Positions 1 through 64,000 of a stretch of DNA of 64,000 bases are shown one piece after another. The stretch covers positions 32,001 to 96,000 of the forward strand of contig CAXXHA010000010.1 in the NCBI GenBank assembly GCA_963662265.2. Direction: 5' to 3'. How positions within the stretch are numbered: the first letter of the stretch is position 1; each line of letters opens with the position of its first letter. The position numbers and the translations under genes are program-made. The DNA is from Spirochaetia bacterium. GTDB lineage: Bacteria; Spirochaetota; Spirochaetia; CADAEX01. The notes under the pieces were generated by a model that made no database searches, was not told the origin of the DNA, and saw nothing but the letters and a program-made list of their open reading frames with translations.

Positions 1-405
1 ATGACAGAGGAAAACTATTTCTACTTCTACAACAGGATCTCTGAAAACCTTGATAAGCTGACAGGAAAGAAAATAGAAGTTTCAGGCTATGTTTTCAGGG
101 AAGAAAACTATGAAAAAACAGAACTTGTTGTTGCAAGGGATCTTATGTGGTGCTGTGCCGCAGATATTGCAGTAATAGGGTTTTATTGTGAAGTTGAGAA
201 CCCGGATTCGTTCAAGGAAAATGAATGGATAAATGTCACAGGCATACTGGATAAACACCTGTACCATAATGAGGATCTTGATAAGGATTATTATATTGCA
301 TCGGTAAAAATTGAGAGTGCAGAAAAAATAAATCCCCCGGTGAATGAATATATATACCCTTTCTCAGGGTTTCTTAATAATGACACAGATAGAGGCAGTG
401 ACTGA
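1..405 (+). CDS. TIGR03943/YcgQ (DUF1980)-like protein, C-terminal part (probably truncated at window edge)
   Basis: GKKIEVSGYV...R..MWCCAAD...W..V.G motif pattern typical of the DUF1980 C-terminal domain. Confidence 0.7.
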   Translation: MTEENYFYFYNRISENLDKLTGKKIEVSGYVFREENYEKTELVVARDLMWCCAADIAVIGFYCEVENPDSFKENEWINVTGILDKHLYHNEDLDKDYYIASVKIESAEKINPPVNEYIYPFSGFLNNDTDRGSD

Positions 406-560
406 TCATCTTCAATTTTAAAATTACCAGGTATGAGTATTCTGGTAATAAAAGGGGCTTATATGACCCGGCAAAATCCAAATACAATCCTGTCCCATGA
501 CAAACTGGGAAAGATAATCAGAAATATTCAGGACAACAGGTTTGCATACAGAAGAGCTGC

Positions 561-2186
561 TTACTCAAACACACGCTCAGAAAGCCTTAGATCCTCGCAT
601 TCACTTATTCCGGGAAGAAGAATATCCTGCTTGTTCTGAAAATTCTCCATCCGCCTGAGGATACGGTCAAGCATTTTAACAGCCTTGAGAATATACGGGC
701 CCTTGTTAAGCATAACACACTCACATCTGTGCCCCATTGCGGCATCTGTAATTTCTGACCTTGTAGGAATCCCCTTCTTGGCAAGATTTTCAAGAACCTG
801 GGTAGCCCAGATTACAGGAATATGTGCTGCAGCGCATGTCCTGATAATCTCCTCCTGAACCGCGGCAAAGCTTTTCCAGCCTGCCTCAACCGCAAGATCA
901 CCCCGCGCAATCATCACACCAACAGGATATCTCTTCATGGCTGTGAGAAGAAGTTCCGGTAGGCTGCAGAACCCCTCCCTTGTTTCAATCTTCAGTATAA
1001 TCCCGGTTTCTGAATCACGCTTTTCAAGCTCCTCAATAAGGGCCTCCACATCGGAAGGCCTGTTTACAAATGAAAGGTTAACAGCATCGGCATGTTCGGC
1101 AATAAAGGCAATATCCTGCCTGTCCTTCCCGGTAAAACCTGAAAAAACATAGCCTGTTGTGGGGAAATTAATCCCCTTGTCCTGCCGGAGCTTGGCAGAT
1201 GCCCCTTTTACAGATGTAATTCCGACAACAGCACCTTCCGGGTCTGTGCTTTCAATAACCCCCTCAATCTTGCCGTCATCAAAAAAAACAGCATCACCCT
1301 GTTTTACATGATCAAGTATTTCAGGAAGAGTGCAGGATACGCAGGCGGGGGACAGGACATTTCCCTCTTTATCAAGAGAGGCATCCCTGCCAGGGACAGC
1401 TTTCCTCATAATACGAAGAGAATCACCCTCGCCCAGCCTGATAAAGTCACGGGGAGGCTTTCCGCTGCTCCCGGGTAATACCAGGTCATCAGCAGCAGGC
1501 ACACCACTGTCTCTGGAAGATTCATTCCCTGTTTTAGAAGACTTCCCTTCCCCCCTTGGAGACTTTATTACACCTGTCCTTATCTTGGGCCCAGCAAGAT
1601 CCATCATTACAGTGCATTTCCGCCCCAGCTCAGTTTCTGCCTTTTTAATGTTATCAATCATTTTTTTCCAGACTTGAGCATTGTCATGTGCGCAGTTTAT
1701 CCTGGCGCAGTTCATACCTGTCCTGATAAGATCTTTTATGAAATCATAATCCTCAGATGCGGAAGAGGGGATTGTAACCATGATGCGTGTATTTCTTTTT
1801 TCCGGCTTCCGCCCGAAAAGAACCCGTGTATTCTTTTTGAGTATCTTTCGCCCCTTTACCGCAGTAATACCTTTGAGAGATTTTCTGCCTTCGGTATCTT
1901 CGTTTAAAAAAGATGTAATCTTCCTGATTGAATCAAGACCGGACATTACATGATCTTCTATCCTGCCGAAACCGATCAGCCCGGAATCTGTTATCCTGCT
2001 CTGTATCCTGTCAAGATCGAAAGTCCTTAATGCAAGATAATGAACAAGGTTTCGCGCGCTCTTGCCGAATCTCGGATGAACCTCTTCAAGATTACTTCTG
2101 TAACGGGATTCGAGAGAAAGAGCCTTATCTATGATTTTATTTATATTTTCCCCGATATAGGAGAGTTTCTTTTCTATCTTCTTCAT
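561..2186 (-). CDS. pyk: Pyruvate kinase (long N-terminal extension type)
   Basis: RINCAH, DLAGPKIRTG, ILKIET, MIARGDLAVE, WATQVLE, PTRSEITDA, CVMLNKG motifs. Confidence 0.92.
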   Translation of the reverse strand: MKKIEKKLSYIGENINKIIDKALSLESRYRSNLEEVHPRFGKSARNLVHYLALRTFDLDRIQSRITDSGLIGFGRIEDHVMSGLDSIRKITSFLNEDTEGRKSLKGITAVKGRKILKKNTRVLFGRKPEKRNTRIMVTIPSSASEDYDFIKDLIRTGMNCARINCAHDNAQVWKKMIDNIKKAETELGRKCTVMMDLAGPKIRTGVIKSPRGEGKSSKTGNESSRDSGVPAADDLVLPGSSGKPPRDFIRLGEGDSLRIMRKAVPGRDASLDKEGNVLSPACVSCTLPEILDHVKQGDAVFFDDGKIEGVIESTDPEGAVVGITSVKGASAKLRQDKGINFPTTGYVFSGFTGKDRQDIAFIAEHADAVNLSFVNRPSDVEALIEELEKRDSETGIILKIETREGFCSLPELLLTAMKRYPVGVMIARGDLAVEAGWKSFAAVQEEIIRTCAAAHIPVIWATQVLENLAKKGIPTRSEITDAAMGHRCECVMLNKGPYILKAVKMLDRILRRMENFQNKQDILLPGISECEDLRLSERVFE

Positions 2187-2229
2187 ATGGTTCTGCTGAT
2201 TTGAATAATAACAGAATATAAAGATATTA

Positions 2230-3366
2230 TCAGCCCTTTATAACACCCAGCGGTTCAAGCTTCACAAGAACCTTTACAAGATCTTTCTGGTTTCTCATAA
2301 CCTCATCTATATCCTTGTATGCGCTTGATGCCTCATCAAGATCTTTGGCAGACCTTATTGCATGCAGTATCCCCTTCTCATCAAGCTTCTTCTTTTCGAT
2401 ACCGAGGTCAAGCTCCTTTCTGGCAGCATGGCGGCTCATTACCCTTCCAGCCCCGTGTGAGCAGGAATAGAAACTCTCCTCGTTTCCAAGCCCTTCAACA
2501 ATAAACGAGGATGTACCCTGGGAGCCGGGAATAATGCCGGTCTCCCCCTTCCTTGCAGATGTTGCACCCTTTCGGTGTATTATTACATCCTCATAAAAGT
2601 GCCTTTCAGCTGCTGCGTAGTTATGGTGGATATTTACCTCATCCAGAAAGCTGCAGTCTGTATACTTAAGAAAAGCCTCCTTGATCCTCTCCGATATTAG
2701 CCTCCTGTTCTCCCTTGCAAAGGAGAGGGCGAAATTCATCTCTGCCATGTAGAGGCTGAAAAGCTCTGTACCGGATCTGAAAGATGAAAGGTCCTTTCCT
2801 CCTCCCCCCTTCATGTTCTCACTCTTTGCAAGTGAGTTATAGTAGTCACAGACCTGCTTGCCGAAATTCCTCGATCCGGTGTGAAGCATGAACCAGATAT
2901 GGCTGTCAGATCCTTTCTGTACCTCTATGAAATGGTTCCCGCCGCCGAGAGTCCCCAGCTGGCATTCAATATTGCTTTTTTCCTTTCTGAAAACAGGGTA
3001 AGGTTCTCCCGGTAATTTGAGTTTATTGGCAGGCGGAATTTTATGATGAGCAAAGCCCACAGGAACACTTCTTCTTATATCACTCATTATTTTTTTAAGA
3101 ACTTCCCGGTCAAGCTTTTTAAGATCTGTCTTAACCGCGCACATGCCGCAGCCTATATCAACACCCACAGCATTGGGGACAACAGCATCCTTCGCAGCAA
3201 GGACTCCCCCTATAGGCATGCCGAATCCTGTATGGCAGTCTGGCATTACAGCAATGTGATGAAACGCGAAAGGGAGCTCTGAAAGATTATATGCCTGCTG
3301 GAGGGCCGAGTCCTCTATGCTGTCTGTCCAGATTTTTATCGGGATTCCGTTTCTCTTATCAACTAT
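2230..3366 (-). CDS. rtcB: RtcB-family RNA ligase; RtcB-like sequence extends upstream of the ATG at 3246 to a candidate ATA start at 3366
   Basis: MPDCH, VGVDIGCG, GTLGGGNHFIE, HTGSR, HHNY, HRKGAT, SCSHGAGR motifs. Upstream in-frame IKIWTDSIEDSALQQAYNLSELPFAFHHIAV matches the usual RtcB N-terminus. The start position is inferred. Confidence 0.9.
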   Translation of the reverse strand: MVDKRNGIPIKIWTDSIEDSALQQAYNLSELPFAFHHIAVMPDCHTGFGMPIGGVLAAKDAVVPNAVGVDIGCGMCAVKTDLKKLDREVLKKIMSDIRRSVPVGFAHHKIPPANKLKLPGEPYPVFRKEKSNIECQLGTLGGGNHFIEVQKGSDSHIWFMLHTGSRNFGKQVCDYYNSLAKSENMKGGGGKDLSSFRSGTELFSLYMAEMNFALSFARENRRLISERIKEAFLKYTDCSFLDEVNIHHNYAAAERHFYEDVIIHRKGATSARKGETGIIPGSQGTSSFIVEGLGNEESFYSCSHGAGRVMSRHAARKELDLGIEKKKLDEKGILHAIRSAKDLDEASSAYKDIDEVMRNQKDLVKVLVKLEPLGVIKG

Positions 3367-3624
3367 AAAAGGCGCTGCCTCCGGGAATAAACAATTTACA
3401 ATGCACTTAATAATTCAGACATATATAAAGACAGAATAAATTTCTTTCTTTAATTAATTATACAACAGAAAGAGATGATTGACCCACACAGGGAATATTC
3501 TAACCTCTAAATAGAATCGCCATTCTTCATTTTTAACAGTAATTATTATTATTTAAAACATTTTTGAAGAATATTGCTCTCAGTAAGATTATTTGCAGCG
3601 TCAACAACATACAAAAACTTATTT

Positions 3625-4005
3625 TTACAGTAATACAAAATATTTTCCAAACCTCCTGAATAACAGGATACCTGTAAACCCCATCAGGAGATCCATGAAA
3701 CTGAAAGTTCTGGATGGGAATAATATCTGGGAAAACTCTTCCGCAATTATCAGAATCGATGTAAGCAGGAAAGATAAGGAAATATTCTTTTTCATGATAT
3801 ACACCTCTTTTTTATATAAAAAATAATCAAGTAAGATGTAGAAAAATCCATATAAAACAGCATGAGCCAGCCAGTCATAATGAGGTATTCCGGATAAAAG
3901 AAAGAGAGGCAGCCTGCCGATATCTGCCAGTATAATGACCAATACAATCAGAAAACAATAGGGGATAAATATAAATGCTTTTTTCATAATCACTCCATGT
4001 TTCAT
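3625..4005 (-). CDS. VanZ-like small membrane protein
   Basis: DWLAHAVLYG, EEFSQILFPSRTFSFMDL motifs; hydrophobic segments. Confidence 0.75.
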   Translation of the reverse strand: MKHGVIMKKAFIFIPYCFLIVLVIILADIGRLPLFLLSGIPHYDWLAHAVLYGFFYILLDYFLYKKEVYIMKKNISLSFLLTSILIIAEEFSQILFPSRTFSFMDLLMGFTGILLFRRFGKYFVLL

Positions 4006-4135
4006 AAATACAGAATTTATTTATTGCAATATATAATAAGCAGCACTTTATTATTTTACATAAAGAACAGCGTATCCTAAAAACCAGGCGGGGGGATAAA
4101 GCCTTACTGACTGGAACAAACACCCCCCGTAGTTT

Positions 4136-5485
4136 TCAGCAGTTCTTATTTCCCGGACCGATTTCATACCAGTTTATTCTTCTTGTCAGCACCATAATTA
4201 CCGCAAGTATTATAAAAAGGCCAAGCGATCCGATCAGCAGCGCCATATCTTCCGAAGCAAGAGCCATATAAAGGTAGAGGTAGAGCAGAGTATTCAAAAA
4301 AGCCATAACAGCTCCTTTCTGAGCGCTTCGAAGGACTGCTCCTGTATAAAATGATACAAGCGCTGCCGATGCTCCTGCAGATGCCATGTAGGCAAGGAAA
4401 AAAGCTATATGTTCAGAAAGGGAAATGAGCAGAAGAAAAAACATGCAGACCGACAAACCTATCATGATGTACTGAAGGGGATGAAGTTTTTTCACAGTAA
4501 TTACTTCAAACAGGAAAAGAATAATGAAGGGGAGAAAAATAAACAGAAAACAGTACTTCATAGCCCTGTGACTCATGTAATAGCTGTCTACCGGTGTAAT
4601 AAAGTTTACACCAAATCCGCTGTCATAAATATAATTCCAGTCATAGTTATTTTCCATCCCGCTCTGGGGATAGTTTCTTGCAAGAGCACCGACATTCCAT
4701 TGGGCAGTAAACCCGTTTTTATCAATATCTCTTTCTGTTGGAATAAAAGATCCCGAGAATTCCGGGCTGATCCAGTCGGAGCTGACTGATACAGATGTTT
4801 CCCTACCCAGAGGAAAGAAGGTTAGAGCACCGCCTCCCTTTAAGCTGACAGACATTTTAAAATCAGCTTTCTCAGAACCATTGAAAGGAACAGATGCGCT
4901 TATACCTGCAGGAAATATTGATGTCCCTGATGTTCCTCCCTGGAAAGCGAATTTTTCCCCGTTCCAGTCCAGATCAACAGACTGGCTGAGTCCTTTTATA
5001 TCTCCCAGGCCGAGAATTATTCTGGCTTCTTTCCAGATAACTTCCCCCCTGTCAGCCTTCCACACCTCATCAATATTTTTTCCGAAATTCCCTTCGATTG
5101 TAAAACTGCCCTTATAGAGCTCAATCTCAAAAATTCCCTTTTCTCTTGTATGTGACTCAAGAATACCGTCAACTTTCAGATCATCGGGGAGAATATAGAG
5201 AAACTGCCTTGATAGGCGAAGAACATCCTTACCATCTATATATTCTATCTCTTTTTTTTCTACCGGTATTGCCAGAACCGGTCCTGCAATATGCTGCCGT
5301 CCGCCCCATTGATTTATAACAGCGTACTCAGCATTTTCCTTTCTGTTTTCACGCTCTCTTACAAGATTACTTATTGCCGAAGCCGGAAGAAGAAGCAGAG
5401 CTGCTATAACCAGAGTTACCATCAGTTTTGCCATAGGGCTGTTTCCCTTTAATTTAACCCTGTTAATTATTTTGTTATCACCCAT
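4136..5485 (-). CDS. creD: Inner membrane protein CreD
   Basis: LVRERE..WGG.Q...GP, SPEFSGSFIP, RAMKY, LHPLQY, LLLISLSEH, ALLIGSLGLF, TRRINWY. Confidence 0.9.
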   Translation of the reverse strand: MGDNKIINRVKLKGNSPMAKLMVTLVIAALLLLPASAISNLVRERENRKENAEYAVINQWGGRQHIAGPVLAIPVEKKEIEYIDGKDVLRLSRQFLYILPDDLKVDGILESHTREKGIFEIELYKGSFTIEGNFGKNIDEVWKADRGEVIWKEARIILGLGDIKGLSQSVDLDWNGEKFAFQGGTSGTSIFPAGISASVPFNGSEKADFKMSVSLKGGGALTFFPLGRETSVSVSSDWISPEFSGSFIPTERDIDKNGFTAQWNVGALARNYPQSGMENNYDWNYIYDSGFGVNFITPVDSYYMSHRAMKYCFLFIFLPFIILFLFEVITVKKLHPLQYIMIGLSVCMFFLLLISLSEHIAFFLAYMASAGASAALVSFYTGAVLRSAQKGAVMAFLNTLLYLYLYMALASEDMALLIGSLGLFIILAVIMVLTRRINWYEIGPGNKNC

Positions 5486-5551
5486 ATTAACCTCTTTTTA
5501 ATTTGATATGATGAAGTATGACTCTTGCAGTTGGCAGGAAAAGGGCATAAA

Positions 5552-5569
5552 TGTGGCAATATTGTGACA
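5552..5569. promoter_or_regulatory. Candidate OmpR-family binding site between creD and the response regulator
   Basis: Direct repeat TGTGGCA (5552-5558) / TGTGACA (5563-5569) with 11-bp period in the divergent promoter region. Confidence 0.5.
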
Positions 5570-5621
5570 TTGAAAACATCTGTCTTGGTTTTTACATGTT
5601 TCATATGATAAATTAAGATAT

Positions 5622-6317
5622 ATGAAAATATCAGTTGTTGATGATGAACCTGACTTGAGAGAAACTATCTCATATGCCCTTACCCATGAAGGGTATGACT
5701 GTGAAAGCTACAGGGACGGTCTTCATGCATGGACTGCCTTCAGTCAAAAACTTCCTGATCTTATTATTCTTGATGTATCAATGCCTCAAATGGACGGGCT
5801 TGAACTGTGCAGGAGAATCAGAAAAATATCAGAGACAGTACCTATTCTGTTTCTCTCGTCCAAGGATGATGAAATTGACCGTATTCTTGGACTGGAAATC
5901 GGCGGCGATGATTACATGTGTAAACCATTCTCAGTCCGGGAGCTGCTGGTCAGAATCAAGGTTCTTTTCAGGAGGCAGATGGCCAGGCAGGAAAATGCCA
6001 AAACAGAAGATATTTATCAGCTCGGGAACCTCATCCTTCATTACGGGAAGTATATGGCTTTCTGGAAAGATCAGTTAATTGAACTTACTGTTACAGAATT
6101 CCTCCTTCTTAAAATACTTTCTCAAAATCCCGGATTCGTTAAAACAAGAGAAGTGTTAATGAACCAGGTTTATCCCGAGGGAACCTATGTCTCTGCAAGA
6201 ACAATTGATACACACATAAAAAGACTGAGAAAAAAAATACAGAAAATGGATGAATCATTTGATGAAATTGAAACAGTTTACGGGGTGGGCTACAGATACA
6301 GGCAGCCTGCTGCATAG
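5622..6317 (+). CDS. OmpR-family response regulator (CreB/ChvI-like)
   Basis: VVDDE, DLIILDVSMP, GGDDYMCKPFS receiver; RTIDTHIKRLRKK...ETVYGVGY winged helix. Confidence 0.92.
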   Translation: MKISVVDDEPDLRETISYALTHEGYDCESYRDGLHAWTAFSQKLPDLIILDVSMPQMDGLELCRRIRKISETVPILFLSSKDDEIDRILGLEIGGDDYMCKPFSVRELLVRIKVLFRRQMARQENAKTEDIYQLGNLILHYGKYMAFWKDQLIELTVTEFLLLKILSQNPGFVKTREVLMNQVYPEGTYVSARTIDTHIKRLRKKIQKMDESFDEIETVYGVGYRYRQPAA

Positions 6318-7854
6318 TATATCGCTCAGACTTCTTCTATTTAATATCCTTCTCGTTTTCCTCCCTATTGCCGCTGTTCTCTACCTTGATGTATATGAGG
6401 AAAAACTTCTGTTATCACAGGAAAAATCCATGGTTCAGCAGGGGCGCCTCCTTTCTGCAGCGCTCAGCAACCAGGGTGAAATTGAAAAAGAAAATGTTGA
6501 GTTTATTCTGAAAAACCTCGCAGGGAGGACAGAAACAAGGCTCAGGGTAGTTGATAATAAAGGCGTCTTACTGGCAGACACAAGCACTCTTTTTTTAACA
6601 AAGCAGCCGTCTCCGGCTCCCGCTAAAAGTAAACAACAGGAAGAAATCATGATTCATAAAGAGGATACCCTCCTTTACAGAATTGCAATTTTCCCAATCA
6701 GGGTATATAGAAAATTATTCAATCCACCGGTCTCTGTAGAAAATGAAACTTTCTACAACTCAACCGAACCTCTCATGGGTAAGGAGATCCAGGCAGCGCT
6801 TGAAGGAAAATACGGAGCTGTTACAAGATTATCAAGGGGAGGACAGAGATCTGTTACCCTCTATACTGCAATACCTGTTTTTAACGGAGATGAAGTTACA
6901 GGCGCTGTTTTAAGCAGTCAATCGACATACAGAATACTCAAGGATTTATATGAAGTCCGTTTATTTATTGTAAAGATATTTATAGCCTCATTGACAGCTG
7001 CACTCTGTATAAGCCTGTTCTTATCCAGAACAATTTCTTTCAGAATAAAAAAACTCAGAAAAGAGGCTCAATCAATAACAACAGGAAGAGGCAGGATTAA
7101 AGGAACATTCACCTCTTTCAAATTGAAAGATGAAATCGGATTTCTCTCCTTTTCACTTAAAGATCTTACAGACCGCCTGGACCGCCATATACAGTTTATT
7201 GACAGCTTTTCACGGGATATCAGCCATGAGTTTAAAAACCCCCTGGCAGTGATCAGATCATCAGCAGAGATGATTGAAAGAACAGAAGGCAGGGAGCAGA
7301 CACGGTTTATCCAGTTGATTAATCAGAATACAGGAAGAATGGAATCACTGCTGAACGGCATTGAGGAAGTTTCAAGGCTTGATTCTTCCCTGGACAGGGA
7401 GAAAAAAGAAAAGATTGAAATATCCGATTTCTTAAACATCATACTGGAAGGTTTCAGGATTACTTTTTCCGGCAGAAACTGGATTTTTGAAAATTTCAAA
7501 CAAGGTTATTTTATCCTGGCAAATCCCGAGAGGCTCAGCCAGATTTTTGTCAATCTTTATGAAAATGCATGCTCTTTTTCCCCCCGGGACGGGAAGATTA
7601 TTACATCCATACAGAAAGAGAGGCACCAGCTTAAAATAACAATATTCAATGAAGGGCCTCAGCTTCCGGAAGAGGATAAAGAAAAGATATTCACCCGTTT
7701 TTACACATCAAGGGAAACTGACAAGAACAGGCATCATGGCCTGGGTCTTTCAATTGTAAAAACCATTGTTGAAAGTTACGGAGGCACAGTTTCCGGAGAA
7801 AACTCCCCTGGTGGTGTATCTTTTATAATATTACTGCCGCTGTTAAAAAGCTGA
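6250..7854 (+). CDS. Sensor histidine kinase (CreC/ChvG-like); exact start uncertain
   Basis: Two TM segments, HAMP (DEIG), H-box SHEFKNPL, N-box NLYENA, G-box GLGLSIV. Confidence 0.9.
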   Translation: MNHLMKLKQFTGWATDTGSLLHSISLRLLLFNILLVFLPIAAVLYLDVYEEKLLLSQEKSMVQQGRLLSAALSNQGEIEKENVEFILKNLAGRTETRLRVVDNKGVLLADTSTLFLTKQPSPAPAKSKQQEEIMIHKEDTLLYRIAIFPIRVYRKLFNPPVSVENETFYNSTEPLMGKEIQAALEGKYGAVTRLSRGGQRSVTLYTAIPVFNGDEVTGAVLSSQSTYRILKDLYEVRLFIVKIFIASLTAALCISLFLSRTISFRIKKLRKEAQSITTGRGRIKGTFTSFKLKDEIGFLSFSLKDLTDRLDRHIQFIDSFSRDISHEFKNPLAVIRSSAEMIERTEGREQTRFIQLINQNTGRMESLLNGIEEVSRLDSSLDREKKEKIEISDFLNIILEGFRITFSGRNWIFENFKQGYFILANPERLSQIFVNLYENACSFSPRDGKIITSIQKERHQLKITIFNEGPQLPEEDKEKIFTRFYTSRETDKNRHHGLGLSIVKTIVESYGGTVSGENSPGGVSFIILLPLLKS

Positions 7855-7991
7855 ACAAATCAAACTGGCTGCTGAGTATTCTGAGATACCAGCTATTGTA
7901 AAATTACTCCCTGTATCAGGCTTTAAAACGTGGAAGAATATCCCATGATACATATTTAAAGAATCTTAGTTATACCGATAAAACTTGTTTT

Positions 7992-8666
7992 TTATTCTCG
8001 CATTAAATATATTACTTGTTTTCGAAACCAGGATCTTGGAGCCATTTTTCGATAATAGTTCACAATTAAATGAAATGAACATTTACCAAGTTTTTTCCCG
8101 CATCCACATGGACAAACCTTTTTATTTCCAACTCTTTTCTTAAGTCCCATAAGCCGAAATGCCTGGATAATTTGATAATCTTCTTCTAAACCTAATAGTA
8201 AAGAATAGTCATCCAAAGCTCCGGAATTCCCGTGGTCCAGTTCTCCGAACATAAAATCATCACCGTACTTTAATTTAACAGAGACAGCATAAAAGTAAGG
8301 GATTAAACATCTCTCTGCAAAAACAACCAGATCAGGAGAATTATTCACTATCGATAATAGACGGAGAGGAGATCCGAGACAGAGTGAACCGTCAGGATTT
8401 ACGTGAAAATCACCATTCTTAGGAATCCTCCCTTTTGTTTCTTTTACTACCGGAACTACTTGAGGAAAACCATAAGGAACTAAAAGTTCAATATTAAATT
8501 GGTCACAAATAGTTCCTCTGTTGTTTGTATCTGCAGTAAAACTAAATATTCCTCGAAGGTATATACCCAATTCAGATGATGGAGCAGTGGACATGCCCGG
8601 ATATTCGGAGAGAAATTTTTCTATTCCAAATTGTTTAGACTTTTCAAGCACATTTATACTCGCCAT
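7992..8666 (-). CDS. CBASS-associated E2/UBC-like protein with C-terminal SEC-C-type zinc motif
   Basis: P.GFP...P..KET, FHVNPDGSLCLG (E2-like H-x-N...C catalytic segment), CPCGCGKKLGKC; overlaps the end of the CD-NTase gene. Confidence 0.75.
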   Translation of the reverse strand: MASINVLEKSKQFGIEKFLSEYPGMSTAPSSELGIYLRGIFSFTADTNNRGTICDQFNIELLVPYGFPQVVPVVKETKGRIPKNGDFHVNPDGSLCLGSPLRLLSIVNNSPDLVVFAERCLIPYFYAVSVKLKYGDDFMFGELDHGNSGALDDYSLLLGLEEDYQIIQAFRLMGLKKRVGNKKVCPCGCGKKLGKCSFHLIVNYYRKMAPRSWFRKQVIYLMRE

Positions 8667-9844
8667 GGTTTTGGTGGATTTGCTTCCTCAAGGTGATGTC
8701 TTTTTTGTGTAATGATATGAACAGGCTTCTGCTCAAATCCAAGTCCTTTACTTAAAAGTTCAGAATTAAGTTTTACTGAGAATTTTCTCTCTGCCATCTC
8801 CCGGATGAATTCGGTATCAGTAGTTGAAGTAATATGGTAAAAATCTTTCTTGACTTGCATTAGCCACAAATGGAACGTCTCCTCAAGTCTTAGGTGAAGA
8901 CAATCTGCTCTGTACCATCTATCAGCAAAGTCTTCTCCTGGGTCCACAGGATTCGGTACACGAGGAATCGATGCATTTATATAGTTTTCCATTTTGCTCA
9001 AAACATTATTCAGAGCTAATTGAAGATTTGTTTCGCCCTGATAAGCTCGTGATGCTAATGTTGTAATTATGATTGAAATAGGCTTCGATTCCGGGTTTTC
9101 GATACTCCAACAGTCTCTATGCCTTTTAAGTAATTGAATAACTCTTTGTAATGGCGATTTTATCTTGTACTGAGGAACATCATCAACTTGCGCTTTTTTC
9201 ATCCTGTATCCTATAGGTAATGATTGCATTCGGTATCCAAACCACTTTGCATAACCTTCAGGATTACTAATATTCCAATCGTCACAGATATTTCTGTATG
9301 ATTCATGACGATCATCAGTGATGGAAATTGTCGTATAAGCAGCCGAAGCGGCTAATGGATCTTCAAGTCCAGTTGATCGAATCGATTTTAAAATCGCTTC
9401 TTGCTTTACACTTTCGGCGGGAATACATGGGACAATATCCATGTGAAAACTGATTTCATCTTGATATTCTAAACGCCAACATCTATGTTTTGGTTCCAGT
9501 CTTTTTTGGATTCCTCTTGCTGTTCTGTATAATTCCAGCTCTGACCCAACAATTTTCTTTAAACCTTCTTGAGTGATGGTTCTTTTATCAAATCCGGTCC
9601 GCAATTTGCAAGCGAGATCGAGATCGTATTCATCTCTTTCATTTATCGGACGTATTGCAGTGCCAAGTCTAAAAGACCCCTGAGGGAAAATGTGTGGCTC
9701 GTTATCTTTAAGTAGAGATCCTTCTCTATCAAACCATTTCCCCAAGTCTTCATATCTTTTTTTTGCTTTTTCATAAGCATGATCAGGTAATTCCAGCTGT
9801 TCGATCAAGTTCGAAAGTATCGTTTCTTTTTGTATTTCAGTCAT
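8654..9844 (-). CDS. CD-NTase (cGAS/DncV-like cyclic oligonucleotide synthase, SMODS family)
   Basis: PQGSFRLGTAIRP..EYDLDL, FHMDIVP, SNPEGYAKWF, LQRVIQLLKRHRD, PISIIITTL, NPVDPGEDFADRW. Start at 9844 follows GGAGG and overlaps the upstream stop region. Confidence 0.92.
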   Translation of the reverse strand: MTEIQKETILSNLIEQLELPDHAYEKAKKRYEDLGKWFDREGSLLKDNEPHIFPQGSFRLGTAIRPINERDEYDLDLACKLRTGFDKRTITQEGLKKIVGSELELYRTARGIQKRLEPKHRCWRLEYQDEISFHMDIVPCIPAESVKQEAILKSIRSTGLEDPLAASAAYTTISITDDRHESYRNICDDWNISNPEGYAKWFGYRMQSLPIGYRMKKAQVDDVPQYKIKSPLQRVIQLLKRHRDCWSIENPESKPISIIITTLASRAYQGETNLQLALNNVLSKMENYINASIPRVPNPVDPGEDFADRWYRADCLHLRLEETFHLWLMQVKKDFYHITSTTDTEFIREMAERKFSVKLNSELLSKGLGFEQKPVHIITQKRHHLEEANPPKPWRV

Positions 9845-11009
9845 CTTTTCCTCCGATTGTGATTGTTTTAACAAACTTTCGCAGTTTGTTATTCTGGTCA
9901 TATATTATCCAGGGCATATCCGCTTTTGGCATTCTGGCTCTCCCCATTTCTATAGAACAGGAGATACCCATAGCTGGAAAAACTGATAAATCTTTTTGAC
10001 CGTGGAAATTCTTTATTTGAATCATTAGAGACCTTATTGCCGTACGCATCATTGAAAGTTGAACTTGATTGCGAATATTGTCATTTCCTATATGTGTTTC
10101 AGGGACGGTTAAATCCCATATTGAAACATTATCCCCTAATACAGATTTGATTCGGTCATGATGTATGGAATCGCTCAAAGAAATAACAAGCACTGGTTGT
10201 CCCTCTGTGTTCTTTGGTTTTTTTATGATGAATTCGAATCCTTCTGGAAAATTTTGCCAGTGCCAGCCTTTGGGTTCTCTTAAAAGTTGATAGGTATCTA
10301 CAGATACTTTATCAGTGAATAACGCCCCTAGATGAATCAACAAAGGAATATCTGCTAAACAAAATAGCGAGAAATGCTTTGTCTGATCACTTTCAACAAG
10401 AGGTATTATCTTCTGGTTGAACATCCTGATTTGATGAGATAATTCAGATTCCCAAAATATTGACGTTTTGTCCTCGTGGGAGCATAACATTGATAGATCA
10501 ACTGATTTATCAGAAGCAGGATAGCGCTCTGGAAACATCGCTTCTATGGCTTCATCCTTCTGAAGCGGAGACCGTTGCTCGCCTATATTACTACCATAAA
10601 AAACTACATGGGATTTTTTGTTCGCTACAATTCCTGTTACGGATACAACTCTGTATTCATGCTCTCTTTTCCATTGCTGGAGTATTGAAGCAGAATATTT
10701 ACTACCATCTTTGTCTTGATCAATCGTTTTATGGCAGTCATGACACATAAGCATCAGGTTGTCTACATCATTAAGTTTCTGCGGCTTTTTTTGAAAAGGA
10801 CCCCACCCACGGGGGCCATCTTTTGAGAAAGAGTAAATGTGAGCTTTCTCCGAAATATTAACACGTTCTTGGGTAACTGGAGACTTGTAGAGTATTCGAT
10901 TACAACCATTAAATTGGCATCGTCCAGCAGCTCGTGCCCACAATTCTCGCTCTATTTCTTTTTTGATATTGCGGGTTATTTTGATTTCTTTAATAACATC
11001 TGTCCCCAT
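9837..11009 (-). CDS. HNH-SAVED CBASS effector (Cap5-like)
   Basis: LWARAAGRCQFNGC, KAHI...GPRG, NLMLMCHDCHKTID (HNH) followed by a SAVED-like region (FCLADIPLLIHLG, LSVFPAMG..SIEMGR). Confidence 0.88.
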   Translation of the reverse strand: MGTDVIKEIKITRNIKKEIERELWARAAGRCQFNGCNRILYKSPVTQERVNISEKAHIYSFSKDGPRGWGPFQKKPQKLNDVDNLMLMCHDCHKTIDQDKDGSKYSASILQQWKREHEYRVVSVTGIVANKKSHVVFYGSNIGEQRSPLQKDEAIEAMFPERYPASDKSVDLSMLCSHEDKTSIFWESELSHQIRMFNQKIIPLVESDQTKHFSLFCLADIPLLIHLGALFTDKVSVDTYQLLREPKGWHWQNFPEGFEFIIKKPKNTEGQPVLVISLSDSIHHDRIKSVLGDNVSIWDLTVPETHIGNDNIRNQVQLSMMRTAIRSLMIQIKNFHGQKDLSVFPAMGISCSIEMGRARMPKADMPWIIYDQNNKLRKFVKTITIGGKDD

Positions 11010-11020
11010 AAATATACCCT

Positions 11021-11254
11021 CTATTTCTTATCCTTTGGAGGACAGGGGTCATTACCATAACTGTTACCACCACGGATTTTTCCATCTCGACCATGAATCT
11101 TGGTATCAGATTTCTGGTTTCGGGCAATATCCTGTGCTATTTCAATTGCTTCTTGTTGAGTTGAGGTTACCTTTGTAGCCTTACTATTCCCGGCACCTTT
11201 AACAGCCCATCCATCTTCATGTTTAACGACATGCTGATTCTTTCCTTTTGCCAT
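11021..11254 (-). CDS. DUF2188-family small protein
   Basis: NQHVV...GWAVKGAG...TQQEAI..A..IA.NQ....IHGRDGKIR...SYGNDP pattern; AGGAGG RBS. Confidence 0.8.
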   Translation of the reverse strand: MAKGKNQHVVKHEDGWAVKGAGNSKATKVTSTQQEAIEIAQDIARNQKSDTKIHGRDGKIRGGNSYGNDPCPPKDKK

Positions 11255-11271
11255 CTCGGCCTCCTTGCATT

Positions 11272-11301
11272 TTCTCGTTCATTGAAACAGATGAACGAGA
11301 A
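11272..11301. promoter_or_regulatory. Perfect 11-bp inverted repeat containing a repeated 14-mer (candidate operator or hairpin upstream of the CBASS genes)
   Basis: TTCTCGTTCAT-tgaaacag-ATGAACGAGAA; TTCATTGAAACAGA (11278-11291) recurs exactly at 11868-11881. Confidence 0.65.
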
Positions 11302-11314
11302 TGATCAAAAAATT

Positions 11315-11872
11315 TTATTTAATTCTATAGTAATAGAATTCTTTACCACCACTCGGGGCAATTTCTTCTTGTCTTATTAGAAACCCCCCAGTCACTAATT
11401 GTTTAAGTTTCATGCTTGCATTGTTTAATTTCAGTTCCAACTCCTTCGCTACTTCAGCTGCTGTTATTGACGGCTTGGAAATAGCAAGCTCCAAAACTGC
11501 TTTTATTCCCAATTTTGGTTCTGTTCCAATTATCTGATACTCATTATCATTCCAGATAAACATTGGAATCTCTTTTTTAAGTGCAGCAGCATCAAGGTTA
11601 TCTATTAAATCAGGGTTCGTTACATCTGTAAGACAGATCCCTTTATCTCCCTTATATCGCCTAGCAACTTCCATTATACTTTCACGGGGAAATGAGGCAT
11701 CCAATCTACCTACATTTTTCAATGATATTAAAAAAAGAAGAGAAGTTGATTTTTCAATAATATTGAGGAGTTTTGAGTGTACTTCAATACCTTGTTCGCG
11801 ACCCCACCCATCATCTGATTCCATGAGATTTCGAAGAAGTATAGTCTCTCTTTTCTGCTTCATCTCTTTCAT
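11315..11872 (-). CDS. STAS-like + winged-HTH transcriptional regulator (CapS-like)
   Basis: N-terminal ISLKNVGRLDASF (STAS-type phospho-Ser loop); C-terminal ITAAEVAKELELKLNNASMKLKQLVTGGFLIR...GGKEFYY wHTH. Confidence 0.75.
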   Translation of the reverse strand: MKEMKQKRETILLRNLMESDDGWGREQGIEVHSKLLNIIEKSTSLLFLISLKNVGRLDASFPRESIMEVARRYKGDKGICLTDVTNPDLIDNLDAAALKKEIPMFIWNDNEYQIIGTEPKLGIKAVLELAISKPSITAAEVAKELELKLNNASMKLKQLVTGGFLIRQEEIAPSGGKEFYYYRIK

Positions 11873-11888
11873 TGAAACAGAAAACTAA

Positions 11889-12818
11889 CTATTTGTCAAG
11901 ACCAATATCTAATGTAATATGAGTTCCGGCGAAATCCATTGTCGTTTTTGTTATAGAACCTTGAGCTTCATACCCAAATATTTTTGAGTCTAGGGGTGTA
12001 AGGTGAAATCTGGAGTGAGGGAGTCGCACATCCAGAGTCGCATGAAATTTCAAAGCATGTTTTGCACATGTTTTTAGTCCACAACCTTTGTCACCACCAT
12101 CTTTTGAAAGGCCTTCGGAAAACATCAGTTCAATCAATTTTGCATCATCTGCATCTTTATATTGGGGATAATGATCTGTAATTTTTGAACGAAGGGAAGT
12201 CAGTAATCCTATACCGCTATCTGACACAGCAACTTTAACAGAAGTACCTTTTTTATAAACTTGAAAGGCGATAAAACCTTTAAGCTCAGTTTGACTATGA
12301 AGGTAGATATTTTCTACAAGCTCAGCAAAAAAAGTATAACAGGGAGTATCAAAAGAGGCCCTTATATTCTCGTCAGCAATATTGGATAGCAATTTATTAG
12401 CTAAAGTCGTAGGTAAGGAAGAATCTCTTGCTAAATTTACAGGATCTATTGGAATAATTTCAAGAACTCCAGAGTTTGTACCTCGAAATATATCTGCACC
12501 AGAAATATCTGGCCTTTCTGGGACAGTTGTTATATCATCTTCCAACTGATCAAAAAAACCTAATCTATTCATATATCCAAATGCACCATCTTCACCTTCT
12601 TCGAAATTAAGACAGACATTTTTTCCTGATTTGCATAGTTGGTTAAGATAGCTTAAAAGCCGAACCCCCGCATCTACCATGAGCTTTCCGCCATCAGGAA
12701 CAGTAATCAAGAAATCCGTACTATCTTGAATAGTCGTACCTTCAACCAGATTTAATTGATTTTCAAGATCCACACAGCTAATCCATTTTTCCGGTAATTC
12801 TATTGAAATCTGTCTCAT
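11889..12818 (-). CDS. Anti-sigma-factor-like GHKL kinase/ATPase with N-terminal STAS-like region (CapK-like)
   Basis: ELVENIYLHS (N-box), VAVSDSGIG (G1), GCGL (G2); no recognisable HisKA H-box; YMNRLGFF N-terminal motif. Confidence 0.75.
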   Translation of the reverse strand: MRQISIELPEKWISCVDLENQLNLVEGTTIQDSTDFLITVPDGGKLMVDAGVRLLSYLNQLCKSGKNVCLNFEEGEDGAFGYMNRLGFFDQLEDDITTVPERPDISGADIFRGTNSGVLEIIPIDPVNLARDSSLPTTLANKLLSNIADENIRASFDTPCYTFFAELVENIYLHSQTELKGFIAFQVYKKGTSVKVAVSDSGIGLLTSLRSKITDHYPQYKDADDAKLIELMFSEGLSKDGGDKGCGLKTCAKHALKFHATLDVRLPHSRFHLTPLDSKIFGYEAQGSITKTTMDFAGTHITLDIGLDK

Positions 12819-12928
12819 GCTTATTCGCTCCTAACTACACATATTTCCAAGAGAAATACTCAAATCCATTGGAAACTGTAAATTCCATATCATTCCCCAG
12901 AGCCTTAAAATGGGCTTTTCCACTCATA

Positions 12929-13810
12929 TCAATGATGCAGTATATCCACCGCATTGCTAGATATCTTCTGTATCGACTCAACCGATTTTTCGTAGTTCTC
13001 CTCTGCAACCCCTGTGTAGAGAATATCCATGATAATTATCTGGGAAAGCCTTGCGTATGAAGTAAGAAGGTAGTCATCAAGCTCCTCGTACTGGGAGGAA
13101 ATCTTTATGTCTGCCATCTTTATAAGGGGGGATCTTCCCGGGCCTGTTATTGCAATAGTTGCAGCGCCGTTATCCTTTGCAATCTTCATTGCAGTGTTGA
13201 CAACTTCTGTCTTTCCCGAATAACTGAGGCCTATTGCGACATCCCCTTTCTCTGTTAATGATGCTGCAATCCCCATCTCTGCAGGGTCGTTGTAGACAGA
13301 TGTCTTTATCCCTGCCCTGTAAAACCTGAGGTATGAGTTTTTTGCTGCTATGCAGGATGTCCCTACGCAGAAGAAATTTATACTTTTTGCATCCTTTATA
13401 GCACCGATCGCATTTAGGATCTCCCTGGTATCGAGGTTCTTGAGAGTCATCTGTATGTCTGAGATATATTCATTCTTTACACGTGATATGAGGCTGTCGA
13501 CAGGGTCGTCTGTGTTTATCCTGTCAAGGTCGTCAAGTTCACCTTTAGTCTCTCTTACAGATGAATCAACCTTTATAACTGCATACTTGAAGTTCTGAAA
13601 GCTGCTGAACCCGATTTTTCTTATAAATCTTGTTACTGTCGCTTCCGACACATCGCAGTTCAGTGCAAGCTGCTTTATCTTGAGATGTTTGAGCTCCTCC
13701 CTGTTGGAGAGAAAATATTCAGCCACCTTCACTTGAGCCTTGTTGAACGAAGGCATGAGGTTCTGTATTCTTACGAAAAGATTGTTTATAAAGATATCTT
13801 CCTGCGCCAT
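12929..13810 (-). CDS. RpiR/MurR-family transcriptional regulator
   Basis: LA..CDVSEATVTRFIRKIGFSSFQNFK HTH; SIS domain GLSYSGKT, IAITG...SPL. Confidence 0.92.
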   Translation of the reverse strand: MAQEDIFINNLFVRIQNLMPSFNKAQVKVAEYFLSNREELKHLKIKQLALNCDVSEATVTRFIRKIGFSSFQNFKYAVIKVDSSVRETKGELDDLDRINTDDPVDSLISRVKNEYISDIQMTLKNLDTREILNAIGAIKDAKSINFFCVGTSCIAAKNSYLRFYRAGIKTSVYNDPAEMGIAASLTEKGDVAIGLSYSGKTEVVNTAMKIAKDNGAATIAITGPGRSPLIKMADIKISSQYEELDDYLLTSYARLSQIIIMDILYTGVAEENYEKSVESIQKISSNAVDILHH

Positions 13811-13894
13811 TTCTTACAAAGTAAAAGAAATAATGCGGTTTTGCAATAAAAAAATAAAATATATGCAGTAATGATTCTTTGTATAGAAAAAAAC

Positions 13895-13922
13895 TTGACA
13901 GGAGAAAATGCTCTGGTATAAT
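13895..13922 (+). promoter_or_regulatory. Sigma70-type promoter of the DUF819 operon
   Basis: TTGACA (13895-13900), 16 nt spacer, TGgTATAAT extended -10 (13914-13922). Confidence 0.8.
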
Positions 13923-13930
13923 TCTTCCTG

Positions 13931-13970
13931 TATGAAATTCACTTTCATATGAAATGAAATTACATTTCAT
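13931..13970. promoter_or_regulatory. Tandem palindromic operators, likely bound by the divergent RpiR
   Basis: TATGAAA-ttcac-TTTCATA (13931-13949) and ATGAAA-ttaca-TTTCAT (13954-13970) just downstream of the -10. Confidence 0.7.
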
Positions 13971-14016
13971 ATCTCATTTGCCCGGCCGGCAGCAATTCTA
14001 CAATGGAGGAAATTTA

Positions 14017-15183
14017 ATGGAAAGTCTTATCTCTCCCGACAGTCTCGGACTGATCATTTCTGTAATGATGATAATGATTGCACTCGCTTTCTATCTTCAG
14101 AAATTCAGGGTATTCAGATCATTCGGCCCTGTTATCACAGTTATTATTCTCGGAGCTGTTTTATCCAATCTCGGCATAATGCCGAAATGGTCTGACAGCT
14201 ATAATTTTATTTTTGAATTTGCAGTACCTGTTTCGCTTTGTCTGTTCCTTCTGCATATTGATGTTAAAAAATTCCTTAAGGTTGCAAAAAACCCTATGCT
14301 TGCAATGCTTTTCGGTCTTTTCAGCATCTGTGTGGTTGCACTCACCATGGGTATTATCTTTGCACCGAAAATCGCAGAAGGATGGAAAATTGCAGGTATG
14401 TTTATCGGAACATATACAGGCGGAAGCCCAAACCTTACAGCTATTGCCCAGGGCCTCAAGGCTACTCCCGACACTATTGTTGCAGGTAATGCTGCAGACT
14501 ATGCAATCGGCCTTCCCACTATTCTTATTTTCATGGCGCTCCCGAGACTTATCGGAAAAGCCAAATGGTTTCAGAAATTCTGGCCCTACTCTCTCAACGA
14601 GGAACAGCTTGCAGCTCCTGAAGAGGAAAAGCTTTTCGGAAGCATAGACTGGTCAATTCATGATATTTCAATCCTTCTTGCAACAGCATTCACTGTAGTT
14701 TCAGTCTGTACCCTTGTTACAAGCCAGTTCTCAGACCTGATTGCAAGTGCGACAAGAATTCTCTTAATCACAACTGTTTCAATTATCATGGCGCAGTTTG
14801 AGCCTATCAAGAAGCTGAAAGGTTCTGTAGACCTGGGTTTCTATATATGTCTCTTCTTCCTCTGTGTTATTGGTTTCATGCTTAACATCAAGGAAGTGCT
14901 TAATGCTGCTCCCATGATTGCCCTCTTCTGTTTCTGCGTTGTTGCAGGAGCTGTGCTTCTTCATCTTGTGCTTTGCAGAATTTTTAAGATCGAATGGCAG
15001 TACTATATTGTTTCTTCTGTTGCAGCTATCTGGGACGGTCCTACAACTGCAATGCTTGCAGGGGCTCAGGGTTGGACATCGCTCATGCCTGTGGCAATTA
15101 TCCTGGGTGCCTTTGGAGAGGCCTGCGGAAACTATCTAGGTATCGGAATAGCATTTCTAATCAAATCATTTATCGGTGCCTGA
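14017..15183 (+). CDS. DUF819-family multi-pass membrane protein (probable transporter)
   Basis: About 10 hydrophobic segments, LSNLGI.P, GTYTGGSPN, GPTTA, GNYLG; GGAGG RBS before ATG 14017. Confidence 0.75.
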   Translation: MESLISPDSLGLIISVMMIMIALAFYLQKFRVFRSFGPVITVIILGAVLSNLGIMPKWSDSYNFIFEFAVPVSLCLFLLHIDVKKFLKVAKNPMLAMLFGLFSICVVALTMGIIFAPKIAEGWKIAGMFIGTYTGGSPNLTAIAQGLKATPDTIVAGNAADYAIGLPTILIFMALPRLIGKAKWFQKFWPYSLNEEQLAAPEEEKLFGSIDWSIHDISILLATAFTVVSVCTLVTSQFSDLIASATRILLITTVSIIMAQFEPIKKLKGSVDLGFYICLFFLCVIGFMLNIKEVLNAAPMIALFCFCVVAGAVLLHLVLCRIFKIEWQYYIVSSVAAIWDGPTTAMLAGAQGWTSLMPVAIILGAFGEACGNYLGIGIAFLIKSFIGA

Positions 15184-15258
15184 GTTACAGGAAATCACAG
15201 CCGGATTATTCCGGTATGTGATTATTTTAAATAATTACAGAGGAATACAGGCAGAGTA

Positions 15259-16527
15259 ATGATTAATAATAATATCAGTAAAAATGATTATATTGATTTT
15301 CTCAAAAAACTGATTGCGATCCAATCTGTTACTGGTAATGAAAAAGAAGCTGCTGAGTTTCTTAAAAAGAATTTTATCGAAAACGGTTTTGAAAACTGCT
15401 TCATTGACAGGTGCGGAAACCTTGTCGCACTTCTACCAGGCCGTGGAGAAGGTCCATGCATCATGCTTAACGGTCACCTCGATGTTGTGCCAGAAGGAAA
15501 TATGGATGACTGGCTCCCATATCATCCATATAACGCGGAACTTGATGATGAGGGGAACCTGTACGGACGGGGAACTTCTGACATGAAGGGGGGGCTTTCA
15601 TCCCTTTTCTTCACCATGCTTCACTTTAAAAAGCTCTCCGATGAGGGGTTTACACTTCCGGGAAACCTTGTATTCTCTGCAGTTGTCCATGAGGAAGCTG
15701 CTGAAATGCTTGGAATGGAGTATCTTATAGAAAAGACTCTTCCCGAAATAGGTATAAAATGCGACCTTGTGTGCCTTGCAGAGCCGACTGACGGCAACCT
15801 TGCAATTGGACAGCGGGGAAAGGTTGAGCTTGTAATAAGGACAAAGGGAAAAACAGCCCACTCATCTGTTCCGAAAGAGGGTATCAATGCTCTTGAAAAG
15901 ATGGGGCCTGTGCTTGATTATATTTTCAAAACCATGCCTCTTTCTCTTAAATCCAGCGATGTTTTCGGGGAAGGGACTGTTACAGTTACCGACTGTGTTG
16001 TGAAGCCGGGGGCTTTGAGCGTAATACCTGATGAATGCGAGATTTCGGTTGACAGGAGGTACATGCCTGATGAGACGATTGAATCGCTTCTTGAGGAATT
16101 TGAAAATCTATTCAAAGGCCTTAAAGAGAAGGACAGTGATTTTGATGCATCTGTTTCTGCAAGGTATTTCGATGAGACAACCTATACAGGCTACAGTAAA
16201 AACATCATGAAATATCATCCCCCCTGGATGATGGAGAGGGATAATATATTTGTAGAAAAAGCATTTGCTGCGCTTAAAAAAGCGGGTCAGAATCCTTCCA
16301 TCAAGTACTGGAAATCGGGATGCGACGGAAGCATGAGCTGCGGAATCCACGGGATACCCACAATAGGTTATTCGTGGGGTCTTGAAGAATGGGTTCATAA
16401 GCCTGGTGAAAGGGTAAATATAGACAAAATGCTTGAAACGATATCCGGATATATTGAAATTGTAAAAAATGTGATGGATGCTGATGAGTCATTCAGCATC
16501 GGAAAAAGCGGAAGGAGCGGGATTTGA
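15259..16527 (+). CDS. M20-family metallo-amidohydrolase (ArgE/DapE/YgeY-like)
   Basis: LNGHLDVVP, GRGTSDMKGG, HEE, AEPT, GKTAHSS, H.PGE. Confidence 0.88.
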   Translation: MINNNISKNDYIDFLKKLIAIQSVTGNEKEAAEFLKKNFIENGFENCFIDRCGNLVALLPGRGEGPCIMLNGHLDVVPEGNMDDWLPYHPYNAELDDEGNLYGRGTSDMKGGLSSLFFTMLHFKKLSDEGFTLPGNLVFSAVVHEEAAEMLGMEYLIEKTLPEIGIKCDLVCLAEPTDGNLAIGQRGKVELVIRTKGKTAHSSVPKEGINALEKMGPVLDYIFKTMPLSLKSSDVFGEGTVTVTDCVVKPGALSVIPDECEISVDRRYMPDETIESLLEEFENLFKGLKEKDSDFDASVSARYFDETTYTGYSKNIMKYHPPWMMERDNIFVEKAFAALKKAGQNPSIKYWKSGCDGSMSCGIHGIPTIGYSWGLEEWVHKPGERVNIDKMLETISGYIEIVKNVMDADESFSIGKSGRSGI

Positions 16528-17471
16528 AAACACTTATTAAGACAGATATTGAAACAGCTGTTAAAAGAGTACCTGAATGGGAGGGACTGGATGTTGATTT
16601 TAAACCGGCAGGCAACGGCATAACAAATCCCAACTTCATAGTTTCAGCAGCTGGGAAAAACTACTTCCTTAAAATCCCAGGGGCCGGAACAGACAGTTTC
16701 ATTGACAGGGACAACTGCCATGAAGCAAACCTGATTGCAATGGAATCAGGCTCAGGACCGGATGTTTTCAAATACTTTCCCGACACAGGTGTTGAAATAT
16801 GGGAATGGCTTGAAGGCTACAGGCAGCTTACTTTCGGGGATGTCTATGACAGGGAGATTTTCACAAAAATTGCCGAAACTGCCCTGAAGTTCCATTCATA
16901 CAGCGAAAAAAAGCTACCCCTTACGCAATCACTGTTTGAACAGGCAAGACACATGATAGAGAGAGCTGACAAACTCGGTTACAGGCCGCCCTGGTACGAC
17001 AGGATTATATTCCTCTTAAATACAATTGAGGAGGCTGTTAACACAGACGGAATAAATTTGAGCCCTTCACACAACGACCTCTGGACAAACAACTTCATGT
17101 ACAATCCGGAAACCGGGGATATGAAGATGATTGATTTTGAATATGCATCCATGAGCGATCCCTATAACGACCTGGGATGTTATTCAACTTCAAACTACCT
17201 TACAGAAGCTATGGATGTTGAACTCTGCAAAATATACCACGGAAGATGGGATGAAAAGGGTTTTGCAAGGATGAAGCTCTACAAGATTGTAGCTGACATT
17301 AAATGGGGCTACTGGGCGCTTCAGCAGTCGCTCTACTCTGATGTCGAGTTTGACTACATGGAATGGTACGGGGTCCAGTTCTCACGGCTCCGTCACCTCT
17401 GGCATGATCCAAGGCTTGACTACTGGATATCCCTCCTAAAGGGGACTGATATTTTTATCAGAAGAAAATAA
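16524..17471 (+). CDS. Choline/ethanolamine kinase-like phosphotransferase (APH superfamily)
   Basis: GITNPNF, KIPGAGT..FIDR, SHNDLWTNN, MIDFEYASM.DP..DLG. Confidence 0.82.
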   Translation: MKTLIKTDIETAVKRVPEWEGLDVDFKPAGNGITNPNFIVSAAGKNYFLKIPGAGTDSFIDRDNCHEANLIAMESGSGPDVFKYFPDTGVEIWEWLEGYRQLTFGDVYDREIFTKIAETALKFHSYSEKKLPLTQSLFEQARHMIERADKLGYRPPWYDRIIFLLNTIEEAVNTDGINLSPSHNDLWTNNFMYNPETGDMKMIDFEYASMSDPYNDLGCYSTSNYLTEAMDVELCKIYHGRWDEKGFARMKLYKIVADIKWGYWALQQSLYSDVEFDYMEWYGVQFSRLRHLWHDPRLDYWISLLKGTDIFIRRK

Positions 17472-17536
17472 AGCTTTAATTATTTATTCAGAACAATCTG
17501 ACCGGTGTCAGATGACAATAACAGAAGCCTGCATGT

Positions 17537-17606
17537 TGATATGAACCCCTTTTGTTGGACAAAAATCCAATAGCAGGGGTTTTTTCTTTTGAAATCAGGT
17601 TCATAT
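17537..17606. repeat. Hairpin/terminator that resembles an IS3-family end remnant
   Basis: AACCCCT..GTTGGA-caaaaa-TCCAAT..AGGGGTT followed by a T-run; outer ATATGAACC / GGTTCATAT inverted repeat; starts TGATATGAACCCC..GTTGGAC. Confidence 0.4.
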
Positions 17607-17871
17607 AACCTGGTAATTATCTGTTAAGTTATTTTTATTAAATAACAATGAAAAATTTTTATTTTCCCTTTTTCCCCTTTGACTGATAATCATATAATTG
17701 ATATATTACGGCTTCCCTTTGGATCGCATCCATAACAGCATGTCAGTTTATAAAAAGTTACCAGAATTATACGTATCTCGCAAAAAGTTCCCGGACAGGA
17801 AATTTCCGTTCCTTATAACAATTTAATTTCAGTAACTCAAAGAATATTTATTTTTAAAGAGGAAAAAAATA

Positions 17872-19962
17872 ATGAGACTCAACGTAAAATGGAAGATCCT
17901 TCTTCCGGTAGTATTAATTCTTGTAATCTCCCTGGGAACAGTTACAGGATATTCGTACCTGCTTCAGAAAAAAATGGTGCATGATCTTATGGAAACAACT
18001 GCAGCTGAACAGCTGTCTGAAATAAGCAACATTGTAGAATCTTCAGAAAAACAGATCAGAAATCTTAAAAGTTCTCTCAACAGGAATTACCTGAGAATTG
18101 CAGAAACAATTGCAATAGCTGTCAAGGATGGAAGCAGTATTCTTGAAACAGGAAAAATGACAGAACTTGCAGAAACTGCAGGAATTGATGAAATCCATGT
18201 TACTGATGAAAACGGGATCCTCAGATGGGGAAACAAAACTGGTTTCTACGGATTTGATTTCAATACAAGCGATCAGACACAACCCTTTCTTGCGGGACTG
18301 AAAAATCCCTCCTTCCAGCTTGCCCAGGATCCCCAGCAGAGGGGTACAGACAAGGTCCTTTTTCAGTACATCGGTGTTGGGAGAAAAGACAGACCTGGAA
18401 TAGTACAGATAGGGGTTCAGCCGCTTGAGCTCAACAACCTTCTGGAATCATCATCAATCAGGAACACACTCAAAAACCTCAATATATCAAGGTCAGGTGT
18501 TGTCTATATTATCAATTCTGATGGAACAATTGCTGAAAGCTCTGCAATACTCAATGATAAACATCTTAACCCGGAATTGTGGAATTTCATTAAAAATTCC
18601 GGTAAAGAGGGAAAAGGCATTGTTGAAGACAGGTATGCAGGATTCATGGAAAACGATGATTACATATGGATGGTCACTTACCCGCTTACAGAGTTCACAT
18701 CAGAACTGAACAGCTTCCTTATACATGTCTTTATCATGTTTATTGTGCTTGCAGCAGTATCTGCAGCTGTAATCCTTCTCATTGTAAGCAGGATCACAAA
18801 TCCGCTTAAGAAAGGTGTAACTTTTGCAAACATGATTGCTCAAGGGGACCTCACAGCAGACCTTGAAGTGAATACTTCAGATGAGGTAGGAGTTCTTGCA
18901 TCGACACTCAGGCAGATGGTAGGCAAAATCAGCAACGTGGTGGAAAAAGTAGCAGACACATCACTGACAGTTGCATCAGGCAGCAGGCAGCTGAGCCAGA
19001 ACACTGTAAAAATGGCAGAAGGTACAAGCTCCCAGGCATCAGCAACTGAAGAGGTTTCAGCTTCCATGGAGGAGATGAGCGCGAACATAACCCAGAATGC
19101 GGAAAACGCCGACACAACAGAGAGAATTGCGATGCAGGCAGCAAAAGATGCTGTTGAAAGCAGCAAGTCAGCTAAAAAAGCTGTTGATGCAATGAATGTT
19201 ATAAATGAGAAAATCAGCATTGTGGAAGAGATTGCAAGGCAGACAAATATGCTTGCTCTTAATGCTGCCATAGAAGCTGCCCGGGCAGGGGAGCAGGGAA
19301 AAGGCTTTGCAGTTGTTGCATCTGAAGTCAGGAAACTGGCAGAAAGAAGCCAACAGGCTGCCGGTGAAATAACAGAACTTACCCAGTTGACAAGCGCTTC
19401 AGCAGATGAGACATCTGCAATGCTTAAAAAGCTTGTAGACGGAATTAACCAGACAGCCGAGCTTGTCAGGGAGATAAGTTCGGCAAGCAGGGAGCAGAGC
19501 GGAGGAGTTCAGCAGGTAAACAGGGCAATTCTCCAGCTTGATGAGGTTGTTCAGCAGAACGCATCCTTCTCTGAAGAGATTTCAGCCACAAGCGAGGAGC
19601 TTACAGCGCAGGCTGAATTTCTACAGGAGACTGTTTCCTACTTCAGGATTGATAAATCATCTTCAACAGGGGAAGATGCAGGTCTTCTTCTCCCGGCCGA
19701 AAGAAATGCCGGCAATGGCAGAGCTGCGGAATTAAATACTGCGGGTGTTTCGGCAGGAAGGAAAAGCTCTTCAGGCAGTGCTTCTGTTATAAGGGCTGCC
19801 GGAGCCGGGCAGGTTCGGATCACATCAGGGGCTGCCGGGGCTGCGGGAAAAACAGAAGAAACAGCTGCAGTTTTCAAGGCAGTATCAGCTGCTGAGTCAT
19901 TAAACAACGGAAATCCTTCTGATACTGATTCGATGTCAGATGGAGGGTTTAAGGAGTTTTAG
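17872..19962 (+). CDS. Methyl-accepting chemotaxis protein (Cache-like sensor, HAMP)
   Basis: TM-sensor-TM, [48 protein letters not shown]. Confidence 0.95.
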
Positions 19963-20109
19963 GTGGATCTGAAATTCTTATTTCATGATAATTGCACCAA
20001 GATGATTATGCCGTATAGATAAGAAGCTGCTTATCGGAAATCCGAGAGTACCGGGATTAAGTAACCGGGAAATACAATCAGCTACAGGCTGTGTGCAAAC
20101 TTGAATATT

Positions 20110-20143
20110 AAAAAGGCCTGCTTTGACAAGCAGGTCTTTTTTT
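20110..20143. terminator. Bidirectional intrinsic terminator between the convergent MCP and VOC genes
   Basis: AAAAAGGCCTGCTT-tgac-AAGCAGGTCTTTTTTT. Confidence 0.8.
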
Positions 20144-20153
20144 AAAAGGGATT

Positions 20154-20636
20154 CTACATCCCCATGCTTTCAAGCCATTCCTTTTCATTCTTTTTCATCT
20201 CATCTTCAGTAAGCTTCCACTTATTTGTCGCTATAGCCCAGACATGGCCGAAGGGATCAAGGACTTTCCCCATCCTGTCTCCCCAGAATGCATCCATTAT
20301 TTCATCCACAATTTCAGATCCGTTTTCCACCATTCCATTGTAAACAGCATCACAGTCTTCAACATATATAAACAAGCTCACAGTAGTCCCGTTAATAGCA
20401 CCTTTCTCCACACCTCCCGGATAGGAATCAGCCATCATAAGATTTGTATCCCCAATTCTTATCATTGAATGCATTATCTTATCACTGCCTGGAAAACTGT
20501 AAGGGGGAAAAACAAGTTCCGCCCCCAGCACTTTCCTGTAATATTCAATAGCTTCTGAACAGTTTCCATTAAACCACAGATTAGCTGTTACATTGTTCAT
20601 CCCTTCTGGGACAGGTTTTAATGCTTTTTCAGCCAT
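20154..20636 (-). CDS. VOC/glyoxalase-family protein (PhnB-like)
   Basis: AIEYY..VLGA, IMHS.IRIGD..LMMAD, DAFWGDRMGKVLDPFGHVW. Confidence 0.88.
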   Translation of the reverse strand: MAEKALKPVPEGMNNVTANLWFNGNCSEAIEYYRKVLGAELVFPPYSFPGSDKIMHSMIRIGDTNLMMADSYPGGVEKGAINGTTVSLFIYVEDCDAVYNGMVENGSEIVDEIMDAFWGDRMGKVLDPFGHVWAIATNKWKLTEDEMKKNEKEWLESMGM

Positions 20637-20913
20637 TAAAATTCTCCTTGTATAGAGATCTGTAAGTATGAATAATTAAGCCTTGAATTTTCTGTTTAAA
20701 CACCTGAAACATTTTATACCTTACTTTTATTAATAGTAGTTTCAAAATGATCTGTTTTCAAAAGAAACTCTTACATGAGGCTGTATTTACAATAAATTTT
20801 AATAAAATCAGATATTCTGAAGGCTTTATAAATTAAACAGGACGAAAATTCTTTCTTCAGGACCGGAAGATAATTTCATATTTAAACAAGCAGTGTTTTA
20901 AATATAAAATAAT

Positions 20914-20969
20914 ATCGATATTATTGTATCCAATATTGACATTTTTCTTATTCGATACTATATTATCCA
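20914..20969 (+). promoter_or_regulatory. Array unit 1 promoter with ATCGAT-type operator repeats
   Basis: TTGACA 20936-20941, 17 nt, TATATT 20959-20964; ATCGAT-N8-ATCCAA upstream and TTCGAT-N8-ATCCAT across the -10. Confidence 0.75.
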
Positions 20970-21044
20970 TACAGGTTGGGCAAACAACCTGTAGGTGAAA
21001 ATATTTTGTTTTTGAGAAAATCAAAAATAAAAAAAGAAAATAGA

Positions 21045-21152
21045 ATGTACGAAAGACCTCTGGTAAATGGCAAAATAATATCAGAAATAAGGTCTTTCAA
21101 TAAAAAAACTGCAAATACGTCCGGCAAAACAGTATTTGCAGTTATAATCTAA
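21045..21152 (+). pseudogene. Decayed paralog of the unit-2 47-aa microprotein (MYERPLVNGKIISEIRSFNKKTANTSGKTVFAVII)
   Basis: ERPLVNGK vs ERPFINGK and ANTSGKT vs AEATGKS. Upstream TTGAGAAAATCAAAAATAAAA aligns with TTGAGGAGATCAAAATGAAA of unit 2, with the RBS and ATG altered. Confidence 0.5.
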
Positions 21153-21202
21153 GACTTTTTTATAGATTCCTCCTAACCTTCTAAAAAGAGTTTTATTCAT
21201 GG

Positions 21203-21237
21203 GAACCTGCTGTAAGTTTTACAGCAGGTTCTTTTTT
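21203..21237 (+). terminator. Intrinsic terminator, unit 1
   Basis: GAACCTGCTGTAA-gtt-TTACAGCAGGTTC-TTTTTT. Confidence 0.85.
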
Positions 21238-21309
21238 CATTATTACCTCCTGTAATAATGAGTTGTTATTTATAAAACTGCAGTGAGTTTCACTGCAGTT
21301 TTTCTTTTT
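21238..21309 (+). other. Extra module: hairpin with CTCCT loop followed by a second terminator
   Basis: CATTATTAC-ctcct-GTAATAATG (21238-21260); AAAACTGCAGTGA-gtt-TCACTGCAGTTTT + T-rich tail (21274-21309). Confidence 0.6.
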
Positions 21310-21578
21310 GCTGGCCGTTGCTGCATAAACAGGCTTTTTATACTTATAATTCTGCATTTATTTCACAGACTTATCCGCTGATCACCTGGCAGAAATCTTA
21401 TATTTCCCTATTAACAGCTTTCAAGGACTCTAAAGCTGTTAAACTTATTTCAACAGTGTTTTATCCTCCCGGAATAATTCTAATTATCACGCAGTCTAAA
21501 CACTGTTTTGCCCATATTCCCATATGGAGCCCACCTGTCTACCTATCTAACTACCCAGAACCATGTAGATAAATTTTT

Positions 21579-21635
21579 ATCGATAATTACATATCTTATA
21601 TTGACATTTTTTATTTTCGATAGTATGTTATCGAT
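21579..21635 (+). promoter_or_regulatory. Array unit 2 promoter with ATCGAT-type operator repeats
   Basis: TTGACA 21601-21606, 17 nt, TATGTT 21624-21629; ATCGAT at 21579; TCGATA-gtatgt-TATCGA across the -10. Confidence 0.78.
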
Positions 21636-21676
21636 AGTTAGAGATTGAAATAAATAGTATTTCAAGGAGGACAATT

Positions 21677-21772
21677 ATGTTAGAAATTTTAATTGTAGCT
21701 ATTATAGCAGCTGGTGCAGTTTTTGCATTCATAGAAGACGGTCGTGTTAGTCCTAACGGAATCGACTGGTAA
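21677..21772 (+). CDS. 31-aa single-TM micropeptide MLEILIVAIIAAGAVFAFIEDGRVSPNGIDW
   Basis: AAGGAGG RBS 6 nt upstream; hydrophobic N-terminal helix; clear paralog at 22205-22306 with conserved IAAG...AFIEDG...PN..DW. Confidence 0.75.
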   Translation: MLEILIVAIIAAGAVFAFIEDGRVSPNGIDW

Positions 21773-21803
21773 TCTAGAAAAAACTTGTTTTGAGGAGATC
21801 AAA

Positions 21804-21947
21804 ATGAAAAAAATACTTAGTAAATTATCAGAAAGACCATTTATCAATGGCAAACAGAGACATATTAAAAAAGAAGGCCTTTCAATTAAGGCAGTTGCAG
21901 AAGCAACAGGAAAATCAATTGAATCTGTACTTTCAATGAAATTCTAA
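21804..21947 (+). CDS. 47-aa basic microprotein with an HTH-like C-terminus
   Basis: GAGGAG RBS; GLSIKAVAEATGKSIESV fits the S-x-x-x-[VI]-A-x-x-x-G-x-S-x-x-x-V helix-turn-helix pattern; decayed paralog in unit 1. Confidence 0.6.
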   Translation: MKKILSKLSERPFINGKQRHIKKEGLSIKAVAEATGKSIESVLSMKF

Positions 21948-21991
21948 AACTTCTTTTTAACTTCAAACCTTCTAAATTTTGAGTTTTATTC

Positions 21992-22028
21992 AAAAGACCT
22001 GCTGAGCCGTATACAGCAGGTCTTTTTT
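21992..22028 (+). terminator. Intrinsic terminator, unit 2
   Basis: AAAAGACCTGCTG-agccgtata-CAGCAGGTCTTTTTT; stem core ACCTGCTG/CAGCAGGT shared with the unit 1 terminator. Confidence 0.85.
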
Positions 22029-22105
22029 AATTTTTCAGTGAAAATCATTGATAACCTTTGTTCAGGAAGTAGATAAATAAAAATCATGCATTTTGATAAT
22101 ATATT

Positions 22106-22162
22106 ATCGATAATGCTGTATCCATACTTGACTTTTTCAGTTATCCTTTATACATTATCAAT
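22106..22162 (+). promoter_or_regulatory. Array unit 3 promoter with ATCGAT-type operator repeats
   Basis: TTGACT 22128-22133, 17 nt, TACATT 22151-22156; ATCGAT-N8-ATCCAT upstream, same spacing as units 1 and 2. Confidence 0.72.
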
Positions 22163-22204
22163 AACTTTAAATACGATTTTAATAATCTTGTTAAGGAGGC
22201 CAGC

Positions 22205-22306
22205 ATGTTACTTATCAATACTTTAGTAATCATGGCTATTGCAGCAGGAGTTTTAGCTGCATTCATTGAAGATGGAAAAACAGCACCAAATTGCTGTGAC
22301 TGGTAG
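22205..22306 (+). CDS. 33-aa single-TM micropeptide MLLINTLVIMAIAAGVLAAFIEDGKTAPNCCDW
   Basis: AAGGAGG RBS 5 nt upstream; paralog of 21677-21772 with synonymous codon changes in the shared FIEDG/PN/DW residues. Confidence 0.75.
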   Translation: MLLINTLVIMAIAAGVLAAFIEDGKTAPNCCDW

Positions 22307-22356
22307 AAAGTAGTCTGAAGATTTCAGATACTTGTAAAAACTGAAAACAATCAGTA

Positions 22357-22550
22357 GAAAGGTCTGTAATTTACAACAGGATTAACAATATAGAGAAAGG
22401 AAGACCTTTCACATTACATTCCATGATGCTGCAGCAAAAACAACAGAATCGGCATCCGGAATGTAAAACAAAAGACTTTTTAGATTCCTCCAAAATTCTA
22501 AAAAGAGTTTTATTTCCAGGCCCCGCAGCGTTGCTGAGGGGCCTTTTTTT
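22357..22550 (+). ncRNA. Putative structured RNA / 3' UTR-derived sRNA, array unit 3
   Basis: Stems 22357-22365/22402-22410, 22414-22422/22458-22466 and 22476-22484/22497-22505 with TTCCTCC in the loop; terminator 22518-22550. Confidence 0.6.
22518..22550 (+). terminator. Intrinsic terminator, unit 3
   Basis: AGGCCCC-g-CAGC-gtt-GCTG-a-GGGGCCT + T7. Confidence 0.82.
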
Positions 22551-22685
22551 CCCCCTTTCACGCAAATACCCATTCTCTCGGCAGCTTCATAAGATTTAAT
22601 AATAAAATTCCGCCTCTTGCGATTTATATGCATATCATGCAACTTCAACCATCCAGGTATTTTTACAAAATAATTACAGACTGTA

Positions 22686-22740
22686 TTGACTTTTTCCCTT
22701 TTCGATAGTATTATATCGATAACAAGTTACCGATAACAAG
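22686..22740 (+). promoter_or_regulatory. Array unit 4 promoter (no recognisable ORF follows)
   Basis: TTGACT 22686-22691, 17 nt, TATTAT 22709-22714; TCGATA-gtatta-TATCGA plus direct repeat CGATAACAAG at 22717 and 22731 (14-bp period). Confidence 0.65.
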
Positions 22741-22802
22741 CAATATTTCTGATGGCCAGAAATGTTTGACTTTATAAATACAACTGGAATAAGGCTGGAG
22801 AT

Positions 22803-22834
22803 AAAAAAAATCCCGGATCCGAAGAACCGGGATT
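22803..22834 (-). terminator. Intrinsic terminator of gdhA
   Basis: A-run then ATCCCGG...CCGGGAT stem downstream of the gdhA stop. Confidence 0.8.
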
Positions 22835-22871
22835 TATATAAGCCTAATCAGGCTAAATATAAAACTATATC

Positions 22872-24209
22872 CTAGTAACCGAGATCAAGCATTGCATCTG
22901 CAACTTTCTTGAAACCGGCAATATTAGCACCGTTGATGTAGTTTACAAAACCTGAAGCATCTTTGCCTTCTCTAACACAAGCAGCGTGGATGTCTTTCAT
23001 GATTACTTTGAGTTTTGCATCAACTTCTTCAGATGACCAGTTGTATTTCATTGAGTTCTGGCACATTTCAAGACCTGATACTGCAACACCACCGGCATTA
23101 GCAGCTTTACCAGGACCAAACGGGATCTTGTTTTTAACAAACTCAACTGCAGCATCTGCAGTACAGCCCATGTTGGATGTTTCAACAACATATTTAACAC
23201 CGTTTGAGATAAGAGCTTTTGCATCATCGAGAGTAAGCTCGTTCTGGAAAGCACAGGGGAATGCCATATCAACTTTAAGTTCCCATGGTTTTTTACCTGC
23301 AACAAATTTTGCGCCGAATTTTTCAGCGTAAGGAGCTACAACATCATTGTTGGAAGCTCTGAGCTCAAGCATATAGTCAAATTTTTCTTTTGTATTGATA
23401 CCTGCTTCATCATAGATGTATCCGTCAGGTCCAGAAATTGCCACTACTTTACCACCAAGTTCAGTAGCCTTCATTACAGCACCCCAGGCAACATTACCGA
23501 AACCTGAAACAGCAATTGTTTTGCCTTTCATTGAATCATTGTTTGTTTTGAGCATTTCATCAGCAAAATACATTGTACCAAAACCAGTTGCTTCAGGTCT
23601 TACAAGTGAACCGCCCCAGTTAAGGCCTTTACCTGTGAGTACACCTGTGTTTTCAGCTCTGAGTCTCTTGTACTGACCATACATGAAACCGATTTCTCTT
23701 CCGCCTACTCCGATATCACCTGCAGGAACGTCAGTCTGAGGACCGATATATTTCTGAAGTTCTGTCATGAAACTTCGACAGAATCTCATGATTTCTGCAT
23801 CTGATTTACCTTTAGGATTAAAGTCTGAACCACCTTTACCTCCACCCATTGGGAGAGTAGTAAGACTGTTTTTGAAAATCTGCTCAAATCCGAGGAATTT
23901 AAGAGTTCCGAGAGTAACGCTTGGGTGGAATCTGAGTCCGCCCTTATATGGACCAATAGCGTTGTTAAACTGAACTCTGTAAGCCTTGTTTACCTGTACT
24001 TCACCGTTATCATCTTCCCATTCAACTTTGAACATGAAAGTTCTGTCCGGCTCAGTAATTCTTTCAAGGATTTTTGCATCTACATATGCAGGGTTGTCGT
24101 TAACTACATCAATAATAGATTCAACTACTTCTTTTGCAGCCTGAATAAATTCCGGCTGAGCTGGGTTTTTTCTTTCCAGTTCTGCCATAAATTCGTCAAG
24201 ATTATACAT
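22872..24209 (-). CDS. gdhA: NADP-specific glutamate dehydrogenase
   Basis: GPYKGGLRFHPSV, PMGGGKGGSDF, DVPAGDIGVG, RPEATGFG, KAANAGGVAVSGLEM; AAGGAG RBS before ATG 24209. Confidence 0.96.
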   Translation of the reverse strand: MYNLDEFMAELERKNPAQPEFIQAAKEVVESIIDVVNDNPAYVDAKILERITEPDRTFMFKVEWEDDNGEVQVNKAYRVQFNNAIGPYKGGLRFHPSVTLGTLKFLGFEQIFKNSLTTLPMGGGKGGSDFNPKGKSDAEIMRFCRSFMTELQKYIGPQTDVPAGDIGVGGREIGFMYGQYKRLRAENTGVLTGKGLNWGGSLVRPEATGFGTMYFADEMLKTNNDSMKGKTIAVSGFGNVAWGAVMKATELGGKVVAISGPDGYIYDEAGINTKEKFDYMLELRASNNDVVAPYAEKFGAKFVAGKKPWELKVDMAFPCAFQNELTLDDAKALISNGVKYVVETSNMGCTADAAVEFVKNKIPFGPGKAANAGGVAVSGLEMCQNSMKYNWSSEEVDAKLKVIMKDIHAACVREGKDASGFVNYINGANIAGFKKVADAMLDLGY

Positions 24210-24414
24210 TTCTAACAGCTCCTTAAAACATTTTAATACCACCCCTCAGGGCGGTATTACTTATCTATATATAAAGCCTATTTCTGATATTAATCAAGTA
24301 TTAATATTGGCCTATCTATACATCTATACAAGTTAAATCATGAATATTGTTGATATTTAACATAGTGGTGTATTATTATTAAGAAAACGAACATTCTTTT
24401 TTAAGGAATTTACA

Positions 24415-27402
24415 ATGAATAATCCTCTTGCATCCAAGTTTCATTTCAAGGAAACCCCATTTAAACAGCTTATGGATAAAAGGATAAATGACATACTCCT
24501 TGTATGCAGCAAATATGACAAATTCATGCTTGATGAAGACGGCAGAATTGATGAACAGCTTTTCCAGGAATATGTGTCCCTCAACCTCCGCTATCCTCCC
24601 CGTTTCACACATGTTTCAACAGAGGAAGAAGCTTTTGAAAAGCTCTACACGGAGAATTTCGACCTTGTAATTACAATGCTCAACTTCAAGGGAACACTCG
24701 TTCTTGACCTTGCGGAAAACATAAAAACAGCATATCCCGATATACCTGTAGTTGTATTGAGCCCGTTTTCAAAGGCTATTTCAAAGAAACTTCAGGCTCT
24801 TCAAAATGTCAAGGCAGACTATATTTTCTCATGGCTCGGCAATGCAAGGCTGCTGCTGGCAATTGTAAAACTTATTGAGGATAAAATGAATGTTGAGCAT
24901 GATGTGGAAATCGCAGGTGTTCAGACAATTATTCTTGTAGAAGACTCAATCCGTTACTATTCAAGTTACCTGCCCAACATATACAGGCTTCTTTTCCGGC
25001 AGGCCAGAAGGATTATGGAAGAGGGGTTAAATGAATATCAGCAGAATACAAGGATGAGAGGAAGGCCGAAAATTCTCCTTGCAACTTCCTATGAGGAGGC
25101 TATCGAGCTTTATGAAAAATACAAGAACAATACTCTCGGTGTAATTTCCGATATCGGATATAAACGGGAAGGTGTTGAAGACCCTGTTGCAGGGCTGAAA
25201 CTGAGCAGACTGATTCGGGAGGAAAACACAGATGTTCCCATACTGCTTCAGTCGGCCCAGCTTGACCTTAAGGAGGAGGCCTCCACATATAACGCATCCT
25301 TTATCTACAAGCACTCTGAGACCCTGCTTAAAGAGCTGAGAGACTATATCAAAGACAATTACGGCTTCGGAGACTTTATATTCAAAGACCCTGAAGGGAT
25401 GACTCTTGAAAAGGCGAGAAACCTCAAAGAGCTTCAGGAAAAACTCGCAATTGTTCCAAACTATTCTGTCGAACACCATATCAGACAGAACCACTTTTCA
25501 AAGTGGATGAGGGCAAGAGCGCTTTTTACACTTGCAGAAATTTTCAAGCCTATCCAGCTCAAGGATTTTGACGGGTCTCTTCTTGAGACAAAAAAGTATC
25601 TTATTGAAATTATCAAGCTCTACAGAAAACAGACCGGAAAGGGTTCAATCGCAAGTTTTGACAACAACAGGTTTGATGATTTTACATCATTCGCAAGAAT
25701 CGGGGACGGTTCACTCGGGGGAAAAGCAAGAGGTCTCGCTTTCATTGATAATATAATTAAAAGGCATGACCTTCTGTTCAAATACAAGAACATAACAATC
25801 AGTATCCCTAAAACAATTGTTCTTTCAACATCTGTCTTTGAAGATTTCATGGACCTAAACAACCTGTACAGTACAGCTCACTCAATAAAAACAGACAAGC
25901 TTATGTTAAACGCGTTTCTCCAGGCGGAACTGCCGGAATATATGCATGAATATATAAAAACAATCCTGACTGTAGTAACCAGGCCTATTGCAGTAAGATC
26001 ATCCAGTCTTCTCGAAGACTCACTCTACCAGCCTTTTGCGGGAGTTTATGCAACATACATGCTTCCAAACAACAACGAAGACCTTAAAATCAGGTGTCTT
26101 CAGCTGGAACAGGCTGTAAAAAGTGTTTTTGCATCAACATATTCCAGAAAAAGCAAGGCATATATTTCTGCAACAAAAAATGTAATTGACGAGGAAAAAA
26201 TGGGTGTAATAATCCAGGAAGTGACCGGACAGGAGCATGACGGGTATTTCTATCCCGATTTTGCAGGAGTTGCCAGATCATACAACTACTACCCTCTTCC
26301 TAATGAAAAAACTGAAGAGGGGATAGCAGATATTGCTCTGGGGCTTGGTAAGACTGTTGTTGAGGGGGGAACAGGCCTGAGATTTTCACCTTCCCATCCA
26401 AAAAAAAACATAATGTTTTCTTCAGTTGATACTGCCCTCAAATCAAGCCAGAAAGTTTTTCACGCCCTGGACTTAAGCCCGTACAGTTTTACTCCTTCGA
26501 TAGACCAGGAGGAAAATATTCCCCGTCTGGATATTGACAGGGCATTTGAAAACCCGACATTCAAGTATATCGGATCTACATATGACATGCAGAACAATGC
26601 AATCAAGGACACAGTAAATGCTCAGGGAAAGAAAATTGTTACATTTGCCGGAATTCTCAAGTACAAAATGTTTCCCATTGCAGACATACTCAAGGAACTA
26701 CTTGCAATAGGTCATGAATCAATGCAGTGCCCTGTTGAAATTGAATTTGCTGTCAATTTAAGCCCGAATCCTGAAATACCGCACAAATTCAGCTTTCTTC
26801 AGATCAGGCCGATAGTAGAAGGGCTTGAAGCGATTGACCTCAATATCAACAACTACACAAAAGAAGATAAAATTATCCATTCAGATAAAGCCCTCGGAAA
26901 CGGAAAATATGAACAAATTCATGATTTTGTTTATATAAAACATGAAAGCTTTGATCCTGCACATACCCAGACTATGGCAGATACCCTGGACAGGATAAAC
27001 AACCAGTTTATTGAAGAAGACAGGAACTATATTCTCGAAGTTCCGGGCAGGCTGGGATCATCAGATCCGTGGCTGGGTATTCCTGTAAGCTGGGCCCAGA
27101 TATGCAATGCAAGGGTAATCATAGAATCCGGTCTTGAAAATTTCCAGGTTGAACCAAGCCAGGGGACCCACTTCTTCCACAATATAACTTCACTGAATAT
27201 TGCCTACTTCACAATCAACCCGTTTTATAAAGACGGATTTATCAACCTTGACTTCCTTAAAGAAGCAGAGGCTGTTTACGAGGATGAATTTATAAGACAC
27301 ATAAGGTTTGAAAAAACAATAAAGGTATTTGTTGACGGCAAGGACAGAAAAGGAATTATACTGAAACCGGGAGTAGGCGCTATTGATATGATGAACCTTT
27401 AA
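24415..27402 (+). CDS. Receiver-domain + PEP/pyruvate-binding (PPDK_N) fusion protein
   Basis: Two REC-like regions (FDLVITM; LGVISDI), then GGKARGLAF, AVRSSSLLEDS...FAG, GLGKTVVEG, PVEIEFA, FLQIRP; no His-swivel or pyruvate-binding barrel recognised. Confidence 0.82.
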   Translation: MNNPLASKFHFKETPFKQLMDKRINDILLVCSKYDKFMLDEDGRIDEQLFQEYVSLNLRYPPRFTHVSTEEEAFEKLYTENFDLVITMLNFKGTLVLDLAENIKTAYPDIPVVVLSPFSKAISKKLQALQNVKADYIFSWLGNARLLLAIVKLIEDKMNVEHDVEIAGVQTIILVEDSIRYYSSYLPNIYRLLFRQARRIMEEGLNEYQQNTRMRGRPKILLATSYEEAIELYEKYKNNTLGVISDIGYKREGVEDPVAGLKLSRLIREENTDVPILLQSAQLDLKEEASTYNASFIYKHSETLLKELRDYIKDNYGFGDFIFKDPEGMTLEKARNLKELQEKLAIVPNYSVEHHIRQNHFSKWMRARALFTLAEIFKPIQLKDFDGSLLETKKYLIEIIKLYRKQTGKGSIASFDNNRFDDFTSFARIGDGSLGGKARGLAFIDNIIKRHDLLFKYKNITISIPKTIVLSTSVFEDFMDLNNLYSTAHSIKTDKLMLNAFLQAELPEYMHEYIKTILTVVTRPIAVRSSSLLEDSLYQPFAGVYATYMLPNNNEDLKIRCLQLEQAVKSVFASTYSRKSKAYISATKNVIDEEKMGVIIQEVTGQEHDGYFYPDFAGVARSYNYYPLPNEKTEEGIADIALGLGKTVVEGGTGLRFSPSHPKKNIMFSSVDTALKSSQKVFHALDLSPYSFTPSIDQEENIPRLDIDRAFENPTFKYIGSTYDMQNNAIKDTVNAQGKKIVTFAGILKYKMFPIADILKELLAIGHESMQCPVEIEFAVNLSPNPEIPHKFSFLQIRPIVEGLEAIDLNINNYTKEDKIIHSDKALGNGKYEQIHDFVYIKHESFDPAHTQTMADTLDRINNQFIEEDRNYILEVPGRLGSSDPWLGIPVSWAQICNARVIIESGLENFQVEPSQGTHFFHNITSLNIAYFTINPFYKDGFINLDFLKEAEAVYEDEFIRHIRFEKTIKVFVDGKDRKGIILKPGVGAIDMMNL

Positions 27403-27445
27403 CAGGAGAAACTCATAAGACTGGAAATATTTTTCAGTTTTTAAG

Positions 27446-27488
27446 AAGGGGCGCTTTGTAATCAGATCAATTACAGGGCGCCTTTTTT
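27446..27488 (+). terminator. Intrinsic terminator
   Basis: GGCGCTTTGTAAT...ATTACAGGGCGCC followed by a T-run. Confidence 0.75.
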
Positions 27489-27593
27489 ATATTCATCCGG
27501 CTCAAGGCAGCTGTTATTAAGACCTTATCCAGCAGTGAAAACGGTAAATATATAATCCGGAAAATGTAAAATACTGCAGTCCGGGATTAAAAA

Positions 27594-28298
27594 TCATACA
27601 GATTTCTCAGGCGGGGCAAGAAGCTTCATCTCCTTCTTTTTCCTCCGTTTTTCCCGCTCTGCAGCCCTCTCTGCAATTGTTTTCTGAAGCTTTTCAAGCG
27701 CTATTTCACCTGCAATTATCAGGGCATTTACACCTGACAGGATCTTGTGCTCTTTCCAGGAAATCCTGCCGTTCTTGGGCTTATAGACAAGATCATGCTC
27801 AATCTCTGCCCAGGAATGCATGAGAATAGAGGCAACCTGTATTTCAATCATTGTATTTCTGAATTTATCTGAAAAATCACTGTCTTTAAGATAAACACGG
27901 TAGTGATTGGCACAGTATTCTGCCTTGTTGATTTTCGGCCGTTTTCTTTTCCGGTCGTTTTTTTCGGGAAAAGTCTTGCATTTTACGACATTGAACTTTT
28001 CCCTGATTATCCGGTCAACTGCGTCCCGTTCATTTGGAAAGTAAAGAGCTATTCTCACACCTGCAAGATCATATATATCTTCCCTTATCTGCTCTTCATT
28101 TTCATAGTTTCTGGTTTTAAATCTTCTTTCAATTTTTTCCCTGAGAGAGTCAGCCTTCTTGGCCCTGGAAGATATAATTGATTTTATACCTGCAGCCTTC
28201 ATTGCATCATCAGTAATTTCCTGCGAAATATAAGCCAGTTTAATATAAAAATCATAATCCTCTTTATACTTCTCTACAAACTGATCAATTAATTCCAA
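27594..28298 (-). CDS. Stand-alone RelA/SpoT-domain small alarmone synthetase-like protein
   Basis: SRAKKADSLREK, DLAGVRI, H-Y, EIQVASILMHSWAEIEHDLVYK. Confidence 0.85.
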   Translation of the reverse strand: MELIDQFVEKYKEDYDFYIKLAYISQEITDDAMKAAGIKSIISSRAKKADSLREKIERRFKTRNYENEEQIREDIYDLAGVRIALYFPNERDAVDRIIREKFNVVKCKTFPEKNDRKRKRPKINKAEYCANHYRVYLKDSDFSDKFRNTMIEIQVASILMHSWAEIEHDLVYKPKNGRISWKEHKILSGVNALIIAGEIALEKLQKTIAERAAEREKRRKKKEMKLLAPPEKSV

Positions 28299-28975
28299 CT
28301 AAAACCCCCTTTCCAACTTTTTTATTTTTCCGGTTCCGGGTTTGATAACAAATCAAAACCATATTCTTTATGAATCAGATTTCCTGTTATCACGGTCTGA
28401 ATATATAATAATACGGATTCTCCGTTTCTCAAAGAAATCATTTGCTCTCATGTTTTTCAGGTTTTTTATCTTATGCTGCCTTTCATTGCAGTTTTTTAAA
28501 CTCTTATAAAACTGTTAAGGGGCAGAAAAAACAATGATGCTGTCCGGATTATCAAAACCCGGGCAGCATCACATGTGATAGATATTCCGGCGGAAGTATT
28601 CAAGTACAAACCGGAGAAATTATAGAGCTGCCTGTTCTGATTCAGGCATCTCTCGCTTCCCTTTCTAATATAAAAAACAACAGAAGCCAAGGTACTGTTA
28701 CAGCTTATAACAGTTAGTTTATAAAGTTATATTTTGTTAATATTTGTTATTAAAAATGATCATTGCTTATTTATAAAAAACAACTCTTTCGCAATGCCTT
28801 GAGGGATTTCAGCGTGCAGCTGTCTCCGGCACAATGATGTTACCCGCACCCGGACTGCAGGCAAAAGCCTGTTCCGCACACAGAACCGGCTCCCCCCTCA
28901 TTTTAGATGCTGTAAATTGCAACAAACAGTTGTTTATTATTCCCGCATACTATAGATAGCTTCAATTTTCTCTAA

Positions 28976-29005
28976 TTGACTCAAACAATTCAAAAAATGT
29001 ATCAT
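28976..29005 (+). promoter_or_regulatory. Probable leaderless promoter of leuS
   Basis: TTGACT 28976-28981, 18 nt, TATCAT 29000-29005, 6 nt before ATG 29012; no RBS. Confidence 0.6.
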
Positions 29006-29011
29006 GCCTTC

Positions 29012-31438
29012 ATGAGTAAATATCCATTTCACGAAATCGAAAAAAAATGGCAGAACTACTGGGAAGAGAACAATACTTTCCAGGTCACAGAAGATGAATC
29101 AATTCCTGTAGAGAAAAGAAAATATGTGCTGGATATGTTTCCCTACCCGTCAGGGGCAGGGCTTCATGTAGGTCATCCTGAAGGATATACAGCAACAGAT
29201 ATATACTGCAGATTCCTAAAGATGAACGGATACGCAGTTCTTCACCCTATGGGATTTGACTCTTTCGGACTGCCTGCAGAAAATTATGCAATCAAGACCG
29301 GGACACACCCCGGGGTATCAACACAGAACAACATAGACAAATTCAGAGAACAGATTAAGGCTCTCGGATTCTGCTATGACTGGAGCAGAGAAGTTTCCAC
29401 ACATACTGCTGAATACTATAAGTGGACACAGTGGATCTTCCTGAAACTCTATGAAAAAGGGCTTGCCTACGAATCAGAAATGCCTATCAACTTCTGCCCG
29501 TCCTGTAAAACAGGGCTTGCAAACGAAGAGGTAAAAGACGGCAAGTGCGAAAGATGTAATACACAGGTTATCAGGAAAAGCATCAGACAGTGGATGCTTA
29601 AGATTACCAAGTATGCAGACAGGCTTCTTCACGAACTTGATGAACTTGACTGGTCTGAAGCTATCAAGACTATGCAGAGGAACTGGATCGGAAGAAGTGA
29701 AGGCGCAAATGTAGTATTCCCCATGGAAAACTCATCTGATTCCATTGAGGTTTATACAACTAGACCGGATACTCTCTTCGGCGCTACATACATGGTACTT
29801 GCTCCCGAGCATCCTCTTGTACAGAAAATCACAACTGCAGATCAGAAATCAGCTGTTGAAGAATATATAAAAAAGGCAAGCTACAAGTCAGACCTTGAAA
29901 GAACAGACCTTGCAAAGGAAAAAAGCGGTGTTTTCACCGGAGCCTATGCTGTTAACCCTGTAAATGACGAGAAAATCCCTGTGTGGATTTCCGACTATGT
30001 TCTTATAACATACGGTACAGGAGCTATCATGGCTGTTCCTGCTCATGATGAGAGGGACTTCGAGTTTGCACAGCTTTTCAACCTTCCGATAATCCAGGTT
30101 GTTTCAGAAGACGGTTCACTCTATAAACTTGATCAGGCCTATGTGGCAAAAGAGGACGGCGTTGCTGTCAACTCTGCCCAGTTCACAGGCATGAAAACAC
30201 CCGATGTTATCAGAGAGATGATTAAATGGCTCGAAGAAACCGGAAGAGGAAAGAAAACAGTCAACTACAAGCTCAGGGACTGGATCTTCTCAAGACAAAG
30301 ATACTGGGGAGAGCCGATTCCTATAGTACACTGCGAAGAGTGCGGTATTGTCCCTCTTGATGAGAAAGACCTGCCCCTCACACTTCCTGAAGTGGAATCA
30401 TACACTCCTACAGGTACAGGGGAATCTCCTCTTGCTGCAATTGACGAATGGGTAAACACAACATGCCCCAAATGCGGCGGCAAGGCAAAGAGAGAAACAA
30501 ATACAATGCCCCAGTGGGCAGGTTCCTGCTGGTACTACCTCAGGTTTATCGATCCCCACAACACAGAGGAATTTGTTTCAAAAGAAAAGGAAAACTACTG
30601 GATGCCTGTAGATCTTTATGTAGGGGGAGCAGAACATGCAGTACTCCACCTCCTCTATTCAAGATTCTGGCACAAGGTACTTCATGATATAGGTGCTGTA
30701 AGCACAGTTGAACCTTTCCAGAGACTGGTTAACCAGGGAATGATTCTCGGCGAGGGCGGGGTGAAAATGTCAAAATCCCTCGGCAATGTTATCAATCCTG
30801 ATGATGTAATCAAGGATTTCGGCGCAGACTCAATGAGAATGTATGAAATGTTCATGGGACCTTTAAGTGTGTCAAAACCATGGTCAACAACAGGGATCTC
30901 AGGTGTATACCGGTTCCTCGACAGGGTCTGGAGACTTTCCGAAGAGAGAGAACTAATCAACGAAGAAGCACCAGAGGCGCTTGATAAGCTCCTTCACAAG
31001 ACTATAAAGAAAGTAACACACGATACAAATAATCTTGAATTCAACACTGCGATCTCGCAGATGATGATTTTCATAAACGACCTCTACAAAGATACAAAGC
31101 TTTACAGGGGAATGTGGGAGAAATTCATCAGGCTTCTTGCGCCTTATGCTCCCCATATTGCGGAAGAGCTCTGGGAAAAAGCGGGAAACAAACCTGCAGT
31201 ATCTCTTGAAAGCTGGCCTGAATTCGATGAAGCAAAGACTATTGAAAGTGAAGTTACAATAGTGCTTCAGATCAACAGTAAAAACAGAAGCAAGGTGGAA
31301 ATGGCCAAGGGTTCTTCAAAAGAGGAACTTGAAAAAGCTGCCCTTGAAAACAGCAGAATCAAAGAGCTTACCGAAGGTAAGAAAATAGTCAAGATAATTG
31401 CTGTTCCTGACAAACTGGTAAACATCATTGCTAAGTAA
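29012..31438 (+). CDS. leuS: Leucine--tRNA ligase
   Basis: [14 protein letters not shown] (HIGH), [23 protein letters not shown] editing domain, KMSKS. Confidence 0.98.
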
Positions 31439-32885
31439 TTCAGCATCAGACACATATAAAACAAGGCAGGCGGACTTCTCCTCCCGGTTAAAACGGGAGG
31501 GGATTTTCGCCTCTGTTATTTCTGACTTCGAGAATTCCAGAAATTCTTCACTCAGATACCTTTCCGGACATCCGATGGATGCTCTTCTTATCATCTTTGC
31601 AGACTCAGACTCTGTCCTTATCCCCTGGGATGTAAACCTGGCAGGCCAGTTTGCTTCGGTATCGGAGATTGTTCCCTTCACAGATTTCAACAGAAACTTT
31701 CTTCTTGCAGTCAGGAAAAGTGCAGAAAACAAGCTTGATTCAGAACAGGGAAGAAAACTCCTCGAAGAACTTTCAGGATTCAGAGGTAATAATGATAAAA
31801 CCGGAAGCGGGAAAAGCATAATTAACGGCAACTCATCGGAAACATTCATAGATATACATGATTCAGCAGCTGCAGGCAGTCAGGAAAAAGATCAGCATTA
31901 TTCAGAAAACTCAGCTGAAACTGCTGCTGAGTGTGAATTAAAGACATCTACAGCCGTTCTCCATGACAGGGTACATGTTTACAGAAAACCTGTGCTTGAA
32001 CTTTCATCATCAACCTCCTACCCTGTTGTTTGTAAAGCACAAGCGGACCTCTGCAGGTTTATTGTACGCTGCGAAGAGGAAGGGGCTGACAGCTTCCTGG
32101 AATCAAAGAGGATAATAAAGACTGAAGAAGAAATTGAGTGCCTGAAGAAGGCTGCTTCAATAACAGACAGGGTATTTCTCAAGCTTGAAAAATTCTTTAA
32201 AGAATCTTTTTCTGAAGATTCAGAGAGAGGGGAATGTGAAAGCCCGGAAACAGCTCATGATGCTTCAGGAAATACTGGCAGAGAGGAAACCTGCCTTACA
32301 GAGACAGACATAGCGCTCTTTATCGAAACCGAGGGAAGAAAAGAGGGAGCAGAAGGGACAGGATTTGAAACACTTGCAGCATCGCCTGAAAGAAGCTTTT
32401 CAATACACCCTTTCCCGTCATACTCCGACAAAAAAGCTCCCGCCCCAGGGCTGACAATTATCGATTTCGGTCATAAATATGAAGGATATACTTCTGATGT
32501 GACAACAACTGTTGCATACGGAAAACTCACGGAAAAGCAGGAGAAAATGATCTCGCTTGTAAAAGAGGCGACAGAAATTTTCGAAAGCATCCTCGGCCCC
32601 GGAATATCAACTGTCAAGCTTACAGAAGCTGTAACTTCTCTTTTCGAAAAGAATGGATTCACAATGCCCCATGCCCTGGGCCACGGGATTGGACTTGATG
32701 TTCATGAATCTCCTGTTCTTAAAAATTTAAAGAGAACAGAGACAATCCTGAAACCGGGAATGGTTCTTGCTGTTGAACCTGGAATTTACAGCCCTGAATC
32801 CGGCGGCGTAAGACTTGAGAACGATTACATGATCACAGAAACAGGATTTGAGAAAATTACCAATTCCAGAATAATCCGGCTTTAG
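31428..32885 (+). CDS. Xaa-Pro aminopeptidase (M24) with low-complexity insertions
   Basis: [49 protein letters not shown]. Confidence 0.88.
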
Positions 32886-32933
32886 CAGAAAATTCAATAA
32901 AGAAAAACAGATTTAATTTTATTGCCGGAAGGA

Positions 32934-32962
32934 AGCAGGCTGAGAAATCAGCCTGTTTTTTT
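32934..32962 (+). terminator. Intrinsic terminator
   Basis: CAGGCTGA-gaaa-TCAGCCTG-TTTTTT. Confidence 0.8.
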
Positions 32963-33090
32963 CTGGAAATTCATATTTTTGCACTGCTTCTGACTATCTC
33001 TACTGCTGCGGATATCCAGCACTGCTTTACAATTTTCCAGATTATATATTATCTATTTCCTGCCAGTTCTATTTTGAACAGAATAACTTT

Positions 33091-33876
33091 TCACAAACTC
33101 CCGGAAAGCCCCCCTTCCCCGCCGCTGAAAAAAACTGTCCAGCTGTCCTTATTAATGAAAAGTTCTGCATATTTAAAACCGGGAAGATCCTTCCCCAGAA
33201 GGACAAACCTCCCGGTACAGATATTTTCAAGACTGATTTCCCCTGCAGGAGAATTGAAAGACCTGCTGTCAAGCGGCTCTGCAAGGATCCATTCATCCTT
33301 CAAAAAGATGTCGGAAAGCAGAATATCAAATGATCTTCTCAATGAAACCTGGTTTGAATTGAAAATCCCGACAGAAAGAGAATAGAGGACAGAAGTATCA
33401 GAGATTTTCCATGGATTGCAGCCGGATTTTTCCTTAAGCACCTTCTGAAAACGCCTTATATTGAAATTTGAAAAATCCACCCCTTTTTCAGAAAGGAGGA
33501 GAATTACTTCGGCAGAAAAACCGTCTTCCCATGTAAGTAACAACTCATCATCACTTAAAACAGCAGGAAAAACAGCACCTGCAGGCTTCAGCCTTATTTC
33601 ACCGGATTTTAAAACAGGGTAAGCGCAGACAGGAACAATTTCCTTTCCCGTTTCAATATCTATTTCATCCCCGAATCCCGCGCCGGTTACGACTTCTTTC
33701 CTCCCTCCTGCGTAATACTCAACACATACAGCGCAGTCTCCCTCAACAATATCCCAGCCCTGAGGTGTCTCGGGAATATGAACTGTTATTATCTGATTAT
33801 TGAAAAGAATACAGGATACATTATAAAAGGAGAGAAGAATAATCATGAGAAGAAATATAAACAAGTTATTTTTCAC
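33091..33876 (-). CDS. Hypothetical protein, probable lipoprotein
   Basis: Basic/hydrophobic N-terminus ending VSC; long ORF with typical composition. Confidence 0.6.
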   Translation of the reverse strand: MKNNLFIFLLMIILLSFYNVSCILFNNQIITVHIPETPQGWDIVEGDCAVCVEYYAGGRKEVVTGAGFGDEIDIETGKEIVPVCAYPVLKSGEIRLKPAGAVFPAVLSDDELLLTWEDGFSAEVILLLSEKGVDFSNFNIRRFQKVLKEKSGCNPWKISDTSVLYSLSVGIFNSNQVSLRRSFDILLSDIFLKDEWILAEPLDSRSFNSPAGEISLENICTGRFVLLGKDLPGFKYAELFINKDSWTVFFSGGEGGLSGSL

Positions 33877-33917
33877 ATGGAATAATAACTGCGCTTAAGG
33901 AAATACTGCTTCAGATA

Positions 33918-34457
33918 CTAACCTTCTGCTATGTTTTCCCTGTATATGTCCCTGATTCTGCTGAAAATTTCCCCGTATTCAGGACTGCGGTAGTCAAGAT
34001 ATGTCCAGGGGAAAGGCTCGAATGATCCGTTTTTATACCCGAGTGTGACTTCTCCGTATATCCCCTCTTTCAGAGGTATTCTATGGACATTGTCCTTTGT
34101 AGACGCCAGAATAAGATGACTGAGATTAAGAATGCCGGGATCAAAATTCAACCGCCTTGATAATCCCTCGCCATTCTGTATAGAGAAGAATTTTTCCAGG
34201 TAATTTGTGTGGATTTTGACATCAGAAAGTTCATCAGGCAGAATAAGCCTTTCAAACGAAAGGAAAAATCGGTCTATATCCCCGCCCATCTCACGGTCGT
34301 AGTAAGATGTATAGGAAAAAGGATATATCTCACTCTTATAATCAACAGGACCGAATTCATCGGTAAGAGCCTTTATAACTTCACCTTCACGGTCTTTCAG
34401 AACAGAAAGAATACCTATGATAAGCTTATGTTTTTTAAACGGTTTTATCTCTCCCAA
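33918..34457 (-). CDS. DUF4416-family protein
   Basis: FSYTSYY..EMG, K..TN.LE, R.LNFDPG, LASTKD..HRI.L..GIYGEVTL, PWTY.DY. Confidence 0.8.
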   Translation of the reverse strand: MGEIKPFKKHKLIIGILSVLKDREGEVIKALTDEFGPVDYKSEIYPFSYTSYYDREMGGDIDRFFLSFERLILPDELSDVKIHTNYLEKFFSIQNGEGLSRRLNFDPGILNLSHLILASTKDNVHRIPLKEGIYGEVTLGYKNGSFEPFPWTYLDYRSPEYGEIFSRIRDIYRENIAEG

Positions 34458-34505
34458 AACATTCTCCTTGTCATATAAATAATTTTACATCATAATACAA
34501 ATATA

Positions 34506-35942
34506 ATGAAGAAGGCACTTGAATTTCATGATGAATTAAGAGACGCAATAGAATACAGGAAAGATTTTCTGGAAACAGAACTTCTTCCCAAATTAAAGGA
34601 GATGTTTGTAAACTATCACTCCTCATTTAAATCTGTTGTAAACCTGCTGCTTAACAAAGCATTAATTAAAGAAGATCCTTATAAGCATGATCAGAAAATT
34701 TCAGAAATTTCGATACCACCCTCTACACAGATCATGGAAAATGAAAAAGCTGTTCAGCTGGGAACAAGGCTTTCATTTTATGATACACAGCTTGAGCATA
34801 TAACACATTACTATGTTTTTTCAGTAGATCATATCAACACAGAAAGGATAAATCTTCTCAGGAAATTTACAAACCATATTCACTGGAAAATGGTTGCGGA
34901 AACATCCCAGAACCCGACAACAAGGGCGCTTGCCTCGCTGCTTGTAAAAATAAGAAACGGGAATGACCAGCTTTCAATATCAATAATAAATACCTCAATA
35001 AACCAGCTTGCCACTTTACAGAAGCTGATTGATGATGCATTGAAGGAAGTCGAAATATATCAGAAGGAAGCATATAAATTCAGAGTAAGGGACAGGGTAA
35101 TAATAAGTTCAGGTATATATAAATATGCCTCGGAAAACAGCTCACAGGAGACTCTTTCTGTCATAAGAAAAAAATTCAACGAAACCATGGTTGAAGAAAA
35201 ATTCATACCTGAATATATCAATGAAATACTTGAAGAGGAGTTTTCAACAGAGTATGACGAACTCAGGCAGGACCTGCTTTACAAACTGACAGCTAATTTG
35301 CAGAAAAAAGAGAAAAAAGAGGAAAAAAAGGTCAAAATAAAGCCTCCTTCACTCAACATGCTTTTAAATGCCGCGCTGACAGTTTGTTCCGCATCTTCCC
35401 AGCTCCAGTCGCTTGCAGAGAAAATAAATGAGAATGTTTCAGTTATCAGCGATATAAAAACAACCCAGCTGATAAGAATTCTGTCCAAAATCTTTAAAAT
35501 AAACAACACAAAGAATATATTATTTGAAATAGAATATATTGATGATTTAACCGGTTCAAGAAAAGTTGAAAAAATAGACAAAATTGATTTCATTAAAAAA
35601 ATACAGAAGTTACAGGCAGAACTCTCTGCGAAAAAGCTGAAAGCCGAAGTTACAGCGCTTACAACATCTGCAGGGAGAGAAAGCTACCTGCTCGATTTCA
35701 TTGACAAGGCAAATACAAGGCTGAAGATATTTACCTACCAGGCAGGCGGTATTGATAAATTCATAAAAAAATCAACTGAATCTTCTTCTTCTGCAGGCCA
35801 GCTGAAAGGGTTTGTTATAGAGAACAATGCTGTAAAAAATATAATTATAAAGTCAAAACAGCAGGCACAGGAATATAAAAACCTGAAAGAGGAATACAGG
35901 CAGTTCAGGGAACTGGGAATAGAAGAGGAAAAAGAGCAGTAA
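34506..35942 (+). CDS. Hypothetical alpha-helical protein
   Basis: 478-aa ORF, charged/helical, EDPYK motif; upstream TTGTCA-17-CATAAT. Confidence 0.7.
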   Translation: MKKALEFHDELRDAIEYRKDFLETELLPKLKEMFVNYHSSFKSVVNLLLNKALIKEDPYKHDQKISEISIPPSTQIMENEKAVQLGTRLSFYDTQLEHITHYYVFSVDHINTERINLLRKFTNHIHWKMVAETSQNPTTRALASLLVKIRNGNDQLSISIINTSINQLATLQKLIDDALKEVEIYQKEAYKFRVRDRVIISSGIYKYASENSSQETLSVIRKKFNETMVEEKFIPEYINEILEEEFSTEYDELRQDLLYKLTANLQKKEKKEEKKVKIKPPSLNMLLNAALTVCSASSQLQSLAEKINENVSVISDIKTTQLIRILSKIFKINNTKNILFEIEYIDDLTGSRKVEKIDKIDFIKKIQKLQAELSAKKLKAEVTALTTSAGRESYLLDFIDKANTRLKIFTYQAGGIDKFIKKSTESSSSAGQLKGFVIENNAVKNIIIKSKQQAQEYKNLKEEYRQFRELGIEEEKEQ

Positions 35943-36680
35943 TCAGTTTACAAACAGAGCAACCTGGCTGTTCTGTATGCAGACTGAAATATGCTGCTTG
36001 AATCCCGACTCTATTTCCTGCTGCTTGCTAAGAATCCTTGAAATATAATCAAGCGTCATTCTCGGTGTTCCGTTTCTCTCAACCCGGGATTTTCCCGCAT
36101 TATACATTGCAAGCGCTACAACATAATTCTCGCCGTTATCAAGACACCATTTCAGGTATTTGACACCATACATTATATTTTTCTCATCGTTGAAGAAGTC
36201 AGTTTCTGTCAGTTCAGGAAAAGACTTGGAATTCAGCTGAAACAGCCCCCTGTCGATGGAATGCTTGTTATAGTTTATTGCCCTTGATTTGAATTTGCTT
36301 TCTGTCCAGACAAGCGCAAAAACAGTGCTGAAAGGCAAGTCGTAATTATCAGCATACATGAGAATAAGTTCAGCAATGTCTCTTGATCCTGCAATCTTTG
36401 CATAGTAGTCAACGACATAGTTTTTTGTATATATATTTCTGTACATCTCTTTTTCCATGACTTTATAATCAGTCAAGGTATAAAGAGGATCATTTTCACT
36501 GTTCATTTCCTGCTGCAGCTCTGTTTTTTCAACCTGCGCGATAACTGCAGATTTTTCAGTCACCTCGGTACTACCTTCCAGCATGCTTATTGACAGCAGA
36601 AGAGGTGCAGCAAGGATAATAAAAATTACCCGTTTGATATAAGGCCTCCAGTAGAATATTTGTTTACAAATAATCGCCAC
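35943..36680 (-). CDS. SLT-domain lytic transglycosylase (true start may be ATC at 36638)
   Basis: ALVWTESKF, DRGLFQLN, ALAMYNAG, T.DYI. Confidence 0.85.
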   Translation of the reverse strand: MAIICKQIFYWRPYIKRVIFIILAAPLLLSISMLEGSTEVTEKSAVIAQVEKTELQQEMNSENDPLYTLTDYKVMEKEMYRNIYTKNYVVDYYAKIAGSRDIAELILMYADNYDLPFSTVFALVWTESKFKSRAINYNKHSIDRGLFQLNSKSFPELTETDFFNDEKNIMYGVKYLKWCLDNGENYVVALAMYNAGKSRVERNGTPRMTLDYISRILSKQQEIESGFKQHISVCIQNSQVALFVN

Positions 36681-36974
36681 AATATATACTTAAATACTCA
36701 AGACTAGTCAAGTTTCACACCCCTCATACCGATAAAATAAGTTATTTTTCTGCACTTTTTTACCGGTAAATACCGGAATTAAAGTCTCTAAAAGTCCCTT
36801 TTCAGCATTTTCTCCATTATGTCAAAGCCGGAAAAACACAAAAAATTACTGGAGTTTACAGCCTTAAAATAGAATTTCGGGACGATATTCTGCTGTCAGT
36901 TTTTTCAAGCGACAATGTCCTGATGCCGATAATCTCCTTAATTATCTCTTTAAATTTTATCATTCCGGAATATT

Positions 36975-37961
36975 ATGGAATTCAGAAAACAGACAGAAAA
37001 CAAGAAATTAAGCTTTATAGGTCTCGGATGCTGGCGGTTCGGAGAACCGGAAACTCAGGAAAAAACAGACAATCCGGGAAAATCATACTGGGGCAGCCAG
37101 GACAGAAAAGACTCATTAAAAACAATTGATGCGGCACTGCGGGGAGGTATCACGCACTTCGACACTGCCCAGAGCTACGGTTACGGAAGATCTGAACAGA
37201 TTACGGGGCAGAGACTCAGAAGAGTGCGGGAAAGCTGTATAATCGCCACAAAACTGATGATAAACAGGTCTGATCCTGATGACATAGAAAAAAAAGTCAA
37301 CTTAAGCCTCAAAAGGCTGAATTCCGATTATATAGATATTTTCTACCTGCACTGGCCCTCAGACACTGAACAGATAAAAAAAGCTGTAAATATACTGCAG
37401 AGGATCAGGGAATCGGGAAAAATCAGGCACATAGGAGTCAGCAATTTTTCTGTAAGTGAAATGAAAACAGCGATGAAAGAGGGGCAAATTGATTTTCACC
37501 AGACTGGATACAGCCTTCTATGGAGGGAAAGTGAAAAAGAAATAATCCCATTCTGTATTGAAAACAAAATATCAGTAATTGCCTACAGTTTTTTCGCCCA
37601 GGGGCTGCTTACAGCATCCGACCTGAACATGGTTGGACAGAAAACAAATGACAGAAGGCGAAACCTCCTGTTCTTCAAGTATAAAAACGAAGATATTCTT
37701 CACAAATTTAGAAGAACTCTGTTTAAAATATCAACAGACAGCGGTTATTCTGTCCCCCAGCTGCTTATAAGCTGGGCAAAATCCAGGAAATGGCTTGATT
37801 CTGTACTTATCGGAGCATCAAACAGAAAACAGATAGAAGATATATTAAAGAGTGAAAAAACTGCTGTGGAAGAGCAAATTATTGAAAAACTCGAAGAATT
37901 ATCATCTGAAACAGCATTTGATTTTAAGGATTCAGGAAACATTTTTGGGCATACCACATGA
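36975..37961 (+). CDS. Aldo/keto reductase
   Basis: IGLGCW, HFDTAQSYG.G.SE, SLKRL..DYIDIFYLHWP, GKIRHIGVSNF. Confidence 0.92.
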   Translation: MEFRKQTENKKLSFIGLGCWRFGEPETQEKTDNPGKSYWGSQDRKDSLKTIDAALRGGITHFDTAQSYGYGRSEQITGQRLRRVRESCIIATKLMINRSDPDDIEKKVNLSLKRLNSDYIDIFYLHWPSDTEQIKKAVNILQRIRESGKIRHIGVSNFSVSEMKTAMKEGQIDFHQTGYSLLWRESEKEIIPFCIENKISVIAYSFFAQGLLTASDLNMVGQKTNDRRRNLLFFKYKNEDILHKFRRTLFKISTDSGYSVPQLLISWAKSRKWLDSVLIGASNRKQIEDILKSEKTAVEEQIIEKLEELSSETAFDFKDSGNIFGHTT

Positions 37962-38049
37962 CGGCAAGATTGATTCCTGTAACTACTTGTAGTATTCTAT
38001 ACAGTATATACCGCAATAATAATCAGAAAAAAATACAGGGAGGTTTAAT

Positions 38050-40716
38050 ATGAAAGTCTTTAGAAAAAAGGCTTTGATATTTCTCGTTATTGTCCAGATC
38101 CTCTTAATGCCTTTATATTCCTGTTCCAAAGGTGAGGCTGAAAAGCCGAAAGATTCAGGTACAGGCGCCAAAGAAGAAATTACAATAGCAGAAAAAGATG
38201 AACAGATAAAAGAAACCGAAATTCTTACTCCGGTTAAACAGCCTGAGAAAATCGAGGGAATGATTACCTATTACTCGGGTGATGTTACTGTTTTCGAAGA
38301 GGGAGAATGGTACGATATTGAAATCGGTGATTTTGTCACAGAAAAAAATGTTCTTAAAGTTGAATCAGACTCATTCTGCGAAGTTCAGTTCGGAAATACG
38401 GCTGTTGTAAAGATTCAGGAAAATTCAGAAGTAGACCTTGCCAGGGTATCTCTTGAGCCGGGAAATGCTGAAGTTTCCCTAGATATGAAGCTTGGCAATG
38501 TTCTCTGCAAAGTCCAGAAATTAACGGGAAATGAATCATTCAAGGTAAAAACCCAGACTGCTGTCTGCGGTGTCAGGGGAACAGAATTTTCCGTATCTGC
38601 GGCAGAAAATGCCGATACAGTACTGGCTGTAAAAAAAGGTGCAGTAGCTATTCTTCCCAAATCCATGGATACAGATGAACTTGAAGAAAAAGTTTCAGGC
38701 AAAGGGGATGCTGTCAAAGAGGCAATCAGAAAAATTGAGGAGTCTGCCCCTGTTGTAAAAGCAAACGAAGAGATAAAAGTTGATACAGAAGTTGTTGAGA
38801 AATCAAAAGCTGCTGCAGAAAAAATAGAAAAAGTGGTTATCGAGGCTTCAAAAGCGGAAACAGCGGAAGAAGAGATAAAGATTGCTGAAAAACTGAATGA
38901 AGTAATAGAAGTAGAGAAAAAGGAAGTTGCAAAAACTGTTGAAAAACCAAGGGAAATCTCTGTAGAAAAAGCAGAAGACCTGAAACAGGTTGAACACATG
39001 AAAATGATTGCCATCACCCCTGTAGTTAAGGCAGAAGAGGGTGCAGAAGAAAAAGCTGCGCCTCCCGCAATTGTTCTTCACAAGGTATCAATAAACACCC
39101 TCACAGCAGGTGCTTCAATAGAAAAAGATGGAAGAATTCTTGCAACAAACAGTTATTCCGGCATCTTTGAAGAGGGGGAAGTTCTGAAATTCCATATTTC
39201 AAAAGAGGGATATGAACCCTACAATATGGAATTCAAGGTTACAAAAAACACTGCAAGGCTTTATAAAGTAGAGCTTAAAAAACTTCCTGAACCTGAAAAA
39301 GATGTACTGAAAAAAGAAATCAGCTTCAGCACAGTACCGGAAACAGCATCAATCTTCATAAATGGAGAAAACAAGGGAACAGGCAGTTTCACTGACATCT
39401 TCGAAGAAGGGTCAGAACTGAATATCAGGGCAGCAGGAGAAGGCTATGACGACAGGATTCTCGAAATAACTGTTGGTGAGAACACAGAGGAAGTTTATGA
39501 GCTCACCCTGCAGAAGGGAGTAAAGAGCTTTACAGTAAAAACAGTTCCGGATGATGCATCTATCATGTACCAGGGTAAAAAAGCCGGCACAGGAAGCGCA
39601 TCCTTTGATTTTAAATATGGAGAAAATGCTTCAATCAGTATAAGCAGGAACGGATACAAAGACAAAATACTTAAACTGACTATCGGCAAAAACACACAGC
39701 CTTCATACACAGTAAAACTTGATGCAAAACCTGTGGAACTTGTACTTTCACCATTTACAAAACCGGTAATAAAAACAATTGCGTACCAGAAGGGAAGATT
39801 TTTTACTTCTGATGCAGCAGGCAGTATTTATTCAGCACAGCTGGATGGCAAATCAAGCTGGAAATACACCACAAAAAACACACAGAATGCAAATTCTGCC
39901 CCTGTAGCTGCAGGAAAATATGTTTTCATGTCAGGTGCACGGGAAATGGTAACACTTGAAGCGGAAACAGGAAAACTGAACAACACAAAATCACTGGACC
40001 AGAATTCAGCCCACATGTTCGGAAGATCAATTATCCCGTACAAAGACAGCTATATCTATCCGAAAAATAAAATCATTACTCTGGGTACTTTTGAAAAAGG
40101 ATCTTCAGAAACAGATATAAACCTACCCTCAGATTCAGGAATGAGCCCTGCAGTCTGGAAAAACAATATCGTAATAGCAGACATGGAAGGGACAGTACAT
40201 ATAATTGATCCTTCAACAAAACTTGTAACCGGGTCAATAAAGACATCAGCATTCCAGCCTATAGCCCTGAGCATTGCAGTATCAGGAGACAAGGGGTATT
40301 TTGCAAACAGAAAAGGCAAAGTAGCAGCTGTAAACTTTGCGGCAAAACAACTTCTGTGGGAAAAAGAAATCGTTGAAGATAAAATAAACATCTTTACAGA
40401 CCTGGCAGTTCACAAAGGCAAAGTTTTTGTCTTTACAGGAAAGAATATACATATACTTAAGGCAGACACCGGGGACAAGGCGCTTGAACCGATAAGAGCA
40501 TCAACTCCTCCTCTGTGCAGCGGCAGCCTGTTTTTTGCGGGAAAAACTGACGGGGCCTTTGGAATATACAACGTACTCACAGGAAAAGAGGTCAGATCAA
40601 TACATCTTGATTACGGAATAATAAAGACAAGACCTGTGTTTGCAGACAGCTTGATTATTGCAGGAACAGACAGGGGTAAAATAATTATTATGAACCCTGA
40701 AGGATTCGGCCTTTAA
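38050..40716 (+). CDS. Lipoprotein with FecR-like, PEGA-like repeat and PQQ-type beta-propeller domains
   Basis: LYSC lipobox; FKVKTQTAVCGVRGTEF (FecR); repeated ST.P..ASI...G...GT...I...GY (PEGA); W-containing propeller blades at the C-terminus. Confidence 0.75.
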   Translation: MKVFRKKALIFLVIVQILLMPLYSCSKGEAEKPKDSGTGAKEEITIAEKDEQIKETEILTPVKQPEKIEGMITYYSGDVTVFEEGEWYDIEIGDFVTEKNVLKVESDSFCEVQFGNTAVVKIQENSEVDLARVSLEPGNAEVSLDMKLGNVLCKVQKLTGNESFKVKTQTAVCGVRGTEFSVSAAENADTVLAVKKGAVAILPKSMDTDELEEKVSGKGDAVKEAIRKIEESAPVVKANEEIKVDTEVVEKSKAAAEKIEKVVIEASKAETAEEEIKIAEKLNEVIEVEKKEVAKTVEKPREISVEKAEDLKQVEHMKMIAITPVVKAEEGAEEKAAPPAIVLHKVSINTLTAGASIEKDGRILATNSYSGIFEEGEVLKFHISKEGYEPYNMEFKVTKNTARLYKVELKKLPEPEKDVLKKEISFSTVPETASIFINGENKGTGSFTDIFEEGSELNIRAAGEGYDDRILEITVGENTEEVYELTLQKGVKSFTVKTVPDDASIMYQGKKAGTGSASFDFKYGENASISISRNGYKDKILKLTIGKNTQPSYTVKLDAKPVELVLSPFTKPVIKTIAYQKGRFFTSDAAGSIYSAQLDGKSSWKYTTKNTQNANSAPVAAGKYVFMSGAREMVTLEAETGKLNNTKSLDQNSAHMFGRSIIPYKDSYIYPKNKIITLGTFEKGSSETDINLPSDSGMSPAVWKNNIVIADMEGTVHIIDPSTKLVTGSIKTSAFQPIALSIAVSGDKGYFANRKGKVAAVNFAAKQLLWEKEIVEDKINIFTDLAVHKGKVFVFTGKNIHILKADTGDKALEPIRASTPPLCSGSLFFAGKTDGAFGIYNVLTGKEVRSIHLDYGIIKTRPVFADSLIIAGTDRGKIIIMNPEGFGL

Positions 40717-40740
40717 CCGCAGAATTACAATGAAACCTAT

Positions 40741-40769
40741 GCCGGAGAATATTTTCTCCGGCTTTTTTT
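40741..40769 (+). terminator. Intrinsic terminator
   Basis: GCCGGAGAA-tatt-TTCTCCGGC-TTTTTTT. Confidence 0.85.
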
Positions 40770-40811
40770 ATCTTCTTGATTTTGTTAATAAATTGAATAA
40801 TAATCCTAATT

Positions 40812-42401
40812 ATGAAACAACTTAAGTGTTTTACTTTACTGTTTATACTTATTTCATTCTCATCAGTCAATTCCGATGCATCAGAAGCCAACGGCAATGA
40901 CAACAGCCAGAGACCTCTTACCATAAGTTTTTCACCGGCGAATATTGAATATAATCCGCTGCATACATTTACAGCAACAGAAGCTCAAGTTTATACAGCG
41001 ATCTACGAAGGGCTGGTAACTTACAACCCGTTTACCCTGGAACCTGTACCGGCAGCAGCCAGTACCTGGAAAATAAGCAAAGACAAAAAAGAATATATAT
41101 TTACACTCAGAAAAAATTCCTATTACTGGGACGGGGTCAATGTTACTGCAGAAGATTTCAGAGACAGCTGGCTTAAAATGCTCAATTCGGAAACAAAAGC
41201 GCAATATGCGTTTCTTCTCGATGTGATAAAAGGGGCAAAAGAATACAGGACAGGCATCAATACTGACGAGAAAAGCGTAGCCATAGAAATACTATCAAAA
41301 TACAAACTCAAAGTGACACTCGACAAACCGGCAGAACATTTTTTGAAAATACTCTGCCATCACAGCTTTGTCCCGATACACCCCTCTTTCCTGAACAAGA
41401 AAGACTGGTCAGATCTACCTTCTGCCCCGGGGAACGGTCCATACTATATTTACAAAAAGTCAGAAGAAAAAATTCAGCTTCTGAAAAATGTTCTTTACTG
41501 GGACAGTGCCAATGTGGAAATCGAGGCTATCGACCTTGTTTTCATTGATGATCCCGAGCTTACTACAGAAAAATTCAACAAAGGAGAAATTGACTGGGCA
41601 ACCGGGAATTTCATATCTTCTGTGGTCAAAAAAAGAGAAAACATAATTTTCACCCCGACATTTGCAACAAATTACTTCTTCTTCAACTGCAGGAAAAGCC
41701 CGTGGGACAATCCCGAGGCAAGAAAAGCATTTATTCTGTCATCCCCACTCGAAGGGATAAGAAACAGCCAGTACCTGTATTATCCGGCAGATACCCTTGT
41801 GCCGCTGATCCCGAATTACCCCAGAATAAACGGGTATAAGAGACAGAATAAGGCTGAAGCTAAAAAAATACTGCAGGAATCCTTTAAAGATAAAAATATG
41901 GATATTATAATCAAAATACCCAATAATCCGGAAAGCGACAGAGTAGCATCCCTTCTCAAGGAATCATGGGAGGATTTTTCAGGAAGCAAAGTTGTCATTA
42001 AAAAATCTGAATACAACAAATACTACAATGAACTTTCGGAAAACAATTATACACTGGGGACAATATCCTGGATCGGGGACTTCCCTGATCCACTGACATT
42101 CCTTCAGATGTGGACAACAGACAGCAACCTGAATGACTCGGGCTACAGCAATACAGATTTTGACAGCGATATTGAACAATCAATGACTCTCTCAGGCAAA
42201 GAGCGTTACTCATTTCTCTCAAATGCTGAAAAGAGACTTCTCTCTGATGCGGCAGTCATACCGGTCAGCAACACCCCTTCAGTCAACTTGCTGAACAGGG
42301 AGCAGCTGCAGGGCTGGTACCCGAATCCGCTCGATATTCATCCGGTCAAGTATTTTTTCTATCCAAAAGATGAGATACATCCCTACCTTGTAAAGCGCTG
42401 A
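40812..42401 (+). CDS. Peptide ABC transporter substrate-binding protein (OppA-like, orphan)
   Basis: IYEGLV, PAAA..W.IS.D..EYIFTLR, VTAEDF..SW, GNGPY, WIGDFPDP.TFL. Confidence 0.88.
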   Translation: MKQLKCFTLLFILISFSSVNSDASEANGNDNSQRPLTISFSPANIEYNPLHTFTATEAQVYTAIYEGLVTYNPFTLEPVPAAASTWKISKDKKEYIFTLRKNSYYWDGVNVTAEDFRDSWLKMLNSETKAQYAFLLDVIKGAKEYRTGINTDEKSVAIEILSKYKLKVTLDKPAEHFLKILCHHSFVPIHPSFLNKKDWSDLPSAPGNGPYYIYKKSEEKIQLLKNVLYWDSANVEIEAIDLVFIDDPELTTEKFNKGEIDWATGNFISSVVKKRENIIFTPTFATNYFFFNCRKSPWDNPEARKAFILSSPLEGIRNSQYLYYPADTLVPLIPNYPRINGYKRQNKAEAKKILQESFKDKNMDIIIKIPNNPESDRVASLLKESWEDFSGSKVVIKKSEYNKYYNELSENNYTLGTISWIGDFPDPLTFLQMWTTDSNLNDSGYSNTDFDSDIEQSMTLSGKERYSFLSNAEKRLLSDAAVIPVSNTPSVNLLNREQLQGWYPNPLDIHPVKYFFYPKDEIHPYLVKR

Positions 42402-42556
42402 TCCACAGCCTCTCAAGGCTTTGCACCTCAGTCACCCGGTCGTATGTAATAAAATCCAAAATATTCAAAAACTTTTAATTACTTAATACATAACGGTTGG
42501 TTATATACGCTCTTCTCCCTTTGACGCAAACGTGTTTTTTCTTTATAATGTCCTTT

Positions 42557-43069
42557 ATGAGCAATAACACTGAATTTGACACTGTTTTTAAAGTTAATCA
42601 GCATATTGTCTACCCTATTCAGGGTGTCGGAACCATTCAGTCGATCGAAAAAAAGATGTTCAAAAACAATGAGATACTCTACTACATAATTTATTTTGAA
42701 GTATCCGACATGACAGTTATGGTGCCTGTAGATAAGGCTGATTCAATAGGAATAAGACCTATTGTTTCGAAAAAAGAATCTGAAAAAGCTCTGGTTATAG
42801 TTGCAGCACCTGATGAGCCGCTTACAACAGACTGGAAAATGAGATATCAGATGAACCTGGATCTTCTCAAGAAAGGGGATATTACTGATATCGCTGTTGT
42901 AGTCAGATCACTCTACCACAGAAGCAAACAGAAAGAACTTCCGATTCTTGAAAGAAAATTGTTTGATAATGCTATCAAACTTCTAATTGATGAGATTTCC
43001 TATTCTCTCGACAAATCAAAGGATGAAAGTGAACAGCTGATTTTCAGCAAACTGGAAACTGATACATAA
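42557..43069 (+). CDS. carD: CarD-family transcriptional regulator (probably leaderless)
   Basis: IVYPIQGVG.I, VMVPV...GIR, DWKMRY, LPILERKL; TTGACG-17-TATAAT-7-ATG. Confidence 0.9.
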   Translation: MSNNTEFDTVFKVNQHIVYPIQGVGTIQSIEKKMFKNNEILYYIIYFEVSDMTVMVPVDKADSIGIRPIVSKKESEKALVIVAAPDEPLTTDWKMRYQMNLDLLKKGDITDIAVVVRSLYHRSKQKELPILERKLFDNAIKLLIDEISYSLDKSKDESEQLIFSKLETDT

Positions 43070-43752
43070 TGAAGCTTAAAGTTTTTGCGCTTATTACTGC
43101 TGCGGGAATAAGTAATAGAATGGGGGGTGTGAAAAAAGAATTTATTCTAATTAAAAAGCACCCCCTTTTGCAATATACAGCAAATCCTTTTGATAAATCT
43201 GGTTTAATCAATAAAATATTTATTACATATACACCCAATAATAAAGAAATGTTCAATGATATTATTCAGGAAGCAAACTTAAAAACTCAAATAGTATTTG
43301 TTGAAGGGGGAAGCTCCAGGCAGCAGTCTGTATACAATGGATTACTGGCAATGAAGGAAGAAAACCCGGATATAGTTTTGATTCATGACGGGTCCCGTCC
43401 TGCAATCAGTAAACATCTTATAAAAAGTGTATATGAATCAACCAGAAGTCATGGCGCTGCAGCCCCTGTAATACCAATAACAGATTCCCTGAAAAAGACT
43501 GATAAACACGGGTTTTTATCAGAACATCCGGACAGGGACGAGTTCAGGGCAATACAAACTCCACAGGGATTTTTATATAAAGATATACTTGAAGCACATA
43601 TCAAGGCTTCTACAGACGGAAGGGAATATCATGATGACACAGAAATTTACTCCCATTATATAGGAAAGGTTTCAACTGTTCCCGGCTGTAAAAAAAATAT
43701 CAAAATAACATACCGCGAAGATTTAATGTTTTTTTCAGGTGAAGAACAATGA
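43069..43752 (+). CDS. ispD: 2-C-methyl-D-erythritol 4-phosphate cytidylyltransferase
   Basis: AAGISNRMGG..K.F, GGSSRQQSV, LIHDGSRP, QTPQGF, NIKITY.EDL. Confidence 0.92.
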   Translation: MKLKVFALITAAGISNRMGGVKKEFILIKKHPLLQYTANPFDKSGLINKIFITYTPNNKEMFNDIIQEANLKTQIVFVEGGSSRQQSVYNGLLAMKEENPDIVLIHDGSRPAISKHLIKSVYESTRSHGAAAPVIPITDSLKKTDKHGFLSEHPDRDEFRAIQTPQGFLYKDILEAHIKASTDGREYHDDTEIYSHYIGKVSTVPGCKKNIKITYREDLMFFSGEEQ

Positions 43753-44225
43753 TAAGAATTGGTCAGGGATATGATATTCACAAACTGGCAGAGAAGAGGG
43801 ATCTGATAATTGGAGGGGTTAAAATTGACTTCGAAAAAGGATCTGTGGCACATTCAGACGGAGATGTTTTAATACATGCAGTTATAGACTCCCTTCTTGG
43901 AGCTGTTGCAGAAAATGATATTGGAACACATTTCCCCCCTTCTGACAATAAATATAAAAATATATCCAGCAGGATTCTTCTCAGGAAAATATATTCAATA
44001 ATTAAAGAAAAAGGGTATAAAATATCAAACCTTGACACTTCTGTTATACTGGAAAAACCGAAACTCAGAAGCTATATAGATCTGATCAGAAAGAACCTTG
44101 CAGATGATCTTGAAACAGAAATAGGTAATATTTCAGTCAAGGCAAAAACAAAAGAACAATGCGATGCAGCAGGAAGAGGAGAAGCTATCGAAGCATTATC
44201 CTCGGTTCTTCTGATCAGAATCTGA
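43749..44225 (+). CDS. ispF: 2-C-methyl-D-erythritol 2,4-cyclodiphosphate synthase
   Basis: RIGQGYDIH, HSDGDVLIHA..D.LLGA, DIG.HFP, SVKAKT.E. Confidence 0.95.
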   Translation: MIRIGQGYDIHKLAEKRDLIIGGVKIDFEKGSVAHSDGDVLIHAVIDSLLGAVAENDIGTHFPPSDNKYKNISSRILLRKIYSIIKEKGYKISNLDTSVILEKPKLRSYIDLIRKNLADDLETEIGNISVKAKTKEQCDAAGRGEAIEALSSVLLIRI

Positions 44226-44230
44226 TTTGT

Positions 44231-45592
44231 TTAATTACTGTCTTTGAATACACAGCTTTCCCATTCCGGATTAAGACATTCATTCCACATCCCTGCTTCA
44301 AAAATAAAATCAAGAACAGTATATCTTTCCCTGAGAAACCTGGCCTTTTGAAAGCTTTCCCGAAAAGTTTTGTTATCAAGTCCAATATGGTTCGGAACAT
44401 AAGGAGCTCCTGCTTTCCTTAAGGCATTTTTCAGGTTTTCTGAGCCATACAGCTGTTTACCGAGTTTCATTTTTATTTCCGGCCATAAAAGTTTTACATA
44501 TTTCCACCGTGATATGAAATCATCCGTATCAACATATTTTTTTCTGCTCTGGTTAACTACCTGTTCCGCAAGAACACGGTCTTGAAACAATCCCCGGATT
44601 TTTTTTTCAACTTCTTTCCAGTCAGGCCTGCTTGCAGTTATTTTATCGACATCTATTTTCTCTGTTTCCATTGCCATCAGTTTTTCATATGCTGCTTCAA
44701 CAGCCACAGAACCTATCCCGACTTTTACCCCGTGAAAAGGGATATTTCCATTGTATGTGTAATTATGATTATCAAGGACATGACTGAAAATATGTTCAGC
44801 ACCGGATGCAGGCCTTGAACTCATTGCATGCTGCATTGCAAATCCGCTTATTACAAGTCCTTCCATAAGACTGGTTAAAGCATCCTGTTCTCTGTTTTTA
44901 ATCCCTTCCGGATTGCCGACCCATTTTCTTATATTATTCTGAAGCATTTCCCAGGCATTTTCATTTATATGGTCAATACCAATCGCATCTGCAATTATCC
45001 AGTCTGCCCCGGCAGGTATCTTTGCGATAAGGTCGGCATAACCTGATCCGTTCATTTCTGCCGGCGCCGAAGCAATTATATCTATATCAGCCATAACAGC
45101 AGCGGGAGCAGGACAGTCGATTGTCTGTTTATAGTTGTCTTTTGTTATTGAGGCCCCGTAAGAGGTATACCCGTCAACAGAAGCTGCTGTAGGAAATATC
45201 ATATATTCCCGGCCGCAGTTATGAGAAGCAAGCTTGACAAGATCGTTGATAGTACCGGAGCCTACAGCAATCGGGACAGCATTATTACTCCTTAAAAATT
45301 CTTCGAGTATTAATACATACTTATACTCGGCATGGATCTCTTCTTCAAAAACAAAAGGTTTAAGAACTTTTAATTCTGTATCTGAAGAAAGAATACTCAT
45401 TATAGTTTTTCCGGCAGCAATGTATGTATTCTGATCTGCAACTACAACAACTTCTTTTTCAGCAAATGACTGTTTATAGTATTTTGCAATATCTCTGATA
45501 TTCCCGCAGCCGATTACCGCTTTTCTGGTATTGCAGACCATCTCCAGTGCATTTTCGATTCTTGTGTTTATATCCTGTTCATAAGTAATCAT
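44231..45592 (-). CDS. sn-glycerol-1-phosphate dehydrogenase family (AraM/EgsA-like)
   Basis: AVGSGTINDLVK, PTAASVDGYTS, GYADLIAK..AGADW, SSRPASGAEH.FSH, HG.KVG. Confidence 0.85.
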   Translation of the reverse strand: MITYEQDINTRIENALEMVCNTRKAVIGCGNIRDIAKYYKQSFAEKEVVVVADQNTYIAAGKTIMSILSSDTELKVLKPFVFEEEIHAEYKYVLILEEFLRSNNAVPIAVGSGTINDLVKLASHNCGREYMIFPTAASVDGYTSYGASITKDNYKQTIDCPAPAAVMADIDIIASAPAEMNGSGYADLIAKIPAGADWIIADAIGIDHINENAWEMLQNNIRKWVGNPEGIKNREQDALTSLMEGLVISGFAMQHAMSSRPASGAEHIFSHVLDNHNYTYNGNIPFHGVKVGIGSVAVEAAYEKLMAMETEKIDVDKITASRPDWKEVEKKIRGLFQDRVLAEQVVNQSRKKYVDTDDFISRWKYVKLLWPEIKMKLGKQLYGSENLKNALRKAGAPYVPNHIGLDNKTFRESFQKARFLRERYTVLDFIFEAGMWNECLNPEWESCVFKDSN

Positions 45593-45635
45593 TTTGATAT
45601 CTCTTTGGAATATACTGTTTTATTAACAATTAAAG

Positions 45636-45668
45636 TCAGGTTACCCATCACATTGATGGGTAACCTGA
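45636..45668. other. Strong intergenic hairpin (15-bp stem)
   Basis: TCAGGTTACCCATCA-cat-TGATGGGTAACCTGA between the SAF oxidoreductase and G1PDH genes. Confidence 0.8.
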
Positions 45669-45675
45669 TATATAT

Positions 45676-46965
45676 TTAAAAAAATCTGTCCTGAAATTTT
45701 CTCATCTGATAAATAAGTGAATCAGTATCCAGATCCACCATGTCATAGGTAAGTATTTCACCTTTTTTGACATTTCTCTTCATTTTTGTTTTTTTGGTAA
45801 CCAGGCCAAGTGGAAGAGCATTTGATTTTTTCGCATTTACAGCGCTTTCAAAACTTCCATACACGGTATACCCCCCAATTCCATCAAGAGTCTGTCCCTC
45901 TGCCAAATCTGTTTTAGCAACAGTAATTGTTTCTGAAACCGGACCGCTTATAGGAACAATTGTTGACTGGTTATCCAGAACAGCCTTTACTGCTGAAAGA
46001 GGAGTTTCAAGACTGCAAAGATGATAAGGCCTGTATAAAACATAATTGGGACCATCGCCCATCTTGAGATAATTCATTTCATGATTAACAGAAGGTAGAT
46101 CGCTTCTTATAATAATGAAGACACCCGGGGCAACACCGTTTATATAGTCAACAACCCCGTAATTATTGAGAATACCCCCTTCTTCCTTAAGCATAAACAG
46201 ACCTGGAAGATCGCTTACCTGACCAGCAGCGCCGTGCGCGCCTCTTACATCAGGAACAAATCCTGTTGAATTTGACATGGCAGTCATCTCTACCATGGTT
46301 TTTGTGCCGTCTTTGAAAGATGTAAGCATTTTAGGACTTACACCTTTTCTTGTTGCTTCCTCATACACTGTTTCAGGGTTGCAGGAATAATCAAGCTTAT
46401 TATTTTTACCCTTCCCAATTACAAGAACCTCAAATCCGAGAGCATCTGCAAAATCATACATTTCTTTTACAGCCCCAGGTTCATCTCCCGCAGACCCGGT
46501 ATAAACAACACCGGCATTATCAGCCATCTTTTTAAGTATTGGACCGATGACTACATCAGTTTCAACATTGAGCATAACAATATGTTTTTTATTGTTTATT
46601 GAATCAATTGCAACTTTTGCTCCTACTTCAGGAACACCGGTTGCATCAATATTGACATCAATGGCATCAATCTGTGCCGCAAGCTCAGCATTGTCTGTTA
46701 CAAGGTATTTCCCTTTACCTATCCAGTCATTTGCTTCCGACACTGTATTAACTATTTTATAATCATCTTCAGACATCCCCGCATCTTTGTACGCCCTGAC
46801 TGCATTTTCAATGTTTATATCAGCGACAATTGCAGGCCTGATTCCTTTCATTGCAGACATCTGGCTTACCATGCCGTTTCCCATCTGCCCTGCTCCAATT
46901 ATACCAGCCATGATATGTTCATTTTTTTCTTCAAGTTTTAAAAGTTTTTTATTTATACCCAGCAT
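45676..46965 (-). CDS. NAD(P)-dependent oxidoreductase with C-terminal SAF domain (homoserine-dehydrogenase-like)
   Basis: GIIGAGQMG, NVETDVVIGP, GDEPG, SFKDGTKTMVEM, YRPYHL, AKTDL..G..LDGIGG. Confidence 0.85.
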   Translation of the reverse strand: MLGINKKLLKLEEKNEHIMAGIIGAGQMGNGMVSQMSAMKGIRPAIVADINIENAVRAYKDAGMSEDDYKIVNTVSEANDWIGKGKYLVTDNAELAAQIDAIDVNIDATGVPEVGAKVAIDSINNKKHIVMLNVETDVVIGPILKKMADNAGVVYTGSAGDEPGAVKEMYDFADALGFEVLVIGKGKNNKLDYSCNPETVYEEATRKGVSPKMLTSFKDGTKTMVEMTAMSNSTGFVPDVRGAHGAAGQVSDLPGLFMLKEEGGILNNYGVVDYINGVAPGVFIIIRSDLPSVNHEMNYLKMGDGPNYVLYRPYHLCSLETPLSAVKAVLDNQSTIVPISGPVSETITVAKTDLAEGQTLDGIGGYTVYGSFESAVNAKKSNALPLGLVTKKTKMKRNVKKGEILTYDMVDLDTDSLIYQMRKFQDRFF

Positions 46966-46987
46966 AACTGCTCCTTATAATTTTTTT

Positions 46988-47854
46988 TTACATCAATCCT
47001 GATGTAATCATTTTATCTACAAGTCTTGCGACTCCATCTTCGGTATTTTTTTCTGTTATATATTTAGCTATTTTTTTGACGTTTTCATTTCCATTTTCCA
47101 TAGCAACGCCGTATCCTGCCCATTTAATCATCTCAATATCATTGTCATAATCACCTACAACTACCACTTCATCAGGAGTAATATCCCGTTCACTGCATAT
47201 TTCTTCCAGCGCGGATTTTTTACTGATACCTGCAGCATTTATATCAAAGCGTCTTTTACCTGTCCGTGTAATTGTAAGTTCGGGCCATTCTGACATCTCG
47301 TCATGAAGTTTCTGAACCAGGTCTGTGTCATCATCAAGAACAGTTGCCTTGATAATTTCCGCAGTGCCGCTGCAGATAAAATCCCTGATATTACCAACTG
47401 CCCTTACCTGAATATGATTTGCCTGATTTCTGTAGTTCTCAAAAGTAAGTTCCAGATCAGGATTTATAACAACATTTTTCAATGGCCACATTCTGTTTTC
47501 TTCATTGAGTTCCTCTACATAAAGAATGTTATAGCCGTAAAACTGTACATATGAATTTTTACTGTTTATATAATCAGCAATTTTCAATGAAGTTTCAGTC
47601 TTTAAATAATTAATCTTAATTGATTCTCCTGTCACTGGATCAACAATTGCCCCGCCGTTTAACGCAACAAGCGGAGTCTTTATCCCGATGCATTTTGCAT
47701 GAAGCCACAGAGAAGCCGGGAATCTGCCGGAAGCCAGTGTCACATCTCTCTTTTTATATATCAATTTTTGCAAGCCGTTTTTCACAGGTTCTGTAAGGAC
47801 TCTATTCGCATCCAAAAGTGTATCGTCCATATCAAGAGCCAATAATTTGTACAT
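46988..47854 (-). CDS. Cof-type HAD-IIB phosphatase
   Basis: LALDMDDTLL, LASGR, GISK, GDYDNDIEM..AG.GVAM.N. Confidence 0.9.
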   Translation of the reverse strand: MYKLLALDMDDTLLDANRVLTEPVKNGLQKLIYKKRDVTLASGRFPASLWLHAKCIGIKTPLVALNGGAIVDPVTGESIKINYLKTETSLKIADYINSKNSYVQFYGYNILYVEELNEENRMWPLKNVVINPDLELTFENYRNQANHIQVRAVGNIRDFICSGTAEIIKATVLDDDTDLVQKLHDEMSEWPELTITRTGKRRFDINAAGISKKSALEEICSERDITPDEVVVVGDYDNDIEMIKWAGYGVAMENGNENVKKIAKYITEKNTEDGVARLVDKMITSGLM

Positions 47855-47905
47855 ATTTTTTTAATCCTTATTTACCAAGGTGTGTTTAAGTTCATTTTCA
47901 GTTTT

Positions 47906-48646
47906 TCAATCTACTGTATAAACAGATTTCATATGGGGCATAACAACTTCGCCTCCAAAGGAATCACAGGCATTTTTCTTTAACAACTCAATATCGCAAT
48001 CATGAGATATATGTGATAGGAGAAGTTTTTTAACTTTCCCCTTTCTTGCTATCAAACCCGCTTCATGAGCATTCATATGCCCTTCCCCGGTAGTGTGCCT
48101 GCTTTCCCTGGACACAGCAGCTCCGCAAATCAGAAAGTCTGCATTCATTGCAAAATCAGCAAGAGAATCCATATAAACAGTGTCTGTTATATAGACAATT
48201 ACTTTTCCGTTCTGTTCGATTCTTATGGCATAACAGGGAATAGTATGGTTAACAGGCATAAATGTTATGTTCATACCTGAAATATTTATATTTCTGTTTT
48301 TATCCATATCATATAACTCTGCATTCTTCCCCTGTATTGTTTTCCACACATCTTCAGGTTCTGAAGGTGAATATATCTGCAGTTTATCTTTCATTTTTCC
48401 GCTTCTTATTGCATAGTTTGCAGAATACTGAAGAATACTAACATCACACATGTGATCATAGTGAAGGTGAGTAAGCAGAACAGCTGATACGTTCTCAACA
48501 TTTGCGTAAAACGGGAACCTGCTCATCACACCGCTGCCGCAATCAAGAAGAACCTGCCCGGAGTCTCCAGTTATTAAATAACCTGAAGTTGCGCCTCCGG
48601 CAGAAGGAAATGTTCCCCAAAATCCCAATACATTGACTTTAAACAC
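47906..48646 (-). CDS. MBL-fold metallohydrolase (RNase Z/YhfI-like phosphodiesterase)
   Basis: LLDCGSG, THLHYDH, H....Y, DT, GHM, LSH. Confidence 0.85.
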   Translation of the reverse strand: MFKVNVLGFWGTFPSAGGATSGYLITGDSGQVLLDCGSGVMSRFPFYANVENVSAVLLTHLHYDHMCDVSILQYSANYAIRSGKMKDKLQIYSPSEPEDVWKTIQGKNAELYDMDKNRNINISGMNITFMPVNHTIPCYAIRIEQNGKVIVYITDTVYMDSLADFAMNADFLICGAAVSRESRHTTGEGHMNAHEAGLIARKGKVKKLLLSHISHDCDIELLKKNACDSFGGEVVMPHMKSVYTVD

Positions 48647-48657
48647 ATTAACCTCAA

Positions 48658-49713
48658 TTATTTATCAAGCCATACAGCATCTTTTATTCTCATGCCGACT
48701 ACATCTCCGACATCAAAATTGTTAGAGACATCAGAAAGAACCCTGAGCATTTCATTTTCAACCGATATATAGTATTCAATCGAATGGCCAAGATAAAGTT
48801 TTCTCGAGATACATCCTTTGAGAGGAGAACCCTGATCAAAATCTATCTTGTTTGGCCTTACCGCCAGCAATCCCTTGTCTGATAGTCTTTCCCTCTTTTT
48901 TACAGAAACCATTTCGCCGTACATATTCACAGTCATTTCATCCTTTGAACTGTCACCGGCCCATTCACATGGGAGAGTATTTGCCGATCCGATGAATTTA
49001 GCTACAAATGAGTTAGCTGGTTCCTGATACAATTCCTGAGGACTTCCCATCTGAATAAGTTTTCCCTTTTTCATGACAATTACCTTGTCAGACATAGACA
49101 TTGCTTCAACCTGGTCGTGTGTTACATTTATAATTGTAACTTTCATCCTCTTCTGAATTTCCTTAATCTCACTTCTCATCTGCTCTCTTAAGGCTGCATC
49201 AAGATTGGAAAGGGGTTCATCAAGCAGAAGTATTTTAGGATCCATGACAAGGGCCCTTGCAAGGGCAACTCTCTGCTGCTGACCGCCTGAAAGTTCATGA
49301 GGATATCTTGATGAAAACGGAAGAAGATCTACTATTTTCAGGACCTCTTCTGTCTTCTGCTTAATGATATTCTTATCCTCTTTCCTGATTTTTAGCGGAT
49401 ATGCAACGTTATTGAAGACGTTCATATGCGGCCAGACAGCATATGTCTGAAAAACCATTCCAATTTCTCTCTTTTCCGGCTGTAAAAAAGTGTTGTTGCT
49501 TTTATTAACAACTTCTCTTCCGTCAATCGAAATAACCCCTTCTTCCGGGACTATGAATCCGGCAATCATTCTTAATGTAGTTGTTTTTCCACAGCCGGAA
49601 GGCCCGACAATAGTTGCCAGTTCATTTTCATTTATTTCAATATTAACGTTATCAACTACTGTTATATTCCCCTGATAACGTTTTGTAAGATTTTTTATCT
49701 CAAGTTTGCCCAT
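48658..49713 (-). CDS. ABC transporter ATP-binding protein (FbpC/PotA-like)
   Basis: GPSGCGKTT, LSGGQQQRVALARA, LLLDEPLSNLD, VTHDQ.EA. Confidence 0.95.
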   Translation of the reverse strand: MGKLEIKNLTKRYQGNITVVDNVNIEINENELATIVGPSGCGKTTTLRMIAGFIVPEEGVISIDGREVVNKSNNTFLQPEKREIGMVFQTYAVWPHMNVFNNVAYPLKIRKEDKNIIKQKTEEVLKIVDLLPFSSRYPHELSGGQQQRVALARALVMDPKILLLDEPLSNLDAALREQMRSEIKEIQKRMKVTIINVTHDQVEAMSMSDKVIVMKKGKLIQMGSPQELYQEPANSFVAKFIGSANTLPCEWAGDSSKDEMTVNMYGEMVSVKKRERLSDKGLLAVRPNKIDFDQGSPLKGCISRKLYLGHSIEYYISVENEMLRVLSDVSNNFDVGDVVGMRIKDAVWLDK

Positions 49714-49757
49714 ATTCTTCTCCTTTCCAGATAATCATTTACCGTGTATTTTTAGCC

Positions 49758-51491
49758 TTATGAATATAGTTTTCTGTCGCCTATGGTATTTATCAGAACA
49801 TTCATTCCAAGAACAAACAGCATAAGCAGAGTTGCCAGAGCTGCTGTCAGTATTGTCTTTCCCTCTTCCTGGGCAGCATAGACAATAACTCCAATAGTCT
49901 CATGATTAACAGTCCAGAGCAGCGCTGACAAAGTTATTTCTGATAATGCAGGCATCATGACAAGAAAAAAAGCAGCAAACATGCTTGGTCTCAGTAATGG
50001 AAACATGATATCCCTGAAAGACCTCAACTGGCTGGCGCCGCATATACGGCTGGCCTCTTCCAGTGAAGGGTTTATCTGCCCTATTGCGCCTGTAATTGTC
50101 TGAACACCAAGGTTCATGAACTTTGCGAGATATGCGACAAGAAGTATCCATATAGTTCCGTATAATTTCAGCCCGATAACAGGCAGCCTTGTTGCAAATG
50201 CGAGTATCATTGCCAGCGCTATAATTGTTCCCGGAACTGCATATGGAATAGTAACCATTGTCTGTACATGCCTGGTCCCTTTTCTTAATTTCCGGACACT
50301 GACATATGCGATAATTGTTCCCACCATGGAAACTATGAGTCCTGCTGATATTGCCAGCATAAAACTGTTGATAAATCCTCTCTTTATATTTGCAATCTGA
50401 AAGAGCTTAATAAAATTATTCAGAGTCATATTGTCCAATGAGAAAGGCAATCCATAAATCTTTGTTAAAGCGGTTACCAGAGTAACAAGAAATGGAGCTA
50501 CAGTTGTTCCGAGAAAAATTACAGATAATATTGAAAAAGTCAGAATGTTCCATTTGCCCATGCGTGTCACTTCACTTGAACCGCTTTTACCGCTTACAAC
50601 AACATATTTATTCTTCTTGGTTAAAACAAATGACATATGGAGTCCTACAATCCCGAAAAGAGAGAGAACTATTGAGTTGGCAGCTGCTATCTGAAGGTTA
50701 TTGGGTAAATCCGGCCTTGAAATAGTCTGATATATCTGAGTAGTCATCAGCTGTATCTGCTCAGGCGCCCCAAGCACTGCTGCTACTCCAAAATCAGCAA
50801 GAGCATTCATAAACAGAAGGAGCATCCCTCCAAGTATTGAAGGTACAATAAGGGGGATTACAATATCCTTGATAGTCCTCAAGGGGGTAGCTCCTGAGAT
50901 TCTTGCAGCCTCTTCAACTGAAGCATTGATTTTTTTAATTGCAGGAAGAACGACAATATACGGTATGGTATATTTATAAATTGACATAACAAATATCATT
51001 CCGCCCTTGCTGTATATATTAAAAAAAGATTCGCTTAAATTGTATATTTTCATAAACAACTGATTTATGTATCCGACAGGTCCCAACAAATAAGTCCAGG
51101 CAATTGCTCCAATAAAGGGTGGAATTAAATATGGAATAATAAGAAGAATACTCCACATTTTTTTAAATGGTATATCTGTTCTGGCAACTATCCAGGCAAG
51201 AATAACTCCTATTGCAGTTCCAATTAAAGTAACAGGCAATACAACGATCATGCTGTTTACAATACTTTTCAGCACCATCGGATCTTTGAAAATATAGATA
51301 TAGTTAAAAAATCCAAAACCGCTATCAGTTTTAAAACTGCTTATTATGAGAACTACAGAAGGATAAAATATTGTAAAGCATAACAGGATGACAGTTCCCC
51401 ACCAGACAATGTTTGGTAAGAAATCGCCATTTGAAAGTATTTTTTCCTGCAAAAAAGTACTTTCAAGTTTCTTTTTATTTTGATGTAACAT
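49758..51491 (-). CDS. ABC transporter permease, duplicated domain (FbpB/AfuB-like); start uncertain
   Basis: Two EAA motifs (EEAARISGA; EEASRICGA), about 12 TM segments. Confidence 0.9.
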   Translation of the reverse strand: MLHQNKKKLESTFLQEKILSNGDFLPNIVWWGTVILLCFTIFYPSVVLIISSFKTDSGFGFFNYIYIFKDPMVLKSIVNSMIVVLPVTLIGTAIGVILAWIVARTDIPFKKMWSILLIIPYLIPPFIGAIAWTYLLGPVGYINQLFMKIYNLSESFFNIYSKGGMIFVMSIYKYTIPYIVVLPAIKKINASVEEAARISGATPLRTIKDIVIPLIVPSILGGMLLLFMNALADFGVAAVLGAPEQIQLMTTQIYQTISRPDLPNNLQIAAANSIVLSLFGIVGLHMSFVLTKKNKYVVVSGKSGSSEVTRMGKWNILTFSILSVIFLGTTVAPFLVTLVTALTKIYGLPFSLDNMTLNNFIKLFQIANIKRGFINSFMLAISAGLIVSMVGTIIAYVSVRKLRKGTRHVQTMVTIPYAVPGTIIALAMILAFATRLPVIGLKLYGTIWILLVAYLAKFMNLGVQTITGAIGQINPSLEEASRICGASQLRSFRDIMFPLLRPSMFAAFFLVMMPALSEITLSALLWTVNHETIGVIVYAAQEEGKTILTAALATLLMLFVLGMNVLINTIGDRKLYS

Positions 51492-51542
51492 TAAAAATAT
51501 CCTTTTATTATCAATACGATATAACAAAAATATGTTTTAAAA

Positions 51543-51575
51543 TTGACAGGCAGCTTTTTAAAACCTGCCTGTCAA
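51543..51575. other. Hairpin downstream of the binding-protein gene (mRNA stabiliser or partial terminator)
   Basis: TTGACAGGCAG...CTGCCTGTCAA. Confidence 0.7.
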
Positions 51576-51612
51576 AATTAGTTTTAAAGAACGATTACTA
51601 ATCCGTTTCGGA

Positions 51613-52638
51613 TTATTTCATTTCAAAAATGTTGGAAAACTCTTCACGAAGGTATGATCTGTTTTCGCTCAGATATACAAGATCAAGGTCCAGAAGTTTA
51701 ATTTCATCAAGTGCAGGAGCTCCTTCCGGTACGCCTACACTGTTTTTCACAGGTATATAACCCTGGGCAACAAACATTTTCTGGCATTCCTCTGACAAAA
51801 GGAAATCAATGACTTTTTTAGCAGAGTCCTGAACTTTTGATGTTGAAATAATACCTACAGGAGTAGGGATCAGAGCCGCACCTTCTGAAGGCCATACAGA
51901 TTTAACAGGTGATCCTTCATTTTCAGCATTTCTTGCCATAAAATCGACAACAGAAATTGCCCAGTATTCTCCGCTTGAAACCTTGCTTGTAAGCTTTCCG
52001 TTGGAGAGTTCAAATTTACATTCATTGCCTTTAAGAGATTTGTAATAATCCCAACCCAGTCCCTGGTTATCAACAAGCTGTGAAAGTGTCAGAAATGCTG
52101 CTCCTGAGTAGTTTGGATTGGCAATTGCAGCCTTGCTTTTCAGATTTGAATTGTATAAATCATGCCATGAAACAAGAGGATCTGAAACTTTTAAAGTATT
52201 ATATGCAAGTACATTAAAAATCTGTCTTACTTCATAAAATTTCCCATCATTATATTTATAACGGGGATCAAGATCCTTAGCTTCAGGTGAATCATATTTC
52301 ACAAGAAGATTTTTTGAATCAAGCTTTGAAAAATAATCAACATCAGCAAACCAGATAAGGTCTGCCTGAGTTTCCCCGGTTTCAAGCTCTGCTTCTATCT
52401 TTGAGACAACTGCACCAGTTCCTGATCTGAAAATATTAACAGTAATATCAGGATTGCTCTTTGAAAAAACATTCATCATCTCATTTACCTTGTCCTGAGA
52501 CTCAGAAGTATAAAGATTGACAACAGTTGGTTCCGCAGAATCTGTTGATTTTTCCTCGCTGCTTCCCGCTGCTGACAGATTAATCACAGGCATCATGATT
52601 AGCACAGCAAACAAGCAAACTACAGTCACACGTTTCAT
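51613..52638 (-). CDS. ABC transporter substrate-binding protein (AfuA/FbpA-like)
   Basis: Signal peptide; LYTS, RSGTG....KIEAE, ADLIW, SW.DL, ANP.YSG, WPSEG. Confidence 0.85.
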   Translation of the reverse strand: MKRVTVVCLFAVLIMMPVINLSAAGSSEEKSTDSAEPTVVNLYTSESQDKVNEMMNVFSKSNPDITVNIFRSGTGAVVSKIEAELETGETQADLIWFADVDYFSKLDSKNLLVKYDSPEAKDLDPRYKYNDGKFYEVRQIFNVLAYNTLKVSDPLVSWHDLYNSNLKSKAAIANPNYSGAAFLTLSQLVDNQGLGWDYYKSLKGNECKFELSNGKLTSKVSSGEYWAISVVDFMARNAENEGSPVKSVWPSEGAALIPTPVGIISTSKVQDSAKKVIDFLLSEECQKMFVAQGYIPVKNSVGVPEGAPALDEIKLLDLDLVYLSENRSYLREEFSNIFEMK

Positions 52639-52695
52639 AAAAATTTTCTCCTTAAGTTATTTATAATTAAATCCCGATTAAACATTTTTCTGCTA

Positions 52696-53640
52696 TCAGG
52701 AATCAATTTCCATTATTTTTTCAACAGTTTCATCATCACTGATCAAAGTGTTGAACCATTCACCTTTTATCCCGGCAAGAATTGAACCGGCTTTTTCTTC
52801 TCCCCGCCCGACAGCAATTGCAGCAGGGATCTTTTTTATTTCTTCATGAGGAAGAGCAATAACCCTTTTATTAAGCGGGATATCAAGAATTCTTCCCTCT
52901 GAATCAAATTGCCATCCAAGGATGTCACCTTCAATTTTTTTATCTTCATTGTTTTTCAAATCTACAAATCCCCCTTCAACAAGGCTGGATTTTTCATTTC
53001 TGATAGTCCCTACACCGAATACAGCCATATCAAGATTGCTGCAGATATCAAAAACTTCTCGTATTGCTTTTTCATTAAAAAAGGATTCCCTTACTTCTTC
53101 ACTTCCCACAATCAGGGGTGCAGGACAATATACATAGGAACCGCCTATCTTTTCGGCCAGCTTCCTTACAAGATCTACTCCGTCATATTTGGGATCTTTA
53201 AGCGGTATATAGCCAGACATCTGCACAACTGTACTGTTTTCTAGAACAGTTTCCTGCATTATTGAAAACGCCCGGTAGAGAGTTCTTGATCTACCTATTC
53301 CGATATTTATTCCTGTTTTCAGATATGTAGTAATACACTGCGCTGCCAGATTCCCAAGCATTTTTTCTTTCAAGTCATGATGAACCATGTTTTTTGTATT
53401 AAGCAGATATACATCTTTAAGCTTATATCTGTCCTTAAATTCCCGTTCAAGCTGCCAGTTTCTCTTAAGTGCATAATTTACCCGAACATCAATAAGACCA
53501 ATATTCCTGCTTGTATCAAGCATCCGAGAAACCATTGATCTTGATTTCCCTATCATCTTTGCTATCTGGTCCTGATTCAAACCTTCTTCAAAATATAAAA
53601 CTGCTACCTGAGCCAGCAGATCCAGTCTTTCCTCTTCCAT
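52696..53640 (-). CDS. SorC/DeoR-type sugar-binding transcriptional regulator
   Basis: VA.LYF..GLNQ.QIA...G.SR..VSR.L HTH; IGIG..RT, PAPLIV, GDI....FD..G, LISDDET. Confidence 0.9.
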   Translation of the reverse strand: MEEERLDLLAQVAVLYFEEGLNQDQIAKMIGKSRSMVSRMLDTSRNIGLIDVRVNYALKRNWQLEREFKDRYKLKDVYLLNTKNMVHHDLKEKMLGNLAAQCITTYLKTGINIGIGRSRTLYRAFSIMQETVLENSTVVQMSGYIPLKDPKYDGVDLVRKLAEKIGGSYVYCPAPLIVGSEEVRESFFNEKAIREVFDICSNLDMAVFGVGTIRNEKSSLVEGGFVDLKNNEDKKIEGDILGWQFDSEGRILDIPLNKRVIALPHEEIKKIPAAIAVGRGEEKAGSILAGIKGEWFNTLISDDETVEKIMEIDS

Positions 53641-53655
53641 TTGCGCGCCCCTCGC

Positions 53656-53722
53656 ATTCACTATTGTGAATCTCAATTCATATATGTGAATTCATGCTAA
53701 CGCATAATATTTCTGCTGTCAA
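53656..53722 (-). promoter_or_regulatory. Promoter plus tandem palindromic operators of the SorC-transporter operon
   Basis: Minus-strand TTGACA (53717-53722)-17-TAGCAT (53694-53699); ATTCAC-tatt-GTGAAT (53656-53671) and ATTCAT-atat-GTGAAT (53676-53691). Confidence 0.72.
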
Positions 53723-53942
53723 GTTTTTTTATTAAAATAAAAAGATTAGTTTTTCAGAATCAAGACAGTATTTTTAGAGTTTTTTTAATAGGTATAAAAA
53801 TCATTGAGACTTAAAAGACAGGTAGTTTAGTAAAAGTTTTTATATAATGAGGAGGTAATTCTATATTTTATAACAGCTTTATAAGCTTTATGGGAATCTC
53901 TGAAACCCGTTTTTGCCAGACTGAAAATTCCCCTGCAGCAGA

Positions 53943-54965
53943 TTAGTTGAAATTATCATTTACTACTGCAGTTAAAATATCACTCATACATGGGACCCAA
54001 TCAGAATTGGAATCACAAACAGATTCAACAACAGCCTCAATCGAACTTCTTTCAAAAGGAACACCTTTGATTTTCTTTACAAATTTATTGATCATTTCGG
54101 GATACAGACAGTCTGTAAATATAACAGCATCAAGTACTTCAGCATTCTTCACATCAAGATTAATTTCCACGGTACCCCATTCAAACCATTTTTCAAGCCT
54201 GTAATTAAAATCAGGACTTTTTTTATACACCCATTCCCAGCTTTTCATCAGCTCATAATAATCAATTAACCTGGGGGTTCTCTTTAAAACATTCAAATCA
54301 AGTATTTCTTTTTCACCAGAACCCCGGTATTCAAAAAATGTTTCAGTAATAACTCTTTCAAGAACTTCTGTATCGATTTCATTATTGTATTCATTAAGAT
54401 TCGCAACACGTGATTTGACAGATTTTATACCTTTTGATTCAAGCTTCTTCCTGTCGGGATTCAAATACATTGATAGCCGCTCAAGGTCAACATCAACAAG
54501 TAATGTTCCATGATGAAACGCCCTGTCTTTTGTCAATTTAAAAGCAGAACCAGAAATCTTTCTGCCTTCAACAAGAATATCATTCCTCCCCGAGACTTCC
54601 GCTTTGATTCCCAGTTTGGAAAGTGCCTGGATTATTATTTCAAAATTTCTCTCTTTGCTGTAATTGTCAACACCTGACATAAATGTGAAATTAAGATTTT
54701 TTCTGTCATGATAAACAGCGCCTCCCCCGCTCTGTCTGCGGGCAAGCTTAACATTATCTTTTTCCATAATTTCAAGCCTGCACTCTTTCCAGGGATTCTG
54801 ATAACGCCCTATTACAACAGTATCTGAATTCCTCCAGAGGTAGAGATAGTGCTTTTCAGGAGCAATATCATTAAATATCCAGTTTTCGATAGCAAGATTA
54901 AACCACGGGTTTTCTGTACCCGAATAAAATACTTTAGTTTCGATTTGTTTTTTTTCAGCTTCCAT
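53943..54965 (-). CDS. lplA: Lipoate--protein ligase A
   Basis: NPWFNLAIE, VVIGRYQNPW.E, RRQSGGGAVYHD, GRNDI...GRKISGSA, HHGTLL, SVKSRVANL. Confidence 0.93.
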   Translation of the reverse strand: MEAEKKQIETKVFYSGTENPWFNLAIENWIFNDIAPEKHYLYLWRNSDTVVIGRYQNPWKECRLEIMEKDNVKLARRQSGGGAVYHDRKNLNFTFMSGVDNYSKERNFEIIIQALSKLGIKAEVSGRNDILVEGRKISGSAFKLTKDRAFHHGTLLVDVDLERLSMYLNPDRKKLESKGIKSVKSRVANLNEYNNEIDTEVLERVITETFFEYRGSGEKEILDLNVLKRTPRLIDYYELMKSWEWVYKKSPDFNYRLEKWFEWGTVEINLDVKNAEVLDAVIFTDCLYPEMINKFVKKIKGVPFERSSIEAVVESVCDSNSDWVPCMSDILTAVVNDNFN

Positions 54966-54984
54966 AATTTTCAGTTCATATAAT

Positions 54985-55929
54985 TCAATCAAGTGAATTG
55001 AGTATCTTGAGCGCAGCAACTTCATCGGTTATTAATATATTTATCAATTCACCTTTAATAGCGGCATGAATAGCCGGTGCTTTATCCTTGCCGCAGGCTA
55101 CACCTATTCTCACAGGTATTTTTTTATAGTCGTCCATGCTTACACCAATAATCCGTTTATTGACAGATATATCAAGAATATTTCCCTCTTCATCAAAATG
55201 ATAACCGCAGATATGTCCCCTGGCTCCCTGCTCATATATCTCCCGTGCTTCTTCCGTAGACAGGTACCCGGCACGTACCAGAGCACTGCGCTCAGGGATA
55301 TCTGACGAAAGTCCAACAATAGCAATATCAAGCGAGGTTGTTTTTTTCACAGTATCCCTGACAGCAGGTTCTTCCATAAGCATATTTTTAAGCTCCTCTG
55401 TCTTCACCATAACAGGGGCATAGAGAGGATAATATTTCCCATTCAAACGGCGGGCAAGCGCCTGTGCCAATTCAGGACCATCATATGAAGGATCTCTGGC
55501 CCCAAGCCCTCCCATTAGCTGAACAACCTCTGCATCAACAATTTCAGATCTCTTCATCTGATTAACCATTTGATACAGTGTTGTTCCCCAGGATATACCT
55601 ATGCAAATTCGGTCCCTCAACATTGACGACAACACCGAAACAGCCTTCGCGCCTGCCTTGGCCATTGTCGTAGTAGAATCAGAGTCTGAGCGGGTCACAA
55701 AAACCTTATCAAGAGAAAACAGGTTTGCAAGCTTTTCCCCGAGAGCTGTTGAAAAATATGATTCATCCTGAATCCTTATTTCCACAATCCCCTCCTCCCT
55801 GCACTGTTTCAGCATAAGTGATACAGTCGGCCGGGAAATACTGAATTCTCTTGCTATTTCCTGTTGAGACAGCCCATCTATATAGTATCTCCGGGCAATA
55901 TCTATCAGATAATTTCGGTCCTTTTGCAT
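54985..55929 (-). CDS. SorC/DeoR-type sugar-binding transcriptional regulator (second copy)
   Basis: IARRYY.DGLSQQEIA....SRPTVS, GISWGTT, VQLMGGLG, LITDE. Confidence 0.9.
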   Translation of the reverse strand: MQKDRNYLIDIARRYYIDGLSQQEIAREFSISRPTVSLMLKQCREEGIVEIRIQDESYFSTALGEKLANLFSLDKVFVTRSDSDSTTTMAKAGAKAVSVLSSMLRDRICIGISWGTTLYQMVNQMKRSEIVDAEVVQLMGGLGARDPSYDGPELAQALARRLNGKYYPLYAPVMVKTEELKNMLMEEPAVRDTVKKTTSLDIAIVGLSSDIPERSALVRAGYLSTEEAREIYEQGARGHICGYHFDEEGNILDISVNKRIIGVSMDDYKKIPVRIGVACGKDKAPAIHAAIKGELINILITDEVAALKILNSLD

Positions 55930-55991
55930 ATATAATCCCTGTGAATATTTGGTATAATATTAACCTATAATAAAAACTATTCACTTACAAG

Positions 55992-57401
55992 TTATTTCTT
56001 ACCAGGAGGAAGATGTAGACAGCACCCGAGTGAATCTGCAGCAGCCTCCATAAGCGCTTCTGAAACTGTCGGATGGGCATGAACAATACCTGCCAGTTCA
56101 TTTACTGTTATCTCCATACTCATAAGAGAAGCAGCCTCATTAATTATCTCAGATGCTCCATCTCCCACAATATGAACCCCGAGTATTTCACCATAAACAG
56201 GATCGGAAATTATTTTTACAAAACCTTCACCAGCTCCCGATGCCAATGCTTTTCCATTGGCAGATAATGGGAAAAATCCAACAGAATATTTCCCCCCGGC
56301 AGCAGCTTCATCTTCTGTCAAACCAATCCCGGCAGCTTCAGGACTTGTATAAACAACAGAAGGCACATAACTGAGCGAAGAATCATCTTCAACGCGACCT
56401 TTCAATGCATGTTCTGCGGCAAACTCTCCCATCTTGAAAGCTGCATGAGCCAGCATTTTTCTGCCATTTATATCACCTGGAGCATAAACCCCCTTAATGC
56501 TGGTCTCCATATGATCATTGACAACAATCTTTCCTTTCTCAACAAGGATAGGCTGATCACCTGCGCATGAAAGATCAGCTTTTCTGCCGACAGAGAGCAG
56601 GATATTTTCATATTCCTTTTCTGTTTTATCATTAAATACAGCGCTAAGCCCCGAACCGGTCTCTTTCACTGCATCAACACTTCGTGAAGTCGCTATTCCA
56701 ATCCCGTGCTTTTCAAGCGAAGCCTTAATATGTTTCGATATATCCCGGTCCATAAAAGGAAGTATCCTGTCTCCCAGTTCAACTATATCGACATGGCATC
56801 CGAATGATGAAAATATCAGAGCCATTTCAACACCAATCACCCCGCCGCCTACAATAAGGAGTGATTCCGGAACATTATCAAGGTCAAGTATTTCATTGCT
56901 TGTTAATACCCGGCTGCTTTCAAATCCCGGAATATTCAGCCTTACAGCCTGGGAACCTCCCGCAAGGATGACAGACTTCCCTTCAATAATATCATTATTA
57001 TCGATAACAACCTTTCCATCACCTGCAAGTACCCCTGTACCCTTGAACAAAGCCACCTGGTTACTCTTGAGAAGCATTTCTACTCCGCTTGTGAGTTTTT
57101 TAACTATCTTATTTTTTTCTTTTACAGCTTTTTTCATATCAACAGAGACTTTTTTGCTTTCAAGGACTATCCCTCTTGCATCAGCCTTGCCAAGCTGGTT
57201 GATAATTTCAGCACTTTTCAGAAATGTCTTTGTGGGGATACACCCCCGGTTAAGACATGTCCCCCCCACAACATCTTTTTCCACAAGGGCAACTTTTCCC
57301 CCAATCCTGGCAGCTTTGATTGCGGAAATATATCCCGCAGGCCCGCCGCCAATTACTACAACATCGAACTTGTTTTTTTCCACACTGCTACCTCTTCTCA
57401 C
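55992..57401 (-). CDS. lpdA: Dihydrolipoamide dehydrogenase (E3)
   Basis: GGGPAGY, GGTCLNRGCIPTK, GGGVIGVE, MLAHAA, HAHPTVSE. Confidence 0.95.
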   Translation of the reverse strand: MRRGSSVEKNKFDVVVIGGGPAGYISAIKAARIGGKVALVEKDVVGGTCLNRGCIPTKTFLKSAEIINQLGKADARGIVLESKKVSVDMKKAVKEKNKIVKKLTSGVEMLLKSNQVALFKGTGVLAGDGKVVIDNNDIIEGKSVILAGGSQAVRLNIPGFESSRVLTSNEILDLDNVPESLLIVGGGVIGVEMALIFSSFGCHVDIVELGDRILPFMDRDISKHIKASLEKHGIGIATSRSVDAVKETGSGLSAVFNDKTEKEYENILLSVGRKADLSCAGDQPILVEKGKIVVNDHMETSIKGVYAPGDINGRKMLAHAAFKMGEFAAEHALKGRVEDDSSLSYVPSVVYTSPEAAGIGLTEDEAAAGGKYSVGFFPLSANGKALASGAGEGFVKIISDPVYGEILGVHIVGDGASEIINEAASLMSMEITVNELAGIVHAHPTVSEALMEAAADSLGCCLHLPPGKK

Positions 57402-58690
57402 AACATCATAAGAGGCAGTTCGAGATAGTCTTTTAAATGTTTCATAAAGACTGCCGCCTCTGCACCGTCAACAATTCTGTGATCATAAGTCAGACACAGC
57501 TGCATGACTTTTCGGCTTTCAACTTCACCATTTTCTTTAAGCTTAAGTGAGTCCTCTATCGCACAAACACCAAGTATTCCTGCTTCAGGAGGGTTAATTA
57601 TCGGGGTGAAAGATGTAATTCCAAACATACCCAAATTGGAAACTGTAAAGCTGCCGCCGCTCATTTCATCAGGAGACAATTTTCCATCTCTCCCTTTCCC
57701 GGCAATGTTTTTTGCACAGGCAGACAGTTCTGTAAGAGAATACTTTTCCGCTTCTCTGATTACAGGGACAACAAGCCCTCTTTCTGTAGCAACTGCCACG
57801 CCGAGATTTACACTGTCCTTCAATATCAGTTCTGTATTATTAAAAACAGAATTCAGCTTGGGATATTTTTTCAATGCCTTTACAACAGCAAAAAGAATGA
57901 AATCATTAACAGAAAGCTTCATATTCAGCCGCCTGTTCAATTCACTTCTTGCTGTCAGCAGATCTGTTAAATCAGCCTTTATATTCTGTGTAACCGGGGG
58001 AATAGTCAGATGGCTCTCAAGCATACGCTTCCCGGTTATTTTCTGTATTCCGGTCAGAGGCATATGTGAATTAAATTCATCTGAAACCTTTTCAAGGCTG
58101 TTGCCCCTGCTTCCTGTATCAAGGTCTCTTGCAAATATTTTCCCGGAATATCCGCTTCCGCTAATATCCCCGGGTGATATATTATTAGCTTCCATTATTT
58201 TTTTGGCTAAAGGTGTAGACTTCAGAGAAACAGCAGTAACATCCTTTTTCAGTATTTCACCCCATTTACCTGTTCCTTCTATATTATTAAGCTCTATTCC
58301 TTTTTCTTCTGCCGCCTTACGGGCTGCCGGTGTTGCCTTTATCCTGCAAGTTTTATCAGTCATCCTGCTTTCAGAAGAGATCACCTTTTTTACAGGCTCT
58401 TCATTCTTTTCCTCATCAGCTGCATCATCACTTTTTTCCGGTATTTTTTCCCCGGCTTCTCCAATCCAGGCAATTACTTCTGTTACCGGGACAACAGCTC
58501 CTTCATCAGAAAGTATTTTCAGAATTGTCCCGTCATAATCAGCCTCTAATTCCATTACAGACTTATCAGTCTCAATCTCAGCAACTGCTTCGCCCTTATC
58601 AACAGTATCTCCTTCATTTTTCAGCCACTTGATAAGAGTTCCCTCTTCCATAGCCATACCTGTCTTGGGCATAATAATAGGTTTTGCCAT
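57398..58690 (-). CDS. Dihydrolipoamide acyltransferase (E2)
   Basis: Lipoyl domain EIETDKS, two E3-binding repeats (ATPAARK; STPLAKK), SNLG, YDHRIVDG. Confidence 0.93.
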   Translation of the reverse strand: MAKPIIMPKTGMAMEEGTLIKWLKNEGDTVDKGEAVAEIETDKSVMELEADYDGTILKILSDEGAVVPVTEVIAWIGEAGEKIPEKSDDAADEEKNEEPVKKVISSESRMTDKTCRIKATPAARKAAEEKGIELNNIEGTGKWGEILKKDVTAVSLKSTPLAKKIMEANNISPGDISGSGYSGKIFARDLDTGSRGNSLEKVSDEFNSHMPLTGIQKITGKRMLESHLTIPPVTQNIKADLTDLLTARSELNRRLNMKLSVNDFILFAVVKALKKYPKLNSVFNNTELILKDSVNLGVAVATERGLVVPVIREAEKYSLTELSACAKNIAGKGRDGKLSPDEMSGGSFTVSNLGMFGITSFTPIINPPEAGILGVCAIEDSLKLKENGEVESRKVMQLCLTYDHRIVDGAEAAVFMKHLKDYLELPLMML

Positions 58691-58704
58691 TATTCCTGTA
58701 TCTC

Positions 58705-59685
58705 CTATAATATACTGTTGATTTCTTCTTTGATTTTATCCTCTGTGGGAACAACCTGGGCTTCCAGATTGGGGTTGTAGGGAATAGGAACGTCCAGCCC
58801 CCCCAGCCTTTTCACAGGAGCATCCAGATAAAAAAATGCATCGCTTTCCGCAACAACACTGGCAAGTTCCGCTCCATACCCGCATGTCTGGCAAGCTTCA
58901 TAGACAACAAGGACTTTACCTGTTTTTTTCACAGACTCAATTATTGCTTCCTTATCAAGAGGAACAAGCGTTCTGATATCTATAACCTCAATTTCAGTGC
59001 CATTTGCAGCAAACTCTTCAGCAATTGAAAGACATCTGGGAACCATCCGTCCATAAGTTACTATAGTAAGGTCTGAACCAGCTCTCTTCACATCCGCCTT
59101 TCCAAGCGGTACTACATAATCATCATCCTCTTCTGGAACCTCCCCCTTTGTCCTGTACAACAGCTTCTGTTCGAGAAACACTACAGGATTATTGTCTCGG
59201 ATTGCTGATTTAAGAAGTCCTTTTGCGTCATAAGGAGTAGAGGGGATTACAACTTTAAGTCCCGGAACATGAGAAACCCAGGCTTCAAGACTCTGGCTGT
59301 GCTGCTCGGCTGCCCCTGTACCGGATCCTCCCGGAGCCCTGAGAACCATGGGAACAGCGCCCTGACCTCCAAACTGGAACCTGTTTTTTGCTGCCTGGTT
59401 TGCAAGCTGTTCAAGAGCCAGCGTAATAAAATCGCTGAACATGATCTCGACAATTGGTCTCATTCCAGTCATTGCAGCTCCTGCCGCGCAACCTGTTATT
59501 GCAAGTTCGGATATAGGTGTATCAATAATTCTTTCATCGCCGAATTCCTCGAACATTCCTCTGGAAACACCGAATGCTCCCCCGTAAATCCCTACATCTT
59601 CCCCCATAAGAACAATATTATTATCTTTTCTCATTTCTTCGCTCATTGCTTCGTTTACAGCCTGAGCATATGTTATCTCTCTCAT
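58705..59685 (-). CDS. TPP-dependent acetoin/2-oxoacid dehydrogenase E1 beta subunit
   Basis: [42 protein letters not shown]. Confidence 0.93.
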
Positions 59686-59695
59686 CTATATCTCC

Positions 59696-60655
59696 TTAAT
59701 CTGCAAAAACATCATCAAAAATATTTTCTATTTTTGGCTCAGGACTTTTTTCTGCATACTCGACAGCATCTTCAACATCTTTTGCAGCTTTCTTATCAAG
59801 CTCATCCAGTTCCTTATCAGTCAGAATTTTCCCGGAAACAAGATATTTCCTGTACCGTTTTATCGGACATTTCTTCTTCCATTCATTAACTTCTTCTTTT
59901 GTTCTGTAAAGCTGGGAATCACTTTTTGAATGCCCCATCCAGCGGTAAGTATTGAGAACCATCAGCATCGGTCCGTTTTCAAGAACATATTCCCGGCCTT
60001 TCTTTGTTTCTTCATATATAGTCATGATATCGTTTCCATCAAGGGAAACACCTTTCATCCCATAGGAAGAAGCCCTTACAGCTATATCCTTTATATTCAT
60101 TGATTTTGAAATGCTGGTCGACATTCCATAATAGTTATTTGTACATACAAAAATCACAGGCAATTTCCAGACTGATGCCAGATTCAGTGATTCATGAAAA
60201 GCCCCTTCATTGGTTGCTCCGTCGCCGAAAAAAGAAACTGTAATATTTTTTGTTTTTCGATACTTCTGTGAAAAAGCAGATCCTGTAGCTATCGGGATTC
60301 CCCCTCCGACTACTCCGTTGGCGCCAAGAGATCCTACAGAGAAATCAGCAATATGCATGCATCCCCCTTTCCCTTTGCAGTAGCCAGTTTCCTTTCCAAG
60401 AAATTCCGCCATCATCCTTTTGATATCCATCCCCTTTCCAATTCCCTGATTATGTCCTCTGTGGGTCTGAGTTATCAAATCTTCTTTTTCAAGAGCTGAA
60501 CACACTCCTACACCGGTTGCTTCCTCTCCTATGCAAAAATGAGCAGTCCCATGTACTTTGCCCTGAACAAATAAACGGGCAGCTGTTTCCTCAAATTCCC
60601 TGGTCTGCATCATTTTTAAATATAATTCTTTATGTTTTTCAACAGGAAGATCCAT
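59696..60655 (-). CDS. TPP-dependent acetoin/2-oxoacid dehydrogenase E1 alpha subunit (AcoA-like)
   Basis: THRGH, GKGGCMH, GANGVVGGG, FFGDGATNEGAFHESLNLA, YRWMGHS.SD. Confidence 0.93.
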   Translation of the reverse strand: MDLPVEKHKELYLKMMQTREFEETAARLFVQGKVHGTAHFCIGEEATGVGVCSALEKEDLITQTHRGHNQGIGKGMDIKRMMAEFLGKETGYCKGKGGCMHIADFSVGSLGANGVVGGGIPIATGSAFSQKYRKTKNITVSFFGDGATNEGAFHESLNLASVWKLPVIFVCTNNYYGMSTSISKSMNIKDIAVRASSYGMKGVSLDGNDIMTIYEETKKGREYVLENGPMLMVLNTYRWMGHSKSDSQLYRTKEEVNEWKKKCPIKRYRKYLVSGKILTDKELDELDKKAAKDVEDAVEYAEKSPEPKIENIFDDVFAD

Positions 60656-61068
60656 TTTATTCTCCTTTACATGTGTGTTACGTTATATCCATATATTACC
60701 ATTTTCTTTTTATTTGTCAATTGCTAATTTATCATTATATATTTAACATATGTTATTTTTACAGCTAATTTTCCAGCTTCTATTGAAAATATGAAATTGA
60801 GAACAATTATTTACTATATTATTGATAAATATCAGCATTTCCGACTGAGGAATTCATAATCATGAACAGACTAAGGAATAGAATAACCCTGCAGCACCCG
60901 AAAGAAATGCAGAAAGAAGGGGATACCCGTGTATCAGTAAAGTATTACACTGTAAAACAGAGTATACTGAGATACGAGTTATGAATTGGTGACTTTCTTT
61001 GTAGATAACAAATTGAGGCAGTAAAACAATATCTCACAGAGAATACTGAATACCCGGCTTCAGCAGGA

Positions 61069-64000
61069 CTATGCTTCACTTACAGTCTTTGAATTCATAT
61101 ATTTTTCGACATCAACCTCGTCAAGCTGCTCCGGTTTCAGATACTTTCTCCCGTATTCCAGGTATACACCTGATTTAAGAAGCAGATTGAATATTTCAGG
61201 ATCAATATGACCGGTCTGTGTCATCTTATACATGATACTGATAATCTCTGAAAGGGTCTTGTCTTTCTTGTATGGCCTGTCAACAGAAGTAAGAGCTTCG
61301 AAAATATCTGCAACTGCAAGAATTCGTTCCGGGATTGACAATTCGCTCAGTGTAACCTTTCTCGGGTAGCCTGTACCGTCAACTGTTTCATGATGACTGC
61401 CCGCATATTTGGGGACATTTTTAAGATCTTCCGAAAAGGGAAGTTTTTCAAGCATTATTATTGTCTGGGCCACATGCTCGTCAATCTTGAACCTTTCCTC
61501 CTCGGTAAGCGTTCCTTTCCTTACCGAGAGGTTGTAGAGTTCTCCCCTGTTATAAAGATGCTCTGGTACCCTGAATTTAAAATCATATAAATCATAGCAG
61601 TCCTGACCAAAATTCTCCCTCTCAATAATAAGTTCCCTTCTGTCGCTGATAAGGTGTTCAAGGGCAGGAAGATCAGCACGGCTGTCATATTCAAGCTTCT
61701 CATGCCTCTGAGCCTCTGACCAGCTTAAACCGAGCCTGTTGTCAAAAAACCTGAGCCATTCAGTTGATGCTATTCGGTCAAGTTTTTCAAGGCTCTCATC
61801 GCTCATATACTCAGTGCCAATATTGCATTCTGCTATAAAAGCGAAATCTTCATAAAGCTGTTTTTCCCTTTCCCTGAGAACAGCATCTTCTTTTTCAGGA
61901 TCAGCGCCTCCCAGGACTGCTTCATGACGCTTAATTACAGCATCACGCAGCAGCACTTCGAATCTTGTCCTGATTTCATGTATCCTGTTGTATATTGTTT
62001 CAAGCTTGGTAGCCTTATCTATGACATATTCAGGTGTTGTTACCTTGCCGCAGTCATGAAGCCATGCAGCAGTTTCAAATTCCCTCTTCTGAAAAACATC
62101 CAGATTGTATGATTCAAACGGTTTTTCATCAGATTTTTCAGCTGCCAGGGAAAGCATTTTTGCAATTACCGGAACCCTTGCACAGTGTCTTGCTGTATAA
62201 GGGCTCTTGGCATCAATTGCAGATGCAATAAATTTCACAAGGTCATCAAACAGCTTCTTCTGCCGCTCAAGAAGGTTCCAGTTCTGGATTGCTACAGATG
62301 CGGCAGAGGCAAGAGCTTCCACAAATCCGTGAATATCTTCATGAAAAGGGATTATTTCACCGGTTAACAGGTCCTTGGAATTAATAAGCTGCAGTGCACC
62401 CAGCACCTTGTTGCTTCCCCTGAGTTTCAAAGGTACAGTCAGAAAGGAAACTGACTTGTAGTTATTGAATTTATCAAACTCCCTTGTTCCGGAGAAGTCA
62501 TATTTATCATTATGATACGCATCAGGGATATTTTCTGTTTTCTTGCTGAAAAAAGTATTTGTAACAACATTAAAGTGATTCTCACTCCCGTCTTCGTTAT
62601 AAAGCTGAACAGGGTGCATTGTTATGGGATTGCCGCTTGTTCCCCCCTGGCTGAAGCCCAGCCTGTCATTCAGAACAATAGTAAATTCAAGAAACCTTTC
62701 ACTCTCATCAAGCAGGTAAAGACTTCCCCCTTCGGCATGAGACAGCTGCTTCGCCCCAGACAGAATCATTTCAGAAAGTTTCTTGATATCAAATTCAGCC
62801 GACATGGCTATTCCCATATCCACAAGCATTTCAAGCTTTTTAAGTGTTTCATGAAGCCGGGCTGTTCTTTCAGCGATTGTAGCCTTCATTACTGTAAACC
62901 CGGAAGCAAGCTTGTTAAACTCATAAATCGGGGTCGTTACCTTGAGCTCCCCGTCAAATTTCATCTGCCCGACAAGCTCTGCATCTGCTGTCAGCTCAAT
63001 AAGGGCAAGTGCCAGTCTTTTCGACAGAAATATAACGACAGGGACTGTTATTATCAGGATAGTCAGGGCAAATATAATAATTTTGTTCTGCATTGCAACC
63101 GCCCCCCGCATGAAATCATCAATTGGAGCAACAGACATAAACACAAGCTTTCTATTAATTGCGATGTCCCATATTTCTGACTGGAAAAGAACATTGTTAT
63201 CAACTATTTCAACAGGTTCTGTAAATATTTTTTCCGATTCAGGATTAATTTCATCTGCAATTTTAAAAAATCTTTTTATCTCTTCCGAAGAGGCAATTTC
63301 CTTCCTGTCATCTGTAAAAAGAGCTATTCCTCCGTTTTCTGATATTTTCTGATCCGCTACAAATAAGGAAAGATGTGATATGGTAAGATCAACTCCAACA
63401 ACCCCGCTCCCCCCCGGAATCCGGCTGGAAACAGTGATTCCCGGCTGTTTAAGAGAATTAAATACATAAGGACTTGAAAGTACAGGTTCATCATATTCAA
63501 GTGCCTCAATATACCATCCCCGCTCCCGGTGTTCATAATTGAAATCATCAGATGTCCCGCCCCTGGTTATCTCCCCTCCTGAATTAACAAAAGAAAAGGT
63601 CTGAATCCTGTATTTCCCCTGAGCATATACAGTCCTCACAATAAGTTCTGTATCATCAGGCGCATCATGTGCTTTTTTGACAAGAGGGCGGTCCTTTGCG
63701 TTTATTACCTGGAAAAAACTTCCGTCTTCAAGGCCGATATAAACGGAATAAAATGCGCTGTATTCATGAAGCATTCTGGAGAAAAAGAGAAAAGCAGGGT
63801 GTTCTATACCACTTTCCGAGACCGGAGGGACATCTATATCAGGGATTCTTGCAGTCATTGATGATAAATGAAGCGCAGGCTGAAGAAGAGTCTCTGTCCT
63901 TTCAAGAGCTGTGAGACTTGAGACTTTGAAATTATTAGCAGCTGATTCATTTGCAGAATCACGTGCAACTGAAAGTATCATTGATACAGTTGTAAGCGCC
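61069..64000 (-). CDS. Membrane HD-GYP phosphodiesterase with Cache, HAMP and GAF domains (N-terminus probably beyond the window)
   Basis: Y..R.WY Cache motif, GAF (FLTVPL..GALQLIN), IDAKSPYTARHCARV, LHDCGK, HHETVDGTGYP, ADIFEALT..DRPYK. Confidence 0.9.
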   Translation of the reverse strand, partial: ALTTVSMILSVARDSANESAANNFKVSSLTALERTETLLQPALHLSSMTARIPDIDVPPVSESGIEHPAFLFFSRMLHEYSAFYSVYIGLEDGSFFQVINAKDRPLVKKAHDAPDDTELIVRTVYAQGKYRIQTFSFVNSGGEITRGGTSDDFNYEHRERGWYIEALEYDEPVLSSPYVFNSLKQPGITVSSRIPGGSGVVGVDLTISHLSLFVADQKISENGGIALFTDDRKEIASSEEIKRFFKIADEINPESEKIFTEPVEIVDNNVLFQSEIWDIAINRKLVFMSVAPIDDFMRGAVAMQNKIIIFALTILIITVPVVIFLSKRLALALIELTADAELVGQMKFDGELKVTTPIYEFNKLASGFTVMKATIAERTARLHETLKKLEMLVDMGIAMSAEFDIKKLSEMILSGAKQLSHAEGGSLYLLDESERFLEFTIVLNDRLGFSQGGTSGNPITMHPVQLYNEDGSENHFNVVTNTFFSKKTENIPDAYHNDKYDFSGTREFDKFNNYKSVSFLTVPLKLRGSNKVLGALQLINSKDLLTGEIIPFHEDIHGFVEALASAASVAIQNWNLLERQKKLFDDLVKFIASAIDAKSPYTARHCARVPVIAKMLSLAAEKSDEKPFESYNLDVFQKREFETAAWLHDCGKVTTPEYVIDKATKLETIYNRIHEIRTRFEVLLRDAVIKRHEAVLGGADPEKEDAVLREREKQLYEDFAFIAECNIGTEYMSDESLEKLDRIASTEWLRFFDNRLGLSWSEAQRHEKLEYDSRADLPALEHLISDRRELIIERENFGQDCYDLYDFKFRVPEHLYNRGELYNLSVRKGTLTEEERFKIDEHVAQTIIMLEKLPFSEDLKNVPKYAGSHHETVDGTGYPRKVTLSELSIPERILAVADIFEALTSVDRPYKKDKTLSEIISIMYKMTQTGHIDPEIFNLLLKSGVYLEYGRKYLKPEQLDEVDVEKYMNSKTVSEA

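What the first reader, a model, noticed from the sequence alone, without database searches (positions are those of the whole stretch)
7992..12818. CBASS island with unusual composition: kinase/STAS-wHTH regulators, DUF2188, HNH-SAVED, CD-NTase and lone E2-SEC-C
Seen: six co-oriented, tightly packed or overlapping genes inserted between the creC-like kinase and rpiR, with codon usage that looks different from the flanks (by eye) and no integrase. Established: a CD-NTase plus an HNH-SAVED (Cap5-type) effector is a CBASS abortive-infection system, and canonical type II systems carry E1-E2 (Cap2) and JAB (Cap3). Here E1 and JAB are absent, as in 'short' E2-only type II systems. Inference: the combination with a dedicated kinase/repressor pair and DUF2188 makes a complete, inducible variant.
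Basis: partly seen in the sequence, partly recalled or inferred. Interest (0 to 1): 0.78.

Follow-up and report, generated by a model that had tools for sequence, protein, structure and literature searches.

The report
DNA-damage-switched E2-only CBASS cassette
This is an intact six-gene anti-phage cassette of an already catalogued layout, in which a kinase-repressor pair likely switches on a suicide alarm (signal-making enzyme plus DNA-cutting effector) after DNA damage; its untested twists are a signal enzyme without the usual tail glycine and a shortened kinase whose repressor likely reads a different DNA site.

Summary
Observation confirmed. Six intact minus-strand genes: CapK-type kinase, CapS repressor, DUF2188, Cap5 (HNH-SAVED), clade-G CD-NTase, E2 with zinc knuckle. 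The combination is not new. CapK+CapS is described (PMC13373217), and its Dataset EV2 lists 49 loci with E2-only CBASS. One of them supplied VcCdnG and VcCap5, shown to make and sense 3',2'-cGAMP (PMC12804361); 16 of 17 tested VcCdnG residues are kept here. The same six-gene order occurs in two other genomes of the class. DUF2188 travels with this CBASS family, mostly without CapKS.

Details I did not find in print:
(1) The CD-NTase ends in Pro-Trp-x-x, without the glycine that the one studied E2-CBASS needs. The scan found this before on other DNA.
(2) CapK lacks the N-terminal HTH, and TTCA-N10-TGAA palindromes sit at both CapS sites in place of TTAA.
(3) An 87-bp relic of a type III res gene upstream shows the cassette was cut from an R-M-CBASS locus, so capK probably relies on rpiR read-through.

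Verdict: new member of a known kind; interest 0.3.

The parts
12838..12924 (-). Relic of the 3' end of a type III restriction res gene (residues 972-1000 of the G647 Res protein), starting a few bases after the rpiR stop codon
   Evidence: 83% aa identity, E 1.9e-8, only match in the genome; DNA alignment; G647 protein is ResIII/RE_endonuc, next to an N6_N4 methylase
11889..12818 (-). capK: STAS-GHKL kinase, 309 aa, without the N-terminal HTH of published CapK; ssDNA-stacking Trp12 and catalytic Asn170 kept
   Evidence: Alignment with E. roggenkampii CapK WP_001567866.1: W68->W12, N218->N170, K237->K189, K239 falls in a gap; 93/289 identical; W12 and N170 invariant in 30 homologues
11894..11899 (-). 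Exact TTGACA (-35-like) in the last codons of capK, 36 nt before the probable capS ATG; possibly a leaderless capS promoter (inferred)
   Evidence: TTGAC invariant in 5 aligned junctions; ATG at offset 36 in 4 of 10 junctions, 35 in 1, not in 5; not called by the promoter scan because the -10 lacks the conserved A
   Evidence: caveat: the right half-site includes the start codon
11315..11863 (-). capS: STAS-wHTH repressor (ORF open from 11872; homologues suggest the second ATG); phospho-acceptor Ser60 and DNA-binding N151, K157, G175-G176 kept (numbered from 11872)
   Evidence: PDB 9Z72/9Z71; residue mapping to WP_001567865.1
11278..11295 (.). Predicted CapS operator 2: TTCA-N10-TGAA with nested TTCA-N1-TGAA, between capS and DUF2188
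   Evidence: (26-nt repeat D4 with operator 1)
11021..11254 (-). DUF2188 (PF09954; PADLOC candidate PDC-S16), 77 aa, accessory gene of unknown activity
   Evidence: 97% identical in G647, 86% in G461
9837..11009 (-). cap5: HNH-SAVED nuclease effector, 390 aa
   Evidence: PDB 7RWK E 9.2e-67; AsCap5 D220, R231, R310, K347, D349 align to D233, R244, R326, K362, D364 (read off; residues)
8654..9844 (-). cdnG: clade-G CD-NTase, 396 aa (ORF open from 9901), N194/Y198 lid, C-terminus P393-W394-R395-V396 with no glycine
   Evidence: PDB 9WOO E 2.1e-119; model closest to SmCdnG, Z 27.7, rmsd 3.4 A, 318 aligned; 16 of 17 tested VcCdnG residues kept; P393 and W394 invariant in 44 sequences
7992..8666 (-). 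E2-fold protein with catalytic-type His88 and Cys96 and a C-terminal SEC-C-like zinc knuckle (C185, C187, C189, C196); homologues suggest a GTG start at 8651
   Evidence: PADLOC PDLC00859; invariant columns; model pLDDT 91, UBC-fold matches incl. SmE2 8HSB_B Z 7.5, rmsd 3.7 A, 129 aligned; weak SEC-C peptide matches, E 0.021

Best explanation
An intact CapK-CapS plus E2-only CBASS cassette that likely works as a DNA-damage-induced abortive-infection system: CapS is predicted to repress itself and the four downstream genes, CapK would lift that repression on sensing single-stranded DNA, the cyclase is predicted to make 3',2'-cGAMP, and Cap5 would then destroy DNA. Steps and their status: (1) gene content, intactness and conserved catalytic residues: shown. 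(2) CapS dimers bind TTCA-N10-TGAA palindromes at 11859-11876 and 11278-11295: inferred from position, spacing and conservation. (3) ssDNA activates CapK (Trp12), which phosphorylates CapS Ser60 and splits the dimer: inferred from the E. roggenkampii pair, where deleting the HTH had no effect. (4) CdnG makes 3',2'-cGAMP and Cap5 oligomerises and degrades DNA: inferred from VcCdnG/VcCap5 and AsCdnG/AsCap5. (5) The E2 docks on the Pro-Trp tail and probably attacks it with Cys96/His88, as SmE2 does at Gly406, tuning cyclase activity: least certain step. DUF2188 is most likely a co-induced accessory gene that CBASS killing does not need. The cassette came from a type III R-M-capKS-CBASS locus and lost the R-M genes.
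For: Family and structure matches. All five CapS residues and 3 of 4 CapK residues named in PMC13373217 are kept. 16 of 17 VcCdnG residues tested or named in PMC12804361 are kept, mapped through the near-identical V. gigantis enzyme. VcCdnG and VcCap5 (IMG 2633935099...098) have gene ids consecutive with the CapK/CapS of V. cholerae 365-96 in Dataset EV2 (...094...095). Operators: the same half-site at both spacings at both junctions arose in 1 of 200,000 random window pairs from the genome, and the nested motif occurs 12 times in the genome, 2 of them here. The downstream wide site is present in 5 of 8 loci with HTH-less or apparently HTH-less CapK and 0 of 5 with HTH-bearing CapK. Whole cassette 83% identical in G647 behind mod-res; res relic in the window.
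Against: No activity was measured. No CapS binding is shown; the half-site differs from the published TTAA and was picked after looking. The upstream right half-site overlaps the start codon, and the looser TT(C/A)A-N10-TGAA also appears upstream in 3 of 5 HTH-bearing loci; three Methylobacterium loci lack the downstream site. CapK K239 has no aligned partner. capK has lost its upstream R-M operon, and the promoter scan found no minus-strand site between rpiR and capK. The tail lacks the glycine whose change to Val or Leu abolishes E2 linkage in S. marcescens. Some Cap5 proteins respond to 3',3'-cGAMP instead.
Confidence: 0.8

Rival explanations
1. The cassette is intact but stranded: with the R-M operon gone, capK is barely transcribed, CapS is never phosphorylated and the CBASS genes stay off.
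For: Only 87 bp of res survive between the rpiR stop and capK; no promoter-like site on the minus strand there; the sister cassette in G647 is broken by an IS21 element in the E2 zinc knuckle.
Against: All six ORFs and both palindromes are intact; rpiR is co-oriented, ends 110 nt upstream, and no terminator-like site was found between them, so read-through is possible.
Confidence: 0.12
2. Rival for step 5 only: the E2 does not conjugate. It binds the Pro-Trp tail non-covalently (as UEV domains bind peptides) and acts as inhibitor or activator, the zinc knuckle sensing a phage or host protein.
For: Residue after Pro-Trp is variable (E71, K21, R13, Q5, G4, other 4 of 118); top fold matches are UEV domains (Tsg101 Z 9.4, Vps23 Z 8.6), tied within noise with true E2s; full-length VcCdnG is active in vitro without its E2.
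Against: His88 and Cys96 are invariant in 34 aligned E2s, and a His..Cys motif is in 119 of 120, matching SmE2 H87/C101. At least two residues always follow Pro-Trp (118 of 118; 72 of 72), the same register as Tyr405-Gly406-Glu407.
Confidence: 0.35
3. DUF2188 is the point of the module: a second effector or sensor that the system needs, making this a distinct CBASS subtype.
For: First gene behind operator 2; 97% and 86% conserved in G647 and G461, more than its neighbours; PADLOC candidate defence system PDC-S16; seen beside other CBASS, Thoeris and CapH/CapP loci.
Against: No DUF2188 match upstream in 28 of 44 related loci; 14 of the 16 that have it also carry type I hsdM or hsdR; the slot holds another small gene (PDC-S38) plus YdjM in V. 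gigantis and is empty in L100.
Confidence: 0.12

Closest known systems
CapK+CapS regulators with 'CBASS Type IIB (E2)' (Chambers et al., EMBO J 2026, PMC13373217; read parts 1-5 of 12, find passages, Dataset EV2 part 1 of 4 and a term search of that file; PDB 9Z71, 9Z72)
   Same: capK-capS directly upstream of an E2-only CBASS; key residues; two operator sites with 1-bp and 10-bp spacing; link to an upstream R-M system (relic here); 49 such rows, one an Oceanispirochaeta.
   Different: CapK lacks the HTH, which the paper associates with VapK; half-site TTCA/TGAA instead of TTAA; DUF2188 is not mentioned in the main text or Dataset EV2. The pair tested there controls a Bub operon.
Vibrio cholerae CdnG-Cap5 (Ye et al., JBC 2025, PMC12804361; read parts 1-3 of 6 and find passages; PDB 9WOO)
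   Same: Closest solved CD-NTase (E 2.1e-119), same length, same Pro-Lys-Pro-Trp tail, N/Y lid, Cap5 effector; comes from a CapKS locus.
   Different: In the parts read and the term search, that paper does not treat the E2, the tail or the regulators. The related V. gigantis locus has a 57-aa gene and YdjM where the window has DUF2188.
Serratia marcescens E2-CBASS, SmCdnG-SmE2 (Yan et al., bioRxiv 10.1101/2022.05.25.493364, parts 1-2 of 6; Xiao et al., mLife 2026, PMC12948482, parts 1-2 of 4; PDB 8HSB, 8YJY)
   Same: Clade-G cyclase plus lone E2 with catalytic His and Cys; no E1, no JAB.
   Different: SmCdnG needs Gly406, called highly conserved in both papers; here the tail has no glycine. 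SmE2 is about 160 aa; this E2 is 219-224 aa with a zinc knuckle and shows no sequence match to SmE2 in the PDB search. Effector there is 2TM-SAVED.
Asticcacaulis and Lactococcus CdnG-Cap5 (Fatma et al. 2021, PMC8568899; parts 1-3 of 6; PDB 7RWK)
   Same: Cap5 with the five functional residues kept; 3',2'-cGAMP signalling; type II short with a third gene of a family without Pfam number.
   Different: No regulators described; third gene not characterised, and I could not check whether it is this E2 family.

Membership tests
CBASS type II short / E2-CBASS (IIB) | CD-NTase with intact GS motif and catalytic aspartates | tested here: met
   G56, S57, D74, D76, D136
CBASS type II short / E2-CBASS (IIB) | Adjacent cyclic-nucleotide effector | tested here: met
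   HNH-SAVED overlapping the cyclase start
CBASS type II short / E2-CBASS (IIB) | Stand-alone E2-fold protein with catalytic Cys; no E1 or JAB in the operon | tested here: met
   no JAB match in the genome, ThiF on other contigs only
CBASS type II short / E2-CBASS (IIB) | Cyclic nucleotide synthesis and phage protection | not testable with these tools
   Inferred from VcCdnG/VcCap5
SmCdnG-type self-conjugating E2-CBASS | Conserved glycine near the cyclase C-terminus as the conjugated residue | tested here: not met
   Tail PKPWRV; Gly directly after Pro-Trp in 4 of 118 homologues and 2 of 72 E2-adjacent cyclases
SmCdnG-type self-conjugating E2-CBASS | E2 His-Cys protease-like pair | tested here: met
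   H88 and C96 invariant; correspondence to SmE2 H87/C101 is by motif and fold, not by a residue-level superposition
SmCdnG-type self-conjugating E2-CBASS | Covalent cyclase-E2 adduct | not testable with these tools
   Needs co-expression and mass spectrometry
CapK+CapS | capK immediately followed by capS, upstream of an immune operon | tested here: met
CapK+CapS | CapS STAS-wHTH with phospho-acceptor Ser and DNA-binding N, K, GG | tested here: met
   S60, N151, K157, G175, G176
CapK+CapS | CapK STAS-GHKL with ssDNA Trp and catalytic Asn | tested here: met
   W12, N170
CapK+CapS | CapK N-terminal HTH (part of the published domain description; dispensable in the paper's assay) | tested here: not met
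   309 aa against 368; alignment starts after the HTH; upstream DNA is a res relic. An HTH-less 313-aa CapK is in a Sphingobium herbicidovorans plasmid, a species listed in Dataset EV2
CapK+CapS | TTAA palindromes spaced 1 or 10 bp at both junctions | tested here: not met
   No exact TTAA pair at either junction; TTCA/TGAA pairs with the same two spacings instead
VapKSC toxin-antitoxin | HTH-less kinase plus STAS-only VapS plus PIN-domain VapC | tested here: not met
   Partner has a full wHTH and no PIN gene is in the cassette
Cap5 | N-terminal HNH with zinc finger and C-terminal SAVED with conserved front and back residues | tested here: met

The most novel reading that the evidence does not exclude
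This cassette belongs to a large E2-CBASS branch whose zinc-knuckle E2 cleaves and conjugates its cyclase through a non-glycine residue (Arg395 here, after an invariant Pro-Trp anchor; or Trp394 itself): ubiquitin-like ligation without the small C-terminal residue that the studied systems use. It is wired to an HTH-less CapK lineage whose CapS reads TTCA operators and is made from a leaderless message.
Probability: 0.4. Interest if true: 0.62.

Novelty: new member of a known kind. Interest (0 to 1): 0.3.

Why it matters
As a system it adds little: the layout is in a published table and its closest cyclase-effector pair is characterised. Its value is as a compact test case. It offers a natural HTH-less CapK, which fits the finding that the HTH is dispensable, and predicted operators with a changed half-site. 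It also carries a cyclase-E2 pair from a widespread branch that cannot use the glycine chemistry shown for E2-CBASS. If that pair conjugates, the residue rule for bacterial ubiquitin-like ligation needs widening.

Tried and rejected
TTAA-N10-TTGA at the capS stop (one mismatch) was first taken for the operator and dropped: about 0.09 such sites per 100 bp arise by chance, and the exact TTCA palindromes are conserved. A frameshifted or separately encoded HTH upstream of capK: rejected, the DNA is a res relic. An empty site joining creC and rpiR: not found in the 30 relatives searched. A single-protein scan of metagenomes with the E2 found nothing; the alignment scan found 284 and kept 80. CapK alignment in viral contigs: 128 candidates, none confirmed. 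A promoter-operator pattern scan of viral contigs gave 16 loci, none encoding any of the six proteins; the pattern did not match the window's own layout. A phylum sample with the CapK alignment gave 18 of 400 weak matches (E about 1e-15 to 1e-18), not followed up. ESM Atlas for DUF2188: one unnamed cluster at 0.76, uninformative. Sequencing runs: no RNA holder listed. 9WOO did not appear in the fold library, which ends April 2026. The zinc-knuckle region (residues 149-224) was barely tested by the fold search. Literature searches for the tail: CBASS+PKPW, 0 papers; searches listed nothing on a glycine-less E2-CBASS, judged from listings and the papers read. The library lacks most subscription journals, including the Nature Microbiology version of Yan et al. 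Supplementary figures of the papers were not seen: the operator logos of PMC13373217 Fig. 2 and the C-terminal alignments of Yan and Xiao could already show the TTCA or Pro-Trp variants. No CD-NTase tree was built; clade G rests on similarity to 9WOO, 8HSB and 7LJN.
Full report
Observation. The six minus-strand ORFs are present, unbroken and tightly spaced. Family scans give E2, cyclase and HNH-SAVED effector models at E 1.9e-83, 3.3e-121 and 1.8e-137, DUF2188/PDC-S16, a weak HTH and a weak HATPase_c. All six genes sit at the 0.3-1.2 percentile for codon fit among 1,499 long ORFs, but rpiR and two of its neighbours are also low (1.3-3.5) and GC is unremarkable. No integrase lies in the window, no JAB was found in the 90.6% complete genome, and the one clear ThiF is on another contig. 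The host was not determined.

Site and origin. Of 30 relatives, G001 (same genus) matches the window up to 7874, then has an HNH gene and a 515-aa gene, and resumes near 20,900. The rpiR cluster lies in other surroundings in G002 and G009. The slot after creC is therefore variable, and the block in this genome is about 13 kb, not only the cassette. Among 400 genomes of the class, CapS was found in 2 and the E2 in 7. G647 holds the entire cassette at 83% nucleotide identity directly behind a type III mod-res pair; G461 has the same six-gene order at 43-86% protein identity. Window 12838-12924 encodes the last 29 residues of that Res protein (83% identity, only match in the genome), beginning just after the rpiR stop. 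The cassette was cut out of an R-M-capKS-CBASS locus, a layout that PMC13373217 reports for 88 of 443 capKS loci. This explains the missing integrase.

Regulators. The STAS-wHTH protein matches the two CapS structures. I fetched the plasmid locus that encodes the paper's CapS accession and aligned both proteins. CapS S54, N145, K151, G169 and G170 are all kept. CapK W68, N218 and K237 are kept and K239 falls in a gap. CapK here is 309 aa and lacks the HTH. The 54 other hits of the homologue search are 246-335 aa, so the short form is a lineage, though that search favours close relatives. The paper found no effect of deleting the HTH and assigns HTH-less kinases to VapKSC; here the partner is a full CapS and there is no VapC. 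A Sphingobium herbicidovorans plasmid also has a 313-aa CapK with CapS and the species is in Dataset EV2, so the short form is probably already in the published list without comment.

Operators. The paper's CapS binds TTAA half-sites 1 or 10 bp apart, at the capK-capS junction and after capS. The window has no such TTAA pair at either place. Both places instead carry TTCA-N10-TGAA with a nested TTCA-N1-TGAA (11859-11876, 11278-11295). Alone, the wide pattern is at chance level in the window (5 seen, 4.0 expected) and the narrow one is enriched (9 seen, 3.8 expected). A control allowing any 4-base half-site gave 1 in 200,000 random window pairs with the same half-site at both spacings in both windows. 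The wide site recurs at both junctions in G647 and G461 with changed spacers, and as TT(C/A)A-N10-TGAA in L100 and Sphingobium. Against this: the upstream right half-site includes the start codon and the looser pattern also appears upstream in 3 of 5 HTH-bearing loci, and three Methylobacterium loci lack the downstream site. The unconfounded downstream count is 5 of 8 against 0 of 5, and these loci are kin. An exact TTGACA ends capK, 36 nt before the probable capS ATG; the same offset holds in 4 of 10 junctions (35 in one), which hints at a leaderless capS message, but the -10 is poor.

Cyclase and effector. The best solved relative is 9WOO, VcCdnG of PMC12804361, which makes 3',2'-cGAMP that activates VcCap5. 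I was led to that paper by an earlier scan note and read it. Its genes (IMG ...099...098) are consecutive with the CapK/CapS ids (...094...095) of the same strain in Dataset EV2, filed as Type IIB (E2). I counted 49 such rows in part 1 of 4 of that file. The V. gigantis plasmid locus shows the order hsdR-capK-capS-small gene-YdjM-SAVED-cyclase-E2, with 27, 37, 54, 50 and 35% identity to the window proteins. Mapped through its cyclase, 16 of 17 VcCdnG residues are kept; K119 is His. Five functional AsCap5 residues are kept. 3',2'-cGAMP is thus the likely signal.

E2 and tail. The E2 model (pLDDT 91) has a UBC fold; UEV domains, UFC1 and SmE2 score Z 7.5-9.4. His88, Cys96 and three zinc-knuckle cysteines are invariant in 34 sequences; the knuckle is in 119 of 120 homologues. 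In S. marcescens the E2 cleaves after Gly406 and links to it; G406V and G406L abolish this, and a later paper calls the glycine highly conserved. Here the cyclase ends PKPWRV. Of 120 homologues, 118 end in Pro-Trp plus 2-3 residues and 4 have Gly next. Of 80 metagenome loci found with the E2, 3 gave no cyclase match and 2 had truncated cyclases; 72 of the other 75 end in Pro-Trp plus 2-6 residues, 2 with Gly next. Methylobacterium capKS loci have a Gly-type tail, and the one whose E2 I scanned has a different, short E2 family, so tail and E2 type seem to vary together. The aromatic-plus-two register matches Tyr405-Gly406-Glu407 and points to Arg395 as the attacked residue; this is inference, and the complex could not be predicted. 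Several earlier scan notes report the same tail on other DNA; they are not independent evidence, and I had seen the tail before reading them.

DUF2188. It lies upstream in 16 of 44 loci with at least 5 kb of upstream DNA, 14 of those with type I hsdM or hsdR, while CapKS is in 1 of 44. It is noted beside CBASS, Thoeris and CapH/CapP loci in passages of three preprints; 13 papers contain the term, and none of the passages read gives a function. It looks like an exchangeable accessory gene.

Other papers seen: PMC11153139 (part 1 of 9; canonical type II tails end in Ala or Gly) and PMC11381338 (passages; a lactococcal E2-only CBASS protects against phage).

Verdict. Real, intact and ordinary as a system: a new member of the CapKS-regulated E2-only CBASS. 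The open points are the glycine-less tail with a zinc-knuckle E2, the HTH-less CapK with predicted TTCA operators, and the R-M relic. Interest 0.3.

Noticed in passing
window 12929-17471: rpiR, DUF819 transporter, M20 peptidase and choline-kinase-like gene form a unit found at 74% identity in other surroundings in G002 and G009 and not at this site in G001; three of the four have atypical codon use, so this is probably a second acquired block.
   Followed up: partly
L018:6842-9660 (G001): The same slot after creC holds a 364-aa HNH protein and a 515-aa protein with no convincing Pfam and no PADLOC match; possibly another defence module.
   Followed up: partly
window 20640-22870: About 2.2 kb of low-GC DNA (30-38%) before gdhA with no ORF over 85 aa; partly conserved in G001.
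   Followed up: no
window 27594-28298: Small RelA/SpoT-domain gene (weak PADLOC PDC-S33 match) between the 995-aa gene and leuS; G001 aligns on both sides but not over it.
   Followed up: partly
L159:20-2160 (G647): An IS21 element interrupts the sister cassette's E2 inside the zinc knuckle; the remaining residues match another contig end.
   Followed up: partly
L025, L026, L030, L033, L037, L038, L040, L045; L161: Type I R-M operons that enclose two CBASS systems in tandem: DUF2188, patatin, a SMODS-AGS_C cyclase, then Cap5, CdnG and E2 (domains scanned only in L161, where cap5 is largely deleted).
   Followed up: partly
L022:5110-5283: 57-aa PDC-S38 protein in the slot that DUF2188 fills in the window.
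   Followed up: partly
L106-L123: 18 of 400 genomes of the phylum have distant CapK-like kinases (E 1e-15 to 1e-18, frames of about 290-360 aa); neighbours not examined, possibly VapK-like.
   Followed up: no

Follow-up and report, generated by a model that had tools for sequence, protein, structure and literature searches.

Organization of the array beside gdhA

The window analyzed here is a 64,000-nt stretch of a Spirochaetia genome (GCA_963662265.2, contig CAXXHA010000010.1); the source organism is known from metagenome-assembled genomes only. At positions 20900-22840 of the window, a promoter block of ∼70-80 nt is present in four direct copies, and the array has gdhA, which encodes an ELFV dehydrogenase, as its convergent neighbor (Table 1). 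Copies of a 68-nt block start at 20904, 21569, 22096, and 22654 and are 62-76% identical to the reference copy, which bears out the original prediction of four related units in direct orientation. When a profile built from all four blocks (82 nt each) was compared with the 3.77-Mb genome, only these four were recovered (E values of 1e-14 to 6e-12, a match that holds by construction, with the next-ranked matches at 0.57, 2.1, and 7.8). In copies 1-3 the promoter block is followed by related cargo and intrinsic terminators, and copy 4 is a promoter only. These data support a duplicated family with a common promoter architecture and modular cargo.

Conservation of the units in relatives was also checked. 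The array adjoins gdhA in both other species of the genus, as three units in G001 and a single unit in G002, and gdhA is the sole flank kept in all three species. No array was detected beyond the genus in the genomes searched, and the region upstream of gdhA contains no operator of the type described below.

Promoters of the form TTGAC[A/T]-17 nt-−10 had been predicted at 20936, 21601, 22128, and 22686, and they were found at exactly those positions with 11, 10, 9, and 10 of 12 consensus matches, respectively. Across the region there are 17 promoter-like matches compared with 10.7 ± 3.2 in shuffled sequences; the non-random feature is therefore their repetition and not any single promoter match. 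Unit 4, predicted to be a promoter without cargo, does consist of a promoter and ∼120 nt with one hairpin (fold z −3.65); on the minus strand, the hairpin at 22811-22835 that ends this unit doubles as the terminator of gdhA.

Table 1. Positions of the array features in the window
Feature	Position	Strand	Remarks
Unit 1 promoter block	20904..20971	+	Promoter scan, repeat family, operator search
Unit 1 operator TCGATA-N6-TATCCA	20915-20932	+	Abuts −35 at 20936-20941
Unit 1 second operator	20952-20969	+	Encloses −10 at 20959-20964
Unit 1 RNA	20971..21302	+	No intact ORF; fold z −10.2 vs shuffles
Unit 1 sORF2 remnant, decayed	∼21046-21152	+	
Unit 1 hairpin	∼21152-21193	+	Loop CCUCC at 21169-21173
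Unit 1 terminator T1	21201-21233	+	Flagged in terminator scan
Unit 1 second CCUCC-loop hairpin	21240-21264	+	CCUCC at 21246
Unit 1 terminator T2	21274-21302	+	Flagged in terminator scan
Unit 2 promoter block	21566..21636	+	−35 at 21601-21606; promoter scan, repeats, operator search
Unit 2 operator	21566-21583	+	Upstream of −35
Unit 2 operator, perfect TCGATA-N6-TATCGA	21617-21634	+	Spans −10 at 21624-21629
sORF1, 31 aa	21677-21772	+	Unit 2; Shine-Dalgarno AAGGAGG
sORF2, 47 aa	21804-21947	+	Unit 2; Shine-Dalgarno GAGGAG
Unit 2 3′ block and terminator hairpin (21997-22028)	21961..22028	+	Diverged, without CCUCC
Unit 3 promoter block	22093..22163	+	−35 at 22128-22133, −10 at 22151-22156
Unit 3 operators, overlapping	22093-22110 and 22107-22124	+	Upstream of −35
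sORF1 paralog, 33 aa	22205-22306	+	Unit 3; Shine-Dalgarno AAGGAGG
Unit 3 structured 3′ RNA	22307..22550	+	Fold z −6.6
Unit 3 sORF2 remnant, no start codon	∼22354-22470	+	GAAAGGTCT/AGACCTTTC stem
Unit 3 hairpin, 12-nt CCUCC loop	CCTCC at 22487-22491	+	
Unit 3 terminator	22519-22543 plus U tract	+	
Unit 4	22654..22840	+	Promoter −35 at 22686-22691, −10 at 22709-22714; no cargo
Unit 4 operators	22702-22719 (perfect) and 22716-22733	+	
gdhA (ELFV dehydrogenase)	22872..24242	-	Convergent neighbor of array

Operator sites in the array and upstream of rex and redox genes

Palindromes of 18 bp, TCGATA-N6-TATCGA, bracket every promoter, with one site against the −35 element and one spanning the −10 element. 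Units of each of the three species in the genus show this arrangement; in unit 3 of the window, the −10-spanning operator is degenerate. Further half-sites follow in 14-bp steps, and because the half-sites are self-complementary (TATCGATA), successive operators overlap at this interval.

The perfect palindrome is present at two sites in the 3.77-Mb genome, both within units. When one mismatch was allowed, 20 sites were found genome-wide, 8 of them inside the 1.9-kb array, compared with 7 for the reversed pattern and 9, 5, 14, and 4 for spacers of 4, 5, 7, and 8, respectively. The 12 sites outside the array include two upstream of a rex paralog (PF06971+PF02629), one 30 nt upstream of a Zn-ADH gene, and one upstream of a C_GCAxxG_C_C/NuoE-NuoF-like cluster; at least three of the 12 are intragenic, and one site cluster is downstream, not upstream, of a nox-type gene. 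In G001 and G002, sites are found upstream of the rex orthologs and of orthologous Fe-ADH genes, as well as upstream of an Fe-only hydrogenase gene in G001 and a Pyr_redox_2 (nox-type) gene in G002.

Upstream regions of 35 Rex homologs were also analyzed. A site with at most one mismatch is present in 11 of these regions and absent from 24, whereas the control rate predicts ∼4e-4 sites per region. Three of the 11 are from the genus itself, and the remaining eight genomes (G055, G111, G088, G180, G170, G133, G089, and G028) belong to four other Spirochaetia families, in which 14-bp operator arrays also precede Rex homologs. Site counts exceed the control in G170 (22 versus 4), where GFO/IDH/MocA, C_GCAxxG_C_C+SDR, and SDR genes have sites 27-139 nt upstream, and in G028 (9 versus 1). 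They are modestly above the control in G001 (14 versus 8) and not above it in G002 (7 versus 8) or G055 (6 versus 8); the case for Rex therefore rests on the locations of the sites.

The canonical Rex operator is TTGTGAA-W4-TTCACAA (PMC2883068). With up to two mismatches, TTGTGAA-N4-TTCACAA occurs at 40 sites in the genome, none of them in the array, and CTGTGAA-N4-TTCACAG lies just upstream of the third Rex paralog of the source genome (G000). The site TTGATAAgcttTTATCGAA, found in G111 and G088, has the geometry of the canonical operator. The array operator is likewise an 18-bp inverted repeat over core promoter elements, and it shares with Rex regulons its position upstream of rex, alcohol dehydrogenase, hydrogenase, and NAD(P)H-linked oxidoreductase genes. 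Its outer T-(T/C)-G and inner A-(A/T) agree with the canonical box (PMC2883068), whereas its core is GAT instead of GTG and its half-sites, unlike those of the Rex operator, are self-complementary. The recognition helix IQVRKD is identical in Rex homologs with and without an upstream box, so the protein offers no explanation of operator specificity, and no description of a TCGATA-N6-TATCGA-type box was found in the searched literature on Rex with spirochaetes or Treponema. The units have the palindrome in common with rex and with genes for alcohol dehydrogenase, hydrogenase, and other redox functions, which supports the proposal that one regulator controls them; the most likely candidate is an NADH/NAD+ sensor of the Rex family acting through a non-canonical box.

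Small proteins and structured RNAs

The ORFs of 31, 47, and 33 aa are those given in the original prediction. The sORF1 product has one hydrophobic helix followed by AFIEDG..PN..DW, and that of sORF2 has an ERPxINGK arm and a predicted three-helix HTH-like fold. The dN/dS value is 0.19 for the 31-aa sORF1 (compared with G001), 0.11 for its 33-aa paralog, and 0.16-0.18 for sORF2, for which 10 of the 17 differences listed against a relative's contig are at third codon positions. Both the membrane peptide (31/33 aa) and the HTH-like protein (47 aa) are encoded by genuine genes under purifying selection. Neither sORF1 nor sORF2 matches a Pfam or NCBIfam family. sORF2 is the sole cargo common to all three species of the genus, the G002 unit lacking sORF1, and it was found in 3 of the 41 genomes searched, all from the genus; G055, G170, and other box-bearing genomes lay outside this set, and sORF2 was not found in G028, in which operator sites are present. 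Two protein libraries yielded five and three sORF2 relatives.

An AlphaFold2 model of sORF2 (pLDDT 79.5) places helices at residues 21-24, 28-35, and 39-44. The protein from the window has no Pfam or NCBIfam match at E≤1. Across the sORF2 family, sub-threshold matches to seven HTH-type Pfam families were obtained for 4, 3, 2, 2, 2, 1, and 1 of seven members, those of the relatives having E values of 0.013-0.12 only. A PDB sequence search gave no HTH match, Foldseek aligned 25-26 residues to the HTHs of sigma region 4, RcsB, ParB, DdrO, and serine recombinases (all at E>2), and the Atlas neighbors of sORF2 at 0.87 are small HTH_3/HTH_26 proteins.

As had been proposed, unit 1 looks like a structured RNA containing a decayed copy of the 47-aa ORF (z = −10.2), and the 3′ part of unit 3 is predicted to be structured (z = −6.6) and is RNA-like rather than coding. 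The unit 1 RNA contains a long-range GAAAGACCT/AGGTCTTTC stem, and minimum-energy folding yields the long-range stem in 4 of 4 non-coding remnants and in 1 of 3 coding copies. The conserved block TTCTAAA..GAGTTTTATT forms a repeat: its copies at 21179 and 22496 are identical at 19 of 19 positions, and a further copy, at 21961-21994, has diverged. Terminators had been predicted in units 1-3; the terminator scan flagged those of unit 1 and left those of units 2 and 3 unflagged, but the latter are supported by RNAalifold. In RNAalifold analyses of five and of seven homologous copies, both sides had changed in 11 of the 26 pairs and in 6 of the 12 pairs, respectively, and reading of the sequences shows that changes on both sides kept the pairing of T1, T2, and a GAAAG/CTTTC stem between units and between species. 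The region 21127-21309 is 89% identical to its counterpart in G001, compared with 88% for gdhA, and the neighboring spacer (21310-21540) has no detectable match there.

Predicted loops display CCUCC at 21169, 21246, and 22487, and GAUUCCUCC is invariant in 5 of 5 loop copies, including the one in G002, in which sORF2 has a dS of ∼1.4. In both G000 and G001, the CCUCC motif is missing from unit 2, which alone carries the two ORFs in intact form. By sequence, the predicted CCUCC loops are anti-Shine-Dalgarno-like and resemble the 16S rRNA 3′ end (GGAUCACCUCCUUUCU in this genome). In a crude loop-target search for GGAGGAATC beside a start codon, 7 of 46 occurrences preceded an ORF, none of obvious meaning. 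When 20600-22900 was analyzed by cmscan at E≤10, none of the 42 matches reached the gathering score and none was RsaE. The array matches no Rfam, Pfam, or NCBIfam family, in agreement with the earlier view that it belongs to no described family. A covariance model of the 3′ module recovers just its own five training copies, indicating an RNA family without independent members.

Proposed redox control, alternatives, and related systems

We regard it as somewhat probable that the locus is a genus-specific tandem array of paralogous units that is co-repressed by a Rex-family protein through TCGATA-N6-TATCGA and yields RoxS-like CCUCC RNAs. What we infer here is Rex binding, NADH-dependent induction, base-pairing between the RNAs and their targets, and the functions of the small proteins. 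Each unit would be transcribed from a near-consensus sigma-70 promoter with one operator at −35 and one over the −10 element and start site. At low NADH, Rex would sit on the operators and the units would be silent; when NADH/NAD+ rises, all units would be switched on jointly with rex, the alcohol dehydrogenase and hydrogenase genes, and further redox genes. In the ancestral unit, the cargo would have been the 47-aa HTH-like protein followed by the GAUUCCUCC-loop hairpin and a terminator, which in G002 is still the only cargo. In the lineage of G000 and G001, the gene for the 31-33-aa membrane peptide would have been inserted in front and the unit duplicated, after which two copies (units 1 and 3) would have lost the 47-aa ORF while their RNA hairpins were retained and became tighter. 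Most likely, unit 1 as a whole and unit 3 in its 3′ part would now act as RNAs, the CCUCC loops of which would pair with the Shine-Dalgarno regions of target mRNAs, as RoxS/RsaE does in Firmicutes.

A more far-reaching version, which we consider possible but rather doubtful when taken jointly with its further steps, is that in this genus a RoxS-like redox riboregulator evolved independently from a protein-coding operon under a Rex protein with an undescribed operator and three to four very strong promoters. On build-up of NADH, bulk RNAs with anti-Shine-Dalgarno loops would compete for or mask ribosome-binding sites, and two orphan micro-proteins, the membrane peptide and a minimal HTH, would be released with them. 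The sibling copies would then capture the passage from mRNA through dual-function RNA to pure sRNA.

The units could instead be plain small-protein operons, with the 3′ blocks, hairpins, and decayed copies being terminators and pseudogene debris of a recent duplication, and CCUCC in the loops a coincidence in AT-rich spacer. The family is limited to one genus and one locus, so its conservation may stem from recent duplication rather than selection; moreover, unit 2 lacks CCUCC, the loop-target search gave no target, and unit 4 indicates that a cargo-less promoter copy can persist. We think this explanation unlikely, as 21127-21309 is conserved like gdhA beside a spacer that is unmatched, the stems are kept through changes on both sides between units and species, the folds depart from shuffled sequences (the z values of −10.2 and −6.6), and GAUUCCUCC is unchanged in all five loops despite the divergence of sORF2 in G002. 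Small repressors of the phage type typically have several operators next to one another around a strong promoter, and the array has this layout. The palindromes might accordingly be operators of the 47-aa protein itself, within an autoregulated immunity-region-like or mobile-element-derived module without involvement of Rex, in which case rex and the redox genes would be sORF2 targets or would carry the motif by chance. The HTH-like prediction (AlphaFold2, sub-threshold Pfam matches, Atlas neighbors) and the presence of sORF2 as the one cargo in all three species fit this proposal. However, the identical operator and its 14-bp arrays precede Rex homologs in four other families, sORF2 is confined to the genus among the 41 genomes and missing from site-bearing G028, and the HTH assignment is weak (no Pfam match at E≤1, Foldseek hits all at E>2), making this proposal distinctly improbable.

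The original prediction also considered a type I toxin-antitoxin-like cluster, in which the 31/33-aa peptides would be membrane toxins and the RNAs of neighboring units their antitoxins. Type I toxins are small, with a hydrophobic helix and a charged tail, and sORF1 has this size and layout. As in Fst/TxpA-like loci, which are of this type, the array combines a ∼30-aa hydrophobic peptide, tandem paralogs, and structured RNAs close by, and the CCUCC loops of sibling units could pair with the sORF1 Shine-Dalgarno sequence, AAGGAGG. Unlike those loci, it has no overlapping antisense gene and no conserved antisense promoter: the minus-strand promoter-like matches score 9-10 of 12 amid AT-rich sequence, and G001 does not retain the one that lies within sORF2. 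In addition, the sORF1 Shine-Dalgarno sequence is unpaired, with 5′ UTR folds (z −1.6 and +0.6) not beyond shuffles; a second protein gene, sORF2, is predicted to be co-transcribed with sORF1; the G002 unit is without sORF1; and in G001 and G002 no such RNA partner lies near the sORF1-like genes found at other places in the genome. We consider a toxin-antitoxin function very improbable. The duplicated units, single regulator, and RNA-like parts of the earlier interpretation are supported, and its toxin-antitoxin option is not.

For the favored reading of Rex-repressed RNAs, the closest functional analog appears to be the Rex-repressed, C-rich RoxS/RsaE of Firmicutes, of which the array is not a family member. 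According to a RoxS study, Rex binds RoxS directly and represses it, and RoxS, which has four C-rich regions, pairs with its targets through such regions (PMC5419742). The array would share with it Rex-family control at the promoter and start site, and its predicted RNAs have several unpaired C-rich loop motifs followed by an intrinsic terminator. The array differs in having no Rfam RsaE match, a CCUCC instead of a CCCC motif, three to four tandem copies, and RNAs that originated as mRNAs encoding two small proteins and remain such in unit 2; it is also from Spirochaetia rather than Bacillus or Staphylococcus, and its Rex box is non-canonical. If the Rex assignment is true, the operator would be the first for Rex in Spirochaetia and would come with a draft Rex regulon for a group in which redox regulation is little charted. 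The array would also be a second, independent case of Rex controlling a C-rich riboregulator, suggesting that post-transcriptional control by sRNAs is a recurrent answer to NADH overflow and no quirk of Firmicutes.

Dual-function sRNAs include SR1/SR1P, SgrS/SgrT, and RNAIII/hld. Unit 3 and the G002 unit resemble these in joining a small ORF to a structured, potentially base-pairing 3′ part, whereas in the array sibling copies appear to split the roles, with unit 2 predicted to be mostly coding and unit 1 RNA-only. If so, the locus would hold a natural series from small-protein mRNA to non-coding regulatory RNA after duplication, with intact, half-decayed, and fully decayed copies side by side and comparable over three species.

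The promoter-block array adjoining gdhA

The 3.77-Mb assembly of the source genome (G000, 38.5% G+C), whose nearest relatives in the genome collection carry the title "MAG: Spirochaetia bacterium," has in the window, G000:C10:32001-96000, a 2.2-kb gap between a VOC/glyoxalase-family gene and gdhA, and inside this gap are four direct copies of a promoter block. These copies bear out the original prediction of four related units in direct orientation, and the sigma-70-like promoters were found at exactly the positions it gave, with 17-nt spacers and matches to 11, 10, 9, and 10 of the 12 consensus positions in units 1-4, respectively. When a profile of the four blocks was searched against the genome, the blocks themselves had E-values of 1e-14 to 6e-12, as they must by construction, and no fifth copy was found, the next matches having E-values of 0.57, 2.1, and 7.8.

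Features of the array and its flanking genes (window coordinates)
Feature	Coordinates	Strand	Remark
VOC/glyoxalase-family gene	20154-20636	minus	
Promoter-block copies	20904, 21569, 22096, 22654		repeat D1, 62-76% identity over 68 nt
Terminator hairpin T1, unit 1	21201-21233		
Terminator hairpin T2, unit 1	21274-21302		
sORF1 (membrane peptide), unit 2	21677-21772		31 aa, strong ribosome-binding site
sORF2 (HTH-like), unit 2	21804-21947		47 aa, strong ribosome-binding site
sORF1 paralogue, unit 3	22205-22306		33 aa
gdhA	22872-24242	minus	

The contents of the units also agree with that prediction. Unit 2 carries sORF1 and sORF2, and unit 3 carries the sORF1 paralogue, in the 245 nt after which sORF2 is recognizable at the DNA level with its start codon gone. 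Unit 1 is without sORF1, and the decayed ORF ascribed to it is an sORF2 remnant that has lost its start and gained a stop. Unit 4 is a promoter without cargo, followed by ∼120 nt leading into a hairpin that doubles as the gdhA terminator. As for the conserved 3' block and terminator expected in units 1-3, the TTCTAAAAAGAGTTTTATT block is identical at 19/19 positions between units 1 and 3 and present in a diverged form in unit 2; a terminator scan flagged the two hairpins after unit 1 and none in units 2 and 3, where the terminator hairpins were recovered as conserved stems by RNAalifold. Because the repeats, promoters, ORFs, 3' blocks, and terminators were all found, we conclude that the array exists as described.

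The TCGATA-N6-TATCGA palindrome and Rex

Each promoter block contains the 18-bp palindrome TCGATA-N6-TATCGA twice. The first copy ends two bases before the -35 element and the second spans the -10 element and the predicted start, so that a dimer bound there would cover both the -35/UP region and the -10/start region of these near-consensus promoters and block them. Additional half-sites lie at 14 bp distance, because TATCGATA is self-complementary and can close one operator while opening the next. Perfect palindromes occur only twice in the G000 genome, both within the array. When up to one mismatch was allowed, 20 sites were found, 8 of them in the array, compared with 7 sites for the reversed pattern and 4-14 for other spacer lengths.

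Among the 12 G000 sites outside the array, two are upstream of a Rex-architecture gene (PF06971+PF02629), another precedes a Zn-alcohol dehydrogenase gene by 30 nt, and one precedes a C_GCAxxG_C_C/NuoE/NuoF-like cluster; at least three lie inside genes, and the remainder are in gaps of unclear meaning. In the other two species of the genus (G001 and G002), sites are present upstream of the rex orthologues and of orthologous Fe-alcohol dehydrogenase genes, with further sites upstream of an Fe-only hydrogenase gene and a SemiSWEET gene in G001 and upstream of a Pyr_redox_2 nox-type gene in G002. Across the class, 11 of 35 regions upstream of Rex homologues contain a site with at most one mismatch (3 in this genus and 8 in four other families) and 24 are without a good site; the control rate is ∼4e-4 per region, a comparison that is no formal test because the genomes are related. 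Arrays with the 14-bp step are also found upstream of Rex homologues across the class. Genome-wide motif counts were well above control in two genomes of the other families (22 versus 4 in G170 and 9 versus 1 in G028), slightly above it in G001 (14 versus 8), and not above it in G002 (7 versus 8) or in G055, again from another family (6 versus 8). The G170 genes with sites a short distance upstream include GFO/IDH/MocA, C_GCAxxG_C_C+SDR, and SDR genes. The recurrence of the palindrome of each block upstream of rex and redox genes supports the predicted single regulator and suggests that the units likely form one regulon with these genes.

The identity of this regulator was considered by comparing the palindrome with the canonical Rex operator, given in PMC2883068 as TTGTGAA-W4-TTCACAA. 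The site TTGATAAgcttTTATCGAA, present in two box-bearing genomes of other families (G111 and G088), shows that the palindrome shares its length and outer positions with that operator and has GAT in place of GTG. G028 has sites and no detectable sORF2, which argues against sORF2 as their reader. Based on the location upstream of rex and redox genes, the canonical-like geometry, and the G028 genome, we lean toward the view that the main spirochaetal Rex lineage uses TCGATA-N6-TATCGA as its operator, with the units as the most operator-laden members of its regulon. A search of the literature on Rex in spirochaetes and Treponema, with subscription journals largely outside its scope, found no prior description of the box. 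The recognition helix was tried as a feature separating box-bearing from box-less Rex homologues and was rejected, as it is identical in both. This identity and the 24 of 35 homologues without a good site weigh against the Rex reading.

G000 has three Rex paralogues. The most distant of these (C10:3929-4528) has a near-canonical CTGTGAA-N4-TTCACAG box, CTGTGAAATTTTTCACAG, directly upstream at G000:C10:3884-3901, ∼28 kb before the window start, which raises the possibility that G000 has two Rex systems, each with its own operator.

Several other occurrences of the box were recorded. It is found at G000:C1:273749-273825, outside the window, and in loci L025, L026, L029, L063, L071-L073, L082, L085, and L087, often in 14-bp-step arrays. 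Five Spirochaetia families have it upstream of Rex homologues, and it also precedes ADH, hydrogenase, C_GCAxxG, SDR, and GFO genes. gdhA was rejected as a regulon member, its upstream region being without a site. The sites at G000 C17:37057 were rejected as belonging to a nox-type gene, since they are downstream of it, behind a separate minus-strand promoter. There (G000:C17:36343-37150, minus), a TTGACA-17-TATATT promoter with three box half-site palindromes after it leads into ∼700 nt in which the ORFs do not exceed 58 aa, between the nox-type gene and the end of an EAL-like gene; this stretch represents a degraded gene or, alternatively, a further long non-coding transcript belonging to this regulon. 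The gap bounded by the 3' ends of an ABC-transporter ATPase-like ORF and an ODP-GGDEF gene holds two overlapping boxes (G000:C35:48118-48149), and no gene that they would obviously serve follows them.

Predicted RNA structures and small ORFs

Units 1 and 3 had been described as encoding structured RNA, and folding supports this. Unit 1, from its predicted start to the second terminator, has a folding energy of -115.6 kcal/mol compared with -61.2 ± 5.4 kcal/mol for shuffled sequences (z -10.2), and the 3' part of unit 3 has a z of -6.6. Five copies of the conserved 3' block (those in units 1 and 3 of both G000 and G001 and in the unit of G002) fold into a hairpin with a loop of 12-13 nt in which GAUUCCUCC is invariant, and a second hairpin, between the two unit 1 terminators, has a loop with ACCUCCU. 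These loops resemble an anti-Shine-Dalgarno sequence, because the G000 16S rRNA ends in GGAUCACCUCCUUUCU. The proposal that the CCUCC RNAs act by base-pairing is a tentative one, made by analogy. In a search for extended complementarity to the loop, 1 of 13 GGAGGAATCT and 7 of 46 GGAGGAATC occurrences precede an ORF, and none is informative.

Direct comparison of the G000 and G001 sequences showed a paired change in T1 (U-A versus C-G) and several such changes in T2. In addition, a GAAAG..CTTTC stem derives from the sORF2 codons for ERP and EGLS and pairs perfectly in the non-coding remnants, one unit having ACC/GGU where another has GUC/GAC; this stem is part of the minimum-energy fold in 4 of 4 remnants versus 1 of 3 coding copies. 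This pattern, in few and related sequences, fits selection on RNA structure after coding loss. A covariance model of the 3' hairpin and terminator, with the best 133 candidates scored per genome in 31 genomes, recovered only its five training copies, three others having E-values of ∼0.08. On the minus strand of 21193-21264, the second CCUCC hairpin loop supplies a perfect AGGAGG, and 5 nt further on an ATG begins a frame of 15 codons through T1; this frame looks like a hairpin by-product and no gene, because the G001 codons change with the stem pairs.

The small ORFs appear to be under coding constraint: dN/dS between G000 and G001 is 0.19 (unit 2) and 0.11 (unit 3) for sORF1 and 0.16 for sORF2, which has 0.18 against G002 at a dS of ∼1.4, values from small counts (5.5-23 non-synonymous and 9-20 synonymous changes) that all have the same direction. 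Of the 17 sORF2 differences listed for a relative's contig, 10 are at third codon positions.

The predicted structure of sORF2 (pLDDT 79.5) has a short helix, a small hairpin, and three short helices. Foldseek aligned its last 25-26 residues with the HTH of sigma region 4, RcsB, ParB, DdrO, and serine recombinases, all at E > 2, and gave no match in the PDB at E ≤ 0.001; against PDB sequences, the only match was an 18-residue chance match to DNA ligase 1 (E 0.28). Members of the sORF2 family had sub-threshold matches to seven HTH-type Pfam families and one other family. Given these Foldseek and Pfam scores, "HTH-like" is a reasonable but unproven label, and a likeness to the resolvase/Hin-type HTH_7 was dropped, as Pfam gives it no support. 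sORF1 is a single hydrophobic helix followed by AFIEDG..PN..DW, with no usable match in the Atlas.

sORF1-family peptides are also encoded at another locus (L015 2691-2792 in G001, 33 aa; L016 2176-2295, minus, in G002, 39 aa). These genes share the AATAATTGTTAAGGAGG-type leader of the array and have no promoter block, and each follows another ∼29-aa hydrophobic ORF and adjoins an ABC-ATPase-like ORF. It may be from this locus that the array acquired its sORF1 copy.

Relation to known systems and range of the array

The prediction that the array matches no described family held in the searches made. Rfam at E ≤ 10 gave nothing near a gathering score (best manA-II, 28.3 bits versus a threshold of 100), so the array is no member of RsaE/RoxS, and the four peptide ORFs had no match in Pfam or NCBIfam at E ≤ 1 and belong to none of their families. 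The type I toxin-antitoxin-like cluster offered as an alternative is not supported, as the array fails two testable features of such loci. By analogy, the closest match to the way the array would work is a C-rich riboregulator under Rex control that is at the same time a dual-function RNA; according to PMC5419742, Rex binds and represses RoxS, which has four C-rich regions and acts to turn down NADH-producing steps. In the proposed working, a Rex-family repressor would occupy the unit operators at low NADH/NAD+ and leave as NADH rises, and the units would then be switched on together with NADH-reoxidizing enzymes. Their products would be the membrane peptide, a minimal HTH-like protein, and RNAs with anti-Shine-Dalgarno-like loops that, as in RoxS/RsaE, might, under reductive stress, mask the ribosome-binding sites of a group of mRNAs. 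As guesses, sORF1 might modulate a membrane complex and sORF2 might be a second-tier DNA-binding regulator. This regulatory logic is known; the sequence families, the operator variant, and the phylum are new.

Unit 4 is directed at the gdhA 3' end across the shared hairpin, whose plus-strand U tract is weak, and gdhA of G000 could conceivably be subject to an antisense effect induced by NADH; this arrangement has no counterpart in G001 or G002.

Within the genomes and databases searched, the array is confined to one uncultured genus, and the case for it is wholly computational. An sORF2 query gave strong matches in 3 of 41 related genomes (G000, G001, and G002), the only others being two at noise level (E 0.57 and 0.72), and an sORF1 query gave strong matches in the same three. 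A profile of six sORF1 sequences was strong in 2 of 201 class genomes, a sample without G002, and gave two weak matches. sORF2 has five relatives of 39-47 aa in 5.8 billion protein clusters, and three, plus three weak matches in longer repeat proteins, among 1.84 billion protein representatives. The predicted conservation in relatives was found as three units in G001, in the same order, and one unit in G002 with sORF2 as its only cargo, all adjoining gdhA, the sole flank common to the three genomes. Among contigs of four public runs, one from a second sample covers the entire array with 5 differences, and those of more distant relatives have the promoter block joined straight to the sORF2 ribosome-binding site, as in G002. 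Among nine public runs, no RNA data set was found.

Identity between G000 and G001 is 89% over 21127-21309 and 88% over gdhA. The spacer between units 1 and 2 (21310-21540) has no detectable match in G001 or G002, though both flanks match. It contains an extra CCTCC at 21465 and a probably spurious ORF of 84 codons (21318-21572). Two direct copies of a 19-nt repeat, 84% identical, are found just outside the first block (20824-20842) and just after the last (22770-22788) and may represent the edges of the duplicated segment.

Follow-up and report, generated by a model that had tools for sequence, protein, structure and literature searches.

A tandem array in an uncultured Spirochaetia genus in which a small reading frame may have given rise to structured RNAs with an anti-Shine-Dalgarno loop

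The array occupies positions 20936–22840 of the window, i.e. of the whole 64,000-nt stretch of Spirochaetia DNA analysed here, and consists of four promoter units in tandem (Table 1). The promoters match the consensus at 9–11 of 12 positions and are flanked by palindromes of the TATCGATA type (also given as TTATCGATAA); within its own genome the composite of promoter and palindromes is confined to this locus, bar one unrelated match, which lies within a coding region on C41. Each unit combines a near-consensus promoter with a terminator (5 terminators in the array, 1.0 expected), and the four promoter copies with their matching terminators show the arrangement of sibling sRNAs, i.e. homologous copies with a promoter and an intrinsic terminator of their own. 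The comparison with relatives rests on an alignment of 10 units from 4 closely related organisms (the window genome, G001, G002 and L034); unit 4 was seen in the window genome only and is absent from the other three. The sequence of the 5' hairpin of unit 1 is identical in L034 unit 1, and the mini-module at the end of unit 1 matches the covariance model with a score of 32 bits in the window and of 27 in G001. Two further reading frames of unit 1 were considered and rejected: a minus-strand ORF of 15 aa over the terminator, which has a perfect Shine-Dalgarno sequence, is not kept in L034, and its changes in G001 track the terminator stem; an ORF of 35 aa lacks a Shine-Dalgarno sequence and is not conserved in G001.

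Table 1. Features of the array, in coordinates of the window
Feature	Position	Strand	Remarks
Unit 1 promoter	20936..20964	+	TTGACA-17-TATATT; TATCGATA-type palindromes on either side
Unit 1 5' hairpin	20970..20993	+	perfect 9-bp stem at the predicted transcript start; present in the fold
Unit 1 remnant of the lost ORF's Shine-Dalgarno hairpin	21004..21032	+	read against L034 unit 1: GAGGAG to GAGAAA, ATG to ATA, stem grown to 12 bp
Unit 1 hairpin 1	21051..21098	+	outer stem GAAAGACCT (21051-21059) / AGGTCTTTC (21090-21098), 9 bp, loop 30; inner stem 7 bp; from ERP...EGLS codons
Unit 1 hairpin 2	21107..21143	+	perfect 12-bp stem AACTGCAAATAC (21107-21118) / GTATTTGCAGTT (21132-21143); loop retains CCGGCAAA, once A-G-K codons
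Unit 1 hairpin 3	21150..21195	+	loop UUCCUCC, 21167-21173
Unit 1 intrinsic terminator	21201..21239	+	
Unit 1 extra mini-module	21237..21309	+	10-bp hairpin with CUCCU loop (21237-21261) and second terminator (21274-21302)
Unit 2 promoter	21601..21629	+	
Unit 2 small membrane-peptide ORF	21677..21772	+	31 aa; pN/pS vs G001 0.26
Unit 2 ORF47	21804..21947	+	47 aa, helix-turn-helix-like; coding form of the segment; hairpin-1 arms GAAAGACC (21831-21838) / GGCCTTTC (21876-21883) inside, one mismatch
Unit 2 terminator	21992..22026	+	hairpin-3 region upstream has lost CCUCC
Unit 3 promoter	22128..22156	+	
Unit 3 small membrane-peptide ORF	22205..22306	+	33 aa; pN/pS vs G001 0.16
Unit 3 hairpin 1	22357..22410	+	long-range stem GAAAGGTCT (22357-22365) / AGACCTTTC (22402-22410), 9 bp, loop 36; alternative local hairpin 22395-22410
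Unit 3 hairpin 2	22414..22466	+	9 + 7 bp; 9-bp stem TTACATTCC (22414-22422) / GGAATGTAA (22458-22466)
Unit 3 hairpin 3	22470..22511	+	loop UUCCUCC, 22485-22491
Unit 3 terminator	22518..22551	+	
Unit 4	22686..22840	+	same promoter type; predicted RNA of ~120 nt, ending at a bidirectional terminator common to gdh

The 47-aa ORF of unit 2 (ORF47) has the properties of a real small gene, such as those carried by dual-function RNAs: it is intact in 5 of the 10 units (including L034 unit 2, where the frame is shifted between two indels), it evolves under purifying selection (pN/pS 0.20), and it has homologues, five among 5.8 billion proteins. Nothing significant was retrieved for it from Pfam and NCBIfam, and the best match in a sequence search of the PDB had an E-value of 0.28. 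The AF2 model (pLDDT 80) comprises three helices; Foldseek identified no significant template (best E-value 1.8), the weak matches being mostly HTH domains, and the comparison with the HTH_3 clusters of the Atlas gave a score of just 0.87. Judging from the model and these weak matches, ORF47 resembles a nucleic-acid-binding helix-turn-helix domain.

The alignment reveals homology of units 1 and 3 with the ORF of unit 2, extending from the Shine-Dalgarno site through the terminator. G002, which has a single unit, and L034, a metagenome relative, at its unit-1 position both retain an intact reading frame; in unit 1 of the window and of G001 the frame has been disrupted by different lesions. The original prediction held that one ancestral segment serves as an ORF in one copy and as structured RNA in the others, and it is borne out by this homology, by the intact frames of L034 and G002, by the selection on ORF47 and by the differing lesions. 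After duplication, units 1 and 3 lost the frame, the ORF-derived sequence was kept as two hairpins, which were tightened, and the UUCCUCC hairpin that follows remained nearly invariant. All units descend from a single ancestral unit, in which a strong sigma-70-type promoter with the TATCGATA palindromes preceded the helix-turn-helix-like ORF of 47 aa; the Shine-Dalgarno site of this ORF lay in the loop of a hairpin, and the ORF was followed by the hairpin with the UUCCUCC loop and an intrinsic terminator.

The stems of hairpins 1 and 2 that had been noted in units 1 and 3 were all recovered by reading the sequence and by an exact inverted-repeat scan. The two adjacent base pairs reported to have changed on both sides are pairs 6 and 7 of hairpin 1 (A-U and C-G in unit 1, G-C and U-A in unit 3), and the corresponding arms of unit 2, with their one mismatch (A.C), indeed lie within ORF47. 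For perfect inverted repeats with a stem of 9 bp or more and a loop of 3–60, the scan counted 13 in the region 20900–22560, compared with 0.88 +/- 0.84 in shuffled sequences, and none of 100 shuffles reached this count; a lone 9-bp stem is about what chance would provide in this region. The 3' arm of hairpin 1 in unit 3 can also form a local hairpin (GAAAGG-AAGA-CCTTTC), which is favoured by the centroid fold of the 3'UTR, while the minimum-energy fold takes the long-range stem. Pair 6 is formed in the non-coding copies, as A-U or G-C, and is mismatched in 4 of the 5 coding ones; pair 7 is C-G or U-A. The mismatch of unit 2 falls in the third position of a Gly codon, where the pairing base T is found in 1 of the 5 coding copies. 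Because the coding copies fail to maintain the hairpin-1 stem, the suggestion of a fold conserved across all units of the array has to be abandoned. The fold of hairpin 1 is inherited from the codons of conserved residues (ERP / EGLS) and was later tightened in the copies that no longer code.

A claim of selection on RNA structure accompanied these observations, and the evidence for it differs between the lineages. The whole unit-1 RNA folds with a z-score of -9.2, its minimum-energy fold being identical to the centroid. The ORF-derived segments of the three non-coding copies have z-scores of -6.9 (window unit 1), -7.1 and -5.7 (window unit 3), and those of the five coding copies fold more weakly (-1.0 to -3.5). 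In the unit-1 lineage, hairpin 2 is retained across 26–36% divergence; when its substitutions were placed at random, only 3–22 of 2000 trials folded equally well, so neutral placement is rejected. For hairpin 1 of the unit-3 lineage, neutral placement is not rejected (281 and 424 of 2000), and L034 unit 3 holds 6 of the 9 pairs and has been rebuilt with local hairpins. For covariation, MAFFT combined with RNAalifold misaligned the terminators of the 8-unit 3' module and called 7 pairs, which led to the use of model-based alignments. In these, counted on alignments fitted to the models themselves, the model of hairpins 1 and 2 has double changes at 14 of 21 pairs and the model of hairpin 3 plus terminator at 18 of 29 (with 93% of cells pairing), values as high being found in 0 of 500 shuffles in both cases. 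The claim therefore stands for the unit-1 lineage and the 3' hairpin, with their compensatory pairs, and is weakly supported for unit 3.

The same data bear on a different explanation, which we consider unlikely, namely that units 1 and 3 are decaying pseudogenes without RNA function, in which DNA template switching, or quasi-palindrome correction, perfects the repeats and mimics compensation. The arms of hairpin 1 come from conserved-residue codons that are 7–8 of 9 paired already in the coding copies, and the permutation result for unit 3 is what such decay would give; several non-coding stems, nevertheless, contain G.U pairs, which are mismatches at the level of DNA, and the loops CCGGCAAA and UUCCUCC stay constant while the stems around them vary. 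Strand preference agrees with RNA function in one lineage and with the pseudogenes in the other: of the two strands, plus gives the better fold in 4 of 4 unit-1-type segments and the worse one in 3 of 3 unit-3 segments, the latter folding equally well or better on the minus strand. A CAGTA direct repeat makes it ambiguous which sequence the 3' arm of hairpin 2 is homologous to, which likewise suits a pseudogene, yet in three unit-3 orthologs hairpin 2 occupies the same place with unrelated sequences, and the promoter and terminator retained by each unit, as well as a 3' hairpin conserved beyond the ORF, are not what decay predicts.

The covariance model of this 3' hairpin (hairpin 3), with the terminator, identifies the 3' module in all 10 units, and the conservation of the hairpin exceeds that of the ORF. 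The loop sequence UUCCUCC contains the CCUCC core of the anti-Shine-Dalgarno of 16S rRNA (the 16S 3' end of this genome is GGAUCACCUCCUUUCU); it is lost in 2 of the 10 units, and in the 8 units having it, it is invariant and always placed in the loop, although the stems that present it differ. The loop is predicted to be unpaired with a probability of 0.64–1.00 (1.00 in unit 1), and together with the CUCCU of the mini-module it makes a C/U-rich motif exposed in loops. When the loops of hairpin 3, hairpin 2 and the mini-module were compared with 2609 genomic translation starts, the local sites ranked at 0.21–0.69 and were not preferred. In a duplex test of the unit-1, unit-3 3'UTR and unit-4 RNAs against the 5' parts of the peptide mRNAs, no extended complementarity between units exceeded that of shuffled sequences (9–18 of 40 were as good).

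We propose, with somewhat less than even confidence, that the array is a set of sibling sRNAs or 3'UTRs, derived from an ORF and exposing an anti-Shine-Dalgarno loop. The transcripts without the ORF would act as structured RNAs: in unit 1 as an sRNA of ~270 nt that stands alone, and in unit 3 as the long 3'UTR behind a membrane-peptide reading frame. Activity would reside in the exposed anti-Shine-Dalgarno loop, which may pair with AG-rich ribosome-binding sites and lower translation; the ancestral mRNA would thereby act on itself (in cis) and the ORF-less copies on other mRNAs (in trans), with hairpins 1 and 2 as a putative stabilising or scaffolding structure. Or perhaps the hairpins bind a protein (ORF47 or another) or act as stabilising elements and RNase barriers that set the half-life of the transcript, with no base-pairing role at all? 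The loops, for which no target specificity was found, would agree with that, as would the resemblance of ORF47 to a nucleic-acid-binding domain and the palindromic promoter motifs common to all units, which suggest one shared regulator. We regard this as quite improbable, however, as the sole invariant single-stranded motif holds the CCUCC core, which points most simply to pairing with ribosome-binding sites.

The mRNAs of type I toxins (hok, or aapA of Helicobacter) contain internal anti-Shine-Dalgarno elements or elements for folding the 5' end back onto the 3' end. Like these, the array combines small hydrophobic ORFs on structured mRNAs with CU-rich sequences able to mask the ribosome-binding site. 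The peptides of 31–33 aa consist of a single hydrophobic helix followed by a polar tail and are conserved between the window and G001 (Table 1). They could thus be membrane toxins, with the ORF-derived CU-rich 3' region locking the Shine-Dalgarno sequence in cis and unit 1 serving as an antitoxin-like sRNA in trans; searches of Pfam, NCBIfam and the Atlas, however, place them in no known family and with no known toxin. In the minimum-energy folds of full transcripts the peptide Shine-Dalgarno sequence pairs with a 3' CCUCC or CCUUC in 4 of 6 cases. The unpaired probability of this site is 0.03 in unit 2 of the window and 0.01 in unit 2 of G001 (2 of 40 shuffles as low in each), but the comparison with shuffles, which covered 5 transcripts, revealed no gain in sequestration for M34 unit 2, window unit 3 and G001 unit 3 (28, 8 and 39 of 40), i.e. 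the predicted masking is uneven among the copies. Neither an antisense RNA nor the extended complementarity to the toxin mRNA that characterizes a type I antitoxin emerged from the duplex test described above, the loops do not prefer the ribosome sites of the peptides, and the ancestral type of unit (G002 and L034 unit 1) has the hairpin and no peptide gene, which differs from hok and aapA. On balance, a toxin-antitoxin function appears distinctly unlikely.

Returning to the proposed anti-Shine-Dalgarno RNAs, in the window and in G001 the ORF-keeping unit 2 has lost CCUCC and the ORF-less copies retain it, which fits a division of labour after duplication. A bolder version, which we hold to be rather doubtful, is that the array captures, step by step, how a protein-coding mRNA turned into regulatory RNAs once it had been duplicated and its tasks divided: an ancestor with a small DNA-binding protein and an anti-Shine-Dalgarno hairpin would have been duplicated, one copy keeping the protein and losing the motif, and the others losing the protein, keeping the motif, recruiting former codons as new stabilising hairpins, and controlling the neighbouring peptides and the remaining protein copy in trans. 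The relatives would provide the intermediates, namely the single intact unit of G002, L034 unit 1 with both ORF and hairpins, and L034 unit 2 with its frame shifted between two indels. A recent review describes the origin of bacterial sRNAs, and whether the mRNA or the sRNA came first in dual-function RNAs, as open (PMC12612679). At this locus one segment can be followed in its coding, intermediate and non-coding states, both inside the array and among four close relatives, and the order of events can therefore be read directly and tested with reporters.

The same review suggests that dual-function RNAs may have arisen from mRNAs whose 3' part is regulatory, and not all homologues of SgrS are said to carry sgrT (PMC12612679). 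SgrS/SgrT, SR1/SR1P and VcdRP resemble the array in that a short transcript combines a small ORF with a separate 3' RNA element and some homologues are ORF-less with the RNA part kept. In the array, by contrast, the ORF-less and ORF-bearing forms are paralogs next to each other in tandem, the hairpins have been shaped from what used to be coding sequence, and the base-pairing role is a prediction; there is no sequence relation to these systems and no match to Rfam. A second parallel is offered by LhrC1-5 of Listeria, whose loop UCCC motifs pair with AG-rich ribosome-binding regions (PMC8079631). Both families comprise several homologous copies, partly in tandem, with stem-loops, a terminator and a conserved C/U-rich loop motif. 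The array differs by the motif UUCCUCC, present once per unit (two motifs in unit 1 with the mini-module), by longer units (about 270–400 nt), by its origin from a protein gene, by belonging to a different phylum, and by local ribosome sites that are not preferred.

All occurrences of the element that were found belong to a single Spirochaetia genus. A DNA search of 41 genomes returned real matches only in the 2 other species of that genus, and the ORF47 protein profile, run on 20 genomes of the order, matched 3, each of them from the genus. Rfam 15 identified no family in 19500–24000 (the best match scores 27.1 bits, where the gathering score is 60, and lies outside the array, and those inside it are all terminator-like and far under threshold). 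The genome has no further copy of the unit or of the array hairpins, so the latter are not a dispersed repeat. The locus contributes a putative structured RNA that had not been described, from an uncultured genus, a lineage beyond the reach of sRNA screens on cultured bacteria. The covariance model of hairpin 3 plus terminator gave 12 matches outside the array in 151 genomes of the class, and the 11 that were inspected are all ordinary terminators without a CCUCC hairpin. One covariance match, in L041, has 14 bases in common with the mini-module, but it belongs to an unrelated gene, whose 3' end it forms. A look for the locus among RNA runs returned none that contains it. Contigs from public runs contain a near-identical strain with 5 differences, 0 of them in stems, and fragments of relatives, one of which carries 21052 A>G, so that an A-U pair becomes G.U.

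The 2.2-kb gap that houses the array lies between a glyoxalase-family gene and the glutamate dehydrogenase gene (gdh). A 68-nt promoter segment is present in it four times, each time with TTGAC(A/T), a 17-nt spacing and a TATATT-like box, and with palindromes of the TATCGATA type on either side. Alignment of ten units from four organisms (the window genome, the genomes G001 and G002 of two other species of the same genus, and L034, a metagenome contig of a relative) supports the original prediction that one ancestral segment serves as an ORF in one copy and as structured RNA in others: the homology of units 1 and 3 with unit 2 begins at the Shine-Dalgarno site and extends as far as the terminator. 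The coding form is ORF47 (47 aa). In unit 1 of the window GAGGAG has become GAGAAA, ATG has become ATA, and the old frame is broken by deletions of 5, 1 and 9 nt, while unit 1 of G001 carries different deletions and in-frame stops. Both hairpin-1 arms correspond to ORF codons, those for E-R-P and E-G-L-S, and the conserved CCGGCAAA loop that hairpin 2 has in unit 1 represents the former A-G-K codons from the turn of the helix-turn-helix.

Features of the array and its surroundings (window coordinates)
Feature	Coordinates	Content
Glyoxalase-family gene	20154-20636	minus strand
Promoter segments	20904-20971, 21569-21636, 22096-22163, 22654-22721	TATCGATA / TTATCGATAA palindromes
Unit 1		promoter, 5' hairpin, Shine-Dalgarno hairpin remnant, hairpins 1, 2 and 3, terminator; then mini-module
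Hairpin-1 outer stem, unit 1	21051-21059 / 21090-21098	GAAAGACCT / AGGTCTTTC
Second hairpin, unit 1	21107-21143	12 bp
Minus-strand ORF	21193-21240	15 codons
Mini-module	21237-21309	10-bp hairpin with CUCCU loop, second terminator
Spacer hairpins	21411-21442, 21452-21507	11 bp, 10 bp
Unit 2		promoter, 31-aa hydrophobic peptide ORF, 47-aa ORF (ORF47), terminator
Unit 3		promoter, 33-aa peptide ORF, hairpins 1, 2 and 3, terminator
Hairpin-1 stem, unit 3	22357-22365 / 22402-22410	GAAAGGTCT / AGACCTTTC
Second hairpin, unit 3	22414-22466	9 + 7 bp
Unit 4	22686-22840	promoter and ~120 nt, up to bidirectional terminator in common with gdh
gdh	22872-24242	minus strand

The nearest public relatives of the window genome are MAGs labelled Spirochaetia bacterium. 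G001 has the same three units adjoining gdh, and G002 a single unit composed of promoter, 48-aa ORF, hairpin 3 and terminator. L034 shares this synteny, with three units from the glyoxalase-like gene to gdh: unit 1 with an intact ORF of 46 aa and, downstream of it, hairpin 3 and terminator, unit 2 with a peptide ORF and ORF47, and unit 3 with a peptide ORF and a non-coding region. ORF47 of L034 unit 2 (L034:3215-3360) contains two indels in homopolymer runs (-1 base near the ERP codons, +1 after CTTTCAA), which put some 20 codons out of frame before the original frame resumes; they are either a sequencing error or the mark of a copy early in decay.

To judge by sequence comparison, ORF47 is a real gene; the window and G001 versions differ by 11 synonymous and 8 non-synonymous changes (pN/pS 0.20). 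Only 5 homologues were found among 5.8 billion proteins, and the ORF is present in 3/20 genomes of the order, all within this genus. Its AF2 model (pLDDT 80) comprises a short strand pair and three helices. Family and fold searches with ORF47 gave no significant match; the weak Foldseek rows and Atlas neighbours, below significance, are mostly helix-turn-helix DNA-binding domains. The Shine-Dalgarno site of ORF47 lies in the loop of a small predicted hairpin, which in L034 unit 2 has its own G-C to A-U compensation. The 31-aa and 33-aa peptides are also conserved (pN/pS 0.16-0.26), with no match in family searches. Another public contig encodes a truncated ORF47 variant of 39 aa (protein P0005) that is almost the same as the window copy where they overlap. 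A 136-aa protein from an Armatimonadetes MAG (L033:2366-2776), with a hydrophobic segment at the C-terminus, has in common with ORF47 only a 19-residue helix-turn-helix stretch, LKSVAEATGKSIDTV.

Reading of the sequence and an inverted-repeat scan confirmed the four stems originally described, along with the exchange of hairpin-1 pairs 6 and 7 on both sides (A-U and C-G in unit 1 vs G-C and U-A in unit 3), the single A.C mismatch of the unit 2 stem GAAAGACC/GGCCTTTC within the ORF, and the second hairpin downstream in units 1 and 3. Between 20900 and 22560 there are 13 inverted repeats that match perfectly over 9 bp or more (0.88 +/- 0.84 in shuffled sequences; 0/100 shuffles reach 13), and a single 9-bp stem in this interval is about the chance expectation. 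Relative to 300 dinucleotide shuffles per copy, the ORF-derived segment folds with z-scores of -6.9 (window) and -7.1 (G001) in non-coding unit 1, -5.7 (window), -3.8 (L034) and -2.8 (G001) in non-coding unit 3, and -1.0 to -3.5 in the five coding copies; the whole unit-1 RNA has z = -9.2. Segments of the unit-1 type fold better on the plus strand; for those of unit 3 the minus strand has a slight advantage, which limits the case for structure there. Out of 9 outer pairs, hairpin 1 has 9, 8, 9, 9 and 6 in the non-coding and 8, 7, 7, 7 and 7 in the coding copies. The mismatch of the coding form falls on the third position of a Gly codon, and since the pairing T stands there in only 1/5 coding copies, these show no sign of pair maintenance. 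Compared with the coding form, unit 3 has the mismatch repaired (A to G opposite C) and pair 7 altered on both sides, and in G001 unit 1 both bases of pair 6 have changed in comparison with its orthologs.

The claim that selection acts on RNA structure is supported for the unit-1 lineage and for hairpin 3, and weakly for unit 3. Hairpin 2 of the unit-1 lineage is already present in the coding L034 copy and has been kept across 26-36% divergence; when the same substitutions were placed at random, it was equally stable in 22, 20, 3 and 19 of 2000 placements, hairpin 1 in 21/2000 and both jointly in 5/2000. A CAGTA direct repeat renders the homology of the hairpin-2 3' arm ambiguous, so that the count of strictly compensatory pairs is alignment-dependent; that the hairpin is conserved holds regardless of this. 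The permutation for unit-3 hairpin 1, window vs G001, was not significant (281 and 424 of 2000). L034 unit 3 has two local hairpins in place of the long-range hairpin-1 stem, one of which, GAAAGG-GAAA-CCTTTC, is the counterpart of a local alternative in window unit 3. The covariance model of hairpins 1 and 2 recovers 9/10 units. In alignments that were fitted to the models and consist of close-kin sequences from four organisms, so that the numbers overstate the support, 74% of cells are paired and 14/21 pairs have double changes for hairpins 1 and 2 (every measure above 500 shuffles and slid controls), and 93% and 18/29, respectively, for hairpin 3 with the terminator (0/500 shuffles as high).

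Hairpin 3 presents UUCCUCC, which is invariant and in the loop in 8/8 units having the motif, on stems that differ; it is predicted to be unpaired with probability 0.64-1.00 and includes CCUCC, the core of the 3' end of 16S rRNA, GGAUCACCUCCUUUCU. Only two units have lost the motif, unit 2 of G001 and that of the window, the copies that keep ORF47 in genomes whose other copies lost it. What the analysis shows is the homology of the copies, the loss of the ORF, hairpins that were kept and tightened, an exposed and invariant CCUCC loop, and the signals of promoters and terminators. Beyond this, the ORF-less predicted transcripts may act on ribosome-binding sites via the anti-Shine-Dalgarno loop, by analogy with the LhrC sRNAs, whose CU-rich loops act on such sites according to PMC8079631. 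The loop showed no target specificity (ranks of 0.21-0.69 for the local sites in a genomic set of 2609), and array units have no extended complementarity to one another. Predicted masking in cis of the peptide Shine-Dalgarno site is inconsistent across transcripts: it is clear only for the two unit-2 transcripts, from the window and from G001 (2/40 shuffles each), and the other three of five transcripts gave 28/40, 8/40 and 39/40.

Three kinds of known system come closest to the array: type I toxin mRNAs with internal anti-Shine-Dalgarno elements, sibling sRNAs with CU-rich loops, and dual-function RNAs. In the last kind, as stated in PMC12612679, the ORF is missing from some homologues. The locus is a member of no described family (an Rfam scan gave no match for the array), and its parts have no repeat elsewhere in their own genome. 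Two features are new: tandem paralogs and orthologs present the coding, the intermediate and the non-coding version next to one another, and stems are built from former codons.

Every array promoter has TATCGATA and TTATCGATAA palindromes, placed ahead of its -35 box and surrounding its -10 box. Because the composite of palindrome and -35 box occurs in all array promoters and, within the genome, at this locus only, the promoters may answer to one dedicated repressor, possibly ORF47 itself. Unit 4, not present in G001, G002 or L034, begins its ~120 nt with a direct repeat (CGATAACAAG, twice) and contains one hairpin. The mini-module directly 3' of the unit-1 terminator was not found in L034 and is kept in G001, with compensatory changes in its terminator stem. 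The minus-strand ORF over the unit-1 terminator, with a perfect AGGAGG-N5-ATG, is probably not a gene, since the two amino acid differences of the G001 version track the stem of the terminator and the start codon is absent from L034. Two more perfect hairpins lie in the spacer that separates unit 1 from the promoter of unit 2; this spacer is shorter in G001. Finally, the peptide 5'UTRs (window 22183-22201, G001 unit 3 on L022, and L034 unit 2) have UCUUGUUAAGGAGG in common, and its complement UAACAAG(A), degenerate in the window, is found in G001 unit 3 in the stretch separating hairpin 2 from hairpin 3, and in L034 unit 2 shortly after the stop codon of ORF47; the two are paired over 8-10 bp in minimum-energy folds.
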